Shown piece by piece: positions 1 through 64,000 of a stretch of DNA of 64,000 nt. A model generated the notes under the pieces. It had not been told where the DNA came from, did not search any database, and saw only the letters and a list, made by a program, of their open reading frames with translations. Positions within the stretch are counted from its first letter, which is position 1. Each line of letters begins with the position of its first letter. Position numbers and translations under genes: made by a program. Source of the stretch: a virus; the IMG/VR virus record IMGVR_UViG_3300005748_000015, positions 1 through 64,000 of that record; one strand, given 5' to 3'.

Positions 1-513
1 GTAAAAAATATATATGTAAAAATTACACAGTGAGCTTGCAATAAAAAAATATTCTGTTATATGAGACAAGACAAACATTTTTTATTTAACAGCCTTATAT
101 AACAGAAAAAAAATATAATGCAATGGAGAGTGTAAAATTTACAGGGGTAAAAGAAAAAATCGTGTCAAGAAAAATCGACAGAAAAAATGCCATCGTGAAA
201 ATATTACACACTAAAACATGAAATTGTCTAAAATATTGACAGCTCAGATTGCCCTCAGAACGCTTTAAAAAAGTTTTAAAGGTCATTGTAAGCGTAAAAA
301 TAAAATGCTTCAGAACAAAGATTTGAAGCTCTCAGGACTATGAAGATAATTTATTTAGGGTATTTTGCTATGGAGAAATTTCACACCACGAAAAACATTT
401 CTTGACACGCTCTTTTTTGGAGAGTCAAGAAAAAAATGAAAAAAATGATCTTTTTTAACCAAGACAAGAAAAAACTATGTAAATATTACCGATTGTAAAA
501 TTTACTCTTTTTG

Positions 514-542
514 TTGCGTTGAACGGATTTTTTTAGTAGAAT
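514..542 (+). promoter_or_regulatory. sigma70-type promoter for ORF 574
   Basis: TTGCGT-17-TAGAAT upstream of RBS GAAGGA. Confidence 0.55.
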
Positions 543-573
543 TTATGGGTAACATTCACTTGAAGGATTTTTT

Positions 574-954
574 ATGGCTATTGCAAAAAAATTGAAAAAC
601 AAAAAAATGAACGATGCAACTTTTGAACTTAGAAAGCAAGTAATGAAAATTTTATACGATATCAAAAAAGTTGTTGACCTACCACGCATCACAGTAAGAA
701 TAACGGAAAACAAAGGCAATACGCTAGGACTTGCTAGGATGGGCGAAAATGCAATATGGATACCCGAAAGGATGTTTACAGGTAACGATAAACTTTATTT
801 ATACGAGGTTATTTGTCATGAGCTAGTTCATGCGGTTTTGAATATTGGGCATGATGAAAGATGTCCCTTGATGCGTTCCCATATTGGTCAAAGGGCGTTG
901 ACAAGGGATCAATGCAATTTTATTTTAAAAACATATTGGAATAAAACAAGGTAA
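574..954 (+). CDS. Small zincin/metzincin-like metallopeptidase
   Basis: HELVHAVLNIGH (HExxHxxxxxH) followed by CPLM Met-turn-like motif; RBS present. Confidence 0.7.
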   Translation: MAIAKKLKNKKMNDATFELRKQVMKILYDIKKVVDLPRITVRITENKGNTLGLARMGENAIWIPERMFTGNDKLYLYEVICHELVHAVLNIGHDERCPLMRSHIGQRALTRDQCNFILKTYWNKTR

Positions 955-960
955 AAATTA

Positions 961-984
961 CAGGGTATATTTTAATATGCCCTG
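961..984 (+). terminator. Hairpin after ORF 574
   Basis: CAGGGTATATT / AATATGCCCTG inverted repeat; no clear U tract. Confidence 0.45.
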
Positions 985-1029
985 ACTTGCATTAGAATAC
1001 TAGAGAGACATTAACACAGGAGATTTTTT

Positions 1030-1227
1030 ATGAGAATTTATTTGTACACACCAATTTTTAAAGAGGGCGTAGAACTAGACGGGCAACTTGTTTACGGAAA
1101 AAACGAAAAGGAAGGTCTAATTGAAATGAGAAAATTTTTCGATGATGATGAACTAGAGGGCGTTGAGGTCTTAGGTTGGACTACTGAGGACGACCCTGAC
1201 TATCAAGACTATATCGAACTCAGTTAA
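1030..1227 (+). CDS. Small acidic hypothetical protein
   Basis: AGGAGA RBS, 65 aa, D/E-rich, followed by terminator. Confidence 0.75.
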   Translation: MRIYLYTPIFKEGVELDGQLVYGKNEKEGLIEMRKFFDDDELEGVEVLGWTTEDDPDYQDYIELS

Positions 1228-1240
1228 ACAAAAAAGATTT

Positions 1241-1268
1241 AGGGGCATGATGCCCCTTTTTCCTTTTT
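1241..1268 (+). terminator. Rho-independent terminator
   Basis: AGGGGCA-TGA-TGCCCCT followed by T tract. Confidence 0.8.
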
Positions 1269-1420
1269 CCTAACTTATATAACACAAAAAAAATACATTG
1301 GAATAGCTATGGTAAAATTTACACACTATATATTTTTTACATACCATATTGCAATACTTGCAAAAATCATTATAATGATTGTATAAGCAATTAAGCTTAT
1401 GCACATTCAGGAGATTTTTT

Positions 1421-1714
1421 ATGACTAAAACACAATTCAGAAGCCTTTACTCAGAGTACCGCAAAGCACAATTTAACTTTGAATCATATATGAGTGAAAG
1501 AAATTTCCCATGTGGTCACGATGATATGTTATACGAGCGTTTCGAGGCATCTACTCAAGAGTGGCTTGAAAAGCACCCTGAACTAAAAAATATCATAGAT
1601 GGAATTTATGACTGGGATTTTTTACAAGAAAGGGCACAAAGTTTTAATGCTTTTGGTTCACGTCCCAAAAGTTTAAAAATTGAGCTGCGCAGGAAATATC
1701 CTAAAATAGCTTAA
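1421..1714 (+). CDS. Hypothetical protein
   Basis: GGAGA RBS before ATG 1421; promoter TTGCAA-16-TATAAT upstream; terminator downstream. Confidence 0.75.
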   Translation: MTKTQFRSLYSEYRKAQFNFESYMSERNFPCGHDDMLYERFEASTQEWLEKHPELKNIIDGIYDWDFLQERAQSFNAFGSRPKSLKIELRRKYPKIA

Positions 1715-1723
1715 CTTGTCAAT

Positions 1724-1756
1724 GCCCTATGTAATTATTACATGGGGCTTTTTTTT
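1724..1756 (+). terminator. Rho-independent terminator containing a TGTAA-N3-TTACA copy
   Basis: GCCCTATGTAA-TTA-TTACATGGGGC then T8. Confidence 0.8.
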
Positions 1757-2265
1757 GCATAAAATCAAAACCATATATTTTTTACATACCATATTGCAAT
1801 ACATTTTTTATCTGTTATATACACACCATAAAATAAAAACTATTTATAAATCAATCACCATATATTTCATAAAATAAAAACTATATGTTTTTTGCACCAC
1901 TTACAGCACCCTTTTCTATATAGGGAACTGACAGCCTCTCACAGCCTCTCACAGCCGCCGCACCGATGCCCTACCCTACCCATTGCCCTACCGCTTGGAA
2001 CGTCTTAGACGCTAAATATGGACATGGTTTTCTACAGCCTTTACTGATGGGGCTTCACAGCGTTGCACCCTATAACCTAGTGAAATCACGACAAGGTTTT
2101 TTACAGGTGTGTAAGTTTTACACTGGGTATTGACAGGGGGGAGAGTCAAGCACAAAGAACGCACCGTGTAACTTTTACAGGGCTAGGGCTAGGGCATATA
2201 ACAGATAAGTTTTAAAAATCAAGTAAGGTTTATAAAATTTACATAGGGATAGGTCTTTTTCAAAG

Positions 2266-2282
2266 TTGGCACACCCCTTGCA
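2266..2282 (+). promoter_or_regulatory. sigma54 (RpoN) -24/-12 element
   Basis: TTGGCACACCCCTTGCA, GG-N10-GC, close match to consensus TGGCAC-N5-TTGCW. Confidence 0.65.
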
Positions 2283-2288
2283 TACACA

Positions 2289-2305
2289 TGCAAATCTGAT
2301 GCCAA
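2289..2305 (-). promoter_or_regulatory. sigma54 (RpoN) -24/-12 element, opposite orientation
   Basis: Reverse strand reads TTGGCATCAGATTTGCA, GG-N10-GC. Confidence 0.6.
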
Positions 2306-2317
2306 AACCGGGGTTTA

Positions 2318-2517
2318 GGGACTCCTAAATTTTTTTTAGATAACTATACCCGAAATATCCTGAGCCTCATTTTTCGTTTTTGCAAAAACAACTTCCTAAT
2401 TTCAAAAACTTAGGTACCATATTTAGGTACCATACGGGTCCCTTTTTTATTTTAGGTACCATATTTCACCGGAGTCCCACCATAGGAGTCCCTACGACTA
2501 GGTACCATAGGAGTCCC
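2318..2517. repeat. Cluster of short repeats TAGGTACCATA x4 and GGAGTCCC x3 (plus one inverted)
   Basis: TAGGTACCATA at 2411, 2424, 2453, 2499; GGAGTCCC at 2471, 2485, 2510; GGGACTCC at 2318. Confidence 0.85.
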
Positions 2518-2538
2518 GTTCCAGTAGCTTCCAGCACA

Positions 2539-2769
2539 CTACTGCAAGTGCCTGGTATCAATCTCAACGGTAGGCAATCCGACACGCCTCTTTCGCCAGG
2601 CCCAGTAAACGTGAGACAAAACATGCCGCAGCATCCCACGCCTAAAAATGTGTTTAAGGTGAGACTTCACATGCTTTCCATGGTCTTCAAATATCAATAC
2701 CTTGGCTTCACGAGGATCGCAATTTTCAGCTCTTATCAATAATTCACTATCACTAATCATATTCTCCAT
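2539..2769 (-). CDS. Hypothetical protein
   Basis: AAGGGG RBS; last gene of the - strand run. Confidence 0.5.
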   Translation of the reverse strand: MENMISDSELLIRAENCDPREAKVLIFEDHGKHVKSHLKHIFRRGMLRHVLSHVYWAWRKRRVGLPTVEIDTRHLQ

Positions 2770-2830
2770 TTGGCCCCCTTAATAAGTTTCATCCAGCTCT
2801 TCCTCCCAAGCTCTAAAAGACACACACCTA

Positions 2831-3238
2831 TCACCAGTTAGTCTGAGCACCCTTTTCTTTTCCATAGAGTCTGCAACCCCAATACGTCATGCGTTCCTTG
2901 TCAAAGTGCTTGCTATAATGTTTGTTGCTTTTCATAAGCGACACACACGCATCTTCAAAGCTTTTTCCCCAAGCTGTGCCTAAAAAAGTATCCCTAGTCC
3001 ATTTGCCTTCAGTTTCGTTTGCACAGTAGCCTTCTGACCATATCTCGTACTCAGTCAGTCCAGCCTGTGCCTGTGCTGACAATTTTTTCTTATATATTAA
3101 TTGTGTCTCCATAACAGTTTGTGCAACATAACGCAGCATTTCAGCTTGCTGCTTAGTAAGCTTGCCATTAGTCATGCCACGAACTATCTCTGAAGCTATA
3201 TGTTTAATTTCTTTTTTTAACTGCTTATCATTTGTCAT
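2831..3238 (-). CDS. Hypothetical phage protein
   Basis: Start at ATG 3238 overlapping upstream stop; C-terminal EIWSEGY...SFEDAC...YWGCRLY segment looks like a real domain. Confidence 0.7.
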   Translation of the reverse strand: MTNDKQLKKEIKHIASEIVRGMTNGKLTKQQAEMLRYVAQTVMETQLIYKKKLSAQAQAGLTEYEIWSEGYCANETEGKWTRDTFLGTAWGKSFEDACVSLMKSNKHYSKHFDKERMTYWGCRLYGKEKGAQTNW

Positions 3239-3429
3239 AAACTCACCTTTGAACTCAACAGGCAAGCTATGGGGGTTACAGGAACGAGAACCTCTGCCAC
3301 ATAAAACTTGCCGCAATCAATTTGTGTACCATTTTCTGAAATGTTGCCCAAAGCCGTTAGAACTCCGAACACAAAACATATACTCAAATAAATAGTTAGA
3401 CCAAATAAAATTGATTTACATAATTCCAT
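3235..3429 (-). CDS. Small membrane protein
   Basis: N-terminal hydrophobic helix, GAGGG RBS. Confidence 0.6.
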   Translation of the reverse strand: MELCKSILFGLTIYLSICFVFGVLTALGNISENGTQIDCGKFYVAEVLVPVTPIACLLSSKVSL

Positions 3430-3482
3430 ATACTTACCCTCAAAATTTTCAAAAAAATCGCCCAGCGATGTGAGAGACTTTT

Positions 3483-3761
3483 TTATATATTTAACTCTTC
3501 TCCATACTTCTTTTTATATAAATATTTATAAATTCTTTTGCTTTCAAAAGTAAATGAGATAAATCCAATATCTAAAAAAATTAGAGGAAAATCGCCATCA
3601 GGTGTATAGGGATTTGTTTTTAATATATCTATATCAAATTGCATTCTTTTATATATAGAAAATAAAACTCCAAACAGTTGAAAACTAAACAAAGGAATTA
3701 TTGAAAAATCTATTGTTTCTTTATTTATTTCTTCTCTAAGTATTTCATCGATATTTTTCAT
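3483..3761 (-). CDS. Hypothetical protein
   Basis: GGAG RBS, operon packing. Confidence 0.6.
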   Translation of the reverse strand: MKNIDEILREEINKETIDFSIIPLFSFQLFGVLFSIYKRMQFDIDILKTNPYTPDGDFPLIFLDIGFISFTFESKRIYKYLYKKKYGEELNI

Positions 3762-3763
3762 TT

Positions 3764-4153
3764 TTAATTCTCCTTCAAAAATTTTTTTATTGCTTTGTGT
3801 ATATCCCGTGCATGTTGTCTGCTGCTATAGCTGTAATGCATTGAATTTACTTTGTTAAGTTCTTTTTCTATCACGTCTAAAATATCTGCGCTGTCAGAGT
3901 TTTCAGGCATGTATACAGTCATTCCATCTCCTTCAACAATAGTCAGGGAGACAGGAAGCTCTTTTTTATTGAAGTGTTCGTATATAAGTCTGTCATATTC
4001 GTTTTTAAAAGGAGTCCCGGTTCCACTTTTACCAGCTACTGTCATCAATTTCATCTCAGGAGACACGTCAGGAGTTCCTTTTTGTTCTACAGTAGAATGT
4101 TTTTTGCAAAGTTTTTCGTAATCATCTAATGGTAAATATATAATTGCACTCAT
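3764..4153 (-). CDS. Hypothetical protein
   Basis: GGAGGG RBS before ATG 4153. Confidence 0.65.
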   Translation of the reverse strand: MSAIIYLPLDDYEKLCKKHSTVEQKGTPDVSPEMKLMTVAGKSGTGTPFKNEYDRLIYEHFNKKELPVSLTIVEGDGMTVYMPENSDSADILDVIEKELNKVNSMHYSYSSRQHARDIHKAIKKFLKEN

Positions 4154-4169
4154 TATGCCCTCCAAGACA

Positions 4170-4376
4170 TTATAAAACAGATTTTTCCATTTCTAGTTCA
4201 GCTTTTATGTGTATTTCGTTATAATCCTTGTTTGTGTAGTATGCAACGTCCAAAACCTTTAAAAAATACATTTTTGAAGCAATATCATCCTCATATATTA
4301 TCTTTTCACCATTTCTTGGCACAACTGCTGTCTGATAATCAAAAAAACCCTCATCATACTCTACATAAACTCTCAT
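4170..4376 (-). CDS. Hypothetical protein
   Basis: AAGGA RBS before ATG 4376. Confidence 0.6.
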   Translation of the reverse strand: MRVYVEYDEGFFDYQTAVVPRNGEKIIYEDDIASKMYFLKVLDVAYYTNKDYNEIHIKAELEMEKSVL

Positions 4377-4772
4377 TTGTCGTCCTTTTCGCATTTTTTA
4401 ATATTATTTACACGCTTTAGAGCGTCTTTCCACCATTTATCTAGCTTTTTTTAGCTTTAAACACCTCAGAAGCATAAGTTACACCATTTTCTTCTCTTAA
4501 ATCGTGCAAATTCTTGTCAGAATGCCTATTTAGCTCTTGAAATCGCTTATTTTTGTCTTTTTTTCTGCTCATTTTCTTTTTCTAACCTATAAACTCTAAC
4601 TTTTAGCCTTAAAATTGCCTGTAAAAGCATTAATTGTGTAATACAAAGTATGGAAACTACTAAAATTACGTGATTTTCGACCATTTTTACTCCCAAAAAC
4701 AGCATTTATTGATAATATTCTACCACAAAATATACATAAAAAAAGAAAAAGTTCGCTTTTCCTTTTGCTCTG

Positions 4773-4797
4773 AATCTTTAAATTAAGTGATATTATA
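4773..4797 (+). promoter_or_regulatory. Putative late promoter AATCTTTAAA(-N-TGATATTATA)
   Basis: Same 10-mer precedes structural blocks at 4773, 13783, 16310, 19041, 30559. Confidence 0.7.
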
Positions 4798-4814
4798 TTG
4801 ATAGAGGAAAATAT

Positions 4815-7325
4815 ATGGCTGATAATAACAATAACATTCAAGTTGGAGTTAATTTAGACTCTACTCAGCTTGAAAAAGAATTTAAACAGTTACAGTCAAA
4901 ACTGAAAAACATGAGAGGAATCTCTCCAGGCTTAACTGATTCTCCTAGAGATATGCAAATGAAACAGGCTTTTCAAAGGTCTGAAAGTATGCATAGGGAA
5001 AAATTAGTTAAAATATACGAAAAACAAGACAAAATAATAAACGATTTGTTAAAAAAAGAAAAAGAATTAAGTAAAGAACTTGATGGTAAAATAAAAAGTC
5101 AAGAAAAATTAAACAAATTACAACAAGACTATATAGATAACACTAACAAACTAGCTCAAGTAAAACAAAGCCAGCAAACAATCAGTAAATCAATGTGTCC
5201 TATAGGAACTAGGTATGATCCCACAACAGGCCAGTGTGTACCAGACGATGGTGGCGGTGGCGGTGGCGGTGGCCCTGGAGGGCCACCACCTAAAGGCCCA
5301 GGTTATAAAGGTAAACTTATTAATCCTAAATTATTCGGTATTCCTGGTGCTGTAATTGGTGCTGCTGGTTCTATGATAGGTTATGGAACTAGTATAGCTG
5401 CCCAAGAAATGACCAAAGAGGGAAGGCTCGCAGGAGCTAGGGCTGGTATTGCTGGTGCTGTAGGTGAAGCTGCAACTTTACAACAACAAAGACGTGGTTA
5501 CGAAATGGATTTTTTTGCTCAAGAAAGAGCAGATGCAGCAAAAGCTTCTATGAAAAAAATGGAAGCTATGAGATTAGAAGATAAAGGTAGTATTTTAAAA
5601 CAAACGCTGGTAGGTGCTGGTGCTGGTGCTGCTACAGGTGCTGTTTACGGAGCTAAACTCGGAGGTGCTGCTGGCTCTGTCGTTCCAGCGGCAGGGACAG
5701 TAGCTGGTATGCTTTTAGGCGGTACAGGTGGTGGTGTTTTGGGCGGCATAGGTGGTGGTGTTTTAGGCTTTGCAAATGCCATGAGAGATGAAAGAAAAAG
5801 GTCTATGCTTTTTGACCCAGAAGCCTATAAACAATTTGTAGGTGCTGGTGGTGCTGAAGAGTATAAAAAGACATTGGAAAGTTATAAAACTCAAAACTTT
5901 TCAAAAATAAAAGCACAAGAATATTTTGAAAGAAATAAAGAAAATATGATAAAAATGCAACGTGCATTTGGCCTTAGTGACGAAGAACTTTTTGGTGGTG
6001 AAGAATCCTTATATAAAAGAGCAGCAAGAGCTGGTTTTACAGAAAATGAAATCAATAGATCAGCTATGGGAATTCAACAAGCTGGTGGTACAACTAAAGC
6101 TGGTAAAGAAGGTGCAGTTTTTGCTGCACAAATGGAAAGAGGTTTAGACCTTACAAATGCCGCCTCTTTAATTGGTAAAATTTCTAGTAGAACAGGAATG
6201 GGTGGAGCCGAATCTAAAGACGAAGTAATTAGAATGTATGCCGAGGCCACTAGGATTGGTCTTGATGAATCTGAAGTTAGAGGTCTATTAGAGACATCTA
6301 CTCAAATGGCATTGCAAAGTGGTATATCAGCAGATGAAATTCAGCAAGCTTTACAATCTGGTTTGGTTGTACAATCACAAAAAGGTATTCAAGCTGCACA
6401 ATCGGCTTTTCAAAGAATCAAAGGAAAAACAGGTCAAATGGGCGGTATTAGAGGTCAATTGGCTATGGCAGAATTTGGCTCTAAAGAAATGACCAATTTA
6501 TTACAAGAAGCTGGTGGAGAAGGTACTAAAGGATTTAGTTTTAAAGAAATAGGGTATATAACATCTCAAAGTGTCGATAAAATATCTGCTGATAATGATG
6601 CAATATCTGGTATGTTGTTGGAAAGAGGTATTGATCCTAACTCAGAACAAGGCAAAAAAATAATTGCCGAAATGAGAAAAAGATCAATGAGGTCTACAAT
6701 CAAAAACAAAGGAAGAGAAAAAGCTTTAGAAAATTATAGAAAAGCTCAAGCTGCTGTGAAAAATGCTTCGAGTCCAGAGGCAAAAGCTGAAGCTGAAAAG
6801 AAATTAAAAATTGCATATTCAAAAGCAGCTCAATTTGGCGCAATAGAAGAAGGAGAAGCTTTTGGTGGGCAAGGCACAATAGAACAAAAAGCTGAGACAT
6901 CTATGACAGCTGAAGGTTTAGCTACTGGTATGGTTGGTGGAAAAGCCGCAGATACAGAAGCTGTTAAGAAAAAAATGGAGAAAGATACTGGAAGAGCTTA
7001 TGATCAAAATTTAAATAGAGCTTCTAGAGATTTTCAAGCTGAACTTAAAAGACTTACAAAACAACTAGAAGAAGATGGTGGCGAATTAAGGGCATCATTT
7101 AAAAGAATTAGTAGTTCAAAAGAAATCGATGAATTATTAGCAGCAATGGACAAGTTAGCCGCAGCTGGAGATTTATCAGCTGACGCACAAAAAGCTTACA
7201 ACAAAGCAATCCAAAAAAGACAAAATGCTTTAGATGCTGAAGAATCTAAACGAATAATAGATGACATGAACCCTTTTAGAACAAATTATGTACAATATGG
7301 AGCGTCAAGCGATACAGAGGATTAA
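4815..7325 (+). CDS. Tail tape measure protein
   Basis: 836 aa, helical Ala/Gly/Lys-rich, Gly-zipper hydrophobic segments, directly upstream of hub and spike genes. Confidence 0.75.
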   Translation: MADNNNNIQVGVNLDSTQLEKEFKQLQSKLKNMRGISPGLTDSPRDMQMKQAFQRSESMHREKLVKIYEKQDKIINDLLKKEKELSKELDGKIKSQEKLNKLQQDYIDNTNKLAQVKQSQQTISKSMCPIGTRYDPTTGQCVPDDGGGGGGGGPGGPPPKGPGYKGKLINPKLFGIPGAVIGAAGSMIGYGTSIAAQEMTKEGRLAGARAGIAGAVGEAATLQQQRRGYEMDFFAQERADAAKASMKKMEAMRLEDKGSILKQTLVGAGAGAATGAVYGAKLGGAAGSVVPAAGTVAGMLLGGTGGGVLGGIGGGVLGFANAMRDERKRSMLFDPEAYKQFVGAGGAEEYKKTLESYKTQNFSKIKAQEYFERNKENMIKMQRAFGLSDEELFGGEESLYKRAARAGFTENEINRSAMGIQQAGGTTKAGKEGAVFAAQMERGLDLTNAASLIGKISSRTGMGGAESKDEVIRMYAEATRIGLDESEVRGLLETSTQMALQSGISADEIQQALQSGLVVQSQKGIQAAQSAFQRIKGKTGQMGGIRGQLAMAEFGSKEMTNLLQEAGGEGTKGFSFKEIGYITSQSVDKISADNDAISGMLLERGIDPNSEQGKKIIAEMRKRSMRSTIKNKGREKALENYRKAQAAVKNASSPEAKAEAEKKLKIAYSKAAQFGAIEEGEAFGGQGTIEQKAETSMTAEGLATGMVGGKAADTEAVKKKMEKDTGRAYDQNLNRASRDFQAELKRLTKQLEEDGGELRASFKRISSSKEIDELLAAMDKLAAAGDLSADAQKAYNKAIQKRQNALDAEESKRIIDDMNPFRTNYVQYGASSDTED

Positions 7326-7327
7326 CA

Positions 7328-9169
7328 ATGGCTTACACCTACAATATAGGAAAAAACACAGAAGATTCTCATCAGACATCTCCAGCCTATGTTTTAACTT
7401 TTACTAGATGGTCAAATAGAGATACTTTAAATTACAAAGACGTAGGAGGGCTAAATACTAGAAATCCATTAGTTGTAGTTAACGATGCAATTGCTATACA
7501 AGTAAGTTCTCAAAAAGATAATCCTCAACACAATTTTTCATGCACTTTAAAACAAGGAGATTTAAATTATTTAACAGCTGTACATCCAGGTGATTACGTT
7601 ATTGTAAACATGGTAAATAATGAACAAAAAGCTATGGAAATAAGATCAAGAGCATTAAAAGGAAAAGCTATTAACAAAATAGATGATGGATTTAAAGGTT
7701 TGTTTAAAATAGCAGATGTTAGAATGCAGCTTGCAACAACATCCGATGGTTTAAAACAATACGCTGTAAGTGTTACAGGTAGGGCTTTTGATGAATTTAA
7801 TAACAACCTATATTTTAATCCTGCATTTAATAATGCTGATAATAACAGTTTTATAGATAACAATTTTGAAAACTGGAGAGATTTGTTATTGTCAAAAGAA
7901 CAAAGCAATGTTCAAAATCTAATTAAAGAAGCTATTAAAAGAACTATTGGATTAGGAGCAAAAGTTTTAGACAAAGATCGCCCAAAACTTAAATTGAACC
8001 AGATACCTGTTTATAAAGTTCCTGGTATAATATCAAATTTATTAAACATGAAAACAGATAAAGACCCTTATATGTCAAAAATTAATCATTATTATTTGGG
8101 ATTATGGAGTTTTACAGGTAAAACAGCAGGAACTGGAGCATCTTTAGAAAAAGGTTTTACAAATTTTTTCGATGAAGATGCGGTTGAAAAAAATAAAAAA
8201 AAGAAAAAAGAAACAGGAGAAGATAAAAATACAAATTGGTATAAAACTAGTATTAAACTTTCTGGCACTAGACAGATAACATTAGAAGATTTTTCAAACA
8301 CAAATGTTTGGAGTATAATAAAAGATTACTCCAACCCACTTATAAATGAAGTTTATACTTGTTTTAGAGTATGTAAAGATGGATATGTTTACCCATCCTT
8401 TGTGGCCAGACAAAAACCTTTTAATACAAGACATTACAAGGAAAACCCATACGCAATAAGCCACACTCAGTTTTTGGACATGCCTAGATGGAAAATATCT
8501 CCAGATATAATTTACAATCTTAGTCTAGGAAGAAGTGATGCTGCAAGAATTAATTTTGTACAAATATTTACAAGAAATTTAGCGGTAAACGATAATTATA
8601 ATCAGGCTACACAAATATCAATGGGAAATTTTGTACAAGATAAAGAGGATATACAAAGAAATGGTAGAAAACCATACATAAAAAGTTGTAACTATGACTA
8701 CCCATTAGATGGAACAGAAGAACCAGAATATTTAGGTAAAAAATATGCTGAATTGGTAGCAGATTGGGTTATGAATGGCCATTTAAAGATGAACGGAAGT
8801 ATTGCGTGTGCTGGTATTGTTGAGCCAATATGTATTGGGGATAATTTAGAGTTTGATAGAGTTGTATATCAAATAGAATCAGTATCCCATAATATGACTA
8901 TAGATGGAAAAGGTGGAAAAAGATTTACTACGAGTGTTAGCTTGTCTATGGGTATTAGTGAAAAATCTACAAAAACAGTTCCAGTATATGCGGAAATGGA
9001 TCACACTGACTCATTTACAAAAAGAAAAGAAGACTATCAAAGAGAAAGGGTGTTACCAGGTTTTTCAGATACTCAAGATTTACCAAGCAGGGAGAAAGGT
9101 GAAGAGGTTAAAGAAACTAGACAGGCAACATTTACAAATCCAGACAATACAGATAAAGGTAAAAAATAG
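7328..9169 (+). CDS. Baseplate hub-like protein
   Basis: Position between TMP and spike; C-terminal GSIACAG..ICIGDNL..YQIESVSH..FTTSVSL pattern typical of gp27/gpD-like hubs. Confidence 0.65.
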   Translation: MAYTYNIGKNTEDSHQTSPAYVLTFTRWSNRDTLNYKDVGGLNTRNPLVVVNDAIAIQVSSQKDNPQHNFSCTLKQGDLNYLTAVHPGDYVIVNMVNNEQKAMEIRSRALKGKAINKIDDGFKGLFKIADVRMQLATTSDGLKQYAVSVTGRAFDEFNNNLYFNPAFNNADNNSFIDNNFENWRDLLLSKEQSNVQNLIKEAIKRTIGLGAKVLDKDRPKLKLNQIPVYKVPGIISNLLNMKTDKDPYMSKINHYYLGLWSFTGKTAGTGASLEKGFTNFFDEDAVEKNKKKKKETGEDKNTNWYKTSIKLSGTRQITLEDFSNTNVWSIIKDYSNPLINEVYTCFRVCKDGYVYPSFVARQKPFNTRHYKENPYAISHTQFLDMPRWKISPDIIYNLSLGRSDAARINFVQIFTRNLAVNDNYNQATQISMGNFVQDKEDIQRNGRKPYIKSCNYDYPLDGTEEPEYLGKKYAELVADWVMNGHLKMNGSIACAGIVEPICIGDNLEFDRVVYQIESVSHNMTIDGKGGKRFTTSVSLSMGISEKSTKTVPVYAEMDHTDSFTKRKEDYQRERVLPGFSDTQDLPSREKGEEVKETRQATFTNPDNTDKGKK

Positions 9170-9177
9170 GAGAATTT

Positions 9178-10233
9178 ATGACATTTAAAACTGGTTATGT
9201 ACCACCAACAGGGCTTTTGTCTAAAGTAGAAAAAAAAGCTGTAAGTTCTTTTAATAAAAAATACAAAAATACACCGCTTAGAATGGGCTGTATTACAAGA
9301 GTTTATGAAATTGACGATGAAAATAATACATCAAAAGGAACAGCCGTTCAATATGACGTTATAACTGAAGAACAAAGGGAAGATAAGGGTAACAACTATC
9401 CGACTTATCCAAGATGTATCGCTTTAGATGGTATCGGTGGTATCGGTGATTTTTTTGAATATAAACTTAGAACTTCTGATAGTGAACAATTTGAAAAGAC
9501 ACATCAATTTAAAAAACAAAATGGAAGTTTAGTTTTGGTACTTTGTTTAGATGGTTTTTCTGAAAAGGGTATAATTATTGGTGGATTCAAGCATCCTGCT
9601 AGAGAAACTAAACTAACAAAAGATGCTGGATTACATCTCGAAGGCGAATATAATGGTCTTAACTGGCAAATAAACAAAGACGGTGAATTAACCATTACTT
9701 TTAAATCAAAAACAGACAATGATGGAAAACCACAAGATGAAACTGCTGGTGGTACAACTGTAAAAATGGATAAAGAAGGTTCTATCGACATCAATACAAA
9801 TCTTGAAGGCGATGAAGAAACCTATATGAGAATGGACAAGAAAAACAAAGACATAGGACTAAAAGCTGGGGCTAATGTAGGATTTACCGCTAAAAAAGAT
9901 GTAGCAATGAATGCTGAAGGTAAAATTACTGGAAAAGCCAAGGCCAATGTTGAACTTGTTGCTGAAGGTGCAGCTAAAATATCGGCAAAATCTAGTCTTG
10001 ATCTTGAAGGTGAAAGTGTTGTCAATATTAAAACTGACAATTTAGAAATAAATGCATCAAAAATATTTACTTTTGCATCTGAAACTTTTTTGGGTGGGAA
10101 AGTTTACGTTGGTGATGGAGGTGAACCAGCAGTTATTCGACAAACTCAGTTTAAAGGAAAGGGAAACCACGGTGCTCCTGTTATATCAACAGCACTTGGG
10201 CCTTTTAGTAGTTCGGTATTTATAGCGTCATAA
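9178..10233 (+). CDS. Baseplate central spike (OB fold plus beta-helix)
   Basis: GSLVLVLCLDG..GIIIGG OB-fold motif, short beta-strand repeats, C-terminal GNHGAP tip. Confidence 0.7.
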   Translation: MTFKTGYVPPTGLLSKVEKKAVSSFNKKYKNTPLRMGCITRVYEIDDENNTSKGTAVQYDVITEEQREDKGNNYPTYPRCIALDGIGGIGDFFEYKLRTSDSEQFEKTHQFKKQNGSLVLVLCLDGFSEKGIIIGGFKHPARETKLTKDAGLHLEGEYNGLNWQINKDGELTITFKSKTDNDGKPQDETAGGTTVKMDKEGSIDINTNLEGDEETYMRMDKKNKDIGLKAGANVGFTAKKDVAMNAEGKITGKAKANVELVAEGAAKISAKSSLDLEGESVVNIKTDNLEINASKIFTFASETFLGGKVYVGDGGEPAVIRQTQFKGKGNHGAPVISTALGPFSSSVFIAS

Positions 10234-10460
10234 TGTACAACATTATACTAGATGCCCTTATTGATGACATGCAAAGCTTTGGGATAATATCCACTATTAT
10301 AATATCCGAGGATTATTACGAGCAAATGTCATCTAAAGAAATCAATCATTTAGATAGTTTTCTTACTGACGGAATGAAGTGGATGATAGTAAATGATAGA
10401 AAGGAGTATTGGTCTTTTATATATTCATATGAGCCATTTGAGTTTGAAGATGAACAATAG
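10233..10460 (+). CDS. Small acidic hypothetical protein
   Basis: TAATG coupling to spike gene. Confidence 0.6.
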   Translation: MYNIILDALIDDMQSFGIISTIIISEDYYEQMSSKEINHLDSFLTDGMKWMIVNDRKEYWSFIYSYEPFEFEDEQ

Positions 10461-10683
10461 ACAAATATTATTTGAAATAAAATGTAAAGCTTGCAAAAAA
10501 CTTTTTTTGTATCACCCTAGACAGGGGCAAGATTTTAGATGTTATAATTGCAGAAAAGGTGCAACTTTAGAAGAGGTTGAAAAAGAGTTAGCAGAAATGT
10601 CCAAAGAAGAATACGACTCTTTTATGCAAGATATAGAAGAATATAAAGAAGAATTAAAAAAGAAAAAAGAAAATAAAAAATAA
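10450..10683 (+). CDS. Zn-ribbon protein
   Basis: CKAC...CYNC. Confidence 0.6.
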   Translation: MNNRQILFEIKCKACKKLFLYHPRQGQDFRCYNCRKGATLEEVEKELAEMSKEEYDSFMQDIEEYKEELKKKKENKK

Positions 10684-10685
10684 TG

Positions 10686-10768
10686 TGTGATATTATATAT
10701 ATGAGGTTAGTTTTTTAAGGGCATTACCTCCGCATTTATGTCCAGGCCCTCTTCGGAGGGCTTTTTAT
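10686..10768 (+). ncRNA. Candidate ~65-nt sRNA or attenuator with anti-SD loop
   Basis: TGTGATATTAT extended -10, hairpin GGGCAT/ATGTCC with loop TACCTCCGCATTT, then cUUCGg terminator GGCCCTC-TTCG-GAGGGCT-TTTT. Confidence 0.5.
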
Positions 10769-10779
10769 TAGGATTTTTT

Positions 10780-11055
10780 ATGTATGACAAGTTTGTAAAG
10801 ATAAAACAAGAAAAACCGTGGCTATTTTGGTTGCTTATAGTGCCTTTTGTTTTTGTTGTTATTGTAGATTTCTACAATAAATACCTTATAAATAGTGGAA
10901 AACAGGCAATAAAAAATGCAGAAAAAAAAGACGTAAAATTAAAAACAAAACAAGACAAAACAGAGGCTTTGTCAGAATATCATGAGCAAAAAGCAGATGA
11001 TATTGAAGATCAAATAAAAAATATTGAAACCGAAAAGGATTGGCATTTAAAATGA
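10780..11055 (+). CDS. Membrane-anchored coiled-coil protein
   Basis: One TM helix then charged coiled coil; AGGA RBS. Confidence 0.65.
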   Translation: MYDKFVKIKQEKPWLFWLLIVPFVFVVIVDFYNKYLINSGKQAIKNAEKKDVKLKTKQDKTEALSEYHEQKADDIEDQIKNIETEKDWHLK

Positions 11056-11561
11056 TGAGCACAGGAATTTTTTTATATTATTCATATTTATTTTTATCTA
11101 TTTTTATTTTAATATATGCTTTTGTAAAAGACAGACAGCAATTTTCAATACATTGGGACGGAATTTCTAAATTTGTAGCTTTTATGTCTTTTGTCACGAT
11201 GGTTAGATTGTGCATTATGACTTCTGGCCCTATTCGTCAAAATTTTCCGTTTGAAATGTTTGATTTTGTATTTGTTGTATTTGAAGATATGTTTTTTGTA
11301 ATGATACCATATTATATTGCCAAAAAGCTAAACAATTCATTTTTAAAGTTTATTGTATGGATTTGTTTTTCTTCTTTATTTGCATATGGACATGTTTATC
11401 AGGGATATTTTGCAGCTTTAATTACAGCCTTTTATCCTTACTTTATATCTAGAAAATATGCTATGAAAACAAGTTTTGTTACTGTAATGATGTGTCATTT
11501 TATGTATGACTGTATAACTTTTGTTACCGTTAAATTTGCTAAAATACTACACTATTTGTAG
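11052..11561 (+). CDS. CPBP/Abi (CAAX type II) intramembrane protease-like protein
   Basis: Multi-TM; FEDMFF, FAYGH and CHFMYD match the EExxFR / FxxxH / HxxxD motifs with divergence. Confidence 0.7.
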   Translation: MMSTGIFLYYSYLFLSIFILIYAFVKDRQQFSIHWDGISKFVAFMSFVTMVRLCIMTSGPIRQNFPFEMFDFVFVVFEDMFFVMIPYYIAKKLNNSFLKFIVWICFSSLFAYGHVYQGYFAALITAFYPYFISRKYAMKTSFVTVMMCHFMYDCITFVTVKFAKILHYL

Positions 11562-11570
11562 TTCTTTTAA

Positions 11571-11607
11571 TTTACACCAGCACAGACATGTGATACTATA
11601 TTGGTGT
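11571..11607 (+). promoter_or_regulatory. sigma70-type promoter flanked by TACACCA/TGGTGTA inverted repeat
   Basis: TTTACA-17-TACTAT with TGTG extension. Confidence 0.6.
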
Positions 11608-11624
11608 ACCAACGCTAAGAGGTT

Positions 11625-11858
11625 TTGATGTGTAAAAAACAAGACAAATGGGAAAGATGGAATAAGCTAATGATTGAAGAAAAATACATAGTGATTATTA
11701 AAGAGTTTGATGATATGATTAGAAAAAAAGAAATGATAACTGTTGGAGATTTGGTAATTAGAGATCAAGCTTTAGAAGAAATGGGAGTAATTTCTTTGAG
11801 TCCAAATGCAATTTATAATAGGAAAAATAACAATGGAAAAACTAAAAAAAGAAAATGA
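11625..11858 (+). CDS. Hypothetical protein
   Basis: GAGG RBS, operon packing. Confidence 0.6.
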   Translation: MMCKKQDKWERWNKLMIEEKYIVIIKEFDDMIRKKEMITVGDLVIRDQALEEMGVISLSPNAIYNRKNNNGKTKKRK

Positions 11859-12024
11859 AAAACTTAAATTAGAACTAGCCACCATAATTATGGGTTATGA
11901 AACAGAGTTGGCCAAGGAAAGAAGAGAAGAAATATCTAGTTTTTCACAAGGATGTATGAAAAGATACTTTCAGTTAATGGAAGAGTTAAATGGAGAAGAA
12001 AATGCTTCAAATAAACAAAATTAA
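11833..12024 (+). CDS. Hypothetical protein
   Basis: Operon packing. Confidence 0.55.
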   Translation: MEKLKKENEKLKLELATIIMGYETELAKERREEISSFSQGCMKRYFQLMEELNGEENASNKQN

Positions 12025-12193
12025 ATTTGATAAAGAAACGCAAACCGAAGAAATTGTTTCTTTAAATATACCAAGTGATGAAGTTGCTTGTCTTTATAAG
12101 GACGGTAGGGGTGTTTTTTTAATAACAAAACAAGGATTTATGCACAAAGTAGCGTATGAAATGGAATATTTAATAAGGTTATTAGGTATATAA
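12002..12193 (+). CDS. Hypothetical protein
   Basis: GGAG RBS before ATG 12002. Confidence 0.6.
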   Translation: MLQINKIKFDKETQTEEIVSLNIPSDEVACLYKDGRGVFLITKQGFMHKVAYEMEYLIRLLGI

Positions 12194-12194
12194 T

Positions 12195-12605
12195 ATGAAT
12201 TGTAAGTTCAAATATGGAGATAGAGTTTGGGCAGGAAATCATGCAGGAAAAATAATTTCTATAAGAAAATATAACTATAACTATATTTGCAAAGTTAAAT
12301 TTGAAAATAGATTTTTAGTTCCGCAAGAAATGGAGTACAAAGAAAGCGAGTTGGAATTAATAAAGGAATCAAAAACTGAAACTAGCAATAATAAACCAAA
12401 GTGTACGTGTGGAATAGAAAAAACTTATGGAAAAATACCGACAGAAAATCACAAGTATTATTGTGATCTTTTGAATCCTGAAAAAGAAGACAAAAAAGAA
12501 GACAAAAAAGAAGACAAAAAAGATAGTGAATTATTAGAACAATTTGAGTTAATGTTAGAAGGATATTATGACGATGATGACGATGATTTTGGATTTTTTG
12601 ATTAA
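12195..12605 (+). CDS. SH3/Tudor-like N-domain plus CxCG...H...C metal-binding motif, acidic tail
   Basis: KFKYGDRV..GKII..ESELELI; KPKCTCG..H..YCDL. Confidence 0.65.
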   Translation: MNCKFKYGDRVWAGNHAGKIISIRKYNYNYICKVKFENRFLVPQEMEYKESELELIKESKTETSNNKPKCTCGIEKTYGKIPTENHKYYCDLLNPEKEDKKEDKKEDKKDSELLEQFELMLEGYYDDDDDDFGFFD

Positions 12606-12608
12606 TTT

Positions 12609-12917
12609 ATGACTTTTAATGAATACGAAACAGATTGGCTAGTTTTTAGAAAAAAAATTGAAGAAAAAGCTAAAGGCCGCTGTGTAATTAATAATAAGAA
12701 TTGGAGAAAGCTAAGAGACTATCATTTTGAAGAATGTGTAAAGACAGTGCCTAATCCATACGGTTTTGTTTTTAAAATGGTAAAATTGCACAAAATATAC
12801 AGGTTTGTACCCTGTGCTTATAAGGTTTATTATAAGTATAGAAAGAAAAAACAAGTAGAACTAGAAGCGGCTTTTAGGACTAAATCTAGAGCCGATGCTT
12901 TTAAAAAATATAGGTAA
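12609..12917 (+). CDS. Basic hypothetical protein
   Basis: Operon packing. Confidence 0.6.
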   Translation: MTFNEYETDWLVFRKKIEEKAKGRCVINNKNWRKLRDYHFEECVKTVPNPYGFVFKMVKLHKIYRFVPCAYKVYYKYRKKKQVELEAAFRTKSRADAFKKYR

Positions 12918-12935
12918 AACTAATAGGAGCTTTAA

Positions 12936-13097
12936 ATGGTTAAATTATTTTTTATTACAAGTCTAATGATTTTAACTAGTTGCGCAACAACTTGTGACGG
13001 ATTAAAAATTGCAAAAGAAAGAAGAGCATGTTACAATGATATGAGAAAAAACCAAGAAAGAGTAATAATGGATAGGGATTTGTTTTTAGGTAGATAA
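12936..13097 (+). CDS. Small lipoprotein, 53 aa (not in ORF track)
   Basis: AGGAG RBS; MVKLFFITSLMILTSC lipobox. Confidence 0.7.
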   Translation: MVKLFFITSLMILTSCATTCDGLKIAKERRACYNDMRKNQERVIMDRDLFLGR

Positions 13098-13115
13098 GTA
13101 GTAAGATAAAAGGTT

Positions 13116-13766
13116 ATGGAAAAAATGCAAAAACATACAGAGTTTGAGACTAAATATCGTTTAGAAGGCGATAAGGTGTTTGAGTTTAAGCAATTGGTGG
13201 AATCTATTGGTGAGCCATATGATTTTGTTTATGTACAAGGGCCGGATTGGTATTACACAAAACCTGACGGTTCTTTTCTAAGATATAGAAGAGCTGAAAA
13301 TGACAAAAGCAATAGAGCAGAACTTACAATGAAAAACAAGCCAGAAGGTGCTGGTCATAATATCATTAGAAAAGAAGTAAATCTTAGAGTAGATAAAAAT
13401 AAATTTTGTACGGTTGAAGAGTTTGCCAAAATGCTAGGGTATGACTTTAACTTTAAAATATGGAAAATGTGCCATATATACAACTTTAAAGATGCAACAT
13501 TGGTTTTTTATACCGTTAGAGATGATAAGGGCTTAATGACTCACTTTGTTGAGATTGAACTTGATGAGGATAGCATACACAAAATTACCAAAGATGAGGC
13601 CTGGGATGTTATTAGAAAATATGAAAGAGTATTAGCTCCTATCGGTATAACCCATAGGCATAGGCTGAATAAAAGTTTGTATGAGATGTATGTTAAAGAT
13701 ATTTACAATAATAAGCCAGAACCTAATGATTTCGATGGTTTAAATGTAGAAGTCATCAATAGGTAA
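13116..13766 (+). CDS. CYTH domain protein (class IV adenylate cyclase/triphosphatase fold)
   Basis: N-terminal ExExK (EFETKY), LRYR, LTMK, RKE, FVEIE, KSLYE motifs. Confidence 0.85.
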   Translation: MEKMQKHTEFETKYRLEGDKVFEFKQLVESIGEPYDFVYVQGPDWYYTKPDGSFLRYRRAENDKSNRAELTMKNKPEGAGHNIIRKEVNLRVDKNKFCTVEEFAKMLGYDFNFKIWKMCHIYNFKDATLVFYTVRDDKGLMTHFVEIELDEDSIHKITKDEAWDVIRKYERVLAPIGITHRHRLNKSLYEMYVKDIYNNKPEPNDFDGLNVEVINR

Positions 13767-13806
13767 AAACATAACAGGGTGTAATCTTTAAATAAAAAGG
13801 TAAAAT

Positions 13807-15267
13807 ATGGCTTTAAGCAAAGAAGACAGGATTACAATGTCAAAAAAAATCGTGACAATTCCCGATGACAATGCTGTTGTTGAAGTTATTAAAAAACAAG
13901 TTTTAGCCCAGCAAAAAGTAGCCATAGAGAATGACAATGTAAATGCAGCATTGCAAGAGCCTTATAATCAAAAAATAAACTCTTATCAACCTGAATACAA
14001 TTTAATTGATGGCAAAAAAAGAACAATATTAACAGAAAATTTAATAAATGCTGCTGCAAAAGGTGAAAATAGAAACGGCTTTTTTCTTGCAGACCCTGAG
14101 TTTCCTATACCATCAGTTCCAGACGGAGTTTGGAAGTTTTTTGCTCCCATGAGTTTTTGTTACGCCATTGGTAAGAAAAATAACGAACAATATGATGCAG
14201 AACCGCTTGGAGAAATACAAACTTTAAATAGAATTAAGCCTATATTAAAACAAATAGAAGGCTTTATAGATGCCACCAGAGCAAGCGGTAAAAAGTGTTC
14301 TCAAGAAGGTGTTTGTCAAGGTGGCAGCGGCTCAACTCAACAAGAATGTTTGAGTAATGGCGGTACGTGGACTTTGCAAGATGTAATCGTAGATAGTCCT
14401 GAAATACAATCTAAACTAAATGATCTTAAAAGTGAGATACAAACATGGACCAACTCTTTAAATGGTCAAAAATCAAATATACAAATTTCAGACTTAGATG
14501 TTGCAGCTAGACAGGCTGAAAATCAGGCTGCTTACGATTATATTGGTCCATTATTAGACATATTAAAAGCATGGCAACAAATACAAGATTTTGATACAGA
14601 AACTAATCTACCAGAATCATGTGAAGCTTTTGAAAATGCTGGATATCGTGAGTATTGTTCCGAGCCTCAGTATGAAGATCAATTTTCCTGTGTATTTAAT
14701 GGAGGATTTTGGTATACATCTTTTAAAGATTCTAAGTTATCTCCAACACAAATATCAATTTTAAAAAAAGCTGTTGAAGAAAGGGAACCTTTTTTAAATC
14801 AAAGAAAAAGACAATTAGACGGATATTTTGGAGAAGTTATTCAAAACAAAGAAACTGGTGAGATTACAAAAACTACTGGATGGTACGGTCAAAGATTTTT
14901 AATTATTGATTCGAGACTTAATTTAATATCTGGATCAGCTAATGGAAAGTTTGGAGCTGAAGATAGTTTAAAATCTCAAGATCAAATTAAATCTAGTAAC
15001 AATACAGCGGCAGCAGCTTATGATTTATCTATGAAAGCCACAAAAGCTGTAGCACCAGGTCTTGATACTCAATACTTAAATGTTCTAGATGCTTCAGCTT
15101 TCAAAGTTGGTGATGAGGTTTATGTGGTAGCTAATGATCAGGAAGAATTATCAGGAACTATATTAGAAAAAGATGGCAATAGAGTCAAATTGAGTTTTAC
15201 AGTTCCAAAAAAATATAACCTTGCAAATTTAACAAGATTATACAAGCTAGTTAGCGATCCTATCTAA
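13807..15267 (+). CDS. Putative virion structural protein with two Cys mini-motifs
   Basis: Preceded by AATCTTTAAA; C-terminal LNVLDASAFKVGDEVYV barrel; two C-x10-C-x2-NGG-x-W motifs. Confidence 0.6.
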   Translation: MALSKEDRITMSKKIVTIPDDNAVVEVIKKQVLAQQKVAIENDNVNAALQEPYNQKINSYQPEYNLIDGKKRTILTENLINAAAKGENRNGFFLADPEFPIPSVPDGVWKFFAPMSFCYAIGKKNNEQYDAEPLGEIQTLNRIKPILKQIEGFIDATRASGKKCSQEGVCQGGSGSTQQECLSNGGTWTLQDVIVDSPEIQSKLNDLKSEIQTWTNSLNGQKSNIQISDLDVAARQAENQAAYDYIGPLLDILKAWQQIQDFDTETNLPESCEAFENAGYREYCSEPQYEDQFSCVFNGGFWYTSFKDSKLSPTQISILKKAVEEREPFLNQRKRQLDGYFGEVIQNKETGEITKTTGWYGQRFLIIDSRLNLISGSANGKFGAEDSLKSQDQIKSSNNTAAAAYDLSMKATKAVAPGLDTQYLNVLDASAFKVGDEVYVVANDQEELSGTILEKDGNRVKLSFTVPKKYNLANLTRLYKLVSDPI

Positions 15268-15809
15268 TTCTTCCATTCTTTTAATTCTTGAATATAATAT
15301 TCGTAATGTTTTTTTCTACAATAATAACTTGTAACATAAGAGTGCATTAGACTAGCAGGGCAACCATCTTTTAAATAGCCTGGTTTCTCTATTAAACCTA
15401 AATAATATCCTATTTCTTCAAAAAAATCTACTATGTTATTTATTTCTTTTTTTCTGTCAGTATGCATTCTATATCTTATGCAATGCTCAAGTTCATGATA
15501 GGCTAAAAATTCTTTAGCTATAGGGTCAAAGGCATAATCTCTATACCACCAATCAGGGTCGATTTCTATTTCAAAATCTCCATTTATTAACCACCAGCAC
15601 TTACCAACCGTTCCTGATTCTAAGTCTTTAAAATTCATAGATAGCCTGTCAAATTTGTATTGGTATTTATCTTCGCCTATGATGTTCCTGTATGACTCTA
15701 TATAAGGTTTAAATACTGGGTCTATCCCTTTTTGTTGTTGTCTTACCCTTGGAAGAGCTGAACATGAATTTAAAAACAAAACAATTCCTAATAAATAAAA
15801 TTTAATCAT
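15264..15809 (-). CDS. Lipoprotein metzincin-like metallopeptidase
   Basis: LNSC lipobox; HELEHCIRYRMH; CPASLM Met-turn. Confidence 0.75.
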   Translation of the reverse strand: MIKFYLLGIVLFLNSCSALPRVRQQQKGIDPVFKPYIESYRNIIGEDKYQYKFDRLSMNFKDLESGTVGKCWWLINGDFEIEIDPDWWYRDYAFDPIAKEFLAYHELEHCIRYRMHTDRKKEINNIVDFFEEIGYYLGLIEKPGYLKDGCPASLMHSYVTSYYCRKKHYEYYIQELKEWKN

Positions 15810-16104
15810 GCTTAACAACCCTTTTTATTAATCCGCATTTTTGACATATATATGCTTTTCTTTGAAATTTAAAATTGTGATTGTTCATTACACAAGTATT
15901 GTCTCTAAACCATCTAAGCATTAAATACCAAGCCATACTTAATACAATAAACCCTACAAAATTCATTTTTTACCACCCTCTATTAATTTAAAAGATTTTT
16001 TTAGCTGTTGTTTTTGTATAATCTTTCTTATTTTTAAAAAAACTCTAATGGCACAGGTTATAACCAAACCTACCCAGCTTGTTAGAAAAAATATTAAAAC
16101 AAAA

Positions 16105-16275
16105 TCACTCATTATCTTTTACCATTTTCTTTGTTTCTTCCTTGATCTTTTTTCTATTATAATCTTTTTTTGATTTCATAGTAATAGAAGGTGGTGCCAC
16201 TGGGATGCGTGGTTTTATCTCTTGTTTTTTCTTTTTCCTTTCTAACTTGTTGATTTTACGTTTAGCTTTTCCCAT
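16105..16275 (-). CDS. Very basic 56-aa protein (not in ORF track)
   Basis: GAGG RBS and TGTGATATTAT promoter; MGKAKRK...RIPVAPPSITMKSKKDYNRKK. Confidence 0.65.
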   Translation of the reverse strand: MGKAKRKINKLERKKKKQEIKPRIPVAPPSITMKSKKDYNRKKIKEETKKMVKDNE

Positions 16276-16369
16276 ATAAACCTCTTATATATAATATCAC
16301 ATCGGACAGAATCTTTAAAGTATGATATTATATAAAATGATATAATGTAAAGATTACAATAGGATAAGA

Positions 16370-18964
16370 ATGGCTATAGACAATTTTTTCAAAGACATAG
16401 GTGGCAAGTTAGTTGCCAATAAATTTGAAGGTAACGATAATAAGGATCGATCTGGTGGTGATCCGCTTAAAAAGTTTACTGACGAAAATAAGCCTGAAAA
16501 AGAAGCCTTTTTTGCACCTAAAAATATAGAGCCAGAAAGGGCTGCTAGAATATACCCATATAGATTGCTGGTTATAGATGTTAGAGATAGCAAAATAATC
16601 AAAGGTAGTAGTCCTGATAGTTTTTATTTCAATTACAACGAAGAAACTGGTGGTACAAATTTTGTTCAACAAAATTATCTTCAATGGGAGTTTGTATTGC
16701 CAATTACACCTCAGCAGTTAAGTATAACAGATCAGTTTGCAATCAATACAACAGCTACAATGCGTGGTATAGTAGAAGAGCACAATGGTGTAAAATTCAA
16801 AATGATCCAAGCTTCTGGTACAACGGGTATTTTCCCAATTAGAAACTCTTTTGAAGACCCAGACAGTGGTACGGGTCAAAGTTTATTTGGAGGTACTGCC
16901 GAAGCTTTGGGTGGTCTTATAGATGCCGCCAATGCCTTAAGCGGTACAAAGCCTAAACCTACTGTTGGTGTAAACTCTGAAGACCCTAAAAAGAGTAAAA
17001 ATACTGGTTACTATCAGGCTATGTTGTTACAACAATTTCTTGAACAATATGCTATTGCAAAAAAGAAACCTATAAACAAACATTGGAGATTAGTTTTTGA
17101 CTGTCCAAAAATGAATGAATCTTTTATTGTAACACCAATGCAGTACACTGTAACAAAAAGTCAAAGAAGTCCTGGTGAGCATTTGTTTAATATGCAATTT
17201 AAAGCGTGGAAAAGGGTAGATTTAAAAGCCAAAACAACTCCAAGATCAAAAGATATTCAAGTACTTACCCCTAATTTTTTTCAAACATTAAACAATTCAC
17301 TTGATAATGCTAGAAGTTTAATGAGTGCATCTTTAAATGTTATCAAAGCTGTAAGAGCTGACTTTAGAAAACCATTTGATACATTGAGAAAGGTCACATT
17401 GCTTGCTAAAGATTTTGCAGGAATAGGCGTTGCTATTTCTGACTTACCAAATCAAATTGCCAAAGATATTACATCAGCAACACAGAAAAGAACAAGAGAT
17501 TTAGCTTTATCTGTTGGTAGCAACGCTATTAGTGGGGGAGAGGTTAGAAGCCGTGTTGCACAAGATAAAATCAACAAAACATCAGCGTTAATTACAGAAG
17601 AAGGAAACAAAACTGAAGGACAAGATGGAGATGCTATAGAAAGCGGTGAAGGTGGAAAAGAAGCTAGAGATGCTAGAAGAACATCTCCTTTAAATAACGT
17701 CTTTAATGAGCCGGAGGCTAACTTTGATTTTTTTAATTCAATTTCAATAGATGAACTAGACCTTACACCCCAACAAACAGCTGCAATTCAGGATGAAATT
17801 GAGCTTAATTCTTTAATTTCAGTAGAAGAAATAAAAGAATTTGTCAAAGAAACTCAGGGCCTAATATTAGACCTTACTAATAACTTTGGTGCTGGAGATG
17901 ATTTTTTCTCGGAAGTTTTTGGTAGGCCAACACCTAGAAAACGTGCCACACCAATGACAATTGAAGAGTTTGAATTAATAAAAACTCTTGAAGATGCAGT
18001 TTTAAATATGAATATGCTTGTGGCAACTAGAGAGTTTGATGATGTTAGGACGCAAAGTTCTTTAGAATATGTTGGTGGTTTAGCTGAAGAATCTGGCATT
18101 GAATTTGACTCTTCTGCAACTGCAAAGTATTTAGCACCAGTACCCTTTGGTCTTACTATAGAGGAAATATCAGCAAGATACCTTGGTGATCCTGATAGGT
18201 ATAACGAAATCATTACTTTAAACAATTTAAGATCACCATATATAGATGAAGATGGATTTTTCTATGAATTATTATCCAATGGAGATGGTAGACAGTTCAA
18301 TATTGGAGATAATCAAAATTTATTTATAGGGCAAAAAATACAAATATCAAGTAATACAATACCAATGTTTACAAGGAAAATTACAGCAATAGAAAGAATT
18401 ACGGACGATAACTATTTGATTGCAGTAGATGGCTTGAGTAATTTGAACAACTTAACAACAAATGACAACGCTAAAATTAAAGCTTTCTTACCGGGAACTG
18501 TAAATAGTCAAAATCAAATATATATACCATCTGATCAAGCTGTCGATGAAGAGCCTAGAACATTTGATATTCCATTTTTGCAAGGCGATGATTTAACAGG
18601 CCTTTCAAAAGTAGATTGGTTGTTGGATGATAATGGAGATGTTGTTTTAAATTCATTTGGTGAAGCTGCTTTAGCAAATGGTTTAAATAATCTAGTACAA
18701 GCTTTAAAAATGAAAGTGGCAACTCAAAAAGGAAGCCTACTTGCAGATGAAAACTTTGGCCTTGGACTAGTTCCTGGGGTAAATGTTACAGAAATCAATA
18801 TTGAAACAGTATTGGGCGATTTAAGAGATATGGTATTGCAAGATTCTAGATTTGAGGCTGTAGATAAAATTGAAGTCAATCTTTTAGGGTCGGACTTATC
18901 TATTACAATTCAAGCTAGATTAGCTAATGGAAGAGGTATCTTTCCTATTGACTTTACAGTGTAA
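16370..18964 (+). CDS. Baseplate protein: tube-initiator-like N-domain, LysM-like domain and gp25-like C-domain
   Basis: FVLPITPQQLSI N-term; GLTIEEISARYLGDPDRYNEIITLNNL (LysM-like); NLVQALKMKVATQKGS..FGLG (gp25/gpW-like). Confidence 0.7.
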   Translation: MAIDNFFKDIGGKLVANKFEGNDNKDRSGGDPLKKFTDENKPEKEAFFAPKNIEPERAARIYPYRLLVIDVRDSKIIKGSSPDSFYFNYNEETGGTNFVQQNYLQWEFVLPITPQQLSITDQFAINTTATMRGIVEEHNGVKFKMIQASGTTGIFPIRNSFEDPDSGTGQSLFGGTAEALGGLIDAANALSGTKPKPTVGVNSEDPKKSKNTGYYQAMLLQQFLEQYAIAKKKPINKHWRLVFDCPKMNESFIVTPMQYTVTKSQRSPGEHLFNMQFKAWKRVDLKAKTTPRSKDIQVLTPNFFQTLNNSLDNARSLMSASLNVIKAVRADFRKPFDTLRKVTLLAKDFAGIGVAISDLPNQIAKDITSATQKRTRDLALSVGSNAISGGEVRSRVAQDKINKTSALITEEGNKTEGQDGDAIESGEGGKEARDARRTSPLNNVFNEPEANFDFFNSISIDELDLTPQQTAAIQDEIELNSLISVEEIKEFVKETQGLILDLTNNFGAGDDFFSEVFGRPTPRKRATPMTIEEFELIKTLEDAVLNMNMLVATREFDDVRTQSSLEYVGGLAEESGIEFDSSATAKYLAPVPFGLTIEEISARYLGDPDRYNEIITLNNLRSPYIDEDGFFYELLSNGDGRQFNIGDNQNLFIGQKIQISSNTIPMFTRKITAIERITDDNYLIAVDGLSNLNNLTTNDNAKIKAFLPGTVNSQNQIYIPSDQAVDEEPRTFDIPFLQGDDLTGLSKVDWLLDDNGDVVLNSFGEAALANGLNNLVQALKMKVATQKGSLLADENFGLGLVPGVNVTEINIETVLGDLRDMVLQDSRFEAVDKIEVNLLGSDLSITIQARLANGRGIFPIDFTV

Positions 18965-18984
18965 TTACAACAACTTACATAAGT

Positions 18985-19028
18985 TGTAAGGATAAATGAG
19001 TTTTTAGTTTATCCTTACAGTTATTTTT
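18985..19028 (+). terminator. 12-bp inverted repeat after the 864-aa gene
   Basis: TGTAAGGATAAA-N11-TTTATCCTTACA then T-rich. Confidence 0.6.
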
Positions 19029-19093
19029 GCCTTCACTCTGAATCTTTAAATTGTATGATATTATATATTTAAAGAGGATTTAAGAGGAAATAT

Positions 19094-22000
19094 ATGGCTG
19101 GTCTACCTACACCGAAATCAAGAGAACAAATACTTTCAGAAATGCTCACAGAATATGTAGGGCTTACAGGTATCAACGATCTTAATACTGGTTCTGTTAT
19201 TACCCAGTTTTTTGATGTTGTTGCTAGATCGGTTGCACGTACATCAGGCGATATATTTCAAATACTTAGAGATTTTTCTGTAGAAAGAGCTACAGGAGAA
19301 GCACTAAACAGAATAGGTAGGGAAGAGCGTGTTTATAGAAATACAGCTCAAGTTTCTAGTGGTACAGTAAAAGTTACCGATACAAGTTTTGAAAAAATAT
19401 CAACAAAAATATACTCTGGTGCTCCTTCCCCAAACATTGGAACGTCTGTTATCAAAGTTTCAGATGCTTCTAACTGGCCAACTTCAGGCAAGCTATACAT
19501 TGGTAGGGGAACTCCAAATATTGAGGGTCCAATTAATTTTAGTGCTACTGCTCAAGTAGGTGCTTTTTGGGAAATAACTCTTGACTCTCCAACAACTAAA
19601 TTTCATAACATTTCTGAGTCAGTAATTCTTGGACAGGGTGGGACTAGAAATATACCAATCAACACAGTAGTTTCATCTCCTGGTGCTGGCGCAACTCCTG
19701 CTATAAATTATAACGTATCTTCTAATGCACTTTTACTTGATGGTGAAAATGTAAATAATAATGTAAAAGTTACAGCTCAAGAGCCTGGGTCTTTAGCAAA
19801 CGCTCCTGCTGGTGCTATTACTGAATTTTCATCTACACCATTTCCGGGTGCGGCTGTAATAAATGTTACACCTTTTACAACTGGTTCTGATGAAGAATCT
19901 GACAATGATTATAGAGATAGAATTAAGAAAGAAAGACTATCAAGAGGTCTTGGTACAGCTCTTGCGGTAAAAAATGCCGTACTTGGGGCACAAGCTTCTG
20001 ATGAAAATGCCAGAGTAACTTCAAATGAAATTGATACTACCAATCCTGAGCAAACAATTTTAATTATTGATAACGGCCAAGGATACGAAGAAAAAACCGA
20101 AGGTGTAGGGCTTGAATTTGTAGTTGACTCTGCTATTGGTGGTGAACAAAATTTTCAATTACAAACTGGTGGAAGGCAAACGTCTATTGCCAAAGCTTTT
20201 CTTGAATCATCAATAAGTGCTCCTTATGACATTAGAAGTTTAGATAAATTATCTGTTTTAGTTGGCGGTATTATTTCTGAGCATATATTTCCTGAAGGAT
20301 CATTTAGAGCTGAAGGTGCTGCTACAGCTTTTGAGGTTGTATCAAGTATAAATGACAATCCTGACTTAACATTTGAAGCTACAACTTCTGAAAGTGGAAC
20401 TAAAGTTATTATCAGAGCAAAAGCTGAAGACAATGAATTTTTAAAAATAACAGCCCCATCAATTGGTGTCGATGCTGCTCCAAAACTAGGATTTCCTTCA
20501 AATGAAATCGCTACTGTTTTGCTTTACAAAAATAGAGAGCTTTTAAATAAAAACGGAAGATCAGCATTTGTTGTCACTAAAAATCAATTTACTTGGTCTA
20601 CAAGTATTACAAACAATGATACTCTCATAATTTCTGTTGATGGAACAGAGTCTGTAACTTATACATTTAAAAATGAAGATTTTATTGCCGAAGGAAACTA
20701 CGCAACTGTTAGTCCTCAAAATTCTCTTGAATCGTGGGCAAATGTAATCAACAATAAGATTACAGGTGTAACTGCTGAAGTTAATGGTGAGCAATTAAAA
20801 TTAACGTCTAACTTAGGACCAAAAAATAGAGCTGCTATCGTAATCGATCCGGCATCTGACCTTGTTGATAAGGGTATGTTTTCAAGTGATTTGGGGCTTA
20901 CATCTCAAGGTAATGAGGCTGACTTTGAATTATCAAGAAATACAGCACAAATTAAACTTAATCAACCTTTAACAAAAGGTGATTCTTTAAATCTAGGTTC
21001 AGAATTTACTAGAGCTGAAATTCAAAGTAAACCAATTCTTGGTGGACAAACTACACTTTCAGATACAGGGTATGTATGGTTTGTGGTTGATGATCCTAGT
21101 GTAGAAGCTGTTGAAGTTGGGGTTACATCTGATACATTTATTAGTGTACTAAAACCAGGTGGTGGTATAGTAAGATATGAAAGTACATCTCCAAATGCTT
21201 TTGATAATGTACAAGTTGGGGATTACGTAATTGTCTGGTCGCCCGATCTTTCTGCTACAAATAGATTAGAAGCTCGTGTAAATGCAAAAACTTCTACAAC
21301 ATTAGATTTAAGAGTAACTGTTGATGAAGAAACTGCTGCTGTTGCTGAAGGGCCTATCTTTTTTACAGAAGGTTTTACTGTAGTTAGAACTGAATATACA
21401 CCGCAAAAAATCAAGGTAGATGCTGGCGTTTACAATATCAATGATATTGCAGTTATTATTGATGATCAATTGGAAAATGCAACAGCTACTGTTGAAAGTG
21501 ACGAAATATTTGTTTTTAGAACTAAAACAGAATCTAATAATGGCTCTTTTTTTATTGCCGATTTTAATGACGCAGCAAAAGCGTTGAATCTTGTAAAAAA
21601 TGCTTTTTCACAAAGTATAAATTCTCAAATTGCATTTTATGAAACAAATTTTTCTGATAGACAATTTCCTGCTTTTGTTCACGGAAAAATAACAACCGAT
21701 GCTTATGCAGACCCAATTGATAGTTATATTTTAACTATAGATGCTGATGAAGACCTTACTGCTCTTGGTCTTGATCCAGCTGGATGGATTTGTTTAGGGC
21801 AGCCTTATGGGATTGCTAATGATGTGCAATCAAAAGAGTGTGTTGAAATTGAAAAATATGTAGGAACAACTATTAGTATTGAAAATAGCTATCTTTACAA
21901 AAGAGGTAGAGTTGACGATAGATTCCACGTTGTAAATCCATATGACTTTGGACATGATGATACATTAGTTGCCGTTTTGGATGACGACCCAACTGGTAAA

Positions 22001-25000
22001 ACATTTAATATGCCGTTATACAGAACGGCTGTTACAAATACTACACTAACAGTCAATCCTAATAACTTTAGAGCTTACGATCAAGAAGGTGGAGATGTTG
22101 AGTTTGTAGAATTTTTTGGTACTGATTTTAAATTTGATAATTATAAAGTTTTAATGCAAGCAAAAAATGTTATTGACCCTTCTTCTGCTGTCAATGATGA
22201 TGCTATTTTATATAGAGCATCAGAGTGGGGTAGGTCAGGTGAAAAAGTTGGTGTTGGATATTTTTATCCTACAACTCCAAATCAAACCGTTCAACATATT
22301 ACGAGTGTAGGTGAATTAGTAAATATTAAAGTATTCTTAAACTCTGGGCCTTCAAGAACTACAACTATAACAGGAACGACAGAGTGGAATGTTAGTATAT
22401 CTCCATTAAATCCAAGTGTAGATTTGGTTACATATGCGTGGACGGGCGTAGGAAGTGATCCGGGGTTAGGAAGTGTTAATAGTGGGGATTATGTTTCTAT
22501 TATTACTACTGGAGAATTTTCTACAGCCAATCAAGGTGCTTACAGAGTAGACAGTGCTACAGCAACAACTTTTACAGTTAAAAGAGCTACCGATGCAGCT
22601 GAAACACAGTCAAATGTTGCTACTTTAGAAACAAATACAATTTCTTTCTTTGAATCAACTGATACAACTGCCCAAGAAATTGTAGATTATGTAAATGCCA
22701 ATGTTACAGATTATATTACAGCAGAAATTGTTCAAGATGGAACAACTGCACTTGATGGTAGCGGATTAATAACAAGCTCAACAGGTGAAGATGTTGATTT
22801 TGCATATGAATATGTTAGATTTAAAGACGGTAAAAATTATATTTTATCTAGTGATATAAACGCTTCAATTGTTAACCCTCAGTTTATATTTAAAACACCT
22901 TTGGAACTTCCAAACTTTGATACAAATACGGTTAACGCTTATGCTTTTAACAAAAGTGAAGAAATAAAAATAATACCTCAGACTTCTATTCAAGTTACTG
23001 AGTTTTTAAATGTACTAGCTGTAACAGGATTTACAACTTTAGGTCAAATTAAATCTGTTGAAAGAAATACAAGTGTGCAATTATCAACAGACACTCTTGG
23101 CAATGATGGAGCAGTACAAATAGCTGGCGGTAATGCTGGTTCAGCGAATGCAGCTATTGAAGGTAGTGCAAGTGGTTTAGGCAATCAAGATAATGAAAAA
23201 ACTTTAACTAGTATTTTATCTGCAACTGCTGGAGGTTTTCATTCAGATCAGTGGGTAAAAGTTTTTGCTTCTGAAAGACAGAAAAAAACAACTGCAATAA
23301 ATGCTCTTAATTCCGTTAAAATTTCTGGCAACAGTCCGACATTAGGTAATTCAAAAATAGAAGTATTTAATAAAAATGTTGGCCAAAGACTTTTTGGAAG
23401 AAACAGATACTACACAAGAACTCGTGGTAGAACTTTTAAAGTTGAAAAACAAGGTCAATTTACTTGTTTTTCTTGGGACGGTAATGGTACAGAGCCATAC
23501 TTTTCAAAAACTGTAAATTTAAATGATGTTGATCCAAAAAATGTATCGGTATCTGCAAACGGCCAAACGGGAGTTACTGACTACAATGTTTTAGAAGGTA
23601 GCATCTCTTTTGAAGAAGTTGCAATTGGAGATATTGTTGATATAACAGGTTTTTCTCAAGATGGAAACAATGGTACATTTAAAGTATTAGGAACTTCTGA
23701 AGATGGAAAAACTTTAAGAGTTAGAAATCCAAATGCCGTTATTAGTAGTGGTAATGTTAATGAAATTCAATCATTGACATTTGATGCTGTTCCATCTACA
23801 GGTGATTTTACTTTAAATTTTGATGGAGAGATTACAGGTTCAATTCCTTATAATGCTGTAGCTGGTGATATAGAAACAGAACTAGAACTTCTTTCAAATA
23901 TAACTGATGTAAATGTTTCAGGTGATTTTTCAGTTGGGTTTACAATTGAATTTGCAGGAGTTAATTCCAATACTGATGTTAGTAGTTTAGTTGTAGAAAC
24001 TAATACTTTAGATGTTGCCATTAATGAATTTGAACGATATGATTTTTCTGGAATTTCAGGCTCAGAACTAGACGATATATCTCAAGTAGAAGAATTAGAT
24101 TTTACTGCTGTTACAAGTGCTAACTTAGACCAAACAAATCAAATTGAAGAGTATGATTTTACATTCCAAAGTTTAAGTGGTTCCACAATGAATGCTACTC
24201 AACAAGTAGAAGAGTGGAGCTTTGATGGTTTAGTTGGTTCTAGCTTTGATATATTACCGACAAAAAAATTACAATTATCAGGTAGTTATGCTTATCTATG
24301 GTTTAATGTAACAGATGGTTTAAATGCACAGTCAGACCCAGGAGGTACAGGGCTTGCAATTCAAGTTGATGTTTTATCTTCTGATAATGACGACACTCTT
24401 GCTACCAAAGCAGATGATGCCATTGATTTAGCAATTAATGGTGTTAAACAAATTGAACAATGGGATTTTGACACTTTAACAGGTGCTAGTTTTGACACTC
24501 TAACTGGTAAAAGTTTGCAATTAGGTGGAAGTTTAGCTTACGTTTGGTTTAATGTAACTGATGGTGTAAACGTACAAGCAGACCCAGGTGGAACTGGGGC
24601 AGGAATTCAAGTCGATATTTTAACCGCTGATAATGATCTACAGTTAGCATCAAAAGCAGAAGCTGCAATCACTCTAGCAGCAATCGCAGGGATTGATACT
24701 GTATTATCTAGCATTGATATATTAGAAGTAACTTATGATGCTGCAAACATTACAGATGGTAGTGATGTCGATACAGGTGCTATTTACACCAAAGTACAGG
24801 ATGGTGTTGATATAACTTTAGCTTCTGGTATTTCATCTTCTTCAGCTCCTGCCGATGTCTTAACTATAGTATATGATAGTGGGGATATTACAGATGGTGA
24901 TGATGCTGATGGTGGTGGAGTAGTTTTAACTATTACCCAACAAGGGCTTGAGGCACGATCATTTCAACTTGCTGGAGACTATGCGTATGTGTGGTACAAT

Positions 25001-27541
25001 GTAACTGATGGGTCAAATGTACAAGCAGACCCAGGTGGAAATGGTACTGGAATTCAAGTCGATGTTCTTGTGGCTGATGACGATAATGTGTTAGCAAACA
25101 GAACTTCCCTTGCAATTACTGCTGCATTGCCGATAGCTGGTATTTTATCAGTTTCAGATGCACTTGGTATTTTAACTGTAAACTATTCAGGTGGAGACAT
25201 TACCAACGGTAGTGATGTATCAGCTGGAGTTGCATATAGTGTTACTCAAGATGGCGTTAATTCAAAATCAATTCAGCTAGGTGGTAACTACGGTTATGTG
25301 TGGTTTAATGTAACTGATGGGGTCGCTACTCAATCTGATTCTGGTAATCTTGGAACAGGAATTCAAGTTGATATTTTAGCTGCTGACGATGCAATTTCAA
25401 TTGCCGGAAAAGCAGCAACAGCTATCGACACAGCTGCGGCTGGAATATTAGGATTAAAAAGTGCATCCAATGTTGATGAGATTTTAACTCTTAATTATGA
25501 AGTTGGTGCAATTAGCAATAGTTCCGATATAAATAGTGGAATTGTTCCAACAGAAATTACCGATGGATATGCTTCAAAATCAATTCAATTAGCAGAAAGT
25601 TCAGCTTATGTTTGGTTTGATGTAACTGACGGTGCAAATATACAATCAAATCCGGGTGGAACTGGGACGGCTATTAAAGTTGATGTATTACTTGCTGATG
25701 TAGCTGCTGATATTGCAAACAAAGCTGCTCTTGCAATTACTGCTGCATTACCTATTAGTCCAATTTTTAGTGCAACAGATAATGGTAATAGTTTAGAAGT
25801 TGCTTATGATTTTACTCCAACAATTTTTGGCTCAGATGTTTCTACTGGAGCTGTTGTTACTTATATTGAAAATGATAGTAATGAAATTACAGTTACCGAA
25901 GAAGTAAAAGGTTCTGTATCAGGAGATTTTTCAGTAAGTACAGAAATTCAAGAAGGAGATTCTGTAATTATTGGAAGTGATTTTAGTACTCTTAACCAAG
26001 GTATCTATAGATTAATAAGAAAATTTAAAGATTCTTTTTATATTGACAATCAAAACTCTATTGAAGAAGAAATTACAATGGCAGACCAATTAATTGATAT
26101 TGGGGCTGATATATCAACAAATTTTAATGTAGAAAAAATTGACGGTCTTACAAAACTATATTGGGCAGGAGCTGGAGTTGAACCTTCCTTTGAAGATTTA
26201 AGACCTGGTGATATTATTACATTAGGTGCTGCTTTTGATGTAAATAATCAAGGTGATTTTTATGTTGCAGATTCTGGAGAAAAATTACAACAAATTACAC
26301 GTTACACTCAATCAAGAGGTATCGACATCACTTCTGGGCAGTACGGATTTTTAAATAGTACTGATGATGCTACCGAATATGCCTTTTGGTATAATGTAGA
26401 TGGTGCTGGTGGTGCTCCAACACTTCCAGGGAAGACTTTGATTGAGATTCCAGTTTTAGACACAGATGATGCAAACGAGGTAGCGGTTAAAAAAGCAGCT
26501 GTATTAAATAATACACCTTATGATGCAGATTTTTCTGCTGAAGTTGATGGTGACGATGTTATTGTTACAAATGAATTAGCCGGGCCATGTACTGCTGGTT
26601 CAAACGGAAATATTGATGGACAATTTTTTGTTGAAGTACTACAGGTAGGCAGAAGAAACTTTGTAGACTATCTAAATGTTGCTGGCGTAAGTGAATCAGG
26701 GTTGGTAGCTGCTGCTGATATAGAAATTCACAGAGAAGCTATTCAATTTAAAGACTATGATGGGATTGTTGAAGGTGATGTATTTGTAATTTCAGATGCT
26801 TTCTTAGGTGAAAACAATGTTGGAAGATATACTGTAAATGAGATATTAAGTGACAAAGAAATTGTTGTCACTGGTGGCATGGAAAGTGTTGATAAAACAT
26901 TGTTAGATTTTAACTTTAACAAATTATATGTTGAAGAGTCAACACCTTATGTTGGCTATAAACAAATTGAACTTATTGCTACAAACCCATCAAATTTAAA
27001 TGCTAAAAATGTTGTTTTTACAACATTTAATCAATTTGATAAGATTGGTGAAATCGCTGGCGTATCAATGAGTGCTATGGGTAAATTAGAACTACCAACG
27101 GAAATTGTAAGAGGTGTTGATAGCTACAAATTCCATACAGGATTAATTGCTGAAGCAAATAGAATTGTTTATGGAGAGCCTAGAGATAATACCACATATC
27201 CTGGGGTTGCAGCTGCTGGTGCAGAAATTTTTATTAAAGCTCCACTTGTTAGAAGGGTTGAAGTTTCCATTGATGTACGTGTTAAAACTGGCGTTCCATT
27301 TAGCACAATTGTTACAGAAGTTAGAAACTCTATTGCAGCACTAATTGGTTCAAACCCTGTTGGCCAACCAATACCAATTTCAAATATTGTTAGTAATGTA
27401 GATGCGATTGTTGGGGTGCAAGCTGTTGCAATTAGTTCGCCACAATATGATGCGCAAAATGATGTAATTAGAATTAATGCTGGAGAAAAGGCACTTGTGT
27501 TAGACGCTATTGCTGACATTTTAGTGTCGAAGATTGACTGA
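19094..27541 (+). CDS. Giant baseplate J/gp6-like wedge protein (2815 aa) with nested inserted domains
   Basis: N-terminal DLNTGSV..ATGEALNRIG and GSDEESDNDYRDRI..GT motifs; C-terminal GQPIPISNIV..GV..V wedge motif. Confidence 0.85.
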   Translation: MAGLPTPKSREQILSEMLTEYVGLTGINDLNTGSVITQFFDVVARSVARTSGDIFQILRDFSVERATGEALNRIGREERVYRNTAQVSSGTVKVTDTSFEKISTKIYSGAPSPNIGTSVIKVSDASNWPTSGKLYIGRGTPNIEGPINFSATAQVGAFWEITLDSPTTKFHNISESVILGQGGTRNIPINTVVSSPGAGATPAINYNVSSNALLLDGENVNNNVKVTAQEPGSLANAPAGAITEFSSTPFPGAAVINVTPFTTGSDEESDNDYRDRIKKERLSRGLGTALAVKNAVLGAQASDENARVTSNEIDTTNPEQTILIIDNGQGYEEKTEGVGLEFVVDSAIGGEQNFQLQTGGRQTSIAKAFLESSISAPYDIRSLDKLSVLVGGIISEHIFPEGSFRAEGAATAFEVVSSINDNPDLTFEATTSESGTKVIIRAKAEDNEFLKITAPSIGVDAAPKLGFPSNEIATVLLYKNRELLNKNGRSAFVVTKNQFTWSTSITNNDTLIISVDGTESVTYTFKNEDFIAEGNYATVSPQNSLESWANVINNKITGVTAEVNGEQLKLTSNLGPKNRAAIVIDPASDLVDKGMFSSDLGLTSQGNEADFELSRNTAQIKLNQPLTKGDSLNLGSEFTRAEIQSKPILGGQTTLSDTGYVWFVVDDPSVEAVEVGVTSDTFISVLKPGGGIVRYESTSPNAFDNVQVGDYVIVWSPDLSATNRLEARVNAKTSTTLDLRVTVDEETAAVAEGPIFFTEGFTVVRTEYTPQKIKVDAGVYNINDIAVIIDDQLENATATVESDEIFVFRTKTESNNGSFFIADFNDAAKALNLVKNAFSQSINSQIAFYETNFSDRQFPAFVHGKITTDAYADPIDSYILTIDADEDLTALGLDPAGWICLGQPYGIANDVQSKECVEIEKYVGTTISIENSYLYKRGRVDDRFHVVNPYDFGHDDTLVAVLDDDPTGKTFNMPLYRTAVTNTTLTVNPNNFRAYDQEGGDVEFVEFFGTDFKFDNYKVLMQAKNVIDPSSAVNDDAILYRASEWGRSGEKVGVGYFYPTTPNQTVQHITSVGELVNIKVFLNSGPSRTTTITGTTEWNVSISPLNPSVDLVTYAWTGVGSDPGLGSVNSGDYVSIITTGEFSTANQGAYRVDSATATTFTVKRATDAAETQSNVATLETNTISFFESTDTTAQEIVDYVNANVTDYITAEIVQDGTTALDGSGLITSSTGEDVDFAYEYVRFKDGKNYILSSDINASIVNPQFIFKTPLELPNFDTNTVNAYAFNKSEEIKIIPQTSIQVTEFLNVLAVTGFTTLGQIKSVERNTSVQLSTDTLGNDGAVQIAGGNAGSANAAIEGSASGLGNQDNEKTLTSILSATAGGFHSDQWVKVFASERQKKTTAINALNSVKISGNSPTLGNSKIEVFNKNVGQRLFGRNRYYTRTRGRTFKVEKQGQFTCFSWDGNGTEPYFSKTVNLNDVDPKNVSVSANGQTGVTDYNVLEGSISFEEVAIGDIVDITGFSQDGNNGTFKVLGTSEDGKTLRVRNPNAVISSGNVNEIQSLTFDAVPSTGDFTLNFDGEITGSIPYNAVAGDIETELELLSNITDVNVSGDFSVGFTIEFAGVNSNTDVSSLVVETNTLDVAINEFERYDFSGISGSELDDISQVEELDFTAVTSANLDQTNQIEEYDFTFQSLSGSTMNATQQVEEWSFDGLVGSSFDILPTKKLQLSGSYAYLWFNVTDGLNAQSDPGGTGLAIQVDVLSSDNDDTLATKADDAIDLAINGVKQIEQWDFDTLTGASFDTLTGKSLQLGGSLAYVWFNVTDGVNVQADPGGTGAGIQVDILTADNDLQLASKAEAAITLAAIAGIDTVLSSIDILEVTYDAANITDGSDVDTGAIYTKVQDGVDITLASGISSSSAPADVLTIVYDSGDITDGDDADGGGVVLTITQQGLEARSFQLAGDYAYVWYNVTDGSNVQADPGGNGTGIQVDVLVADDDNVLANRTSLAITAALPIAGILSVSDALGILTVNYSGGDITNGSDVSAGVAYSVTQDGVNSKSIQLGGNYGYVWFNVTDGVATQSDSGNLGTGIQVDILAADDAISIAGKAATAIDTAAAGILGLKSASNVDEILTLNYEVGAISNSSDINSGIVPTEITDGYASKSIQLAESSAYVWFDVTDGANIQSNPGGTGTAIKVDVLLADVAADIANKAALAITAALPISPIFSATDNGNSLEVAYDFTPTIFGSDVSTGAVVTYIENDSNEITVTEEVKGSVSGDFSVSTEIQEGDSVIIGSDFSTLNQGIYRLIRKFKDSFYIDNQNSIEEEITMADQLIDIGADISTNFNVEKIDGLTKLYWAGAGVEPSFEDLRPGDIITLGAAFDVNNQGDFYVADSGEKLQQITRYTQSRGIDITSGQYGFLNSTDDATEYAFWYNVDGAGGAPTLPGKTLIEIPVLDTDDANEVAVKKAAVLNNTPYDADFSAEVDGDDVIVTNELAGPCTAGSNGNIDGQFFVEVLQVGRRNFVDYLNVAGVSESGLVAAADIEIHREAIQFKDYDGIVEGDVFVISDAFLGENNVGRYTVNEILSDKEIVVTGGMESVDKTLLDFNFNKLYVEESTPYVGYKQIELIATNPSNLNAKNVVFTTFNQFDKIGEIAGVSMSAMGKLELPTEIVRGVDSYKFHTGLIAEANRIVYGEPRDNTTYPGVAAAGAEIFIKAPLVRRVEVSIDVRVKTGVPFSTIVTEVRNSIAALIGSNPVGQPIPISNIVSNVDAIVGVQAVAISSPQYDAQNDVIRINAGEKALVLDAIADILVSKID

Positions 27542-29154
27542 TGGCTAATAAAGAAGACGAATACAAAAAACTTAGATCGTACTTAAACAAAGTTGTCCGT
27601 GGTAAAAATACGGATGCTATTTTGCGTTCCGTTTCAAGCGGTCCAACTCACTTAATAAACAATGTTGAAGCTGTTAATGATTCTTTATATATTGTATCTG
27701 CAAAAGATCAATATCTTGATTCAAGACTCGGTGATAAAGGTGTTGTTCGTCCTGCTGAGGTAGGTCTTTCTGATGAAGTTTTTAGAGATATTGGTATTGA
27801 AATAACCAATAGAAAACAAGTTAGAGATTTGGTACACCAATTATTAAGAATTCTTTATGGTGAAATTTTTACTAGAGCAACTTCAGCTTCTCAAGAAGTA
27901 GAGCATTTTACTTTAGAAGAAGGTGACAATTTAATTATCTCTTTTGATGGGCAAGATTCTGTTGAAATATCTTTTACAGAAAGTCAGTTTTCAAACATAA
28001 GTAGTGCAACAGCTCAAGAAGTAGCTGATGCAATCACTAAATCCTTGAGAAAACTTGGAGCAAATGGGGCTGCTTTTACACAATTAGATGGTGAAGATTT
28101 AAGGGTTGTACTTATATCTTCTACCGATGGGCCTTCATCCAGTGTTAGAGTATTGGGTGGTAAAGCTCAAAACGCTCTTAAATTTGATGAAATCAGACCT
28201 ACATCGGGCGATGCCTCTACACAGTGGACTCTTACACAACAAGCTGGTGGGATAATTAGGGCTACATGGACAGGTGGTGCAGACCCATCTCTAGGGGTTG
28301 TTAAAATTAGTGACTATACAACTGTTTACGGATCATCGTTTGATCTGGCTAACCAAGGAACTTTTACTATTGTTGAAGCTCAAGGTGGTACTATAGGAAA
28401 TGCCTATATAGAATATGTAAATCCGAATGGTATATCTGAAATTGTAACTCAAGGTACTGAAGATGCAATTCTTTTTTACAATCCAAAAATTAGAACATTA
28501 ATATCGAAAGAAAGATTTGCTGGTGCTTTTCAAACATCCCCAAGAACTTTAGAAGTATTTATGCCAGCAACAACAAAAATTGTTAGGCGTAATAGAGCTG
28601 GAGCTGCTCATATATATGAGTCAGGATCAAGCAATGAAGGACAAGAAGGGCCTTACACATACGATACTGAAAAAGGATATGTAATAGGCGAGCAATCAGC
28701 ATTAACTACAGAAGAATTAGATGTAAGTAGTGACTCAATACTTTTTGTTGATGATTCGTCTGATTTTCCTGATGCTCAAGGAAGTATAATTATTGGACTT
28801 GGAACTTCTCATGAAGAAGGACCTGTGCCGTATATTTCACGACCTTCGGTTCAAGCGTTGAGAATTAATCCTTCTTATAAATTTAAGAATAAACACCCAA
28901 TTGGAACTGATGTTGCGTTGATAGCACAAAACTCTCCAGCAAATCCCGACAAAGATGGAACTGATTATCCATTTTATCTAACTGATTCTGTAGCTGGTAG
29001 AATTTATGCTGAAGACCTTATTAATCAAATTACAGCTACAGGTATTGTTGTAATAATTTACATTCTTTATCCAAGTGATATTGGACTTGGTAAAGCTGGC
29101 GATCAAGAAAACTCAGAAAAATATTACATCTGGGGAACTGAAGAGGATTTATAA
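27541..29154 (+). CDS. Baseplate wedge partner (gpI/gp7-like)
   Basis: SAKDQYLD..GV.RP..GLSDEVFR; C-terminal ITATGI; TGATG coupling to J. Confidence 0.7.
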   Translation: MANKEDEYKKLRSYLNKVVRGKNTDAILRSVSSGPTHLINNVEAVNDSLYIVSAKDQYLDSRLGDKGVVRPAEVGLSDEVFRDIGIEITNRKQVRDLVHQLLRILYGEIFTRATSASQEVEHFTLEEGDNLIISFDGQDSVEISFTESQFSNISSATAQEVADAITKSLRKLGANGAAFTQLDGEDLRVVLISSTDGPSSSVRVLGGKAQNALKFDEIRPTSGDASTQWTLTQQAGGIIRATWTGGADPSLGVVKISDYTTVYGSSFDLANQGTFTIVEAQGGTIGNAYIEYVNPNGISEIVTQGTEDAILFYNPKIRTLISKERFAGAFQTSPRTLEVFMPATTKIVRRNRAGAAHIYESGSSNEGQEGPYTYDTEKGYVIGEQSALTTEELDVSSDSILFVDDSSDFPDAQGSIIIGLGTSHEEGPVPYISRPSVQALRINPSYKFKNKHPIGTDVALIAQNSPANPDKDGTDYPFYLTDSVAGRIYAEDLINQITATGIVVIIYILYPSDIGLGKAGDQENSEKYYIWGTEEDL

Positions 29155-29576
29155 TGGCAAGTCAAAGAACCATTGCTGGAGCACATATAAAACTTTACAT
29201 AAACGGTTCTGTTTATAATGAAGTAAGACAGGTTAGCTATACAATTGACTATGGCGAAGAACCTATATATGGTATTGACTCGGTATTTCCACAAGAAATT
29301 AAAATTACAAGAATATCAATTCAAGGAACTGTTTCAGGATTAAGGTTAGCCAATTCAAATGGTTTACAAGGTCAAAATATTAGACCTGGAATTAGAGACT
29401 CAATATTTGCACCATATATCTCTATTAGACTTTTTGACAGAAGAACAGGTGAAGATATTATATTTATACCACATGCCAGAATAACCAACGAAAAAGTAGA
29501 TGTTTCAGCAAAAGGTATAATGACTACTAGTTTTAGTTTTACAGGCCTTCAACCACAACAACCACTAGATAGATAG
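29154..29576 (+). CDS. Tail tube-fold protein
   Basis: GAHIKLYING..VSYTIDYG.EPIYGID..PQEI pattern of myophage tube proteins; 140 aa. Confidence 0.6.
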   Translation: MASQRTIAGAHIKLYINGSVYNEVRQVSYTIDYGEEPIYGIDSVFPQEIKITRISIQGTVSGLRLANSNGLQGQNIRPGIRDSIFAPYISIRLFDRRTGEDIIFIPHARITNEKVDVSAKGIMTTSFSFTGLQPQQPLDR

Positions 29577-30146
29577 CCAATAATTGCTAATTTTTAATAA
29601 TAGAGGTCCAAATGTCATGCCTTTATATCTCATGAAATTATTAGCTAATCTATTTTCATTTTTAAATGCTTCTATTTCCCAAGGTTGATTATCATAATAC
29701 GTATGTGTATGATCAATTCCTTTCCAGTATTTTTTTCCTGTTTTTTGATCCACTTCCAATTCTCCATTTGCCATTTGTTTTACATGAATCATTTCATGGG
29801 CTAGTGTTGAGATTAGTTCGTATTTATTATGATTCATCATAATAATTATTTCATAAGTATTTTCTTCTTTTTTATTTTTACCAGCAAATCCATAGTAAAA
29901 AGTATACATTTTGGGAAATTTAAAAGTAATATTTACAATAGGATCATTTTTTATATCCAATTCTAATGAATAAAAAGAAGCTGCTTCTAATAATAATTTC
30001 TCTATTTTATCATTGTCCCTGGTATTTTTGTAATATGGTATGCTTATAAAAACTTGACAAGATATTGTTATTATAAGGATTGCCGCTGTAATACTAAGAC
30101 CTGTAGTAATGATTGCCAAAACACCAAGCAATTGTTCATGCGTCAT
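29565..30146 (-). CDS. Membrane-anchored zincin metallopeptidase
   Basis: N-terminal TM; LAHEMIHVKQ and QPWEIEA motifs. Confidence 0.75.
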   Translation of the reverse strand: MTHEQLLGVLAIITTGLSITAAILIITISCQVFISIPYYKNTRDNDKIEKLLLEAASFYSLELDIKNDPIVNITFKFPKMYTFYYGFAGKNKKEENTYEIIIMMNHNKYELISTLAHEMIHVKQMANGELEVDQKTGKKYWKGIDHTHTYYDNQPWEIEAFKNENRLANNFMRYKGMTFGPLLLKISNYWLSI

Positions 30147-30480
30147 TTTTTGCCGCCTTAAATAGATCACAATAGCTTCTGTGAGCATCTACTGGTACTT
30201 TACCATAAACAGCATAAGTACCACAATTACATTTAGGTTTTGTTTTAACATTCAACCCTTCTATGTTTATTTTACCTTCAGGATTTAAAAGATGAGACTT
30301 CATACTGGCTTCGTAAGCTTCCATATCTTTTTTCCACTTTTTATAGCCCTCTACGTATTCATCCTCAACATCCCCAATTGGGTCTTTTGTAGGCAGAGAA
30401 TCCCTAGCTGGCCATCCACCATTGTCGTAAGTACTTGAATATACAGGCTCATTCTTTCTTGATTTGTATTTTTCTGACAT
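30136..30480 (-). CDS. Hypothetical protein with C-terminal CxCG...H...C motif
   Basis: GGAGGT RBS; TGTGATATTAT promoter at about 30514-30524. Confidence 0.7.
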   Translation of the reverse strand: MSEKYKSRKNEPVYSSTYDNGGWPARDSLPTKDPIGDVEDEYVEGYKKWKKDMEAYEASMKSHLLNPEGKINIEGLNVKTKPKCNCGTYAVYGKVPVDAHRSYCDLFKAAKNDA

Positions 30481-30633
30481 TTTTACCTCCAAAAAAGTTG
30501 TCATCTAACTACATAATATCACAGTGATATAAAAAAACAATAAAAAGGCCGCAGACTAAATCTTTAAAGTATGTGATATTATATTATTGTAGATAGATTA
30601 GATTATAACAATATATACTTTTAATAGGTTAGA

Positions 30634-31755
30634 ATGTACTTGTATAAAATAGAAAACAAAATTAATAAAAAACAATATGTCGGAATAACAAATGACATAA
30701 AAAGACGTTGGCGTGAACACAAAAGGGAATTAAAGGGTAATAGGCACGGTAATATTAAATTACAAAATGCTTGGAATAAATATGGAGAAGAAAATTTTGT
30801 TTTTAAAAAAATACAAGATTTCAATACTTTACAAGAAATGAACAAAGCCGAAGTTGAGTATATAAAAAAATACAATTTACTTAGCAATAAAAATGGGTAT
30901 AATTTACAAGAAGGTGGTAATTCTTTTAGACATACAAAAGAAGCTAAAGAGAAAATATCTAGGTCAAATGAAGTCTCTGTTGTTTCTAAATGTTTAAAAA
31001 CAGGTGAATTGAAGATTTACGACAGAATAAAAGATGTCGAAAAAGATGGTTTAAATCCTAAAGCTATTAGTAACGCTTGTGTAGGAAGAGCTTTGACCTA
31101 TAAAAACAGAGTGTGGGTTTATAAGTCAAATTACGATACTATATTTGAAAAATATAATAAATATAAAAACAAAAATGTTAAAGCTAGACCTAAAGAATAT
31201 AAAAAGGCATATGGAATGTGTATAAAAACTAAAGAAATCAGGGAATACGAAGCTGTGGATCATGTTGAAAAAGATGGTTTTACAAACCAAGCTGTTAGAA
31301 AATGTTGTAAAAACAGTTTGGTAAATAAAAGCCACAAAAACTGGGTGTGGTCTTTTGAAAAAGAAAACTTAGAAGAAAAATATAACATAGCAAAAAATGG
31401 CAATAAAAACAGAAAAGATATATATAAATTTTCATTGTTGGGTGAGTTTATTGAAAAAGTTGATAGAAATTTATTAAACAAAACAGATTTGAAATCTATA
31501 TTATCAGTTTGTTCTGGTAAAAAAGAAACACTAAAAGGGTTTAGATATTCTTATAAAAAAACACTAAAAAACAGTAAGTATACAAAAAATATATTTTTAA
31601 AGTATTCTAAAGAAGGTGTTTTTTTAAATAAATATGCTAATATAAATGAAGTTATGAAAGATAATACACACATAAAATACACTAGTAATATATACAATTG
31701 CTGCCATGGAAAAAGAAAAACCTGTGGTGGTTTTGTTTGGGAAATAAGGGAGTAA
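30634..31755 (+). CDS. Free-standing GIY-YIG homing endonuclease with repeated NUMOD1-like domains
   Basis: YLYKIENKINKKQYVG..RW.EH..GYN; repeated I..CC.GK.K...G..W modules. Confidence 0.88.
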   Translation: MYLYKIENKINKKQYVGITNDIKRRWREHKRELKGNRHGNIKLQNAWNKYGEENFVFKKIQDFNTLQEMNKAEVEYIKKYNLLSNKNGYNLQEGGNSFRHTKEAKEKISRSNEVSVVSKCLKTGELKIYDRIKDVEKDGLNPKAISNACVGRALTYKNRVWVYKSNYDTIFEKYNKYKNKNVKARPKEYKKAYGMCIKTKEIREYEAVDHVEKDGFTNQAVRKCCKNSLVNKSHKNWVWSFEKENLEEKYNIAKNGNKNRKDIYKFSLLGEFIEKVDRNLLNKTDLKSILSVCSGKKETLKGFRYSYKKTLKNSKYTKNIFLKYSKEGVFLNKYANINEVMKDNTHIKYTSNIYNCCHGKRKTCGGFVWEIRE

Positions 31756-31757
31756 CT

Positions 31758-34700
31758 ATGGCCGTTCGTCGTCGTGCCAACCTTCTTGGTCAGCAACGTG
31801 TTGATGTTCCACATTTAAAATCGATAGAATCGGCTATTTCTCATGATTTCGACCAGTTAATCAGCGGTTTAGTTATTGGCGAAGATAAAAGCTACGTTGT
31901 AAGAGGGCTTAAAATCAACATGCCAGGGTCTATTGGCTCTTCTGCAAGTGGTTTGCAGTTATTAGTAGAAGATTCAGCATTTCTTCATGGAGCTTCTAAT
32001 GAATCTGGTACGTTCTATACAATCCCTACAGGCACTCCTGCTGAAATTTTAAGTTCAACTACAAATGAAAGAGTTCAAGGCTCATTTACTCCAAATACTG
32101 ATAACTACGTAGGTATTGAGTTTGTCAGAGGTGTAGACGATACAACCGCTGACCAAGTATATTTCTGGAATCCAACAACAAATATTGAGATTACAAAAAC
32201 TGTACCTCTTGCTATCATTCAAGATTATAAAATTGTAATTTCGACATCTTCGTTTGGTTCAAATGTGCTTCCTGTTGCGGTTGTCCAAACAGACTCTTCA
32301 AACAATGTAATTGCAATTACAGACAGAAGACCATTGTTATATAGATTAGGAACTGCTGGAAATACTGAGCCAAATCCATTTTACACATATGATTGGAGTG
32401 AAACTAGAACGGAAACTTTCTATACTTCAACATCTTCTACTTCTGATCCTTTTTATGGCGGTGATAAAGTCATAAAAAATATGAAAGAATTTTTTGACGC
32501 TTTAATGTCAGAATTAAAACTTCTTAAGGGTACACCATATTGGTATTCAGAAAGTGAAGCTGGTTCAATTTATAGAAATAGACAAGATTTAGGCAGTACA
32601 GCATTTACTGGTAAGGGTAGTATTTCACACGGAATTGCTTTCTTTAACGGCCAAGTAACTGGCATGACTACTGATGTTAGTTTAAAAGCTATTAGTACGT
32701 CAGTAACATTAGTTGCTGACAGTATTAAAGATATTGACACATTAATTAGCGAATGGAATGTTGCAAACGAAGATCAACCTGTATATTTAATTTCTGGTGA
32801 CGGTTCTCAAGTCCCAGAAGCCGATATTGTATTGACATCTGCTCCTGGTAGAATTAACTGGAGTTCTGATGTTTATTTAAATTTTATTGGTGGTAGATTA
32901 AGATATAAAATTAATGCCAACGAAGATACTGGGCATGTTACACTAACTGACAATCAAGTTGCTTATGTAAAACTTGTTAGAGGTGAAAACATTATTCCAA
33001 ACCTTGTGTTTACAAACGGTGGAGCAATTGTTGAATCTGTTGGTGCAGTTAATTGGACTGAAGATTTAGAAGCTGGTGACTTTATTAAAGACGCTTCTAA
33101 AGGCGATGAGTATTATTATGAAATTCAATCTGTCGATTCATTGTCCCAAGTAACTTTAACAGAACCTTATCAAGAATTATCATCAGGACCAAATGGTTAT
33201 GATGCTCAATATGCTTTTGGTGTTTACGAAACATCTCCTGCTCCCTCAACTGACAGACACATTTATGTTGCAGACAGAGGTTCTGTGCCATTTGTTGAAG
33301 ATGTGTTCTGGCTATTCTTTAGAGCTGACGATGGTGGTTCTCCACAAGTTTATGTTAGAATGCTTGGTGGTAAAGAGCTAGAGCAAGGTGAAGAAAGAGA
33401 AGTTTCTGATAACACTTCTCAATCAATTCTTAACTATATCGGTGCAGCTAATGAATCTGACAATGCACCAAACTATACAGATGCTACTGGAAGTCCAATT
33501 ACAAATATTCACTTAATTAATAGTGAAAATTTAACGCTAGGTATGAAACGTCTTGAGCATAGAGATGATGTAATTCCTAGAGTTAGAGTTATTGATATTG
33601 TTTCAACAGCACTTCCAACAGGCCCTTCTGCAACAGTAGATGGACAAGTTCTTATAAATGGTGATTATGTTTTCTTTACAAATTCTGCAATTGAAGGCCT
33701 ATATAAAGTATCTGGTGTAGGTAGTGCTGTTGCGTTTGAAAAAATCCACGCATTTAAAGGTGAGCAAAACCCTTCTGATGGTGATTTAATTAGAGTTGAA
33801 AATGGTACAATTTATTTTAGAACTGTATGGAAAAGAGTTGCTAACGAATGGAAGCCATTAGAAGTTAAAGAAGCTACAAAAGAGCCTACAGGTTTTCCAA
33901 ACAGAGTTGATTCTGAAATGGAATTTGATAATCTGACTAGAACTTTTAAAATCAGACCGAAAGCACCTCAAACATACTTTGATATTTTTATAAAAGGTAA
34001 ACCTTATAGATTTGAAACAGAACAAAGCATTCAATCTCCTGATGATGAAGGAATTTTCTTCTTTTATTTTGATGACGGTGTTTTAACTTTTGATAATACT
34101 TTTGATCTAACATTGATTACAGAAAATGCTTGGTGTGCTACGGTTTATTGGGACAAAGTAAATCAAGTAAACATCTTATTAGGTGATGAGCGTCACGGAA
34201 TAAAAATGGACGCTGCTACTCACGAATACTTACACAATCTAAATGGTACAGTACTTACTCGTGGTGGTGATATTGGCTTTACACCATATGAAGAGCCAGC
34301 AGCCGCACAGTTTGATGGTCAAGTAGCTGGCATGACTACTGATGTAATTATTGATGCTGACAATACAGGTTTAGCTGGAAATGTTACATTAGTTGCTGAC
34401 AGTATTAAAGATATCGATCAATTAATTCTAGATTGGAATACGGCTAATCCAACAAATACTTTAACATTAACTGCTGGTGATGGCTCTCAAGTTCCAACAG
34501 CTGATATTGTATTAGCTGGTGGCATAGATGGTTCTGGTGATACTGACGATGATGCTCAAATATCTCTTAACGATATGACATTAAGAGATGAAGATATTGT
34601 CATGAATATTGAGCACAATGCTGCTCCATCAGAAATATTCCAACAAATATTAGACCCAATTGCTGAAATACCTATTTATTATAGAAACGATACAAATGGT

Positions 34701-37046
34701 GATTGGCGTAAAGATACAGCAACACAATTCCCTGTAAAACAAGGTGCTGCTAGGATACAATACAACAATCCTGCTGGACCGTGGACACAAGAAGATGTTC
34801 AAGAAGGATATTATGTTTCAATGTGGATTTATGCCACAAACAATCAAGACGAGCCAGTTATTGCTATTCTTGGTCAAGCAGAGCACAGCTCACTTTCTAC
34901 AGCACAAGAATTGGATACTCCACAGTCTTTAAATTTTGGAGCACTTCCAAGTGTAGAATTTAAACTATTATATAGATGTATTTTTCAATCATCATCTGCA
35001 TTTACTAACGCTCCAAAAGCTGCATTAGTTGATGTTAGAGACTTAAGAGCTGTTGAAGACACTCAATTTGCCCAAGTTGCTCCTAACGATCACGGATCGC
35101 TTTCTGGTCTTGAAGACCCAGATCACCCAGCTAGTGCAATCAATATGGATGGCGTTGAAAAAGATGGTGGACTATCTGAGTTTGATGATAGCGTTGGTGA
35201 AGCTCTTACAACTTTAAACAGACTTCTTGGCCAGCTTAGAATCAAACCACATCCAGTAAATGGAAATAGAGTTATTATTACTGGTGCAAATAGAATTTTA
35301 AATAGTGGCACAACATTAATTCAAGAAATTAAAAATCTTGTTCTTGATTTTGAAGGTGCTGAAATTGACTTTGTAACAGGTGAAATTTTTAAAGCTGATG
35401 GATTCACTTCGCTTGGTATTGATTTTACTCCTGAAGTAATTCCTGCAAGTGAATATTTAAACTACTCAGTAACTTTAATTCCTTCTGAAGTAAATGTTGA
35501 CAATACAATTGCTGCTCAACTTATTGTACTTCCAGGTGCTGGTTCAAATGCTGTAAAAGCAGATGCTCCAAAAGCTCCATTTGCTCAAGGTACAAAACTT
35601 GGACAAGTTACAGTACAAGAAAGTGGTGGTGGAATCGTAGCTCTTACTGAGGCATCAATTTCTCAACTTGGAACTGGCGGTGGCGGTTCTGGTGGAACTG
35701 GTGATGCCAACGAATTATTAGAAAGATTAAAAAATAGACTTAACACATACGGTCTATATGAATACATGACTCCAGTTATCTTTTCTTCTGTTGAAGAAGA
35801 TTTAACTGATGACGTTAATACAACAGCTGAGTATAGTGTTGTTAACTCAAATTATGATTTCCCATTAACAGGAAACATTTTCCAATCTATTCAAATGCTT
35901 GATGATGAATTTTTATCTGAAGAAATTGGATTAGATAAAGTTGAATTAATTCATTATTGGAATTTAGAATCTATTGATACTGGTGCCACTTATGAAGTAT
36001 CACGAGATGGTGGTAATAACTGGCAAACCGTTTCTATGACAAGAATTGGTCAATCAGACACTTACCAAGGTTCTCATACGTTTACTGATGAATCATCAAA
36101 TAGTTTCACACAAACTGTAGGTGCGGCTATAACTAGTGTTACAGATTTTACAGATTTAAATGAATTGTCAAGACAATTTACTTTAGCCGAAACTACAACT
36201 GTTAAAAATATAGTTGCCGAAATCACAAAGACAGCAGCGGCTACTGGTTATATCTATGCTGTAGTTGTTAAAGATAATGGTGGTGGACTCCCATCAACAG
36301 ACCCTCTTGATAAAGTAGCTCAAAGTAGCTTTATTAGCATTGATGGTTTGTCTGTTGGTTCTCAGAATGTTGATTTTGGAATGAATTTTACGCTTCCAGC
36401 TGGTGATTATCACGTAATCTTCAAAACGGACAGTGTATATAAAACTGATTATAATTTAAATGCTGGTGCTAATAAAATTTCTATTAGTGACGATGGAACT
36501 GGAATTGTTTACACCTTACAAGGTTTACAATTAGATTTAAGAGTTAGAATTACATCAAGTGCTGACGAAGTTGTGTCTGAAGGTTTCGGTATCTTCTATA
36601 AAAATGATACAAAAATTACACCAGTTGATGGTTCAATTTTAAGACATGTTTCACAATTTGTTGGTGATGTTGATAACCTAAATGAATTTACATTGTCATT
36701 TATCCCTGATGTAAGACTTATGACGGTTTATGAAATAGGAACTGGACAAGCTTATAGATATGGTGCATGGATTATTAATGCAGATGGTAATGTAGAATTT
36801 CCACCAAATACATTTAACAAACCTGAAACTGTAACATTAGAATTCTTACAGATTCAAGGTGGAAGTTTCGATAATAGTGATAGAAATCAATTGGTGTTAG
36901 CAGCACAACATTTAGGTTCATTAGACCCTCAATTGGATTTTAGTGTTGCTGGGCGTGGTTTTCACTTAAGAAGTGATGATGGTACATTGTATGAGGTAGT
37001 AATTAAAAATGGTGGTGTCGGATTTGACATCTACGAGGTAAACTAA
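31758..37046 (+). CDS. Large baseplate/tail-fibre-associated structural protein (start MAVRRR)
   Basis: GGGAG RBS before ATG 31758; acidic beta-rich; DHGSLSGLEDPDHP fibre-type motif. Confidence 0.7.
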   Translation: MAVRRRANLLGQQRVDVPHLKSIESAISHDFDQLISGLVIGEDKSYVVRGLKINMPGSIGSSASGLQLLVEDSAFLHGASNESGTFYTIPTGTPAEILSSTTNERVQGSFTPNTDNYVGIEFVRGVDDTTADQVYFWNPTTNIEITKTVPLAIIQDYKIVISTSSFGSNVLPVAVVQTDSSNNVIAITDRRPLLYRLGTAGNTEPNPFYTYDWSETRTETFYTSTSSTSDPFYGGDKVIKNMKEFFDALMSELKLLKGTPYWYSESEAGSIYRNRQDLGSTAFTGKGSISHGIAFFNGQVTGMTTDVSLKAISTSVTLVADSIKDIDTLISEWNVANEDQPVYLISGDGSQVPEADIVLTSAPGRINWSSDVYLNFIGGRLRYKINANEDTGHVTLTDNQVAYVKLVRGENIIPNLVFTNGGAIVESVGAVNWTEDLEAGDFIKDASKGDEYYYEIQSVDSLSQVTLTEPYQELSSGPNGYDAQYAFGVYETSPAPSTDRHIYVADRGSVPFVEDVFWLFFRADDGGSPQVYVRMLGGKELEQGEEREVSDNTSQSILNYIGAANESDNAPNYTDATGSPITNIHLINSENLTLGMKRLEHRDDVIPRVRVIDIVSTALPTGPSATVDGQVLINGDYVFFTNSAIEGLYKVSGVGSAVAFEKIHAFKGEQNPSDGDLIRVENGTIYFRTVWKRVANEWKPLEVKEATKEPTGFPNRVDSEMEFDNLTRTFKIRPKAPQTYFDIFIKGKPYRFETEQSIQSPDDEGIFFFYFDDGVLTFDNTFDLTLITENAWCATVYWDKVNQVNILLGDERHGIKMDAATHEYLHNLNGTVLTRGGDIGFTPYEEPAAAQFDGQVAGMTTDVIIDADNTGLAGNVTLVADSIKDIDQLILDWNTANPTNTLTLTAGDGSQVPTADIVLAGGIDGSGDTDDDAQISLNDMTLRDEDIVMNIEHNAAPSEIFQQILDPIAEIPIYYRNDTNGDWRKDTATQFPVKQGAARIQYNNPAGPWTQEDVQEGYYVSMWIYATNNQDEPVIAILGQAEHSSLSTAQELDTPQSLNFGALPSVEFKLLYRCIFQSSSAFTNAPKAALVDVRDLRAVEDTQFAQVAPNDHGSLSGLEDPDHPASAINMDGVEKDGGLSEFDDSVGEALTTLNRLLGQLRIKPHPVNGNRVIITGANRILNSGTTLIQEIKNLVLDFEGAEIDFVTGEIFKADGFTSLGIDFTPEVIPASEYLNYSVTLIPSEVNVDNTIAAQLIVLPGAGSNAVKADAPKAPFAQGTKLGQVTVQESGGGIVALTEASISQLGTGGGGSGGTGDANELLERLKNRLNTYGLYEYMTPVIFSSVEEDLTDDVNTTAEYSVVNSNYDFPLTGNIFQSIQMLDDEFLSEEIGLDKVELIHYWNLESIDTGATYEVSRDGGNNWQTVSMTRIGQSDTYQGSHTFTDESSNSFTQTVGAAITSVTDFTDLNELSRQFTLAETTTVKNIVAEITKTAAATGYIYAVVVKDNGGGLPSTDPLDKVAQSSFISIDGLSVGSQNVDFGMNFTLPAGDYHVIFKTDSVYKTDYNLNAGANKISISDDGTGIVYTLQGLQLDLRVRITSSADEVVSEGFGIFYKNDTKITPVDGSILRHVSQFVGDVDNLNEFTLSFIPDVRLMTVYEIGTGQAYRYGAWIINADGNVEFPPNTFNKPETVTLEFLQIQGGSFDNSDRNQLVLAAQHLGSLDPQLDFSVAGRGFHLRSDDGTLYEVVIKNGGVGFDIYEVN

Positions 37047-37047
37047 T

Positions 37048-37896
37048 ATGGCAAGAACTTTAGTAAACAGTATTGATACAGATCAAATTGCAAATGACAT
37101 CAAGACTAGTGTTAACGATGCTTCTAAGGGTTATTTGTCTGGTTTGATTACAGAAAGAACTGGAAACCGTGAGATCAGAATAAACATTGGTTCTTGCATA
37201 GATTCTACTGCCAGTGAAATCATGGAGATACAAACTCTTATAAGAAAACAAACCGATATAGCTTTTTCGGAAGGAGAACTTGGTGGTTGCAATGACGGGT
37301 CTTCTGTTGCTGCGAATACATTTAAACATATTTTTGTTATTAAAAACCCAACATCAGGTGTAACTGACATTTTAATTTCAACTAGTGCAACAGCACCGAT
37401 TATGCCAGCTGGTTATACTTTTTTTAGAAGAATTGGTGGTATTTGGCTGGATGGTAGTGCTAACATAAGAGACTACAAACAAGTAGGGGATTCTTTTCAT
37501 TATACACCATGTTGGGTTCAAGAACTAAGTATAACAACAGCAGAGGCAGATCGTCCATTAAATGCATTGCCTACAGAAATAAGTTGTATGGCAATGATTG
37601 TTCCAATTGTTAGACAAGCAACAAGTGCAGTAACAAATGTTGTTAATTTAGGTGCTCCATTTCAAGATTTAGCCGAACCTAGCTATGTTGGAAATGCTGC
37701 TGGAGGAAGGATTTTAACAGAAGGATATAGTGCTCATTCTCATCAGGCTGGTGACTTTAGTGTTGCTATGCACTCATCTGTATCTCTAGCTGTTATACCT
37801 TGTGTAAATAGCCACATAAGAATACAATATTCAGCTCAAAATGGGACAGTTAGACTTGATATTATAGGTTATATAGATAGCAGAGGAAAAGAATAA
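37048..37896 (+). CDS. Tail fibre-associated protein
   Basis: G.C.DST...SATAPIMPAGYTFFRRIG motif seen in fibre proteins; operon context. Confidence 0.6.
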   Translation: MARTLVNSIDTDQIANDIKTSVNDASKGYLSGLITERTGNREIRINIGSCIDSTASEIMEIQTLIRKQTDIAFSEGELGGCNDGSSVAANTFKHIFVIKNPTSGVTDILISTSATAPIMPAGYTFFRRIGGIWLDGSANIRDYKQVGDSFHYTPCWVQELSITTAEADRPLNALPTEISCMAMIVPIVRQATSAVTNVVNLGAPFQDLAEPSYVGNAAGGRILTEGYSAHSHQAGDFSVAMHSSVSLAVIPCVNSHIRIQYSAQNGTVRLDIIGYIDSRGKE

Positions 37897-38690
37897 TGGC
37901 ACAATTTTTTGGCACAGAAGATATTAAAGATTTGACAAAAACTAGCCAGACAACTCTGGAGTGGGCCGCTGGGTCTGTTTTAAGAATTGGAGGGCAAGCT
38001 TATAGTGTTTCTTCTGCCTTAACACTAGATTTGGCAACTGATATTGATACTGGCTCAGTAGCAAACGATACTATATATTATGTATACGCTGTTGTTGTAG
38101 CTGGGGTGGTTAGTCTTAAATACTCATTATCAAGCTCTGCTCCAACAGGGTTTGAAGCGTATAGAAAGATTGGTGCTTTTAGTACAGATGATAGTGCTGA
38201 AGTAACAGGGTCTTCTGTAAAAGACCAAGGTAGAGTGGGAGATATTATTCAATCAATGCTAACCGAAGAACAATTTATTGCTGAAAATGGTGCTGGTTGG
38301 GTATTGGCTGACGGTAGAAGTGCTGCTGGTAGTAAATATGCCACATTAATTGGGGCAAGTGTTCCAGATTTAAGAGGACAATTTTTACGTGGTAAAGATC
38401 ACGGCAGACATGCAATAGATGGTAACGGAAATCCCGATGGTGATTTAGCATTAGGGCAAGAACAGTCTGATAGATTAGGTAGTCACTCACACAGGGTTTG
38501 GGGTAAAACTTCTACAGGAGCAAGTTACAATGACCCTTTAAATTTTCCAGCATCGGGTATTACAGGTGAACAGACAGTAGGTAATGAAGGTTGGTTTAAC
38601 CAATATATTGAAAATACTGGCTCTGCTGAAACAAACCCAAGAAATATAACAGTAAACATATTTATTAAAATAGATGATATAGCGATATAA
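37896..38690 (+). CDS. Tail-collar domain fibre protein 1
   Basis: GWVLADGR..PDLRGQFLRG..SHSH..ETNPRN. Confidence 0.8.
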   Translation: MAQFFGTEDIKDLTKTSQTTLEWAAGSVLRIGGQAYSVSSALTLDLATDIDTGSVANDTIYYVYAVVVAGVVSLKYSLSSSAPTGFEAYRKIGAFSTDDSAEVTGSSVKDQGRVGDIIQSMLTEEQFIAENGAGWVLADGRSAAGSKYATLIGASVPDLRGQFLRGKDHGRHAIDGNGNPDGDLALGQEQSDRLGSHSHRVWGKTSTGASYNDPLNFPASGITGEQTVGNEGWFNQYIENTGSAETNPRNITVNIFIKIDDIAI

Positions 38691-38699
38691 GGATGAATA

Positions 38700-39860
38700 A
38701 TGGTACAAGGTAAAAATTCAAAGTCCTACAAGAAAAAGAATACGAGTGATCAAAATCAACCTCACACGGGTTTTAAAAATCTTGTATTTGGACATCAGTT
38801 TGCAAGTGCTGGGGAAACGATTATCCCTTTTAATTCCCTTGTCCAACCTACTGATTGGCCACAAGCTGGACTTGTAAACCCAAACGCTCAAACTCTTCTT
38901 GCAGCACAATTACAATTACTTAAAGATAATATCACAGTTACATCGTCAGCTCGTGGTTTAATTCAAAAATCTGAATATATTGTAAGAGCTAATGCAATTG
39001 AATTTTTAAATATTGAATCTCTTGCAAATGAAGCGTTTGAGGTTGAAGTTGCTGATTTAATGATCACTGGAAACTTAATTGTTGATTTACAAACAATTAG
39101 AATTCAAGGTGAATTACAAGATACCGAAACTGATTTTAACATGGGATATGCTTTTGATGTATTAAACGAAGAAATTATCGTATTCAGAAATGGTGTCCAA
39201 CTGTTTAGGTCTGACAATAACGACTCGTCAGGAACTACTGGTAACTATTATTACTTGAACGAAGATGAAAACGGTAAATCTAGTATTATTAGATTTTTTG
39301 AAGCTGCGACTTGGGATGAGCCTATTTTAATTGCTACGACTGGTGGCGTTGTTGACAATGCTAATGTTAGTACATTTCAACAGATTGAGCATTTAGCTGG
39401 ACAGTTAGATGCAATTGTTCCAACTGTTGCAGCATTAGCTGGTGTGCCAGAGACTAACTTTAGAAGTGGGCCGAATAATGTTGATTTAACTCAATTTGGT
39501 AATAAAGTATTGCAGAATGAAAATGACATAAATACAATAAACAATCCCTTCAAACAAGAAAGCTCAAATGGATATGTTGAATTACCAGGCGGTATATTGT
39601 TACAATGGGGAAATATTGTTTTGCCAGGTACAACTTGGAAATCTGGAGCAGATATATCTTTCAATATACCCTTTAGTACACTATATAATGTAACGGCTAC
39701 TGCTGTTAGAAACGATCTTACCACTTATACAACAGCGTTTCAAATAGATAATGGTAATAGTTCAAATAGCTCTTTTAGAGTTTGGAGTTCTATAGGCTTG
39801 GATGCAGAGGATGCTTCAACATCTTTAAATTTAAATTGGTTTGCTATAGGTAAGAAATAA
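38700..39860 (+). CDS. Tail fibre protein with C-terminal gp53-like/H-type lectin-like domain
   Basis: NGYVELPGGILLQWG..FNIPF..WFAIG. Confidence 0.75.
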   Translation: MVQGKNSKSYKKKNTSDQNQPHTGFKNLVFGHQFASAGETIIPFNSLVQPTDWPQAGLVNPNAQTLLAAQLQLLKDNITVTSSARGLIQKSEYIVRANAIEFLNIESLANEAFEVEVADLMITGNLIVDLQTIRIQGELQDTETDFNMGYAFDVLNEEIIVFRNGVQLFRSDNNDSSGTTGNYYYLNEDENGKSSIIRFFEAATWDEPILIATTGGVVDNANVSTFQQIEHLAGQLDAIVPTVAALAGVPETNFRSGPNNVDLTQFGNKVLQNENDINTINNPFKQESSNGYVELPGGILLQWGNIVLPGTTWKSGADISFNIPFSTLYNVTATAVRNDLTTYTTAFQIDNGNSSNSSFRVWSSIGLDAEDASTSLNLNWFAIGKK

Positions 39861-39886
39861 AAGTATATTAATAAAAAGGCTTAAAA

Positions 39887-40654
39887 ATGAAAAATTATAA
39901 ACATGGGAAATATATTGTATACGCTTTGATTGATCCTAGAAATAATGAAATAAGATATGTAGGAATGAGCACTAACGGACTTGTTAGACCTAAAAAACAT
40001 TTGATGCCAAGTTCATACAATAATAAAAATAAAAAACATTATCATGTTTATAATTGGATACGCAAACTTATTTCTTTAAATTTGAAGCCAGAAATAAAAG
40101 TACTAGAATCTTGCTCGAAAGAAAATTTATACAAAAGAGAGCAATATTACATTTTAAACTATAAAGAAATTGGATGTAATCTTACAAATAAAGTAGACGG
40201 TGGGCCTGGTATGTTGGGTTTAAAACATTCCGAAGAAACTAAAAAAAAACTATCTATAAAAGGTAAAAACAAAAAAGTTCCAGAAAAAACTTTAAAAATG
40301 TTTAGGAATCAAAAAGGGAAAAACCACCCTATGTACGGTAAAAAACATTCTGAAGAAAGTTTAAAAAAAATGAGAGAATCTCACTTAGGATATAAAATGC
40401 CTGAAGAACAAAAGAAAAAAATATCCAACTCTTTAAAAGGTAGAAAGTATGGCCCAGTTTCTGAAGGTCACAGAGAAAAACTGATAAAAGCCAAGAAAAA
40501 CAAAATGAAACCAATAATATGTTTAGAAACAGGTGAAAAGTTTGAATCTATAAATGACGCTTGTAGAAAGTTAAATTTAAATAAAAACTCTATTAGAAAA
40601 GTCATTAATGGAAAATGGAAAAAAACAAAAGGGTTAACTTTTAGCTTAATATAA
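39887..40654 (+). CDS. Free-standing GIY-YIG homing endonuclease with NUMOD3 repeats
   Basis: IVYALIDPR..IRYVG; HSEETKKKLS, NHPMYGKKHSEES. Confidence 0.88.
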   Translation: MKNYKHGKYIVYALIDPRNNEIRYVGMSTNGLVRPKKHLMPSSYNNKNKKHYHVYNWIRKLISLNLKPEIKVLESCSKENLYKREQYYILNYKEIGCNLTNKVDGGPGMLGLKHSEETKKKLSIKGKNKKVPEKTLKMFRNQKGKNHPMYGKKHSEESLKKMRESHLGYKMPEEQKKKISNSLKGRKYGPVSEGHREKLIKAKKNKMKPIICLETGEKFESINDACRKLNLNKNSIRKVINGKWKKTKGLTFSLI

Positions 40655-40666
40655 AGGAAATAAAAT

Positions 40667-40987
40667 ATGCCAAAAACATTATTACTTAACCAAAATGTAC
40701 AACTTTCATCTCCCAATCCTGACATAGATTGGAGTAGAGGTGATACTTTCTATTTAGACACAACTGTAGATGAAACTTTTACATTTTCAAATGTAACAGA
40801 TGGTAGAACTATAATAATAATAGTTAGAAACAATGACGTATCTACTCATACTATGAACTTTCCTGCTGGGATTTTTAAACAGGAACAATTTGACGGTGTT
40901 ATATCTGCGTTAACAGAAACGGTATTTACATTAATACGTAGTAATGGCAAAATATATATTACTGAAGTAAAGGAAATGGATAACTAA
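40667..40987 (+). CDS. Small beta-rich fibre/adaptor protein
   Basis: IDWSRG..TFTFSN..G..IIIV pattern; tail operon. Confidence 0.55.
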   Translation: MPKTLLLNQNVQLSSPNPDIDWSRGDTFYLDTTVDETFTFSNVTDGRTIIIIVRNNDVSTHTMNFPAGIFKQEQFDGVISALTETVFTLIRSNGKIYITEVKEMDN

Positions 40988-40988
40988 T

Positions 40989-42038
40989 ATGCCTAGACAA
41001 AAGCCTCTTAGTTTTATTAAAGGAATCGCTATTCCACCTTATGCAACAGGTGCTGATGGTGATTTGATTGTAGACAATGGACAAACGGTTACATTAACAG
41101 GTGGGCAAATATATCAATATGAAAATATTGACATAAGAGCTGGCGGTACGGTAAATATTGATAACTCATCGCTTAATATGACACAAATATTGGCTAGAAA
41201 AAGCTTTAATATTAGTGGAACACTAAATTGTAGAGGTGTTGAAAATAATGGATATTCTAGAACAGGAAGTTTCATATCTGGAATAGCTTATTCTTATTCT
41301 ATTAGCCAACGCCAAGGTGGTAGAGGTGGTGGAGGAAACTCCGAAGCTGACTCTGGTAAAGCTTTAGGTGGTGCTGCTGCAAATGGTTATGGTGGAGGCG
41401 GTGGGGGCGGTGCCTCACGTAGTTCATCACGAGCTAGAGGTGGTACAAATAACGGTGCTGGTGGAACTGGTCTTTACGATGGTAGCGCATTTTTAATTGG
41501 GACATTCAATAACCCTGGAGGATCAGGAAACTTCACGCAAGGAAATGGTCACAGTGGCAATGCTGGTGATCCAATTAATGGGTCAGCTAGAGGTGGAGAA
41601 GGAGGCGGTTCCGGTGGTGGCGGTGGTGGTGGTCAAGGTGGTGATCGAGGACGTGGAGGCGGTGGTGGAGGAAACAAAGGCCTCCATGGTAAAATGCTTT
41701 ATTTAATGTGCTCTTTTGATATAACAGGTACAGGTATAGTAAACGTATCAGGTTCTAATGGCTTTGCAGGAGGAGCTGGTGGTAATATAGTCGCTGGCGA
41801 AGGTGGAGCCGGAGGCGGTGGCGGTGGTGGAGCCGGAGGCTCAGGCGGTCATTTATATGTACAAGCCCTTTCTTTTGAACCATCACGAAGTTTTGGAGGC
41901 GGTTCCGGTGGTGCTGCTGGGCCTAGAGGTGCAGATAGTAGTGCATCTGGTGGTGAAATTGGATTATCTTCGCAAGGTGGGCAATCTGGTAATTCTGGTA
42001 GTTATTTTTTAGAAACTAATGTTTTTAGGTCAAGTTAA
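40989..42038 (+). CDS. Glycine-rich (polyglycine-II type) putative adhesin
   Basis: GADGDL start, many GGGGG runs separated by beta strands. Confidence 0.7.
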   Translation: MPRQKPLSFIKGIAIPPYATGADGDLIVDNGQTVTLTGGQIYQYENIDIRAGGTVNIDNSSLNMTQILARKSFNISGTLNCRGVENNGYSRTGSFISGIAYSYSISQRQGGRGGGGNSEADSGKALGGAAANGYGGGGGGGASRSSSRARGGTNNGAGGTGLYDGSAFLIGTFNNPGGSGNFTQGNGHSGNAGDPINGSARGGEGGGSGGGGGGGQGGDRGRGGGGGGNKGLHGKMLYLMCSFDITGTGIVNVSGSNGFAGGAGGNIVAGEGGAGGGGGGGAGGSGGHLYVQALSFEPSRSFGGGSGGAAGPRGADSSASGGEIGLSSQGGQSGNSGSYFLETNVFRSS

Positions 42039-42544
42039 TGAAAGTATTTACGGTTACAGAGAAAAAAATTAGGTATTGGGATAAAGTTAGGGATATGCCT
42101 AGTTTTAAGCTAAATATAGAAGCTACATACAATATAACTGTTGATTGTTATGTTGTAAATCACAATAATTTTGATTTTTTATCTTTAAATTATACAAACT
42201 TTGAAGTGTCAGAAAATAAAGATGAGATTATCTTTATGCAGAGCGTTTATAAAGATAAAATTAGACAAGATTGGTTTGGTTGGCCTACAATGGAATATGA
42301 TGAATTGCAAGCTAACTATACAAGTGAGCAAATTGAACAAATAAAAATTGCCAAAAGTAATTATACAAATAATCAATGTAAAACTTGGGAAAAGTATTTG
42401 CATTGCAATATAGACCCAGCTGATTATAATGACGAAATACCTGAAGATTTTCCCCGGATACCAAGGGTATATATTGATTTTGTGATTGATGAATTAGATT
42501 GGGAAGAAGTAGCAAGAGTGGATGTAACAAAATATGAAGCTTAA
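42038..42544 (+). CDS. Hypothetical protein
   Basis: TAATG coupling. Confidence 0.6.
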   Translation: MKVFTVTEKKIRYWDKVRDMPSFKLNIEATYNITVDCYVVNHNNFDFLSLNYTNFEVSENKDEIIFMQSVYKDKIRQDWFGWPTMEYDELQANYTSEQIEQIKIAKSNYTNNQCKTWEKYLHCNIDPADYNDEIPEDFPRIPRVYIDFVIDELDWEEVARVDVTKYEA

Positions 42545-43196
42545 AATAGTTGAAAAACCTGTCAAACATTTAGTTGTAGAAGATTTTCTTTCAAAAGAAG
42601 AAATGGCTTTATGTTTAGAAGAATTAAAAAATTTACAAGATTATTTTCATGATGGCTATTGGTTTGATGAGATTAATGGTAGTCATGTTAATCATAATAT
42701 AAAAAAATGTTTAAATATAGACCCTTATTACTATTACATGGAAAAAAAGAATGAATCTTATATATTAAGAGAAATAATTGGAAAAAAGCTTTGGAGCAAA
42801 GAACTTAGAGATTTTTATGACAGCGCAGGTTCTGATTCAATTTTTTCTTATATGAATGAAACAGATTTTGATCAAGCTGTTATTGCTGGGTTTAGAGATG
42901 GAGATTTTTATAATTGGCATAGAGATTTAGGCGTAACAACTGCCAATATAATGTTATCAAATATTGAAGGATTTAAAGGTGGAGATTTTGTATTGAGTAA
43001 TAGGTGCGGTTTAGGTGAAAATGAAAGGATTATAGGTGATAATTTTGAAACAATTACTTATGAATATAAACCTGGAATGGCAATTATATTTCCAGCAAGA
43101 TTTCAACATAAAGTCACCAAAACAGAAACTATAAATGATGATATAGAAAATATAAGATTTACGTTACAAAGTAGATGTTATGTAACCAATTTTTAA
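42534..43196 (+). CDS. 2OG-Fe(II) oxygenase (prolyl-hydroxylase-like)
   Basis: YNWHRD (HxD), GGDF, IFP..HKV, RFT. Confidence 0.85.
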   Translation: MKLKIVEKPVKHLVVEDFLSKEEMALCLEELKNLQDYFHDGYWFDEINGSHVNHNIKKCLNIDPYYYYMEKKNESYILREIIGKKLWSKELRDFYDSAGSDSIFSYMNETDFDQAVIAGFRDGDFYNWHRDLGVTTANIMLSNIEGFKGGDFVLSNRCGLGENERIIGDNFETITYEYKPGMAIIFPARFQHKVTKTETINDDIENIRFTLQSRCYVTNF

Positions 43197-43205
43197 GGAA
43201 TAATA

Positions 43206-43769
43206 ATGGGAAGTTTATCACGAGGAACTAAAGCAGATCAATTTACCTATGTACCAGCTGGTACAGTTTTACCGTTTGCTGGTGCAACAGCTCCTGCTGG
43301 CTGGGCAATATGCAACGGTGATCCTGTCAGTAGAACTGATTATGCAGAATTGTTTACTGCAATTGGTGAGTTGTGGGGAGTTGGTGACGGTTCTACCACA
43401 TTTAATCTTCCAGATATGAGAGGGCAGTTTTTAAGAGGCAAAGATTACGGCAGAAATGCGATAGATGGCAAGGGAAATCCCGATGGAGATTTAGATGTAG
43501 GTGTTTATACAGAAGATGCCATGCAAAGGATTACAGGTCAGACTTATCCTGAAGCCACAATACCTTATAGTATCGGTTCTGGTGGTATTTTCCAAGGGGT
43601 TTTCAACCAAGGTGGGACTGTAGGTAATAGGGTTTCAACTCAAGCTGGAACAGGTGGTAGAACTTTACTTTTTGACTCTGCATCTTCAACATCTCCAAAC
43701 CCAGCTAAAACAAACGATAATGAAACTCGCCCTAAAAACGTAACAGTAAATTATATAATTAAATTATAG
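43206..43769 (+). CDS. Tail-collar domain fibre protein 2
   Basis: PAGTVLPFAG..GWAICNG..Y.ELF.AIG..GDGSTTFNLPDMRG..ETRPKN. Confidence 0.88.
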   Translation: MGSLSRGTKADQFTYVPAGTVLPFAGATAPAGWAICNGDPVSRTDYAELFTAIGELWGVGDGSTTFNLPDMRGQFLRGKDYGRNAIDGKGNPDGDLDVGVYTEDAMQRITGQTYPEATIPYSIGSGGIFQGVFNQGGTVGNRVSTQAGTGGRTLLFDSASSTSPNPAKTNDNETRPKNVTVNYIIKL

Positions 43770-43779
43770 GAGAATAATA

Positions 43780-44286
43780 ATGGCAACAAATCCTTTGACT
43801 CCAAGAGTTAACAATATTGAAACAGGTGGTACTTGGAAGATTGGCGATGTAAAACAATCGTTTCTTACAGAGGCAGAATTCCAGGCTGAACATGACGACA
43901 CATGGGTTTTATGTGATGGTAGAGATGTTATAGGTAGTGATTATGCTATTTTAAAAGAAGGTGATGCGGTTACTTCTCACAATATTCCTGATGCTAGAGG
44001 GCAGTTTTTAAGAGGTTTAGATACAACGGAAGGTGTTGACCCTGATTTTGCCACAAGAACATTAGGTAGTAGTCAGGCTGATGAGTTTAAAAGTCACGCA
44101 CATACTACGTCTGATATTTTTAGATACGACAAAGGTGGAGGCTCTTCTGGAGCAGATAGATACTTGGATGTAGACCTTCAAGGTCGTGGTACACCTACTA
44201 TAAATCCCTCTGGTGGAGATGAAACAAGACCTAAAAATGTAGCATGTAATATGTTTATAAAAATAAACAGAGAGCCTAGTGCTTAG
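43780..44286 (+). CDS. Tail-collar domain fibre protein 3
   Basis: WVLCDGR..PDARGQFLRG..KSHAH..ETRPKN. Confidence 0.82.
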   Translation: MATNPLTPRVNNIETGGTWKIGDVKQSFLTEAEFQAEHDDTWVLCDGRDVIGSDYAILKEGDAVTSHNIPDARGQFLRGLDTTEGVDPDFATRTLGSSQADEFKSHAHTTSDIFRYDKGGGSSGADRYLDVDLQGRGTPTINPSGGDETRPKNVACNMFIKINREPSA

Positions 44287-44288
44287 TT

Positions 44289-44963
44289 CTATCTAAATGG
44301 ATGTCCTTCTTCAAAGTAATTATTTATCCATTTTTTCTCTGGCACTACTTTAGATAAAAAATGATTCATATCTTTTAGTTGTAGCCACAGTAGCATTCTG
44401 CTGCTTTTATTGCCTTTATATATTACCATAAGTGCATTTAAATAAAAGGCAACAGTTTCTAATTTACTTACTTTTTTATTGTTAATTTTTTTGACATAAA
44501 AAATATCCCATAAAGGTAGTAAAAAAGTCAAGCAATAAACTTCTTTTATTCTATTTTGCCAGAAATAATTTCTGTGTTCTTTTCTTATTTGAAATAACTT
44601 TATTAAAGCTTTTAATACATTTATTACGGATAATTTTTCAGGTTGATAATCGTCAAAATTACAAAAGTTCCAGTGTGATTTTTCTAAATCTTCAATCCCC
44701 AAATACCCCAAAGAAATCATCCCTATAACTTCGTCTTTTGACATAGGCGGCTCTTCTTTGTCTGGCAATCTGTTTATTTTTAATGGACTATAACTTTTGA
44801 CACATTTTTCAAAAGCTAATTTTCGTTTAGAATCGGTTATATGATCGGATTTTTCTGTTAAGTATTTTGAATAAGCTGTATAAATATTTCGATTATTACT
44901 TCGAGGTTTTCCGTTGATGCATTTTCTATCATGCCAATAAGTATCTTTATCTTGGTAGCTCAT
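44289..44963 (-). CDS. Hypothetical protein
   Basis: 224-aa ORF, AGGAG RBS. Confidence 0.7.
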   Translation of the reverse strand: MSYQDKDTYWHDRKCINGKPRSNNRNIYTAYSKYLTEKSDHITDSKRKLAFEKCVKSYSPLKINRLPDKEEPPMSKDEVIGMISLGYLGIEDLEKSHWNFCNFDDYQPEKLSVINVLKALIKLFQIRKEHRNYFWQNRIKEVYCLTFLLPLWDIFYVKKINNKKVSKLETVAFYLNALMVIYKGNKSSRMLLWLQLKDMNHFLSKVVPEKKWINNYFEEGHPFR

Positions 44964-45376
44964 TAGCTATTCTCCTGAATTACCTCTTTAACAACTTTAG
45001 CTAGGATAGCTCCGTCTACATTGTCTAGTTTTTTCTTGATAGAACCTATCGTTTTACCTACCTCACTAGAAGGATTTTGTTTTAAATATTCTTTTACGTA
45101 TTTTCTAGTCTCTTCTTCAGACAGCTGCTTTGGTAAAAGCTCCTTAATTAAATTATATTCTTTTTCCAAGTCTTCGTACTTGTCTGTATTTTCATACATT
45201 TTTAATGTTTTACTTAGTTTTTTTGCATATTTTTTTATTAGTTCTGTTTCGTCAATTTTATTTTTAGATTTTTCATTGTTTAAAAATTCAGATTTTAATA
45301 AAACAAAAACATTTGCTGTAAATTTATCTTTATTTTTTTTAGCTTCAATTATTTTTTTATTTATCAAATCTATCAT
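44963..45376 (-). CDS. GatB/YqeY domain protein
   Basis: EA.K.KD..LKSE..LPKQLSEEE..G..DG..V motifs. Confidence 0.8.
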   Translation of the reverse strand: MIDLINKKIIEAKKNKDKFTANVFVLLKSEFLNNEKSKNKIDETELIKKYAKKLSKTLKMYENTDKYEDLEKEYNLIKELLPKQLSEEETRKYVKEYLKQNPSSEVGKTIGSIKKKLDNVDGAILAKVVKEVIQENS

Positions 45377-45624
45377 ACTCGATCCTTTAAGTATTTTTCA
45401 AAATTAACTTTTGACTCAGTGCTAATTTGTTGTGATGTAATTTTTTTCCAATTTACCAGACAACAATATTTTAAATTATTTGTGTTTTGAATTTGCTTCT
45501 TAACCAGCGATGGTACAAATACATCTTCATCAAAAGCCATCTCAATAGAGCATATAGATTCTCCGTCATTATAACAGACAAAATACCATGACAAATCATC
45601 TATCGATGTGTATCTGTCTATCAT
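45373..45624 (-). CDS. Hypothetical protein
   Basis: Operon packing. Confidence 0.55.
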   Translation of the reverse strand: MIDRYTSIDDLSWYFVCYNDGESICSIEMAFDEDVFVPSLVKKQIQNTNNLKYCCLVNWKKITSQQISTESKVNFEKYLKDRV

Positions 45625-45830
45625 TACTCTTTATCCTTTATACACTCGGAAAGTCTATCTGGACTCCACCTTTTTCCGATCTCAACCCCATACATTGAAT
45701 ATTTTGTTTTTTCAACACACTCAATCAGCTGTTTTTGACATTTTTTTTGATACTTATCAACCTGTTTGATAACTTTAAATCCGTTACCGACCTGACAGGC
45801 CAGGATAATTACTTGTAATATTTCAATCAT
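45624..45830 (-). CDS. Small Cys-containing protein, paralog A
   Basis: GAGG RBS; CQ..V.KYQ..C....C...R...C. Confidence 0.6.
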   Translation of the reverse strand: MIEILQVIILACQVGNGFKVIKQVDKYQKKCQKQLIECVEKTKYSMYGVEIGKRWSPDRLSECIKDKE

Positions 45831-46024
45831 TTTAACCTCTTTCTCATACATTTTTCTATACGATCATTTGCTATTTCTTTTTTAATACAATCCATGTACC
45901 AGACTCTACATTCTAATTGATATTTTTCTACATTCTTAAGTTCTGTCCATTTACTTTTGTTGTCTTCCAACGCACTAATCTGACATAAAGAAACAATCAA
46001 TGTGAGCGTTTGTAAACTAAGCAT
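45827..46024 (-). CDS. Small Cys-containing protein, paralog B
   Basis: Same four-Cys pattern as neighbour. Confidence 0.6.
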   Translation of the reverse strand: MLSLQTLTLIVSLCQISALEDNKSKWTELKNVEKYQLECRVWYMDCIKKEIANDRIEKCMRKRLK

Positions 46025-46520
46025 AAGTCCACCTTGGCTCTCTAGCGTCCATATCCCAGCGATCATTAATGTAGGCCTGGTAAGCAGCATGTACATCTTT
46101 GACGTGTTTGTAATTAAGTCCTAAACTATCGTGTGCTGCACAGTTAGGAAATTCTGTTCTAGCTCCAGCAGGGATGTTTTTGGCAAAAGCCATTGCAAGT
46201 TTAATATTGTTTCGAGCGTTAGCATGACCCTTGCCACCACGCCTATAATGTTCGTTTAAAAACTCTAGCGTACTTCTACACATATGTAAGAAATTTGACC
46301 TGTTTTTTCTTACCCATATAGTACACGGATGATTAAAATGCCCCTTAGTACCAAAAGGGTTGCCGTTTAGACGTTTAGGAAGTTGATCTGGTGTTGCACC
46401 GTGAAATCCCATAGCTACAGCAATCATTTGCTGAAACTCGCTTATAAACTTATTTAAACGCACATTATCCATAAATTTAGCGTTTTCTCTAGGTGTTGGC
46501 ATAGGTACTGGATAGTTCAT
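46017..46520 (-). CDS. Pyrimidine dimer DNA glycosylase (DenV-like)
   Basis: K.ISE.QQM and H.NHPCTIWVR..N motifs; AYQAY. Confidence 0.75.
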   Translation of the reverse strand: MNYPVPMPTPRENAKFMDNVRLNKFISEFQQMIAVAMGFHGATPDQLPKRLNGNPFGTKGHFNHPCTIWVRKNRSNFLHMCRSTLEFLNEHYRRGGKGHANARNNIKLAMAFAKNIPAGARTEFPNCAAHDSLGLNYKHVKDVHAAYQAYINDRWDMDAREPRWTYA

Positions 46521-48395
46521 TGCAAAGGCTCCTTTGGTTCTCCCCTGATCATATTCTTGACATTTACGTAGACATTCTTACTGTCAGAATCAATGCCTAC
46601 TAACAGCATATCATATAAATCAGATATTTCAAAGAAAACAATCTCTTTATTTTGCTCAAACTCTTCTAAATATTCAATAAATTCTTTTACAGTCATACTA
46701 TTCCACGGGTATAAAGGGTTTTTCACACATATAACAGGGAACAATTTCCCCTAAATCCGATTCCTCAATGTCTTGTACTTGACCACAATGAGGGCATTCT
46801 GTTTGTAACGATCTCCAAGCTTCTGCGTCTGGTATTTCGTTTTCGTTCATTATTTCACTCCAAATCCTGTGCATTTGCACTTACATTTTCTAAGCCAATC
46901 TCTAAGATCATAGAGTTGGTTATCACAAACTGTTTTTAAATGTGTCTCATCAGCTTTTTCAGATAAACACAAAGACCATCCTTTCATAGCTTTGTTATCT
47001 TTCAATTTTAAACTTAAAAGATCGTCGTAAGTTTTATAATACTTTTTTTTACATTCATTATATTTATCTTGATACTTACTAACCATTCCATATAATGACA
47101 GTATAATAATTAAATACAAAACATGTGTTGTGCGACTCATTTACCCAACTCCCACGCTACAGAATTAATCCAATCAATATACCATCGTTCTGTTTCAAGT
47201 CTATCGCCAAGTTTTTCAGTTAATTTTCTGGTATTAACCGTATGCTCCCAGCAAGCTTTAAACATATCAACTTGTTCTGGAGTATATCTATCCTCAGAGC
47301 CGTCCATCCACTCTTCAAATGTTTTTCTTTCCATAAAAGCTCCTTAATGATTTATATACACTTACTGAAGTTTGTACTGTTAATATTGTAAAAAAATAAA
47401 AAAACAAAATTATATCATTTAATATTTTTTTAATTAAATTTATTTTTGACATAAAAAATCTCACAATTATCTCTTTTGTCACTCTCCCTTTCCCATATAT
47501 AACCGTCTGTATCTGCTTTTAAAAGAAATGTGCCTTTTACGGGCGCACCCTTATCTTGTAAAATAGCAAGTGTTAATTGTTCTTTTTTAAAAAATTGATA
47601 TTTATGATTTTTCCAATCTTCCGGTCTAATTATAAATCTATTCATTTTCAAACTCTCCAAGTGAAGGGTTCCAATTCCCAAACATACCATCTTTTGCATA
47701 CATTTCTTCAGGTGGACCAGATAGATCAATGCCAAGTTCAAGGGCTAAATCTATACATTTATTAACTGTTTCAGGAGCATACGTAAATCTACCATCAGCA
47801 TATCTTCTAGCCATCCACAAAGTCTCTCTTATAATATGTTCTAGATCATTAATTGCATTTTGAGCATCCATACAAACACCATAATCACACTTGTCTAACT
47901 CCATCATTCTTTCTAGTCCATCTTTAATCAAATTTATTTTCATGAATCTTTGCCTTCTTTTTTAATTTTATTTTCAACTGTTTAGATGTTTTATAAAATC
48001 CGTTTTTAGCTTGCCAACATCCTATAAATATATTTTTTTCAACATCAGAAACATCTCCTAAACTTTCCATATATTCCTTCTCTTTCTTTCTTGCATATTT
48101 TGTAAAAATGCCAAATTTTCTGTATATCCAAGCGTGTAATTTTAGTAACATTCTACTCATCCTCTGGCTTCCATCGACAAAAATGTTTTATGTATCTTAA
48201 TCTAACTTCTTCGTCCGATAAATAAGCAGCCCCATATCCAACCTTACTTTCTTCTATATTTCTATCAAAAGGAGGTAGCATCCCCACTTCTTCACAAGAA
48301 GTTAACATTCTATCAGCAATTTGCTCTAAGGTAAGTACAAATTCTGAATCACCAGCTTCTACCATTAGTTTTACCATTTCACTTCTTTTCTTCAT
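46517..48395 (-). other. Run of eight small hypothetical CDS (46517-46696, 46698-46850 Zn-ribbon, 46850-47140 TM, 47137-47334, 47430-47645, 47638-47943, 47924-48160, 48153-48395)
   Basis: Tightly packed or overlapping ORFs with RBS; CPHC..CYMC in 46698. Confidence 0.6.
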
Positions 48396-48675
48396 TAAAT
48401 TCCTCTACACTAATCTGCTCAACACTTTCATCCATTCCTTTCAGTTGATTAAAGATACTCAAAGCTACCATGTTCATACCTTCCATTTCTTTATGGCATT
48501 TGTAAATAGAACCTGAGTAGTTGTGCATTAGATAGTAGTCTCCATCTTCTTCGATTCTTTCAAGCCCTGAAGAAAGTCTCCAAGAGTCGCCATCAAGATA
48601 ACCTCCTGACCAGCTTCCTAAAACCTTAGCCCCACCTGGAACTTTTACAATCACCCATCTGTCTGGTTTGTGCAT
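48379..48675 (-). CDS. Hypothetical phage protein
   Basis: PDRWVIVK..WSGGYLDGDSWRLSSG motif recalled from other large phages. Confidence 0.75.
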   Translation of the reverse strand: MHKPDRWVIVKVPGGAKVLGSWSGGYLDGDSWRLSSGLERIEEDGDYYLMHNYSGSIYKCHKEMEGMNMVALSIFNQLKGMDESVEQISVEEFNEEKK

Positions 48676-49034
48676 TAATACTCCTTATACTCTGCATGAC
48701 CTTCCATTACAAGAAGATCGTTTATATTCATTATGCTTGCTATCCCATCATGTATAATTATTTCTCCAACCCAGCGGCCATACTTTCCTTTTTCTTTTGT
48801 CTCAATCAATATATTATAGCCTTCTTCTATATGCTCATTTATGGTTTTTCTCAGAAAATCTCTCGCCTCATATCCACGCTTTTTTTCTTCAGCATCTCTT
48901 GTTCTAATTTCTGGCGTATTAATTCTGGCTAATCTTACCTTAATATCCATGCGAATATTAAAGCCTAAATCAACAACTCCATTTAGAGTGTCACCGTCAT
49001 AAATATTTGTAATGTCTAATTTGTAAGTGTACAT
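48675..49034 (-). CDS. Thermonuclease (SNase) family nuclease
   Basis: YDGDT, VRLARINTPE, KYGR, INDLLV.EGHA. Confidence 0.9.
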   Translation of the reverse strand: MYTYKLDITNIYDGDTLNGVVDLGFNIRMDIKVRLARINTPEIRTRDAEEKKRGYEARDFLRKTINEHIEEGYNILIETKEKGKYGRWVGEIIIHDGIASIMNINDLLVMEGHAEYKEY

Positions 49035-49036
49035 AT

Positions 49037-49932
49037 TTACCTTATGGGTTCAAACTTTAAATGTCCTGTAATCCATATTAGCAAGAACAAAAAAGAAAAC
49101 ATATTTATATGTCCAGTAATGTATTTTGGAACACCTTCTTCAATTGTTAAATATTTTTCTAATGCTCTACTTAAAGATAGGCACCCTATTAATATCACAT
49201 AAAATATTACAAGTCTTCTAGTTATTTCTTTTAAAATTCTCATTCAAGATCATCCATATCTACTTGATTTTCTTCAAGAATTTTTCCAATACTGAATCTA
49301 ATATTCATTGCAAACTGATGTAATACAGCAGATTCTTCTTTGCTAATTACGTGATAGCCTTCAGGAAGGCATATTTTACTACCAGGTTTAATGTCGGAAT
49401 CATATTTTATAATATTTCTAAGTAAATTGTCAATATCATGAAATGCAATATAAGCATTAGTAGCATTTGTACATCTACGATGTGCTTTTTTATCGCTTGG
49501 ATCGTCTAAATCAAACTCAATTGTTGCTTTCATTTTTACACTTACTCCTTATTATTGTACAGCAATGCGGTTGCTCACATGGTTTTGGACAAAAATCACA
49601 TTTTATAGGTATTTTTTTTCTAAGATTTTTTAGCTCTTCCTTTAAAACAGCAGATTTAAACTGTCCGTTTACAACATATCCATACATATGTTTTTCTATA
49701 TAATCAAAAGCGTACTCTATACCTTTATTAAAATCATTCATTATTTTGCCTTGTAAATGTCTTTACAAACTTTTACAGATTTTTCTGCCTCAACACCGTG
49801 CTTACCGATCAACTCTATAGTACATTTTTTTAATTTTTCTTGATATAATAAGGTTTTATTTTTATTACTTCTAGATGCTGGCGATGGCAATGCACAACTT
49901 GTTAATGTAATTAAGATTAATAAAATTTTCAT
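49037..49932 (-). other. Four small CDS: membrane protein 49037-49243, 49240-49533, Cys-rich 49517-49741, lipoprotein 49741-49932
   Basis: Packed ORFs; LTSC lipobox in 49741. Confidence 0.6.
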
Positions 49933-49943
49933 TTATCCTCCAA

Positions 49944-50921
49944 TCAAATTCTATCCTCTTTAATTATATAACGAATAGCTTTTTTTGTCAAATCATTAGT
50001 CTGTGCTAAATTAAAACGTAAGTACTTGTTTTTATTTTGTTTATCTATTTCTACACTTTTAACATTTAGTTTGTCTAACAATCTGCACACATAAGGCGTA
50101 GCCCATGCAGAATAAAACATGCCATTATTAGGAACGGCCTGTCCATCAAATAAATAACAAATTCTATCAAACATTTCTCTATTATTATTTACCCTATATT
50201 TTGCTGATCTTAAAAAGTTATCCAAATCTGTATTGTCAAACACGTCTATTATTAAGTCTTGACTAAGAAAGGGCATTGTACAATTTTCGTACACACTTTC
50301 AGCTAAAAAATTATCGTAATCTTGTTTGTTATTTGTAGCTATCCACCCAATTCTTGCGCCCGTAAGTCCAAAAACTTTACTGTATGATCCGCAATTTACT
50401 CTGTGGTCTGGCTTAACTGGTATATCGTTAACATACACAGTATTATGGTATACGCTATCCCAGATAATATTGTTGCCAACATCAGAATAAAGAAGTAAAT
50501 CACCAGCAGGATTAGATGGGCTATCCACAATACCGACCGTATTAGGATGTTTAAGCTGCTGTTTGTGTTGCCTGTAAAGTCCTGTTTTATGTTCATAATT
50601 GTTTTTCTCTATTATACCGGGATAATAAGGGAAGTAATATTTGTGCGTATAACACACATCTCTTCCTTCCTTAGCAAAAACTCTCAGGGCAATATTGATT
50701 GCACTCGTTGTTCCGTGAGTTATTATAATATAATTATATTTTACTCCAGTGCATTGCTCAACAAATTGTCTGGTATAATCTATCAGTTTTGGATTGCCTG
50801 GGTCTGGAGAGTACATTATAGAATCTATATCTATAGGTTTTGCAACCCTTCTTTTATAATAATGTTTTAAAGCTTCTCTAACGCAATACGGTTCACCCCA
50901 ACTGAAATCATACTCTATCAC
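49944..50921 (-). CDS. PLP-dependent aminotransferase class I/II
   Basis: GTTSAI, SPSNPAG, DSVY, SYSKVFGLTGARIGW (PLP lysine), LRFN. Confidence 0.9.
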   Translation of the reverse strand: MIEYDFSWGEPYCVREALKHYYKRRVAKPIDIDSIMYSPDPGNPKLIDYTRQFVEQCTGVKYNYIIITHGTTSAINIALRVFAKEGRDVCYTHKYYFPYYPGIIEKNNYEHKTGLYRQHKQQLKHPNTVGIVDSPSNPAGDLLLYSDVGNNIIWDSVYHNTVYVNDIPVKPDHRVNCGSYSKVFGLTGARIGWIATNNKQDYDNFLAESVYENCTMPFLSQDLIIDVFDNTDLDNFLRSAKYRVNNNREMFDRICYLFDGQAVPNNGMFYSAWATPYVCRLLDKLNVKSVEIDKQNKNKYLRFNLAQTNDLTKKAIRYIIKEDRI

Positions 50922-51393
50922 TATCTTCTCCTAATATGTCTTTTAAAGACTCTTCAAGTTGTTTAATTGTAAAATCCTTTTTAATACTAAGTAATTTTTC
51001 ATAAATTTTATCCATATCATTTTCATCGATATTATACTCTTGACATATACTTTGCAAAGTCTTTTCTTCGTATGCTTTTAATTTTTTTTCAAATTCTATG
51101 CGTTTTAATTCTGCATCAACAAATATTTTTTTTACGTACCCTTCATGTTTTGGACTCCAATAACAATCACGACATACAACAGTTTTATTTCCCATAACAT
51201 CCATATCAAACCAGTTATGAGTATCTTTACATTTATTTTTTTCTAATTCTTTCATTTCTTTTTTTATTTTTTTGACAGAGCCAATCCCCCTTAAAACCCC
51301 ATTGACAACAGTTACAACCAGAAATGAAACCCCAAAAGCAATTAGTAAATCTTCCAACGTCATGCTTGTTAAAAAATTAATAAAATTTTCCAT
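50908..51393 (-). CDS. Membrane-anchored protein with C..H..CxxC motif
   Basis: N-terminal TM; CKDTH..CRDC. Confidence 0.65.
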   Translation of the reverse strand: MENFINFLTSMTLEDLLIAFGVSFLVVTVVNGVLRGIGSVKKIKKEMKELEKNKCKDTHNWFDMDVMGNKTVVCRDCYWSPKHEGYVKKIFVDAELKRIEFEKKLKAYEEKTLQSICQEYNIDENDMDKIYEKLLSIKKDFTIKQLEESLKDILGEDSDRV

Positions 51394-51395
51394 TT

Positions 51396-52115
51396 TTAAC
51401 TCCCTTTTGGTTTTTCTATTTTGTCAATTAGATTTAATTTCAACGCCATTTCAGCATCAATAAACGTATCAAAATTAAGCATACACTCTAGTTTTTCTCT
51501 ATTAATTTCTATTAATTTTCTTTTTGATCCTGAGTGTAATTTTAAAGCTTGCTTATATTTACCTATTAAATTTAAATATTCTTCTTGAGTTATTTTTACA
51601 TTTTCAAGCTTTTCAAGAAAAACATCTTCCATAAGCTCGTTAATTTTTTCGCTTTCTAACGCTGATTTTAAAACTGTTTTTGAGTGAGCATTTGCCCCAT
51701 CGTATCCGTAATGAATCATAATTCTAGAGTTTTCACTCATAACTCTAGAATCAGCTGCTTGTAAAACCCAAGACCCCATACTCATAGCATGACCATAAAC
51801 TTTTATGGTAATGTGGTTTTTACAGTTTCTAATAGCATCATATATTGCAAGGCCGTGATAAACTTCACCGCCCGGATTATTCATTATGATAGTTATAGGC
51901 TTGTTTCCTTTTCTAGATTCTGCATCTTGATTATCTAAAATGTGAAGGGTTTTAATGACTTGTTCAGCCATGCTAAAATCAACCCCTGATTCTCCTTCAT
52001 AAGTATCGTAATAAGTACTACCCATATAGATAGTTCTAGTAGGAAGATATATGTCATTGTCCATAAACTGATCGACATCATCTTTTTTAAATTTGTGATA
52101 AGTTTCATCACTCAT
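51396..52115 (-). CDS. clpP: ClpP-family protease
   Basis: NNPGG..G.AIYD, AMSMG (Ser), IMIH (His), DTF..A..L.LID. Confidence 0.9.
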   Translation of the reverse strand: MSDETYHKFKKDDVDQFMDNDIYLPTRTIYMGSTYYDTYEGESGVDFSMAEQVIKTLHILDNQDAESRKGNKPITIIMNNPGGEVYHGLAIYDAIRNCKNHITIKVYGHAMSMGSWVLQAADSRVMSENSRIMIHYGYDGANAHSKTVLKSALESEKINELMEDVFLEKLENVKITQEEYLNLIGKYKQALKLHSGSKRKLIEINREKLECMLNFDTFIDAEMALKLNLIDKIEKPKGS

Positions 52116-52123
52116 TTTTTACC

Positions 52124-52945
52124 TCACACAGATATTTTGTCAGCATAATTCCATCCTGATTTAACAGCTGTTAACCATTCTCTTTCTTTAAAATCTGATT
52201 GTTCTTCAAAATAACCCTCTAATACGTGTATTGTATTATCCAATCCAAATCCATTTAATGCAAGCTCACATCCAATTGACATCCACATTTGATTCCTAGA
52301 GCCTTCCATATTATGCACACCCTCTTCTAGAATATCTTTAGCCCATCTTTTGATACCAGATATTTTAGGTATTCCCGTGTGGTTTCTATGCTTTTTAACA
52401 AGTGGTTTTGGAGCTTTAGCAGGATGTTTGTTTAGCCAATCATGTAGTTCATCTAAACTTATTCTTTTGCCCATATGAACAATCTTTTGTTCTTTTCCAG
52501 TTTCAGGCCTGATAACCCCCGGAAACCTTACAGACCTACTTGGATTTTTTGTTTTTTGATCGGCTTGAGTCATTATGTTTAAAATCCATTGATATGTAAA
52601 TCTATAAATTTGTTCGCCAGGAACTTCACGATCTAATACCAAGGCAAAGTGTAAAGACTTTGAACCAGAATGACAACAGTATGAGAATGGAAAATTCATA
52701 CTTTTTACATAATCCCATTGTTGAGCAATTGATATGTCATCACATTCAATCATAAAAGTTCTATATGTTGTTACGTTTTGATCACACCTTTGACCTGTAA
52801 TTGGATTCATTGCAACCAATACAGTTTTTTCTTCGTCAATATTTTCTTGAGGTTCACTAGGATAGGCATATGGATTTGAAGAGAAACAAATTTGTTCCCC
52901 CGGATCAAAAAATAAATTTAAAAACTGCTTAGTTACTTCCTTCAC
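52124..52945 (-). CDS. AEP/RepB-type primase with helical C-terminal domain
   Basis: IECD, SGSKSLH, D...NPSRSVRFPG; EGSRN in C-terminal domain. Confidence 0.75.
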   Translation of the reverse strand: MKEVTKQFLNLFFDPGEQICFSSNPYAYPSEPQENIDEEKTVLVAMNPITGQRCDQNVTTYRTFMIECDDISIAQQWDYVKSMNFPFSYCCHSGSKSLHFALVLDREVPGEQIYRFTYQWILNIMTQADQKTKNPSRSVRFPGVIRPETGKEQKIVHMGKRISLDELHDWLNKHPAKAPKPLVKKHRNHTGIPKISGIKRWAKDILEEGVHNMEGSRNQMWMSIGCELALNGFGLDNTIHVLEGYFEEQSDFKEREWLTAVKSGWNYADKISV

Positions 52946-53147
52946 CTAATAACCTTTGTAATTCTAATAATTCAAATTTTAAATCTGCAAGATTGTATTG
53001 TAAAAATACACTTAAAACTCTAAGCCTGTCTGTGTTTTCAACTTTATCCATAGCTTCAGATAGAGTTTGTTGGTAATCTCTTAACTCAGGAACTCTGTGT
53101 AATAATTCAAACAATTCTTTCCTAGCACTTTCTACTGTATAATTCAT
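52929..53147 (-). CDS. Small helical protein between helicase and primase
   Basis: Overlapping start and stop codons. Confidence 0.6.
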   Translation of the reverse strand: MNYTVESARKELFELLHRVPELRDYQQTLSEAMDKVENTDRLRVLSVFLQYNLADLKFELLELQRLLGEGSN

Positions 53148-54310
53148 TAGTCTTTCCCAATTTTATCCAAGCCATATTTTTTAATATCATCTTGAGTTTT
53201 TCTTTTTGCCCTTTCTGCTGTAACTTTAGCATCCCACTCAGCACTAGGGTCTATGTACCTTTGCATTTTTTTATCAAAAGCTAAGTATTGTAATGGTTGA
53301 AAATTTTCGTGACTAAAACGTATTTTATGACCGTAAAGCCATGAGCAACTATTGTCAAAATCTCTTGTTAACTCAATAATATCAGTAGCATACATAAGAA
53401 TACTTTGGCCACCTATCCATCTATACTGCGGCTGAGAAGAAGCATAATCAATCTGGCCTTTGTTTTCTATTTTTTTATCAGATTTAACACCCTTACATTG
53501 TGCAAATAATATAATTGGAAAAGGTGATGAGTCTTTAAAAATATTTAATTCCGTAGCAAGCTCATTATTAACAGTCCAAGCATCTTGTTTTACTTCTTGA
53601 TTTCTATTTATATTGGTATAGTAATCAATAATAACAGCATCAAATTTACCTTTTGCACTATTCAAAGTAGACATTACACCTTTTACAGTTGTTACCCTGT
53701 ATGCGTCCTTTGAATTTTTAGGAGATATTACAATTAACTTTTTATTATTAGAAAGGTGCATTATGTCATTTGTAACTTTTTGGATTTCTTCTTTTGTGCA
53801 TTTGTTTGTTTTGTAATCACCAAAAGAAACTGTTTGTCTTAGACAAGAAATTCTAGCTCTAATATCTGTTTCTTTTTCTTCGTTAGATAAAATTAAAATT
53901 CTTTTATCTTCATTTATTAATGTTTCGGCTATTTTTGCTGTAAGAGTGGATTTACCATTATTTGTTTGAGAGCATACTACCATCAAACTACCGGGAGCGC
54001 AAATAAAGTTTTTAGACATTTTTTCATCAATAAAAGTGAGAGCATTTTTACGATCTTCTAAATCTTTGTAAGATTCATTGATATCAAAACCTCTATCTAA
54101 TAAATTTTCTTCTTCGATTGTTTCTTGTAATTCTGTAGCCTCATCTATTTTAGTTTTTCTTATTTTTAATTCTTTATGACGAATTTCAGAATACATTCTT
54201 TTGTTTTCTTCGTCAATTCTTTGAAGTTCTAAGCTTTCTTCGTACTCACTTTTCAAAGCTTCTTTGAATTTTTCTTTTGAAACAAAATGTTCTTTGTTAG
54301 AATCGCTCAT
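53147..54310 (-). CDS. DnaB-like (SF4) replicative helicase
   Basis: Walker A variant SQTNNGKST, SNEE, IIDY, FAQ, K.R. Confidence 0.8.
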   Translation of the reverse strand: MSDSNKEHFVSKEKFKEALKSEYEESLELQRIDEENKRMYSEIRHKELKIRKTKIDEATELQETIEEENLLDRGFDINESYKDLEDRKNALTFIDEKMSKNFICAPGSLMVVCSQTNNGKSTLTAKIAETLINEDKRILILSNEEKETDIRARISCLRQTVSFGDYKTNKCTKEEIQKVTNDIMHLSNNKKLIVISPKNSKDAYRVTTVKGVMSTLNSAKGKFDAVIIDYYTNINRNQEVKQDAWTVNNELATELNIFKDSSPFPIILFAQCKGVKSDKKIENKGQIDYASSQPQYRWIGGQSILMYATDIIELTRDFDNSCSWLYGHKIRFSHENFQPLQYLAFDKKMQRYIDPSAEWDAKVTAERAKRKTQDDIKKYGLDKIGKD

Positions 54311-54327
54311 AATTATATAATATCACA

Positions 54328-55137
54328 TTATTTTTTTAAAACATTAATAATATTTTCGTTTTCCATTATTATTAAATTTGTTTCGGGGTTTCCATAATAC
54401 ACATTATCTCTAGGATCAAGTCCTAAGTCTTTGATATCCTGAGCTGTCAAATGATTTCCAGTAAGATAAACAGCTCTAACCATTTGGTTATCTTTGTATA
54501 AAAATCTTGTCTTGTTATTTTTTATGTCGTTTTCTTTTAGTATTTCCTTATATCTTTTTTTACTAATCCTTTTATATCCGTATACTTCTGGATATCTAGC
54601 AAGGTCAACATCTGAAGGATTGTTTTTTGCATTGCCTATAAAAAACAATTGTTTATTTATTGTACCTCTTATATTTTTATTTTTACCTTTTGAGAATCTG
54701 GCAACTTCTTGCATTCTTTGATTTAAAAATCTACTTAGATTATAACATTCCTGTCTGAACACATCCATTTTATCAGGCTCACTATCTTGGCCGTATTGTT
54801 TTTTGTGTTTTAGTATAAACTTTTCCATCAAATCAGGATTTTCAGCAAGACCACTCATGGAAATAAAAGACACGGTATGTACTCTTGCAATGTTTCTAAG
54901 GTCTTCCATTTCAAAGCCTACTTCATTAAATAGCTGATAATTTCTGATAAAAAACTTATCTGAAATATTACACAGCATCTCTTCAAATTGAGCAAGTCTT
55001 TCTGGCGTTGGATTTGTAGAATTTCTGAAATAACGATGTCTCATGTATACAAGCTCAAAATAATCTTGAGAATCTATTTTCATATTGTCTACGACATCTG
55101 AATCGGGTAAATCCCGAAGGTATTTTTTTTCTGACAT
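54328..55137 (-). CDS. Possible divergent sigma-factor-like protein
   Basis: LCNISDKF..VGFEMEDLRNIARV..F and FL.QRM resemble sigma region 2; GGAGG RBS. Confidence 0.4.
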   Translation of the reverse strand: MSEKKYLRDLPDSDVVDNMKIDSQDYFELVYMRHRYFRNSTNPTPERLAQFEEMLCNISDKFFIRNYQLFNEVGFEMEDLRNIARVHTVSFISMSGLAENPDLMEKFILKHKKQYGQDSEPDKMDVFRQECYNLSRFLNQRMQEVARFSKGKNKNIRGTINKQLFFIGNAKNNPSDVDLARYPEVYGYKRISKKRYKEILKENDIKNNKTRFLYKDNQMVRAVYLTGNHLTAQDIKDLGLDPRDNVYYGNPETNLIIMENENIINVLKK

Positions 55138-55236
55138 ATTTCCTCCGCAAAATAAAAGAGTCTAAACCCACATCCTCTTTTGGCCTCTCCACTCAACAGC
55201 TTAGAGACTTTCCTAGCCCACCGGATCAGAAGGCAT

Positions 55237-56277
55237 CTATGCATCTAGCATTTTTACTTGATCTAAAATTCTTTGTCCCATTTCAAGGTCGTCAGCAATA
55301 GCTTGTGCCATAGCTTTTTTACCTTTATAATTTTCACCTTCATAAACGTAAGTTACGTTATTAGGTCTTTCAATTATACCAGTATTTACGCCAAGCTCAA
55401 AGATTTCCTCGTGCTGATTAATAAAACCTTTTTTATAATCTAGTGTAACTTTAGCCGTTCTACCAGCTTGTCCCACAGAATTTTGTTCCATTTTAACGTA
55501 AATTTTATGTCCTGTTACAGCCTTTTTACCTCTGGCATCTTTGATTTCTCCTTCAAATGATTGTCCAGAAATATCTTTTTTATCGTCTGCTGACCCTGCT
55601 TTTTTTACTGATAAGAAATATTCGTGATTATGCTCACACGCTTTTGGCACAGCTGCTTTGACATCAGGCCCGTACATTTCACCAATATTCATACGTACTT
55701 GAGCTACCGTAATATATGTAATCCCATGTTTTTTAAAAAACGGAATTATTCTATCAAGACCTCTAGTAATTGTCAAAGCTTTATCGCCAATCAAGTGATC
55801 TCCTACTGATCGACCTTCAGCTTTAATACCACCGATTGCCGTAAGAGAATCTATAATAACCATTTTTAATGGCATACCATCTTGTACCATTGGTTGCACT
55901 TCGTCAGCTAGATAATCAAAAACATCTCTAGGGTCAGACGTGTCATATGTAACAATTCTGTTAGGGTCAACATTTCCAAAAAAACCTTTTTGATATTTAC
56001 CCTTCATTTCTGTAGAAAAATATAACACAATACCTTCACCATCATCCTCATGCAGTTGCCCTGCAATAGCTTGTGATAACAGTGACTTACCAGCTTTAGG
56101 CTCAGAAAAAAGTAAAACACCAGAACCTTTTGGAATACCATGGGACTTATTTGCAAAAATCCAATTCACATACGGACTAGGTGTGTATGTACAATTTTCT
56201 GGAGCAAAAGCATCATAGTTATTATCTACAGCTGCATCGCTTTTCCTTAATTGTTTTAACCATTTGTTCTCTGCCAT
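55237..56277 (-). CDS. RecA/UvsX-like recombinase
   Basis: SEPKAGKS Walker A, IIDSL, QVRMNIG..YG, G.I.....Y. Confidence 0.9.
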   Translation of the reverse strand: MAENKWLKQLRKSDAAVDNNYDAFAPENCTYTPSPYVNWIFANKSHGIPKGSGVLLFSEPKAGKSLLSQAIAGQLHEDDGEGIVLYFSTEMKGKYQKGFFGNVDPNRIVTYDTSDPRDVFDYLADEVQPMVQDGMPLKMVIIDSLTAIGGIKAEGRSVGDHLIGDKALTITRGLDRIIPFFKKHGITYITVAQVRMNIGEMYGPDVKAAVPKACEHNHEYFLSVKKAGSADDKKDISGQSFEGEIKDARGKKAVTGHKIYVKMEQNSVGQAGRTAKVTLDYKKGFINQHEEIFELGVNTGIIERPNNVTYVYEGENYKGKKAMAQAIADDLEMGQRILDQVKMLDA

Positions 56278-56278
56278 T

Positions 56279-56503
56279 TTAGAATCCTTTTTTAAGCTGT
56301 TTCTTTACTTTTCTATAAAAATACTTACTTTTGTTTACAACAACCTGTCTCACAACTTCTTTGGGAGGCAAAAGCTGTCCAAAACCATCTCTGAAATAAA
56401 CAACTTTTTTTACAGTTTTTAAAGCACCGTACTCAGCTTGTCTAAGATTTTCTTTTGTCATTCCAAGTTGTTTTCTGATTTTTCTTGCTTTTTTTGCGTT
56501 CAT
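56279..56503 (-). CDS. Small basic protein
   Basis: MNAKKARKIRK; GAGG RBS. Confidence 0.65.
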   Translation of the reverse strand: MNAKKARKIRKQLGMTKENLRQAEYGALKTVKKVVYFRDGFGQLLPPKEVVRQVVVNKSKYFYRKVKKQLKKGF

Positions 56504-56748
56504 TTTGATTCCTCATTATATTCTTTTAGAATTTTGTTTAAAGCAGACTCTTTAATTTGGGATTTTAACCCTTTTATTTCTACTTTATACTCAACCTCTA
56601 CCTCTTGTGTTTGGTATAGTTTGATTTTTTTAGTATCTTTAGTTTTTAATTCCAACATATAATCAATAGCTTTTTCTGACGTATCAAATGTTTTGTAACT
56701 ATAATGAGTATTATTACCGTACAAATATTTTACTAAAAATTCAGTCAT
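56500..56748 (-). CDS. Hypothetical protein
   Basis: GAGGT RBS before ATG 56748. Confidence 0.6.
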   Translation of the reverse strand: MTEFLVKYLYGNNTHYSYKTFDTSEKAIDYMLELKTKDTKKIKLYQTQEVEVEYKVEIKGLKSQIKESALNKILKEYNEESK

Positions 56749-56752
56749 AATA

Positions 56753-57247
56753 TTACCTCGTAGTGATTCCATTTGTTCTAAAGTAATCCATTTGCTTCTT
56801 TAGAAACCTGGAAGTGTTTTCCATTATCTTCATATGTGATTCAAAATGCTCTAACATTGCTTCAAGTTTTTCAACATGCTCTTGTGCTTTTTTGTAGTCT
56901 TCATTTCTTGCAATAACAGCATTTCTGAATTGAGCATTACCTGTTATACCTTTAGGCATAGTTTCCATAAGCTTTGGTATTTCTTCAAAAATAATGTCTG
57001 ATTTAATTTCTTCTACATTTTGTCTAGCTTTCTTTAGAGCATCACCAACCTGGATTGCATTTCTTTTTGATTCTCTCCAAGCTTCTTGAAAAGTAAATTC
57101 AAGATCAAGGTAGTTAGATGCTACAAGTGTTTTGGCTTCTGGAAAACGCTTCATAGCTACTTCCCAACCTGACATTTGTAGTCTAAGCTCTGGACAATGT
57201 CTAAAAGCAGGGACAACCATAGTTGTCCCATTATTTTGTTCACTCAT
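56753..57247 (-). CDS. Helical protein, possibly UvsY-like recombination mediator
   Basis: Coiled-coil, located between SSB and RecA; function inferred from position. Confidence 0.45.
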   Translation of the reverse strand: MSEQNNGTTMVVPAFRHCPELRLQMSGWEVAMKRFPEAKTLVASNYLDLEFTFQEAWRESKRNAIQVGDALKKARQNVEEIKSDIIFEEIPKLMETMPKGITGNAQFRNAVIARNEDYKKAQEHVEKLEAMLEHFESHMKIMENTSRFLKKQMDYFRTNGITTR

Positions 57248-58266
57248 TAGATGTTACCGCTTTCTACCGCTTTGAAAAAGTCTTCATCACTCATCTGAGA
57301 TAAATCACCACCATTAGCGGCTGGCTGCTCTTGAGTTGCTTGTGCAACAACTTGTTGAGTTGTAGTCTCACTAGTGTTTGTACTGATAGTCGTATCAGCA
57401 GTATTAGTACTAACAATTTGCTCAGTTGCTTGTGTAGTAGCTTCTGTAGACTGAGAAACAAGTCCTAACTCTTGTTGAGTTTCTGTGCTTGAAGCTTGGC
57501 TAGTTTTTTTAGAGTTTCCAAGAATCTCATCAACAGCAGATGGGCCTTCGTGTACAATTCTGTACTCTTCTTCAGCAGTTACAGAAGGGTAAACTTTATT
57601 AAGCTCAAATGCATCAGTCTCAAGCTTAGACAGAATAGAATCTGTTAAGCTGTGAGGGAAAGGTGCGTCTACAACAATTCTACCTGTAGGGCCATCAATT
57701 TCTTGTTTTTGCTTATATTCTGTAACAGTGTAAAGAGTATCCCTACCCTTTCCTGACCTATTAAATACAAGATATCTTCCGTTTTCAACACCAATAGGGT
57801 CTACACCTTCACTTCTAAGCCTATCAATTTCAGCCTTAAGAGCTTGGTATCCTCTGTGACCAATTTTAAATAGACCTACATTACCTTGCAAATCAACTGC
57901 GTTCATGTAGTGTTTAGCGTCTTGATTGTATTGTCTAAGAAGTTCTCTGCATCTTTGCTCAGTAGCAGTATCTCCAGAATCTTTTGCTTGATCAGCCTGA
58001 TTTTTTAGACCTTCTCTTCTTTTGTGAGCTTCAGACTCAACCTCTACCATACCTTGGTAATTAACAACTCTAGGTGATAGAAATGGTTTTAATCTGTTAT
58101 CAGAAGTCTTGTATCCAAACTCAACTTTGTGATAAACAGACCACTTTCCTGCGTCAGCAAGCTCACCCATTGGTGGTAGAATTCTTAAAATGAACGTATT
58201 CTGATCTTTTCTAAATGCAAAATAGTTCTTACTGCTTTGTTCGTACTTTGGTTTTCCTAGTTTCAT
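57247..58266 (-). CDS. Single-stranded DNA-binding protein (gp32-like)
   Basis: LRILPP, HYMNAVD, DP...G....RSG.G.DT.Y.V, low-complexity linker, acidic C-terminus. Confidence 0.8.
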   Translation of the reverse strand: MKLGKPKYEQSSKNYFAFRKDQNTFILRILPPMGELADAGKWSVYHKVEFGYKTSDNRLKPFLSPRVVNYQGMVEVESEAHKRREGLKNQADQAKDSGDTATEQRCRELLRQYNQDAKHYMNAVDLQGNVGLFKIGHRGYQALKAEIDRLRSEGVDPIGVENGRYLVFNRSGKGRDTLYTVTEYKQKQEIDGPTGRIVVDAPFPHSLTDSILSKLETDAFELNKVYPSVTAEEEYRIVHEGPSAVDEILGNSKKTSQASSTETQQELGLVSQSTEATTQATEQIVSTNTADTTISTNTSETTTQQVVAQATQEQPAANGGDLSQMSDEDFFKAVESGNI

Positions 58267-58277
58267 GCCATTCTCCT

Positions 58278-59036
58278 TTAAGCGTTTGCGGCTATTTTCT
58301 TCAAGGCTTCGCCAACTCCTTCTGAGTCAACATCTGTTAAATTTGCAATTGTATTAAAATCCTCTAAATCAGAATCGCCAGCTATAACCCTGACAATTCT
58401 AGGATTGATCTTTATAATATCACGTGATAATGTTTGAATCAAGGAAAAATCCTCTGAATAAATCAAAATAGGTACAATTTTTGATCTATAATTTTTATTT
58501 ACAGCTTCTTGAGCTGTTCTTTCTAGTGCATCAAGAGCTACTACCTCTCCACCAACAATATCATTGAGAGCATCTCTAACTACTAAAACCATCTCATCTT
58601 CATTTTTTACAACCCTTTGGTATTTAGAATTGAACATTAAGGAGTTATAAGACAAGACATCTAACGCTTTCATTTTCTTTTCAAGCACATTATCTACGAC
58701 ATCAAATATAGAAGCGTTAACAGTTTTACCCTTGTAAAGCTGTGGATGGATATCATTTACAATTTCTTTTGCAAGAGTTTCACCAGAGATTGAAAAGCAC
58801 CCAAAGTCTTGTTTGGCAATATTTCCAAATGATTCAGACTCACTACCAGTTACCAGTATAAAAACAGCTCTGTTTAAAATTTCGTTTTTATAATCAATGT
58901 AAAGGCCTTCAAGTTTGTTCTTGGCAGAATCTACTTGTCCTTTTTTATAAGGATAAGCTCTAGGACTTACTTGGCTAAGATCAGTTTCTGCAATTTGTTT
59001 TTGTTTGTTAATTTCATCTAAAATTTGTTCTAACAT
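58278..59036 (-). CDS. Hypothetical protein, degenerate P-loop kinase-like
   Basis: FILVTG...FG..ISG..L..E resembles NMP kinases but lacks GK. Confidence 0.45.
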   Translation of the reverse strand: MLEQILDEINKQKQIAETDLSQVSPRAYPYKKGQVDSAKNKLEGLYIDYKNEILNRAVFILVTGSESESFGNIAKQDFGCFSISGETLAKEIVNDIHPQLYKGKTVNASIFDVVDNVLEKKMKALDVLSYNSLMFNSKYQRVVKNEDEMVLVVRDALNDIVGGEVVALDALERTAQEAVNKNYRSKIVPILIYSEDFSLIQTLSRDIIKINPRIVRVIAGDSDLEDFNTIANLTDVDSEGVGEALKKIAANA

Positions 59037-59169
59037 TAAATACTCCTATATAAATTTTTGTACAACTATAATACCATACACAGCTAAAATAAAAAAGCAA
59101 ACAATAGTACTGGTCAACAAAAGGGCCAGTAAAATATGGCTTAATTCTCTAAATATAAACTTTATAAAA

Positions 59170-59403
59170 TCATATAATATCAAAATATTTTCTAACATCT
59201 TCTTCATTTTTGTATAAATTTATTTCTTCTTCCATGTTTACAATTCCATTATAGCTGTTTGGAAATTGTTTTTCGGAAACAAACCTACCCGATTTATAAT
59301 TTATTTCTAAAACATAATTTTGCTCATCATATGTAATATATGTTATCAAAAAACAATCTTTAGATATTTGTTTAGATTCTAACTTTGTTTTTAAATCTAA
59401 CAA
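59170..59403 (-). CDS. Hypothetical protein (TTG start)
   Basis: AGGAGGT RBS and TGTGATATTAT promoter upstream. Confidence 0.7.
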   Translation of the reverse strand: MLDLKTKLESKQISKDCFLITYITYDEQNYVLEINYKSGRFVSEKQFPNSYNGIVNMEEEINLYKNEEDVRKYFDII

Positions 59404-59441
59404 TGTTACCTCCTATTAAAAATATAATATCACACATTTTT

Positions 59442-62400
59442 TTAAACAATATCTTCTACTATTAAATCTTCAATATTTGTGTGATAATTTTCTTTGTTCA
59501 TTCTTCTACGCATAAACAAAAATACTACAGAATTTTTACTCAAGTTATCTGGATATTTCAAAACACCCGTTTCATAATCAGGCCATACTACCAACTCATC
59601 TAAATATCCATCAACATCAACAATTAATTTAAGAGCTTTTTTCTCACCATTTTTATAAGAAAACTCTTTAGATTCAACAACATACGCTGCCACACAGAAT
59701 TCTATGATTTTATCGCTGTCAGGTTGATATTCAATATTTTTAATATTTTGATAGGCCTTGCCATTAATCAGTCTTGTTTCTTTGCCATAACTACTAATAG
59801 CAAAGCTTGAAACGCTAGTGTTTATAATTTTTACAGTTTTACAATTTTTTTTGATGATATCCGTCAGCTGTATTGGCATTGTTGGGAATATCGATTTTTT
59901 TAATATAAAATCTTTGACTCGATTCATAAAAATATATTTCTCATCAATCTTGCCTTCTTTAATGACATGTTTACAGCGTGAAGTTTTAGGATGCTCTTTT
60001 GCAGCCTGAATAAATTTATCAATGGGTTGATCCCAATAAACTTCATTTTCAGACTTTTTCATAATTTTATCTTTATATTTATAAACTTCTACAGCGTTTT
60101 CAAACTCTTGCATTTTTTCCATCAAGTTAGAGTCAGGTTTAAAAAGACTATCTAAAACACCTACATGTATTAGTTTAAGTGTTAAAGAATGGCCTACAGC
60201 TTTTTTATCTACAAAATCTTGTATATCCTTATAAGGTCTACCATTTGTAATCTTATTAGCTACTTTCTCTCCAAGCCCTTTTAATACCGATAGTTTACTT
60301 CTAATAGTGCCAGAATTATAATCAATCACCATCTCTTCTTTTGACAAGTTGATATCTGGTGGCGATAAAATACCCCTAACATGTGGCCATAATACTTCTG
60401 TGATTTCTTTCTCTTCTGCATTTGACAGTACAGCTGCCCACCATTCTAATGGATAGTGATGTTTTAAATATGCACAAGCATATGCAATCATGGCATAGGC
60501 AACAGCGTGTGATTTGTTAAAACCATATCTACCAAATGTCTCAATCATTCCCCAAACTTCTGTCGCTGTTTTTTCATCAACAATACCATTGTTAACAGAA
60601 GCTTCAATAAATTGAGGTTTAAGCTCTTGAATCATTCTTAGTTTTTTCTTACCAACGGCAATACGAACATCTTCGGCTTTCTCGTCGTCCCACCCTGTCA
60701 TTTCCTTGGTAAGCTTTGTAACCTGTTCTTGATAGACAAAAACACCCTGAGTCTCAGGTAAAAGTCTATTAAGGATTTCAATCTCACCCTTACTTCGACC
60801 GTGTACACGTTCGATATATTCTTCGGCCATATTACGACCTGTCTTTTCATCAACAAAGTCTAATGGCCCTGGTCTTACAAGCGATGTAACAACCGCACAT
60901 TCTTCGATTGTTTTGGGCTTCATTTCCATTACGAATGGTGTAACCGATGTAGTATTTAATTGAAATACGGTTTCAGTCTTGCCTTCGCCAAGCATTTGAA
61001 ATACTTCAGGCTCTTCGGGTAAATCCCATATATAACAATATCCACCTTTATGATTAAAATATCCTGATTCTAATTTTTTATCCGAATCTTGTCGGTGGTT
61101 AATATATTTTAATGCCAATTCAATATCATTAAGACACTTAACAACTAGAAAATCGTACTTGTTTAGACCAGCCGCCTCAACTTCTGATGGCTCATATTGA
61201 GTTACGTTTTCATTGTCACCAACTTTCATTAAAGGAATAGTCTCAGTCAAAGCTTTTTCTGACAACACAAATCCACAATTATGAACTAGAATTCCATTTA
61301 TATATCCAACATTTTCTAAGGGTTCGTTAAAATCCCATACAGGAGATTTTCCATAATCTTCTATGTACAGACATTTTATCTTATTTGGTTTATATATTGT
61401 CCATTTAGCATCTTCTATTATTTGTCTTAGTCTTTTAGACTTATAATCTTGATAAAAACCTACTAAATTTTCAAAAGCAATTTTGTTTGTAACATGCGGT
61501 ATTGAAAGTGTTGCTGTGGATTTACTTGTATAAACTCCATTGTAGTGTTCGGTTTCTTTGGGTTTAGAATAAGAACAACTCGTATTAATATCGTGAGAAT
61601 TTAACCAAATTGCAATGTCTGAAATTAATAACTTAGAAGTTAATTTAATTGCAACAGTAGGTCTTGTTGATAAACAATATCCATTAGCACTAAATAAACC
61701 GCACATAAAATCTCTTTGACACTTCAGGTTCCACTCCCAAAAAACACGAGGCAGTCTTTTACTATGTGTTTTTTGGTTAATTTTAAACTCTACTGGAAGG
61801 TTGTAGGTTTTATATTTATCTTTTCTTTTTTTATCAGATGTTATTTTATAACCTTTTTTATTTAACCAACTAAATATTCTTTTCTTTGCTGCATCATCTT
61901 TTTTTGGAGTAAAATAAAACTCAAACCTATCTTTATCCGATTTTATATATGCCCCATCATTTAAAAACCACCCCAAAGCAAAAGCCATATCACTTTCTAC
62001 TTCCCCATCTTCAGAAGTGTTAATAAATGGTTTATAAGATACAGTTTCGCCTTTTAAATCCTTAGCTTCAATTTCTTTATCTCCAACCATAAACCTATGA
62101 TCTGGTGTACATTGAATTGACACTCCATTATTCATAGATACAACTACAGTATCTTTTACTCCAGAATACCATGTTTTAATAGGTTTATTATCAGCAAATT
62201 CTGGGGCTAAATCTATAAAATCAACTTTACCATTGCTGTCCACTAAAGTACCAGATGCAAAACACGCATGTCGCCCATTTTGTCTTGATATACCCAGAGT
62301 GCGCTTGACAATTTCCCATTCGTCAGGTCTTTCTTTTGTGTATTTTAATAACTTGTAATCTTTTTCTAACAACCCTGGAATATGATTTCCATCACTATCT

Positions 62401-64000
62401 TCATATCCAAACACAAAATCTTGATCTGATATACCTTGCGGAGTAGCCTCAATTGATTTGGCAAGTTTTTCTATTTCATCCTCGACCGATCCATATTTAA
62501 ACCTATTAACATCTCTAATAGCTGACTTAAGTTTCATAAGAGTACGGGTAGATAACTGTGCCCATCTGTCTTTGTAATTGTTTTCAAAGAACCCATCAGA
62601 CCCTATAAGCAAATCTCTGTCAGGCAAATCAACGTCAACATCGGGTAAAGTACCCTTAAGAATACGTCCTAATGTTAGGAATCTTGAAAAATATAGACCG
62701 TATTTAATAGGGTCTACCTGTGTTATACCCATACAATACATGAGAAAAGAACCGCCAGCAGAACCCCTTGCAGGACCTACAACACGTCCTTGATCAGTAT
62801 AATAATTTAAAACTTTACTAATTGGAAAAAAATATGGCAGCAAATCAAGCTTGCCATTATTATGAATGACTTCTATTTCATGTCTCAGTCTTTTTACATG
62901 CTCAGGATTTTTTTCGTCAAATCTGCCGATACTTTTAATTAAATCCATTGTAGCTTTTAAATTATTGTCGTGCTCTTTTACAAGTTGATAGTCGTATTCA
63001 AGTTTAAAATCATCAAAATTACTAGCCCACTTGTAGCTATTTTCTGTTAGTGTTTGTATAAAATCTACATGGTAATGCTTACTAAAGTACACATTTACAT
63101 CGTTATTTGATCTCATATATAGTTTAGTATACATTCTACAGTCATCACCAAGCTTTAAATCTTGAACTAATTTATCGTCTTTGTTTGCAAAATATGAATA
63201 GTCATTTATAAGCAATAAAAACCCGTACTTTTTAGACAGCATGATCATAAAATCATTGTACTTTTTAAATATGTCGGTATCAATATCTTTAAAATCTTTA
63301 TGATTACAGGCAGATACAATATCTTTGTTTACATTATACCCTATTCCATTTACATATATTCTTTTGATAGATTTGTGCTTGCCATGTTTTTCAGCCACTT
63401 CTTCTAGTGATACCCTAAATGTTTTAGCGTAGCTAGTTTCTGCCATAAGCGAAGAATCAAGCGTTGCCGTTTCACCATTGACAAATGTAAATATACTAGA
63501 AGTTACCCATTTTTTATTTAACTCCATTGGCAAGATAGAACCGTATAAATTTTTGCCAAACATTTCATGGAGTTTTTTACAAATTTTTGCACCGACAACA
63601 GGCTCGTTAACAAGTAAGTTTTTAGTTACGATATCCTGTGGCCCACCTAAAGATACCGTAAATTCTTTTGTTGAAAAATCTTTTAGATCATTCCAGTTAA
63701 AAGTAGGATATTCTTGATCCAATATTTGGATTGTGTCTCTATTTTTTTCTGATATTTTTTTGACAAGAAATTGGTAAGCATTTTGTGTTTTGGCATGAAC
63801 AGTAATTGTATAGTATTTGATTTGTTCAGCTTTTGTACCTTTAATAATGTCACATTCTTTATCGACAAAATAAAGCTCACAGCCAGCAATAAATTTAAGA
63901 CCTTCCTGTTTAGCCTTACTATAGCCTTTCATGATATTGGTTAAATAACCGTTGTCGGTACAAACACAATATCCTGTATCTAGCTCTTTTGCTTTTTTAA
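59442..64000 (-). CDS. dnaE: DNA polymerase III alpha subunit with intein, 5' end beyond the window
   Basis: GPARGSAGG, PDVDVD, GVFVYQEQ, YGFNKSHA; frame stays open upstream of 63932 (KAKEL..TDNG, PHP domain). Confidence 0.95.
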   Translation of the reverse strand, partial: KKAKELDTGYCVCTDNGYLTNIMKGYSKAKQEGLKFIAGCELYFVDKECDIIKGTKAEQIKYYTITVHAKTQNAYQFLVKKISEKNRDTIQILDQEYPTFNWNDLKDFSTKEFTVSLGGPQDIVTKNLLVNEPVVGAKICKKLHEMFGKNLYGSILPMELNKKWVTSSIFTFVNGETATLDSSLMAETSYAKTFRVSLEEVAEKHGKHKSIKRIYVNGIGYNVNKDIVSACNHKDFKDIDTDIFKKYNDFMIMLSKKYGFLLLINDYSYFANKDDKLVQDLKLGDDCRMYTKLYMRSNNDVNVYFSKHYHVDFIQTLTENSYKWASNFDDFKLEYDYQLVKEHDNNLKATMDLIKSIGRFDEKNPEHVKRLRHEIEVIHNNGKLDLLPYFFPISKVLNYYTDQGRVVGPARGSAGGSFLMYCMGITQVDPIKYGLYFSRFLTLGRILKGTLPDVDVDLPDRDLLIGSDGFFENNYKDRWAQLSTRTLMKLKSAIRDVNRFKYGSVEDEIEKLAKSIEATPQGISDQDFVFGYEDSDGNHIPGLLEKDYKLLKYTKERPDEWEIVKRTLGISRQNGRHACFASGTLVDSNGKVDFIDLAPEFADNKPIKTWYSGVKDTVVVSMNNGVSIQCTPDHRFMVGDKEIEAKDLKGETVSYKPFINTSEDGEVESDMAFALGWFLNDGAYIKSDKDRFEFYFTPKKDDAAKKRIFSWLNKKGYKITSDKKRKDKYKTYNLPVEFKINQKTHSKRLPRVFWEWNLKCQRDFMCGLFSANGYCLSTRPTVAIKLTSKLLISDIAIWLNSHDINTSCSYSKPKETEHYNGVYTSKSTATLSIPHVTNKIAFENLVGFYQDYKSKRLRQIIEDAKWTIYKPNKIKCLYIEDYGKSPVWDFNEPLENVGYINGILVHNCGFVLSEKALTETIPLMKVGDNENVTQYEPSEVEAAGLNKYDFLVVKCLNDIELALKYINHRQDSDKKLESGYFNHKGGYCYIWDLPEEPEVFQMLGEGKTETVFQLNTTSVTPFVMEMKPKTIEECAVVTSLVRPGPLDFVDEKTGRNMAEEYIERVHGRSKGEIEILNRLLPETQGVFVYQEQVTKLTKEMTGWDDEKAEDVRIAVGKKKLRMIQELKPQFIEASVNNGIVDEKTATEVWGMIETFGRYGFNKSHAVAYAMIAYACAYLKHHYPLEWWAAVLSNAEEKEITEVLWPHVRGILSPPDINLSKEEMVIDYNSGTIRSKLSVLKGLGEKVANKITNGRPYKDIQDFVDKKAVGHSLTLKLIHVGVLDSLFKPDSNLMEKMQEFENAVEVYKYKDKIMKKSENEVYWDQPIDKFIQAAKEHPKTSRCKHVIKEGKIDEKYIFMNRVKDFILKKSIFPTMPIQLTDIIKKNCKTVKIINTSVSSFAISSYGKETRLINGKAYQNIKNIEYQPDSDKIIEFCVAAYVVESKEFSYKNGEKKALKLIVDVDGYLDELVVWPDYETGVLKYPDNLSKNSVVFLFMRRRMNKENYHTNIEDLIVEDIV
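61278..62264 (-). mobile_element. Intein (329 aa) with LAGLIDADG endonuclease in dnaE
   Basis: RHA|CFASGT ... CTPDH ... LGWFLNDG, GLFSANG ... LVHN|CG. Confidence 0.92.

What the first reader, a model, noticed from the sequence alone, without database searches (positions are those of the whole stretch)
2266..2305. Two face-to-face sigma54 (-24/-12) elements in a phage non-coding region
Seen: TTGGCACACCCCTTGCA (+) and TTGGCATCAGATTTGCA (-), both exact GG-N10-GC, 6 bp apart with different spacers. Only the consensus positions are complementary, which argues for protein recognition rather than a hairpin. Known: RpoN holoenzyme binds these sites but needs an enhancer-binding AAA+ activator, and sigma54 promoters are rarely reported in lytic phages. 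Each predicted start lies inside the other promoter, and neither points at a convincing ORF. Inference: a mutually exclusive switch, a sigma54 sponge or roadblock where two gene runs converge, or a source of ncRNA or replication primer tied to host state.
Basis: partly seen in the sequence, partly recalled or inferred. Interest (0 to 1): 0.7.

Follow-up and report, generated by a model that had tools for sequence, protein, structure and literature searches.

The report
Mirror-paired sigma-54 sites in phage
An uncultured marine phage keeps two opposed copies of the DNA site read by bacterial sigma-54 RNA polymerase at the border between its variable early genes and a conserved block; such mirror pairs are common in phage DNA and rare in bacteria, and what they do is untested.

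Summary
TTGGCACACCCCTTGCA (+, 2266-2282) and TTGGCATCAGATTTGCA (-, 2289-2305) are the only exact TGGCAY-N5-TTGCW sites in the 128-kb phage record.

The site is not chance. Two relatives (G001, G002) have a homologous pair 2.5 kb upstream of the same 836-aa gene. They also carry 17 and 18 exact boxes, nearly all in about 9 kb to its left.

The mirror pair is a phage-wide motif:
- At least 86 viral contigs hold it with a 1-7 nt gap, against 13 stretches in 596 Gb of bacterial genomes.
- Unforced positions follow real sigma-54 sites.
- The spacers avoid complementarity, so it is not a hairpin.

No sigma-54 or activator gene was found in the phage records.

Best reading: host sigma-54 polymerase docks here in either of two mutually exclusive orientations and fires outward when a host activator is present. 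The site lies in a gene-free zone beside conserved iterons. Binding, firing and host identity are untested.

This scan has met the same motif class several times on other DNA. My searches found no paper describing it.

The parts
2266..2282 (+). + sigma-54-type box TTGGCACACCCCTTGCA (GG 2268-2269, GC 2280-2281); predicted start about 2293
   Evidence: The relatives' counterpart TGGCATATATATTGCA has a wholly different spacer but the same consensus letters.
2283..2288 (.). 6-nt gap TACACA between the two -12 elements
   Evidence: Gap 6 is at the edge of the phage-wide distribution: gaps 2, 3, 4, 5 and 6 occur 30, 23, 28, 29 and 4 times.
2289..2305 (-). - sigma-54-type box TTGGCATCAGATTTGCA (GG 2303-2302, GC 2291-2290); predicted start about 2278
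   Evidence: It is most like the relatives' inner, slightly decayed - box: 13 and 12 of 16 letters, spacer 3 of 5. It has C after TGGCAT, which is rare (1%) among phage half-sites.
2306..2327 (+). Conserved flank AAACCGGGGTTTAGG followed by an inverted copy of the GGAGTCCC repeat
   Evidence: Inverted repeat I13.
2310..2338 (+). Terminator-like hairpin followed by T8. A + transcript started at about 2293 would meet it after about 45 nt.
   Evidence: The T run is not present in G001/G002.
2410..2520 (+). Iteron field: TTAGGTACCATA x3 and ACCATA-GG(A)GTCCC x3, with a T-rich tract
   Evidence: families D4, D6, D8. Conserved in G001/G002.
2109..2179 (.). Two 13-bp dyads TGTAA-N3-TTACA (2110, 2167), about 125 and 180 nt upstream of the predicted + start; candidate activator sites
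   Evidence: (D11). Not present in the relatives' first 20 kb, so weak.
2211..2238 (+). Weak sigma-70-like promoter TTTAAA-16-TAAAAT, 28 nt upstream of the + box
   Evidence: 9 of 12. Relatives have TTGACA-17-TATACT 42-55 nt upstream of their + box.
1724..1757 (+). Strong intrinsic terminator ending the left (+) gene run
   Evidence: 11 pairs, T8.
2413..2431 (-). Terminator-like hairpin ending the right (-) gene run
1758..1904 (.). A+T-rich stretch with three copies of CATAAAAT(A/C)AAAAC...
   Evidence: D1, D2. Relatives have an A+T-rich stretch followed by G+C-rich short repeats in the same relative place.

Best explanation
The two boxes are selected docking sites for the host's sigma-54 RNA polymerase holoenzyme. 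Their -12 elements are only 6 bp apart, so only one polymerase can sit there at a time, in either orientation. The two predicted starts (about 2293 rightward, about 2278 leftward) point away from each other. The pair is therefore one overlapped, outward-firing promoter unit. It would stay silent as a closed complex until an enhancer-binding ATPase, which the phage records do not encode, opens it.

The pair lies in a gene-free zone about 650 bp long, bounded by the terminators of both converging gene runs. This zone is the border between a hypervariable small-gene region on the left and a conserved block on the right. The pair abuts a conserved iteron field. Its products would be non-coding: a short rightward RNA into the iterons, and a leftward RNA through an A+T-rich repeat stretch. 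I think they most likely serve to open or mark this cis-acting region, in the manner of transcriptional activation of an origin or packaging site, or to counter-transcribe the converging runs. Either way phage DNA transactions would be tied to the state of the host.

Shown: the sequence, its conservation, the family-wide and phage-wide recurrence, and the lack of hairpin selection. Inferred: sigma-54 binding, mutual exclusion, firing, and what the transcripts do.
For: (1) Both boxes are exact, and they are the only two in 128 kb.

(2) Homologous locus in relatives G001 and G002/G003:
- It lies 2.5 kb upstream of the 836-aa gene homologue, as in the window.
- The - box sits next to the conserved AAACCGGGGTTTAGG.
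- Spacers differ while consensus letters are kept.

(3) Box numbers in relatives:
- G001 has 17 exact boxes, 15 of them within 8.0-17.3 kb.
- G002 has 18, all within 9.1-18.5 kb.
- The reversed-pattern control gives 0 in both.

(4) Between G001 and G002, in the 14 of G002's 18 boxes kept by the flank-identity filter (at least 60 of 100 flank letters identical), identity is 152 of 154 at consensus positions, 62 of 70 in spacers and 1290 of 1400 in flanks.

(5) In 196 half-sites from 98 unique phage pairs, positions that the search did not force follow real sigma-54 sites:
- T before TGGCA in 59%.
- Purine after TGGCAY in 97%.
- The same position is a purine in all 29 Salmonella ChIP-supported sites visible in the passage of PMC3844500, and only 10 of those 29 meet the strict pattern that both window boxes meet (counted by eye).

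(6) The class is not a hairpin. Spacer complementarity is 1.19 of 5, against 1.69 +/- 0.11 in shuffles. In the window it is 0 of 5.

(7) No DNA-binding protein is shared across the 59 lineages that carry pairs. The widest-shared neighbours are terminase (11 lineages) and portal (4). This favours a host factor.

(8) In G002, 4 of 9 + boxes end 32-103 nt ahead of a + ORF, as promoters would.

(9) There is a precedent. Phage YuA uses a sigma-54-like promoter, seen by a 5'-end method (passage of PMC10914365).

(10) Terminators on both sides leave the pair in a quiet zone. Conserved iterons lie beside it.
Against: - The host is unknown, so the presence of rpoN is unproven.
- The nearest cultured phage is Myxococcus phage Mx1 (capsid 52.6%, portal 46.8%). 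It has 0 exact boxes.
- No activator gene and no conserved enhancer were found. The TGTAA-N3-TTACA dyads upstream of the + box are absent from relatives.
- Neither box faces a credible gene.
- The - box has C after TGGCAT, seen in 1% of phage half-sites.
- The + box is not kept in register. In G001/G002 the intact - box lies 35-37 nt from the + box, and the inner partner has decayed by 1-2 letters.
- In one 90-95% similar contig from an RNA library, 11 letters are missing within 2269-2286.
- In relatives, 4 of 9 - boxes lie 0-16 nt after the stop of a + gene and face back into it. This does not fit simple promoters.
- Only this one pair exists in the 128 kb held for this phage.
- RNA contigs cover 2215-2462 in one run, but contigs cannot show starts or strand, and the library may hold DNA.
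Confidence: 0.45

Rival explanations
1. Silent docking site. Host sigma-54, or its holoenzyme, binds but is never activated here. The pair would act as a sink that withdraws sigma-54 from host promoters as phage DNA multiplies, or as a fixed protein block or boundary on the DNA.
For: - The closed complex is stable and silent without an activator (passages of PMC3844500).
- The phage records encode no activator.
- There are no genes downstream of either box.
- Mirror pairs and dense arrays recur in phages and are near chance level in bacteria.
- In relatives, boxes lie 11-31 nt downstream of sigma-70-like -10 elements, where a bound complex would sit in the path of the other polymerase.
Against: - One pair per genome copy is a weak sink.
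- Both gene runs already have terminators, so no block is needed here.
- In relatives some + boxes sit at promoter distance from genes.
- Nothing measures occupancy.
Confidence: 0.2
2. Operator of a phage-encoded dimeric DNA-binding protein whose half-site happens to resemble the sigma-54 boxes.
For: - The site has palindromic layout.
- It lies in a control-like non-coding region beside iterons and small unknown genes.
- L002 shows a similar pair between a divergent gene and a sigma-70-like promoter.
Against: - Most boxes in relatives are solitary, not palindromic.
- The gap varies from 2 to 6 nt across phages, which a rigid dimer would not tolerate.
- Unforced positions follow sigma-54 sites.
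- No shared binding protein was found across 59 lineages, though only about 5-7 kb of flank was seen per locus.
Confidence: 0.1
3. Relic of repeated regulatory cassettes. In this family, boxes with sigma-70-like promoters are scattered through a hypervariable small-gene region and may promote cassette exchange, as PeSL elements do in T4-like phages. The window's pair would be the last such unit at the border, kept by descent more than by present use.
For: - The pair lies exactly where homology with relatives begins. Proteins to its right match at 45-54%, and no protein to its left matches.
- Relatives have many boxes on both strands, at cassette borders.
- The inner - box has decayed in G001/G002.
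- PeSL precedent: abstract of PMC4122927.
Against: - Consensus letters are better kept than spacers or flanks.
- Every genome seen keeps at least one intact + box and one intact - box at this locus.
- Exact sigma-54 consensus is not needed for recombination.
Confidence: 0.1
4. RNA or DNA hairpin (terminator, processing site or cruciform) formed by the two arms.
For: The 48-nt stretch can fold at -12.8 kcal/mol on the + strand (z -3.1) and -15.6 kcal/mol on the - strand (z -1.85).
Against: - The spacers pair at 0 of 5 positions. Across the class, complementarity is below chance.
- No T run follows the arms.
- Sequence, not pairing, is what is conserved.
- No Rfam match at the site.
- True hairpins found by the same pattern in Actinomycetota have complementary spacers.
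Confidence: 0.05

Closest known systems
Bacterial enhancer-dependent sigma-54 (RpoN) promoters, e.g. the glnK, rsr, rpoH and pspA sites listed for Salmonella in PMC3844500 (passages seen)
   Same: Same bipartite TGGCAY-N5-TTGCW core with GG-N10-GC. Same preferences at neighbouring positions. The same need for an outside activator is expected.
   Different: Two boxes are interleaved face to face with 6 nt between the -12 elements. There is no downstream gene and no recognised enhancer. The site is carried by a phage that encodes neither sigma-54 nor an activator. Such pairs are near chance level in 596 Gb of bacterial genomes.
Sigma-54-like promoter P015 of Pseudomonas phage YuA (Ceyssens et al. 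2008, as cited in PMC10914365; passage seen)
   Same: A virulent phage that relies on host sigma-54 for some of its transcription.
   Different: The passage seen names one sigma-54-like promoter region (P015) in YuA, with promoter activity recorded. Here there is a mirrored pair without a gene, and relatives carry 17-18 boxes on both strands.
PeSL (promoter-early stem-loop) cassettes of T4-like phages (PMC4122927 abstract seen; PMC2839356 search listing only)
   Same: Short composite regulatory units repeated through hypervariable small-gene regions, at cassette borders. In relatives many boxes follow a sigma-70-like promoter.
   Different: PeSLs are a sigma-70 early promoter plus a terminator stem-loop. 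Here the repeated unit is a sigma-54 box, and the pair is not selected as a stem-loop. Exchange at boxes was not tested.
Transcription-activated phage replication origins (lambda ori, T7 primary origin, T4 oriF/oriG; recalled, no call)
   Same: A promoter beside iterons and A+T-rich DNA in a gene-free stretch.
   Different: No initiator gene was identified next to it. The replication genes lie 50 kb away. No sigma-54 promoter is known to me at any origin.
Face-to-face sigma-54 box pairs noted earlier by this scan on other phage DNA
   Same: Inward-facing exact boxes, a short gap, non-complementary spacers, enrichment in viral contigs.
   Different: Here there is a single pair with gap 6, at the rare end of the distribution. 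It lies at a conserved locus whose relatives show the pair decaying and being replaced.

Membership tests
Sigma-54 (-24/-12) promoter | GG and GC doublets exactly 10 nt apart within a TGGCAY-N5-TTGCW core | tested here: met
   both boxes are exact.
Sigma-54 (-24/-12) promoter | Neighbouring positions follow the extended consensus (pyrimidine before TGG, purine after TGGCAY; consensus recalled, checked against the sites) | tested here: inconclusive
   The + box has T before and A after, so it fits. The - box has T before but C after, which occurs in 1% of 196 phage half-sites and in 0 of the 29 Salmonella sites visible.
Sigma-54 (-24/-12) promoter | The organism that reads it has sigma-54 | not testable with these tools
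   The host is unknown. The phage records G000-G003 have no Sigma54_DBD match.
Sigma-54 (-24/-12) promoter | An enhancer-binding AAA+ activator and its upstream binding sites | tested here: inconclusive
   No Sigma54_activat match reaches the family cut-off in G000-G003; the one weak hit, in G001 (E 0.035, 10.3 bits), is below it. Candidate dyads lie at 2110 and 2167, and iterons lie 130-240 nt upstream of the - start. None is shown to bind anything.
Sigma-54 (-24/-12) promoter | A transcript starts about 12 nt after the GC and depends on rpoN | not testable with these tools
   Only assembled contigs of RNA libraries were available. They cannot show starts or strand.
Sigma-54 (-24/-12) promoter | Drives a gene or operon on the same strand | tested here: not met
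   There is no credible same-strand ORF downstream of either box.
Phage mirror pairs of sigma-54 boxes (class seen in this scan; no paper found) | Two inward-facing exact boxes 1-7 nt apart | tested here: met
   Gap of 6 nt. 86 of 119 fetched viral loci have such a pair.
Phage mirror pairs of sigma-54 boxes (class seen in this scan; no paper found) | Spacers not complementary | tested here: met
   0 of 5 in the window. The class mean is 1.19, against 1.69 in shuffles.
Phage mirror pairs of sigma-54 boxes (class seen in this scan; no paper found) | Further boxes elsewhere in the same phage | tested here: not met
   None in the 128 kb held, which CheckV rates 80% complete. Met in relatives, with 17 and 18 boxes. 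The window's contig is cut 2.2 kb to the left of the pair, where relatives have their boxes.
Intrinsic terminator / structured RNA | Contiguous G+C-rich stem followed by a T run, or covariation that keeps pairing | tested here: not met
   No Rfam match at the site.
PeSL-like mobile regulatory cassette | Repeated promoter-containing unit at indel borders in a hypervariable region | tested here: inconclusive
   The pair lies at the border of homology. Boxes in relatives follow sigma-70-like promoters. Exchange breakpoints were not analysed.

The most novel reading that the evidence does not exclude
Mirror pairs and arrays of perfect sigma-54 boxes are a widespread phage cis-element that no paper found in my searches describes. 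They would capture the host's sigma-54 polymerase without needing genes to express. They would act as an activator-gated, two-way entry point for polymerase at origins or cassette borders, or as a sink that disarms sigma-54-dependent host responses. On this reading the window shows the element at a conserved genome landmark, where it decays and is replaced but is never lost.
Probability: 0.3. Interest if true: 0.85.

Novelty: new variant of a known kind. Interest (0 to 1): 0.62.

Why it matters
Sigma-54 transcription is the one bacterial route that is silent until an ATP-driven activator fires it. It controls nitrogen, envelope-stress, RNA-repair and motility responses.

If phages of many lineages place perfect sigma-54 sites on their DNA, often mirrored and often without genes, then one of two things follows. 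Either they time parts of their programme by host physiology, or they hold this polymerase form for another purpose. Neither is part of current pictures of phage gene control.

This window adds a case that can be taken to the bench:
- It is a 40-bp site with clear mutant predictions.
- It sits at a conserved landmark next to iterons.
- The relatives show which letters are kept.
- In relatives, sigma-54 boxes usually follow sigma-70-type early promoters.

Tried and rejected
- **DNA search against cultured phages.** blastn of 1700-2800 against 50,697 phage records gave no match.
- **Close relatives.** A single-protein search for relatives in viral contigs found none.
- The 66-74% identical relatives of the 836-aa protein (P0002-P0006) could therefore not be read. 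They would be the best test of box conservation.
- **Metagenome scan.** It returned only 31-37% relatives. L133 has two boxes far from the expected place, and I did not find the homologous non-coding region in it.
- **Last viral scan.** It used a conserved non-coding word without a box. It returned 19 stretches; apart from the relatives already in hand (records G001, G002, G003), 15 looked like ordinary terminators of unrelated phages and one (L246) showed no such stem. It added no relatives.
- **Rfam.** Only weak matches (E 0.08-0.97), all at 1635-1804, none at the pair.
- **Gene context of the class.** I classified the context of 115 pairs with crude ORF calls. 73 fell inside some ORF of 60 aa or more, but only 4 inside an ORF of 200 aa or more. 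Without a gene finder this is inconclusive, and I draw nothing from it.
- **Protein atlas.** The look-up for the neighbouring 161-aa protein scored 0.82, which is uninformative.
- **RNA runs.**
  - All four runs laid were assembled contigs, so they give no starts, ends or strand.
  - X20 and most bins of X18 and X19 had no cover at the pair, which shows nothing.
  - The small word shares (0.05) of the RNA runs do not name a habitat.
  - For the X1 DNA contig over 2215-2435, only 5 of its 9 differences are listed. None is in 2266-2305, and the other 4 are not shown, so full identity of the boxes there is not established.
- **GC skew.** The cumulative minimum lies near 2-4 kb, but it follows gene strand and is no independent sign of an origin.
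- **Host.** Not identified. The promoter type (TTGACA-17-TATACT in relatives) and Mx1 as nearest cultured phage are hints only.
- **Not used.** Complex prediction and the structure tools, because no protein partner was in question.
- **Supplements.** Supplementary files of papers were not opened. The full site lists of PMC3844500 and the YuA promoter tables may bear on the consensus comparison.
- **Literature.** The claim that I found no paper on mirror-paired sigma-54 sites in phages rests only.
Full report
**What is there.** The window is the first 64 kb of a 128,193-bp IMG/VR virus record. The record is linear and CheckV rates it 80% complete.
- At 2266-2282 the + strand reads TTGGCACACCCCTTGCA. 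At 2289-2305 the - strand reads TTGGCATCAGATTTGCA. TACACA lies between them.
- The pattern TGGCAY-N5-TTGCW matches only these two places in the window. Shuffles give a mean of 0.30, and 5 of 100 shuffles have two or more matches anywhere.
- These are also the only exact matches in the whole record. Allowing one mismatch adds four scattered sites.
- The two spacers pair at 0 of 5 positions.
- No ORF of 30 aa or more overlaps 2165-2366.

One point needs restating. The start normally lies about 12 nt after the GC (recalled). On that rule the rightward start (about 2293) and the leftward start (about 2278) each lie inside the other box. The two transcripts would therefore run apart. 'Face-to-face boxes' means an interleaved divergent promoter pair that only one polymerase could occupy.

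**Setting in the genome.**
- A + run of small genes ends at 1714 with a strong terminator (1724-1757). A - run (2539-4705) ends at a terminator-like hairpin (2431-2413). The pair thus sits in a gene-free zone of about 650 bp between the two terminators.
- To its left lie A+T-rich repeats, short G+C-rich tandem repeats and two TGTAA-N3-TTACA dyads. To its right lie a terminator-like hairpin with T8 and a field of direct repeats.
- The phage is a large tailed phage. Its hits include a baseplate-J-like domain and baseplate- and tail-fibre-like proteins, DnaE-type polymerase, DnaB-like helicase, RecA-like and gp32-like proteins, ribonucleotide reductase, portal and major head protein.
- Its nearest cultured relative is Myxococcus phage Mx1: capsid 52.6%, portal 46.8%, DnaE 34.6% identity.
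- No sigma-54 DNA-binding domain was found in this record or in three related records. No sigma-54 activator domain reached the family cut-off; the only hit was a sub-threshold one in G001 (E 0.035).

**Relatives.**
- An alignment of homologues of the 836-aa protein (window 4815-7325) led to viral contigs G002 (50.6 kb) and G003, at 36% identity.
- A DNA word from the right flank of the - box led to G001 (129 kb).
- In all of them a + box and a - box lie about 2.5 kb upstream of the 836-aa homologue, as in the window.
- From the - box rightward, about 250 bp of non-coding DNA aligns well; over the whole 432-column alignment mean column identity is 75%. The proteins further right are only 45-54% identical.
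- Nothing to the left of the pair has a protein match. The pair therefore marks the border between a variable and a conserved part of the genome.
- Letter by letter, the window's - box matches the relatives' inner - box best: 13 and 12 of 16, spacer 3 of 5. That inner box has decayed by one or two consensus letters and lies 2 nt from their + box.
- The relatives carry an extra, perfect - box about 17-19 nt further right, next to the conserved flank.
- I infer that the mirror pair is ancestral at this locus, and that each genome keeps at least one intact box in each orientation.
- The + box spacer is wholly different between the window and the relatives, while its consensus letters are the same.
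- Against this, one contig from an RNA library, 90-95% like the window, lacks 11 letters within 2269-2286. No gaps are listed in the - box.

**The family is rich in boxes.**
- G001 has 17 exact boxes, 15 of them between 8.0 and 17.3 kb. G002 has 18, all between 9.1 and 18.5 kb. G003 has 5. The reversed control pattern gives 0 in each.
- This box-rich stretch is the small-gene region just to the left of the pair. The window's contig is cut 2.2 kb to the left of its pair. That may be why this record shows only one pair.
- Between G001 and G002, in the 14 of G002's 18 boxes kept by the flank-identity filter (at least 60 of 100 flank letters identical), identity is 152 of 154 at consensus positions, 62 of 70 in spacers and 1290 of 1400 in flanks.
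- In G002, 4 of 9 + boxes end 32-103 nt before a + ORF. But 4 of 9 - boxes begin 0-16 nt after the stop of a + ORF and face back into it.
- 8 of 18 boxes in G002, and 8 of the 15 in the first 20 kb of G001, have TATAC[TA] within 45 nt upstream on the same strand. The background is 6-7% of windows.
- Four boxes in each genome have a 10-11 of 12 match to TTGACA-N16/17-TATAAT; seven of the eight have TATACT as the second hexamer and 17-nt spacing.
- In this family a sigma-54 box therefore often lies just inside the transcript of a sigma-70-type promoter. The window's + box has a weak version, TTTAAA-16-TAAAAT, 28 nt upstream.

**The mirror pair across phages.**
- The exact layout of the window occurs in two unrelated viral contigs.
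- Gaps of 2, 3, 4, 5 and 6 nt occur 30, 23, 28, 29 and 4 times. All larger gaps together occur 41 times.
- 86 of the 119 loci have a gap of 1-7 nt.
- Complete scans for the other two orientations with gaps of 1-7 nt gave 31 stretches back to back (all at gap 6 or 7) and 20 in tandem.
- The same mirror pattern found 13 stretches in the 596-Gb collection of bacterial and archaeal genomes. My rough arithmetic for uniform base composition gives about one by chance.
- Of those 13, five (four from Actinomycetota, one from Prevotellaceae) are true hairpins with spacers complementary at 4-5 of 5 positions. One (L179) is the same contig as viral locus L048. Two MAG contigs carry 5-7 boxes and look like phage DNA.
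- The 121 viral loci fall into 59 lineages, the largest with 42 loci. The most widely shared neighbouring proteins are terminase (11 lineages) and portal (4). No DNA-binding protein is shared.

**Is it sigma-54-like beyond what the search forced?**
- In 196 half-sites from 98 unique pairs, the base before TGGCA is T in 59%.
- The base after TGGCAY is G in 59% and A in 38%.
- T is favoured two positions before TTGCA, at 56%.
- In the passage of PMC3844500 that I saw, all 29 listed Salmonella intergenic binding sites have a purine after TGGCAY. Only 10 of the 29 satisfy the strict pattern that both window boxes satisfy (counted by eye).
- The window's - box has C at that position, which is unusual.

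**Not a hairpin.**
- Across 88 unique pairs, the two spacers agree (that is, would pair) at 1.19 of 5 positions. Shuffled partners give 1.69 +/- 0.11. Many of these pairs come from one large lineage.
- The window stretch can fold at -12.8 and -15.6 kcal/mol, as any such palindrome must. No T run follows it, and no Rfam family matches.

**How it most likely works.** I commit to this reading. Host sigma-54 holoenzyme docks on the pair in one of two exclusive orientations. It stays closed until a host enhancer-binding ATPase acts. It then fires outward into non-coding DNA. The location is a quiet zone with conserved iterons on one side and A+T-rich repeats on the other, at a conserved genome landmark. 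This makes a cis-acting role such as opening an origin-like or packaging-like region the best guess. Counter-transcription of the two converging runs is the alternative output. I put sigma-54 binding at about 0.65 and the whole statement at 0.45. The rivals are a silent sink or block, a phage protein's operator, a relic of shuffling cassettes, and a hairpin. Each is set out with its evidence in its own section.

**Comparison and novelty.**
- The core is that of ordinary sigma-54 promoters. The tests for a downstream gene and for a recognised enhancer are not met or are inconclusive. The host is unknown. I therefore do not file the pair as a standard promoter.
- Phage YuA is a printed precedent for a sigma-54-like promoter in a virulent phage (passage of PMC10914365).
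- PeSL cassettes are a printed analogue for repeated regulatory units in variable regions (abstract of PMC4122927).
- Five literature searches found no paper on mirrored sigma-54 sites in phages.
- This scan's own earlier notes describe the same motif class on other phage DNA. I re-tested their main claims here: many viral contigs, near absence from bacteria, not a hairpin. My results agree.

**What this window adds.**
- A conserved locus where the pair can be followed through decay and replacement.
- The link between sigma-54 boxes and sigma-70-type promoters in the family.
- The border position of the pair.
- The finding that spacer complementarity is below chance.

Noticed in passing
window 2305-2520: About 250 bp of non-coding DNA with direct repeats (TTAGGTACCATA x3, ACCATAGGAGTCCC x3, one inverted copy at 2316-2327) aligns well with relatives (the whole 432-column alignment averages about 75% column identity), although their neighbouring proteins are only 36-54% identical. 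It looks origin-like or packaging-like.
   Followed up: partly
window 15, 131, 1730, 2110, 2167 (also 7765, 16346, 19762): The TGTAA-N3-TTACA palindrome has 8 exact copies in the 128-kb record, 5 of them in the first 2.2 kb. There are none in the first 20 kb of relatives G001/G002.
   Followed up: partly
L172 (G002) 9.0-18.5 kb; L171 (G001) 8.0-17.3 kb: Sigma-70-like promoters (several are exact TTGACA-17-TATACT) are followed 11-31 nt later by a sigma-54 box, on both strands of a small-gene region. Some - boxes start 0-16 nt after the stop of a + gene.
   Followed up: partly
G000 91488-97232 (- strand; L187 7488-13232): Terminase large-subunit matches are spread over two adjoining long ORFs. 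These also carry a GroEL-like stretch (phrog_5725, E 4.7e-81) and a LAGLIDADG endonuclease stretch. They may be inteins or fusions.
   Followed up: no
G000 79714-81384 (- strand); window 59442-63932 (-): The SbcD-like nuclease ORF also matches an HNH endonuclease family. The DnaE-type polymerase has a weak Intein_splicing match below the Pfam cut-off.
   Followed up: no
L173, L174, L178, L181, L185: The few bacterial hits of the mirror pattern in Actinomycetota and Prevotellaceae are true hairpins, with complementary spacers and paired flanks. They are a different kind of element from the phage pairs.
   Followed up: partly
L001 5340-5740: An unrelated viral contig packs many TGGCAC / GTGCCA half-boxes and two full mirror pairs next to ATTGTAAC-type repeats.
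   Followed up: no
window 5601-5800: Word depth is very high in all four laid runs (231-5614, against under 15 elsewhere). This suggests a short stretch shared with abundant other sequence, or a repeat.
   Followed up: no

Follow-up and report, generated by a model that had tools for sequence, protein, structure and literature searches.

The window, by which we mean the whole 64-kb stretch of viral DNA that was analyzed, carries at positions 19094..27541 of the plus strand a single open reading frame of 2815 aa that spans the whole nested region described below (all features lie on this strand; nucleotide positions were converted to protein residues as (nt-19094)/3+1). Residues 185-280 of its product match the Pfam family PF04865 (Baseplate_J-like) at 44.5 bits (cut-off 21.1), and the 2815-aa protein matches PHROG 6, baseplate wedge subunit, with an E value of 1.2e-27. 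The neighboring upstream ORF (16370-18964) matches phrog_975, a baseplate protein (E 6.2e-17). On the strength of these profile matches and the gene neighborhood, we identify the product as a giant baseplate wedge (Baseplate_J-like) protein; its presence in the virion baseplate is inferred. A comparison of the DNA of positions 23430-26050 with 50,697 phage records found no similarity. No Pfam family reached its gathering score in the 891-aa region or in the related sequences P0024, P0128, and P0172, and the module and NEIQ domain described here are therefore without a Pfam name in the copy searched. A feature search of the ESM Atlas returned only unnamed viral clusters (0.92-0.93) and a crAss auxiliary capsid family (0.91), which we treat as hints only. 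As a separate observation, among phage records the recombinase gene comes closest to Myxococcus phage Mx1 (34% identity), which is uninformative on the host.

The ORF at 19094-27541 contains five strands of 19-21 aa, here called leads, and five α/β segments of ≈100 aa, here called bodies. Four leads stand in series: lead 1 at 24023..24079 (aa 1644-1662), lead 2 at 24080..24136 (aa 1663-1681), lead 3 at 24137..24199 (aa 1682-1702), and lead 4 at 24200..24262 (aa 1703-1723), with motifs starting at aa 1645 (NEFERYDF), 1664 (QVEELDF), 1683 (QIEEYDF), and 1704 (QVEEWSF). Lead 4 is followed by the N part of body 1, comprising strands and a helix (24263..24445, aa 1724-1784). This body breaks off after the helix, at about aa 1784, and restarts at aa 1905 (VDITLASG..VLTIVYDSGDITD..TQQG) as its C part (24806..24946, aa 1905-1951). 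The 120-aa interruption is a complete lead-plus-body unit (24446..24805, aa 1785-1904) made up of lead 5 (aa 1785-1805, motif QIEQWDF at aa 1786) and body 2 (aa 1806-1904). Bodies 3 (24947..25255, aa 1952-2054), 4 (25256..25567, aa 2055-2158), and 5 (25568..25879, aa 2159-2262) then follow without leads of their own. The body core YxWFNVTDG recurs at aa 1734, 1816, 1965, 2068, and 2172, and the repeat stack proper comprises 622 aa (aa 1641-2262).

Because the lead and body HMMs were built from the window's own copies, their recovery of those copies tests specificity only. Across all ORFs of at least 80 aa in the 64-kb window, the lead HMM found the five leads at 27-32 bits and the body HMM all five bodies at 149-158 bits, the split body scoring 76+16 bits in two pieces (HMM positions 2-67 for its N part and 55-99 for its C part); nothing more in these ORFs rose above noise, save a weak match at aa 2427-2503. 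Host and insert are thus the same domain family, with one body HMM and one lead HMM covering all five copies. The five body copies can also be followed in the DNA, in register and at 60-83% identity, and a 205-nt repeat of lead plus N part of body recurs at a spacing of 246 nt with 71% identity. Leads 4 and 5 are the most alike of the leads (52% identity versus 26-42% for other pairs), and lead 4 with the N part of body 1 is 62% identical to lead 5 with the N part of body 2, from which we conclude that local duplication played some part. The original prediction had placed five strands and five bodies here, one body being split by an intact unit, and had reported DNA identity among the copies with an exact 22-bp match between 24572 and 25019. 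All of this held, the 22-bp match was verified, and every motif coordinate it gave lands on the motif it had named.

Around the stack, the remains of three further domains are arranged on both sides. The outermost layer, a barrel, has its N half (FKVEKQGQFTCFSWDGNGTEPYFS), which is conserved in all relatives, at 23429..23506 and its C half (IQEGDSVIIGSDFSTLNQGIYRLIRKF..) at 25946..26059, where EGD..F..LN.G..IR is invariant in 20 aligned sequences. The next layer is an inner barrel with its main part at 23507..23728 (aa 1472-1545) and a returning strand (..GDFSVSTE) at 25913..25945. The third is the NEIQ domain, present without its last strand at 23759..24019 (aa 1556-1642), with that strand (NEITVTEEVKG) returning at 25880..25912. 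A sibling barrel lies at 26120..26284. Alignment to this sibling places the outer barrel's N half on positions 4-27 (score 49, equaled or exceeded in none of 1000 shuffles) and its C half on positions 28-48 (score 43, equaled or exceeded in three of 1000). The two halves that are apart in the outer barrel therefore abut in the sibling, as had originally been claimed. The outer-barrel level of nesting is inferred from sequence alone. A sixth, diverged unit (lead-like QQITRYT, body YAFWYNVDG..) at 26285..26629, to which the weak body-HMM match belongs, is apparently inserted ahead of the sibling barrel's last strand, again an inference from its sequence. It occurs in most relatives, stack-less ones included, and is absent in P0023, where the sequence is continuous.

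The NEIQ domain is a widespread repeat domain (most of 1465 hits cover query positions 112-201), and its unit boundaries were taken from the tandem repeats of P0024. A V.V.T..EG strand closes each of those repeats and is homologous to NEITVTEEVKG; in the stack-less relative P0009, a returning strand of this type comes directly after the NEIQ domain. Support for this level of nesting comes from homology with the tandem NEIQ repeats, not from the structural model, where the domain is poorly modeled (pLDDT 32-56; below 50 for the domain together with its returning strand).

We obtained AlphaFold2 models for the window and for the homolog P0005, which has six leads and six bodies, and compared PDB domains with them by VIA-align. 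Pairings were read from the VIA ranges, which give only the first and last aligned residues, and from the contact list of a complex described below, not from coordinates. Each run gave one usable model out of five (pLDDT 70.7, 52.9, 49.1, 46.8, and 45.9 for the window; 68.0, 56.2, 56.0, 39.9, and 34.9 for P0005); pTM was 0.32 in both models, and the underlying alignments were shallow (20 and 11 rows, respectively). In the window model (mean pLDDT 70.7), the leads are β strands with block pLDDT values of 58-83, and DSSP assigns one helix of 15-18 residues to each unit. Fifty VIA rows were read for this model. Fourteen join lead 1 to body 5 (model residues 196-206..813-831), three join lead 2 to body 4 (222-224..719-720), three join lead 3 to body 3 (241-242..613-618), and 12 join lead 5 to body 2 (343-346..465). 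The first three classes rest on just 48-102 aligned residues each. Among the remaining rows, 17 cover the inner barrel from its main part to a strand beyond the stack (31-44..843-847), and one covers the barrel alone. The original prediction had set this barrel inside the outer one, and the model puts its returning strand DFSVST (model 839-844) at about 25925-25942, just ahead of EIQEGD.

For P0005, all 50 VIA rows obey the nesting rule: six join lead 1 to body 5, seven lead 2 to body 4, 12 lead 4 to split body 1, 22 lead 5 to body 2b, and three lead 6 to body 2. Cognate lead-body joins therefore account for 82 of the 100 rows over both models, and no row in either model paired a lead with a non-cognate body or with another lead. 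Lead 4 with body 1 is not among the 50 window-model rows, its support being the 12 rows for the orthologous pairing in P0005, and lead 3 with body 3 is not among the 50 rows for P0005.

The outgoing leads were also offered in trans, leads 1-3 being supplied to ESMFold2 as a separate chain against bodies 3-5, with three controls. The ipSAE was 0.66, versus 0.00 for the best of the controls; 58 of 80 solved complexes reach the mark used, as do 2 of 110 mismatched pairs, counts that apply only approximately here, since our own alignments were used. The runs agree in ≥96% of contacts with a partner pLDDT of ≥84, and the interface residues repeat from body to body at intervals of ≈104. The 25 lowest-error contacts fall between lead 1 and body 5 (18) and between lead 2 and body 4 (7); no pair between lead 3 and body 3 is among these 25, though all lead 3 residues are in the interface. 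From the 48-102 aligned residues, the two models, and the trans test, the split host domains are predicted to be single compact domains. Four of the five units would then need a strand 60-600 residues distant, so the predicted arrangement would not qualify as a plain tandem array. Together, the monomer models and the trans test cannot separate closure within one chain from strand exchange between neighboring subunits.

Among relatives, leads and bodies are equal in number in all nine stack-bearing sequences: 4/4 in five (P0003, P0006, P0007, P0008, and L001), 5/5 in three (the window, P0002, and P0004), and 6/6 in P0005. These nine form one cluster at 50% identity, so the equal counts represent about two independent gains rather than nine. 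In P0005, the insert within a body consists of two leads followed by two bodies. Trees, which leave out the short homologs and P0002 (94% identical to the window protein), group both halves of window body 1 with the first body of P0003, P0006, and P0007, 4/4 proteins in which that body is not split, and place the C half of body 2 apart from that of body 1. An end-free alignment of the window with the 4/4 locus L001 places the first L001 unit on lead 5 plus the N part of body 2, not on lead 4 plus the N part of body 1. Since the identities are close for both (48-64% and 59-68%, respectively), the alignment does not decide exactly where the indel lies or which sequence supplied the additional unit.

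Other relatives end at successive outer layers, with the barrel-in-barrel only (P0019, P0023, and L007), with the NEIQ domain added (P0009, in which exactly aa 1641-2262 are missing), or with the stack as well. A lone contiguous lead-plus-body unit occurs once each in two unrelated proteins, P0128 and P0154 (476 and 546 aa). P0172 and P0173, which belong to a second baseplate wedge family (PHROG 219), have three bodies, one of them split by a full unit at a different loop from that used in the window. The original prediction had envisaged homologs with graded numbers of nested units; forms with 0, 4, 5, and 6 were found, and no intermediate with one, two, or three units was present among 22 proteins, one viral locus, and 51 metagenome loci. 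The hits examined were the best 150 of 1465 representatives, so further forms may exist, and alignment A1 omits 3 of the 22 homologs (P0015, P0017, and P0021). The barrel slot that carries the stack holds other cargo in relatives; among this cargo are Ice-binding-like domains that match PF11999 at 113.5 and 94.2 bits.

We consider it likely that this region is a recursive, Russian-doll stack of domains within the baseplate wedge protein, with the structure predicted by the models and the function inferred. Sequence evidence shows the individual units, the order in which they occur, the equality of lead and body numbers, and the relatives that end at successive layers; the pairings are predicted. 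The building block would be an α/β module of ≈120 aa whose first β strand, the lead, lies in the sheet beside the C-terminal strands. This placement would bring the ends of the module together, which would let it be housed in another domain's loop. The connector of ≈14 residues after the lead would accept a whole inserted domain, as would the loop after the helix, and copies of the module would thus be placed within one another. In this view, the chain extends outward through the stalk one strand at a time (leads 1, 2, 3, and 4), turns at the innermost units, and comes back as bodies, with split body 1 holding lead 5 and body 2, followed by bodies 3, 4, and 5. Each body would close on its own lead (L1-B5, L2-B4, L3-B3, L4-B1, and L5-B2), and adjacent units would be linked by two chain crossings instead of one. 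The stack would hang from the loop ahead of the NEIQ domain's last strand, with the NEIQ domain inside the small inner barrel and that barrel inside the second. The window would then hold eight levels, namely five modules, the NEIQ domain, and the inner and outer barrels, and P0005 nine, with six modules.

The features originally observed are confirmed by these results, and their interpretation is supported. The depth of about eight levels is supported, the NEIQ level by homology and the outer barrel by sequence only, and the pairings of the strands at 24020, 24077, and 24134 with the bodies at 25574, 25262, and 24950, respectively, held in the predicted structures. Lead-lead pairing and strand and body counts that vary independently would have spoken against the idea; the former is absent from the models, and the counts are equal in 9 of 9 cases. 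The proposed stalk of ≈810 aa held in part, that figure comprising everything inside the outer barrel and the repeat stack only 622 aa. We infer that every wedge protein bears the stack as a stalk or antenna exposed on the surface, whose length is fixed by how many units it contains, and that folding of the protein must start with the innermost units and proceed outward. The stalk probably contacts the host surface, an inference for which there is no direct functional evidence. On exposure, we note the other cargo, including Ice-binding-like domains, in the same barrel of relatives.

Three other explanations deserve consideration. The leads of one wedge protein might complete the bodies of a neighboring copy, as in the donor-strand complementation of pili, making the stack a cross-link rather than a self-contained hairpin stalk. 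Leads do dock on bodies when given as a separate chain, strand exchange would likewise require equal numbers of leads and bodies, and T4 gp6, to which we take the J-like protein here to correspond, is dimeric and present in 12 copies per baseplate (PMC3004832, Table 1). Nevertheless, we regard this as unlikely: the monomer models close the units within one chain at acceptable confidence, the connector from lead 4 to its body is only ≈14 residues long, as suits a nested arrangement, P0128 and P0154 each have a single contiguous unit that requires no partner, and insertion into a loop requires the insert's own ends to be adjacent. Still less credible, in our judgment, is a plain tandem array in which the bodies are self-contained and the acidic 19-21-aa repeats form a separate linker or small sheet. 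It is true that four consecutive leads resemble a short tandem repeat and that bodies 3-5 are contiguous, head to tail. Against this, lead and body counts are equal in nine of nine sequences and rose together twice, P0005 gained two leads and two bodies within a body, and the contiguous unit of P0128 and P0154 has a lead. The 82 cognate lead-body rows, set against no lead-lead row, and the outcome of the trans test (0.66 versus 0.00) argue the same way.

A third alternative, that leads and bodies were duplicated separately in tandem and then selected for balance, bears only on how the stack evolved and does not alter the predicted topology. Nesting would then be a consequence and not the mechanism of growth. 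This remains possible; the two lead-plus-body-N segments are 62% identical, in register, and 246 nt apart, leads 4 and 5 are the closest leads (52% versus 26-42%), and the C half of body 2 groups away from that of body 1. On the other hand, each such step would leave an orphan lead or body, unbalanced forms number zero of nine, and whole units lie inside bodies in both P0005 and P0172. Growth by insertion rather than tandem duplication, as originally proposed, is thus inferred from the final order and is not shown.

If the nested stack did grow by self-insertion, the natural series of 0, 4, 5, and 6 units, with each outer layer also standing alone in relatives, would make such growth visible step by step, as is rarely the case. 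Nesting also yields predictions about folding order, in that the strands synthesized first would have to await partners that emerge as many as 600 residues after them, and about mechanics, in that a force applied to the ends should open the stalk in strict order, outermost unit first. In this widespread wedge family, one barrel loop serves as a slot for presumably exposed domains, among them NEIQ domains, Ice-binding-like domains, and the stack, and is a likely site for swapping host-contact functions. For protein design, the arrangement suggests a rigid, length-adjustable projection built from one loop.

Several known phage structures share features with this stack. The best structural neighbors of the unit are domains of sheath proteins: 8kee_A residues 92-186 aligned with a Z of 9.1 in both models (rmsd 2.4 Å over 89 residues for the window and 2.2 Å over 88 for P0005), and 9cb9_A with 8.6 and 8.4. 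As VIA typically gives a best Z of 7-8 without a clear match, these values are barely above background and leave homology to sheath domains open. The T4 tail sheath protein gp18 has four nested domains; these are four different domains nested once each, unlike the recursion of one module proposed here. Similarly small, peripheral α/β folds are found in T4 gp11 (residues ≈81-186, which we take to be the finger domain), the T7 tail complex 6r21_a, Mu 9khy_a, and the KP1 baseplate cup 9f4b_FD (Z 6.9-7.5 over 88-101 aligned residues, a range VIA calls common), but these are single copies. Tandem Ig-like decoration domains on phage structural proteins are exposed, vary in number, and perhaps bind weakly to cell surfaces. 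By analogy, the role of the stack is likely comparable. Those domains are beads on a string joined by one linker, whereas four of the five units here would be discontiguous, with neighbors joined twice. A limited search of the open-access literature found no description of this stack, and "nested domain insertion" with phage gave nothing.

The closest precedent is Si3 of cyanobacterial RNA polymerase (β′, rpoC2), in which HABAS/SBHM domains lie within HABAS domains, some exchanging secondary-structure elements (PMC11515920), and for which a 2026 survey of 2.7 million domains gives six-level recursive nesting (nesting-depth distribution: PMC13114784). As here, one domain family is repeatedly inserted in its own copies in a loop of a large protein. 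The protein and setting differ, and the module here is α/β with a helix by DSSP; no HABAS/SBHM hybrid-motif entry appears in either 50-row VIA list, although absence from such a list does not exclude the family. The preferred insertion site here is directly after the first strand, making the outgoing path a run of single strands. The stack is also deeper, with 8-9 levels counting the three host domains and 5-6 of the same module, and the number of units varies among close relatives (4, 5, and 6). A bolder reading, which we raise as a conjecture and which, with all its parts taken jointly, we lean slightly against, is that this is the deepest natural domain-in-domain recursion described, at eight levels (nine in P0005) versus six. 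The self-inserting module would serve as a ruler by which evolution adjusts the length of a doubly tethered stalk on the baseplate, gaining one lead and one body per step, with obligatory inside-out folding in which the last made is the first closed, and the same device would have arisen independently in two baseplate wedge families. That eight levels exceed every case in the published nesting data cannot be claimed. Recursive nesting is already known as a kind of architecture; what differs here is the fold, the phage baseplate setting, the depth, and the variation among relatives.

The whole feature lies within a single ORF (19094-27541, + strand) encoding a 2815-aa protein. Its residues 185-280 score 44.5 bits against Pfam Baseplate_J (cut-off, 21.1), and the protein also hits the baseplate wedge subunit PHROG 6 (E 1.2e-27); the ORF upstream likewise matches a baseplate PHROG. 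The phage is low in GC, and 50,697 phage records include none closely related to it. The original prediction had described lead strands and bodies nested within one another; in the protein, leads are 19-21-aa strands and bodies ~100-aa α/β parts. This observation was confirmed, each of its coordinates falling on the motif claimed for that position. HMMs built from the window's own copies recovered five leads (L1-L5; 27-32 bits) and five bodies (B1-B5), one of them as two pieces, and nothing comparable in the rest of the window. Aligned in register, the copies share 60-83% identity at the DNA level, and the claimed 22-bp perfect match between copies is real.

The order, number, and layering of the parts are established. 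The chain passes from the N half of an outer barrel through an inner barrel and the NEIQ domain (NEIQSLTF..GDFTLNF) to L1, L2, L3, and L4, then through the N part of B1, L5 and B2, the C part of B1, and B3, B4, and B5, and finally through NEITVTEEVKG and ..GDFSVST to the C half of the outer barrel. Sixty residues downstream, both outer-barrel halves abut in a sibling barrel, as had been claimed: the N half aligns with its positions 4-27 (score matched by 0 of 1000 shuffles) and the C half with positions 28-48 (3 of 1000).

We modeled aa 1440-2330 using a 20-row alignment (model residue i is aa 1439+i). The best model had a mean pLDDT of 70.7 and a pTM of 0.32 (pLDDT 45.9-52.9 for the other four). 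In it, the leads are β strands, and a short helix comes after each one, just as it does in the intact unit. Pairings were read from VIA-align, a structural comparison against 48,161 PDB chains, using only the model residues at which each alignment begins and ends. Its 50 rows sort into six classes: L1 with B5 (residues 196-206 to 813-831; 14 rows), L2 with B4 (222-224 to 719-720; three rows), L3 with B3 (241-242 to 613-618; three rows), L5 with B2 (343-346 to 465; 12 rows), the inner barrel with a strand past the stack (31-44 to 843-847; 17 rows), and a single row from 33 to 106. Because aligned lengths are only 48-102 residues, single small PDB domains take in both a lead and a body that lies as much as 600 residues away. 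The predicted nested pairings L1-B5, L2-B4, and L3-B3 thus held in this model; L4 with B1 was not among its 50 rows. A model of aa 1425-2185 of the homolog P0005 (11-row alignment; pLDDT 68.0, pTM 0.32; remaining models, 34.9-56.2) gave 50 rows comprising L1+B5 (6), L2+B4 (7), L4+split B1 (12), L5+B2b (22), and L6+B2 (3), with L3+B3 absent. In neither list does a lead pair with any body other than its cognate one, or with a second lead, the latter being a case that would have refuted the topology.

The pairings were also probed in trans, with B3-B5 (311 aa) set against L1-L3 (62 aa) as partner and a nine-sequence alignment for each. This gave a score of 0.66, against 0.00 for the highest-scoring of three controls. 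Of 80 solved complexes, 58 meet the mark for this test, as do 2 of 110 mismatched pairs; these counts are a rough guide only, because custom alignments were used here. Runs shared ≥96% of contacts, with partner pLDDT ≥84. Among the 25 lowest-error pairs, 18 join L1 (partner residues 7-13 and 22) to B5 (residues 211-305) and seven join L2 (22-29) to B4 (187-203); none joins L3 to B3, though the interface takes in all of L3 and parts of B3. Every body contributes two stretches to it (residues 73-83 and 93-107; 178-189 and 196-211; 281-291 and 300-310), namely the strand corresponding to ILEVTYD and the final strand. The score reflects model confidence rather than anything measured, and the two pieces derive from a single chain. 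The nested-insertion topology is therefore supported by two structure predictors and comparative data, without an experimental structure.

A search with aa 1440-2330 returned 22 homologous proteins, of which seven have the stack; adding the window and a viral locus, L001, brings the stack-bearing sequences to nine. By HMM counts, the window, P0002, and P0004 have five leads and five bodies; P0003, P0006, P0007, P0008, and L001 have four of each; and P0005 has six of each, so that lead and body numbers agree in all nine. As all nine form one cluster at 50% identity, these equal counts amount to roughly two independent gains, with exactly one lead and one body added each time. In the proteins with four of each, the first body is unsplit, and it is the one with which the two halves of the window's split B1 cluster in N-half and C-half trees; B3, B4, and B5 group with their second, third, and fourth bodies. 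The split body of P0005 encloses two leads and then two bodies.

The outer layers also occur alone in relatives: in P0009 (2192 aa) the NEIQ domain is present and precisely aa 1641-2262 are missing, and P0019, P0023, and L007 have only the barrel within a barrel. Support differs among these three levels. The inner barrel is backed by the 17 rows of the predicted model. The NEIQ level rests on homology, model pLDDT being <50 there: in P0024, the complete tandem NEIQ repeats close with a V.V.T..EG strand resembling ITVTEEVKG, and in P0009 a loop of six residues separates the NEIQ domain from such a strand after it. Evidence for the outer barrel comes from the sibling-barrel alignment and conservation.

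A lone contiguous lead-body unit occurs in the otherwise unrelated proteins P0128 (476 aa) and P0154 (546 aa), and the lead is therefore part of the domain. The baseplate wedge proteins P0172 and P0173 (1359 aa), which belong to a different PHROG (219), have three bodies each around aa ~370-760. A complete unit interrupts the first of these bodies behind its YYGWLNVTDG strand, and the body picks up again at AVQIDILLAD; the insertion loop thus differs from the window's, lying between the YxWxNVTDG and IQVDIL strands. Three upstream lead-like strands were identified by eye only. We infer, from sequence alone, that this family nests the same module at another loop.

In soil and freshwater relatives (L049:3001-4866 and L044:3001-4149), the same barrel carries an Ice-binding-like PF11999 domain (113.5 and 94.2 bits) at the place of window 23507-25945, and the barrel loop may be a general cargo slot. 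Many other relatives carry an unnamed ~95-aa domain (GTFTF..AGD.FTVG..LVAGTNF.IG..TAANLA..) at the NEIQ position. The NEIQ domain itself (NEIQ..GDFTLNFDG; window 23759-24019, also P0024) is very widespread, accounting for most of 1465 search hits, often with 5-21 matched stretches per protein; the Pfam copy searched holds no family for it.

Other repeats were observed in this protein. A diverged sixth module copy (26285-26629; lead-like QQITRYT, body YAFWYNVDG) is apparently inserted ahead of the sibling barrel's last strand; it is found in most stackless relatives, not in P0023, and could be the ancestral source of the stack's module. A 21-nt direct repeat (23914-23934 and 25915-25935; 90% identity, 2001 nt apart) encodes VSGDFSV within the NEIQ domain and in the inner barrel's returning strand; both motifs also occur in P0009, and chance or convergent strand sequence is the likely explanation. 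Several GD.V.I....F...N.G.Y/F.V motifs in 19094-23400 (e.g. aa ~720, ~1185, and ~1510) raise the possibility of many further small barrels, maybe nested too, between the N- and C-terminal Baseplate_J parts.

In the proposed topology, the chain would run outward as single strands and come back as bodies, so that the stack's two ends would meet at one loop and neighbors would be joined twice. The innermost unit could close first, and L1 would have to wait for B5; the acidic leads might stay soluble meanwhile. The likeliest role, inferred without direct functional evidence, is a surface stalk for host contact, because the slot accepts varied exposed cargo, the module also occurs in other virion-type proteins, and the folds closest to it in both models belong to peripheral domains from sheath, nozzle, and baseplate proteins (VIA-align Z 6.9-9.1). 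T4 gp6, to which we take J-like proteins to be equivalent, is present in 12 copies per baseplate (Table 1 of PMC3004832); at that copy number, twelve stalks would be expected.

How the order arose is undecided, including the claim that the stack grew by insertion instead of tandem duplication. One possibility is insertion of an entire unit that was afterwards partly homogenized; the other is several duplications. L4 with the N part of B1 is 62% identical to L5 with the N part of B2, 246 nt away. Among the leads, L4 and L5 are the most alike; in the trees, B2 has its C half placed elsewhere.

Nested insertion is known from the phage tail protein T4 gp18 (I in II in III in IV; PMC3004832), a likeness the stack shares. 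Cyanobacterial RNA polymerase Si3 has eight domains in a 6-level recursive architecture (PMC13114784), with HABAS domains inserted into HABAS domains and some elements swapped (PMC11515920); here too, one domain family is recursively inserted into itself. The present stack differs in its fold and the machine it sits in, in its insertion site directly after the first strand, in its depth (8 levels in the window and 9 in P0005, deeper published cases not being excluded), in a unit number that differs among relatives, and in the second, independent occurrence of the nested module. Given gp18 nesting and Si3 recursion, the kind of architecture is already known, and this form of it is new.
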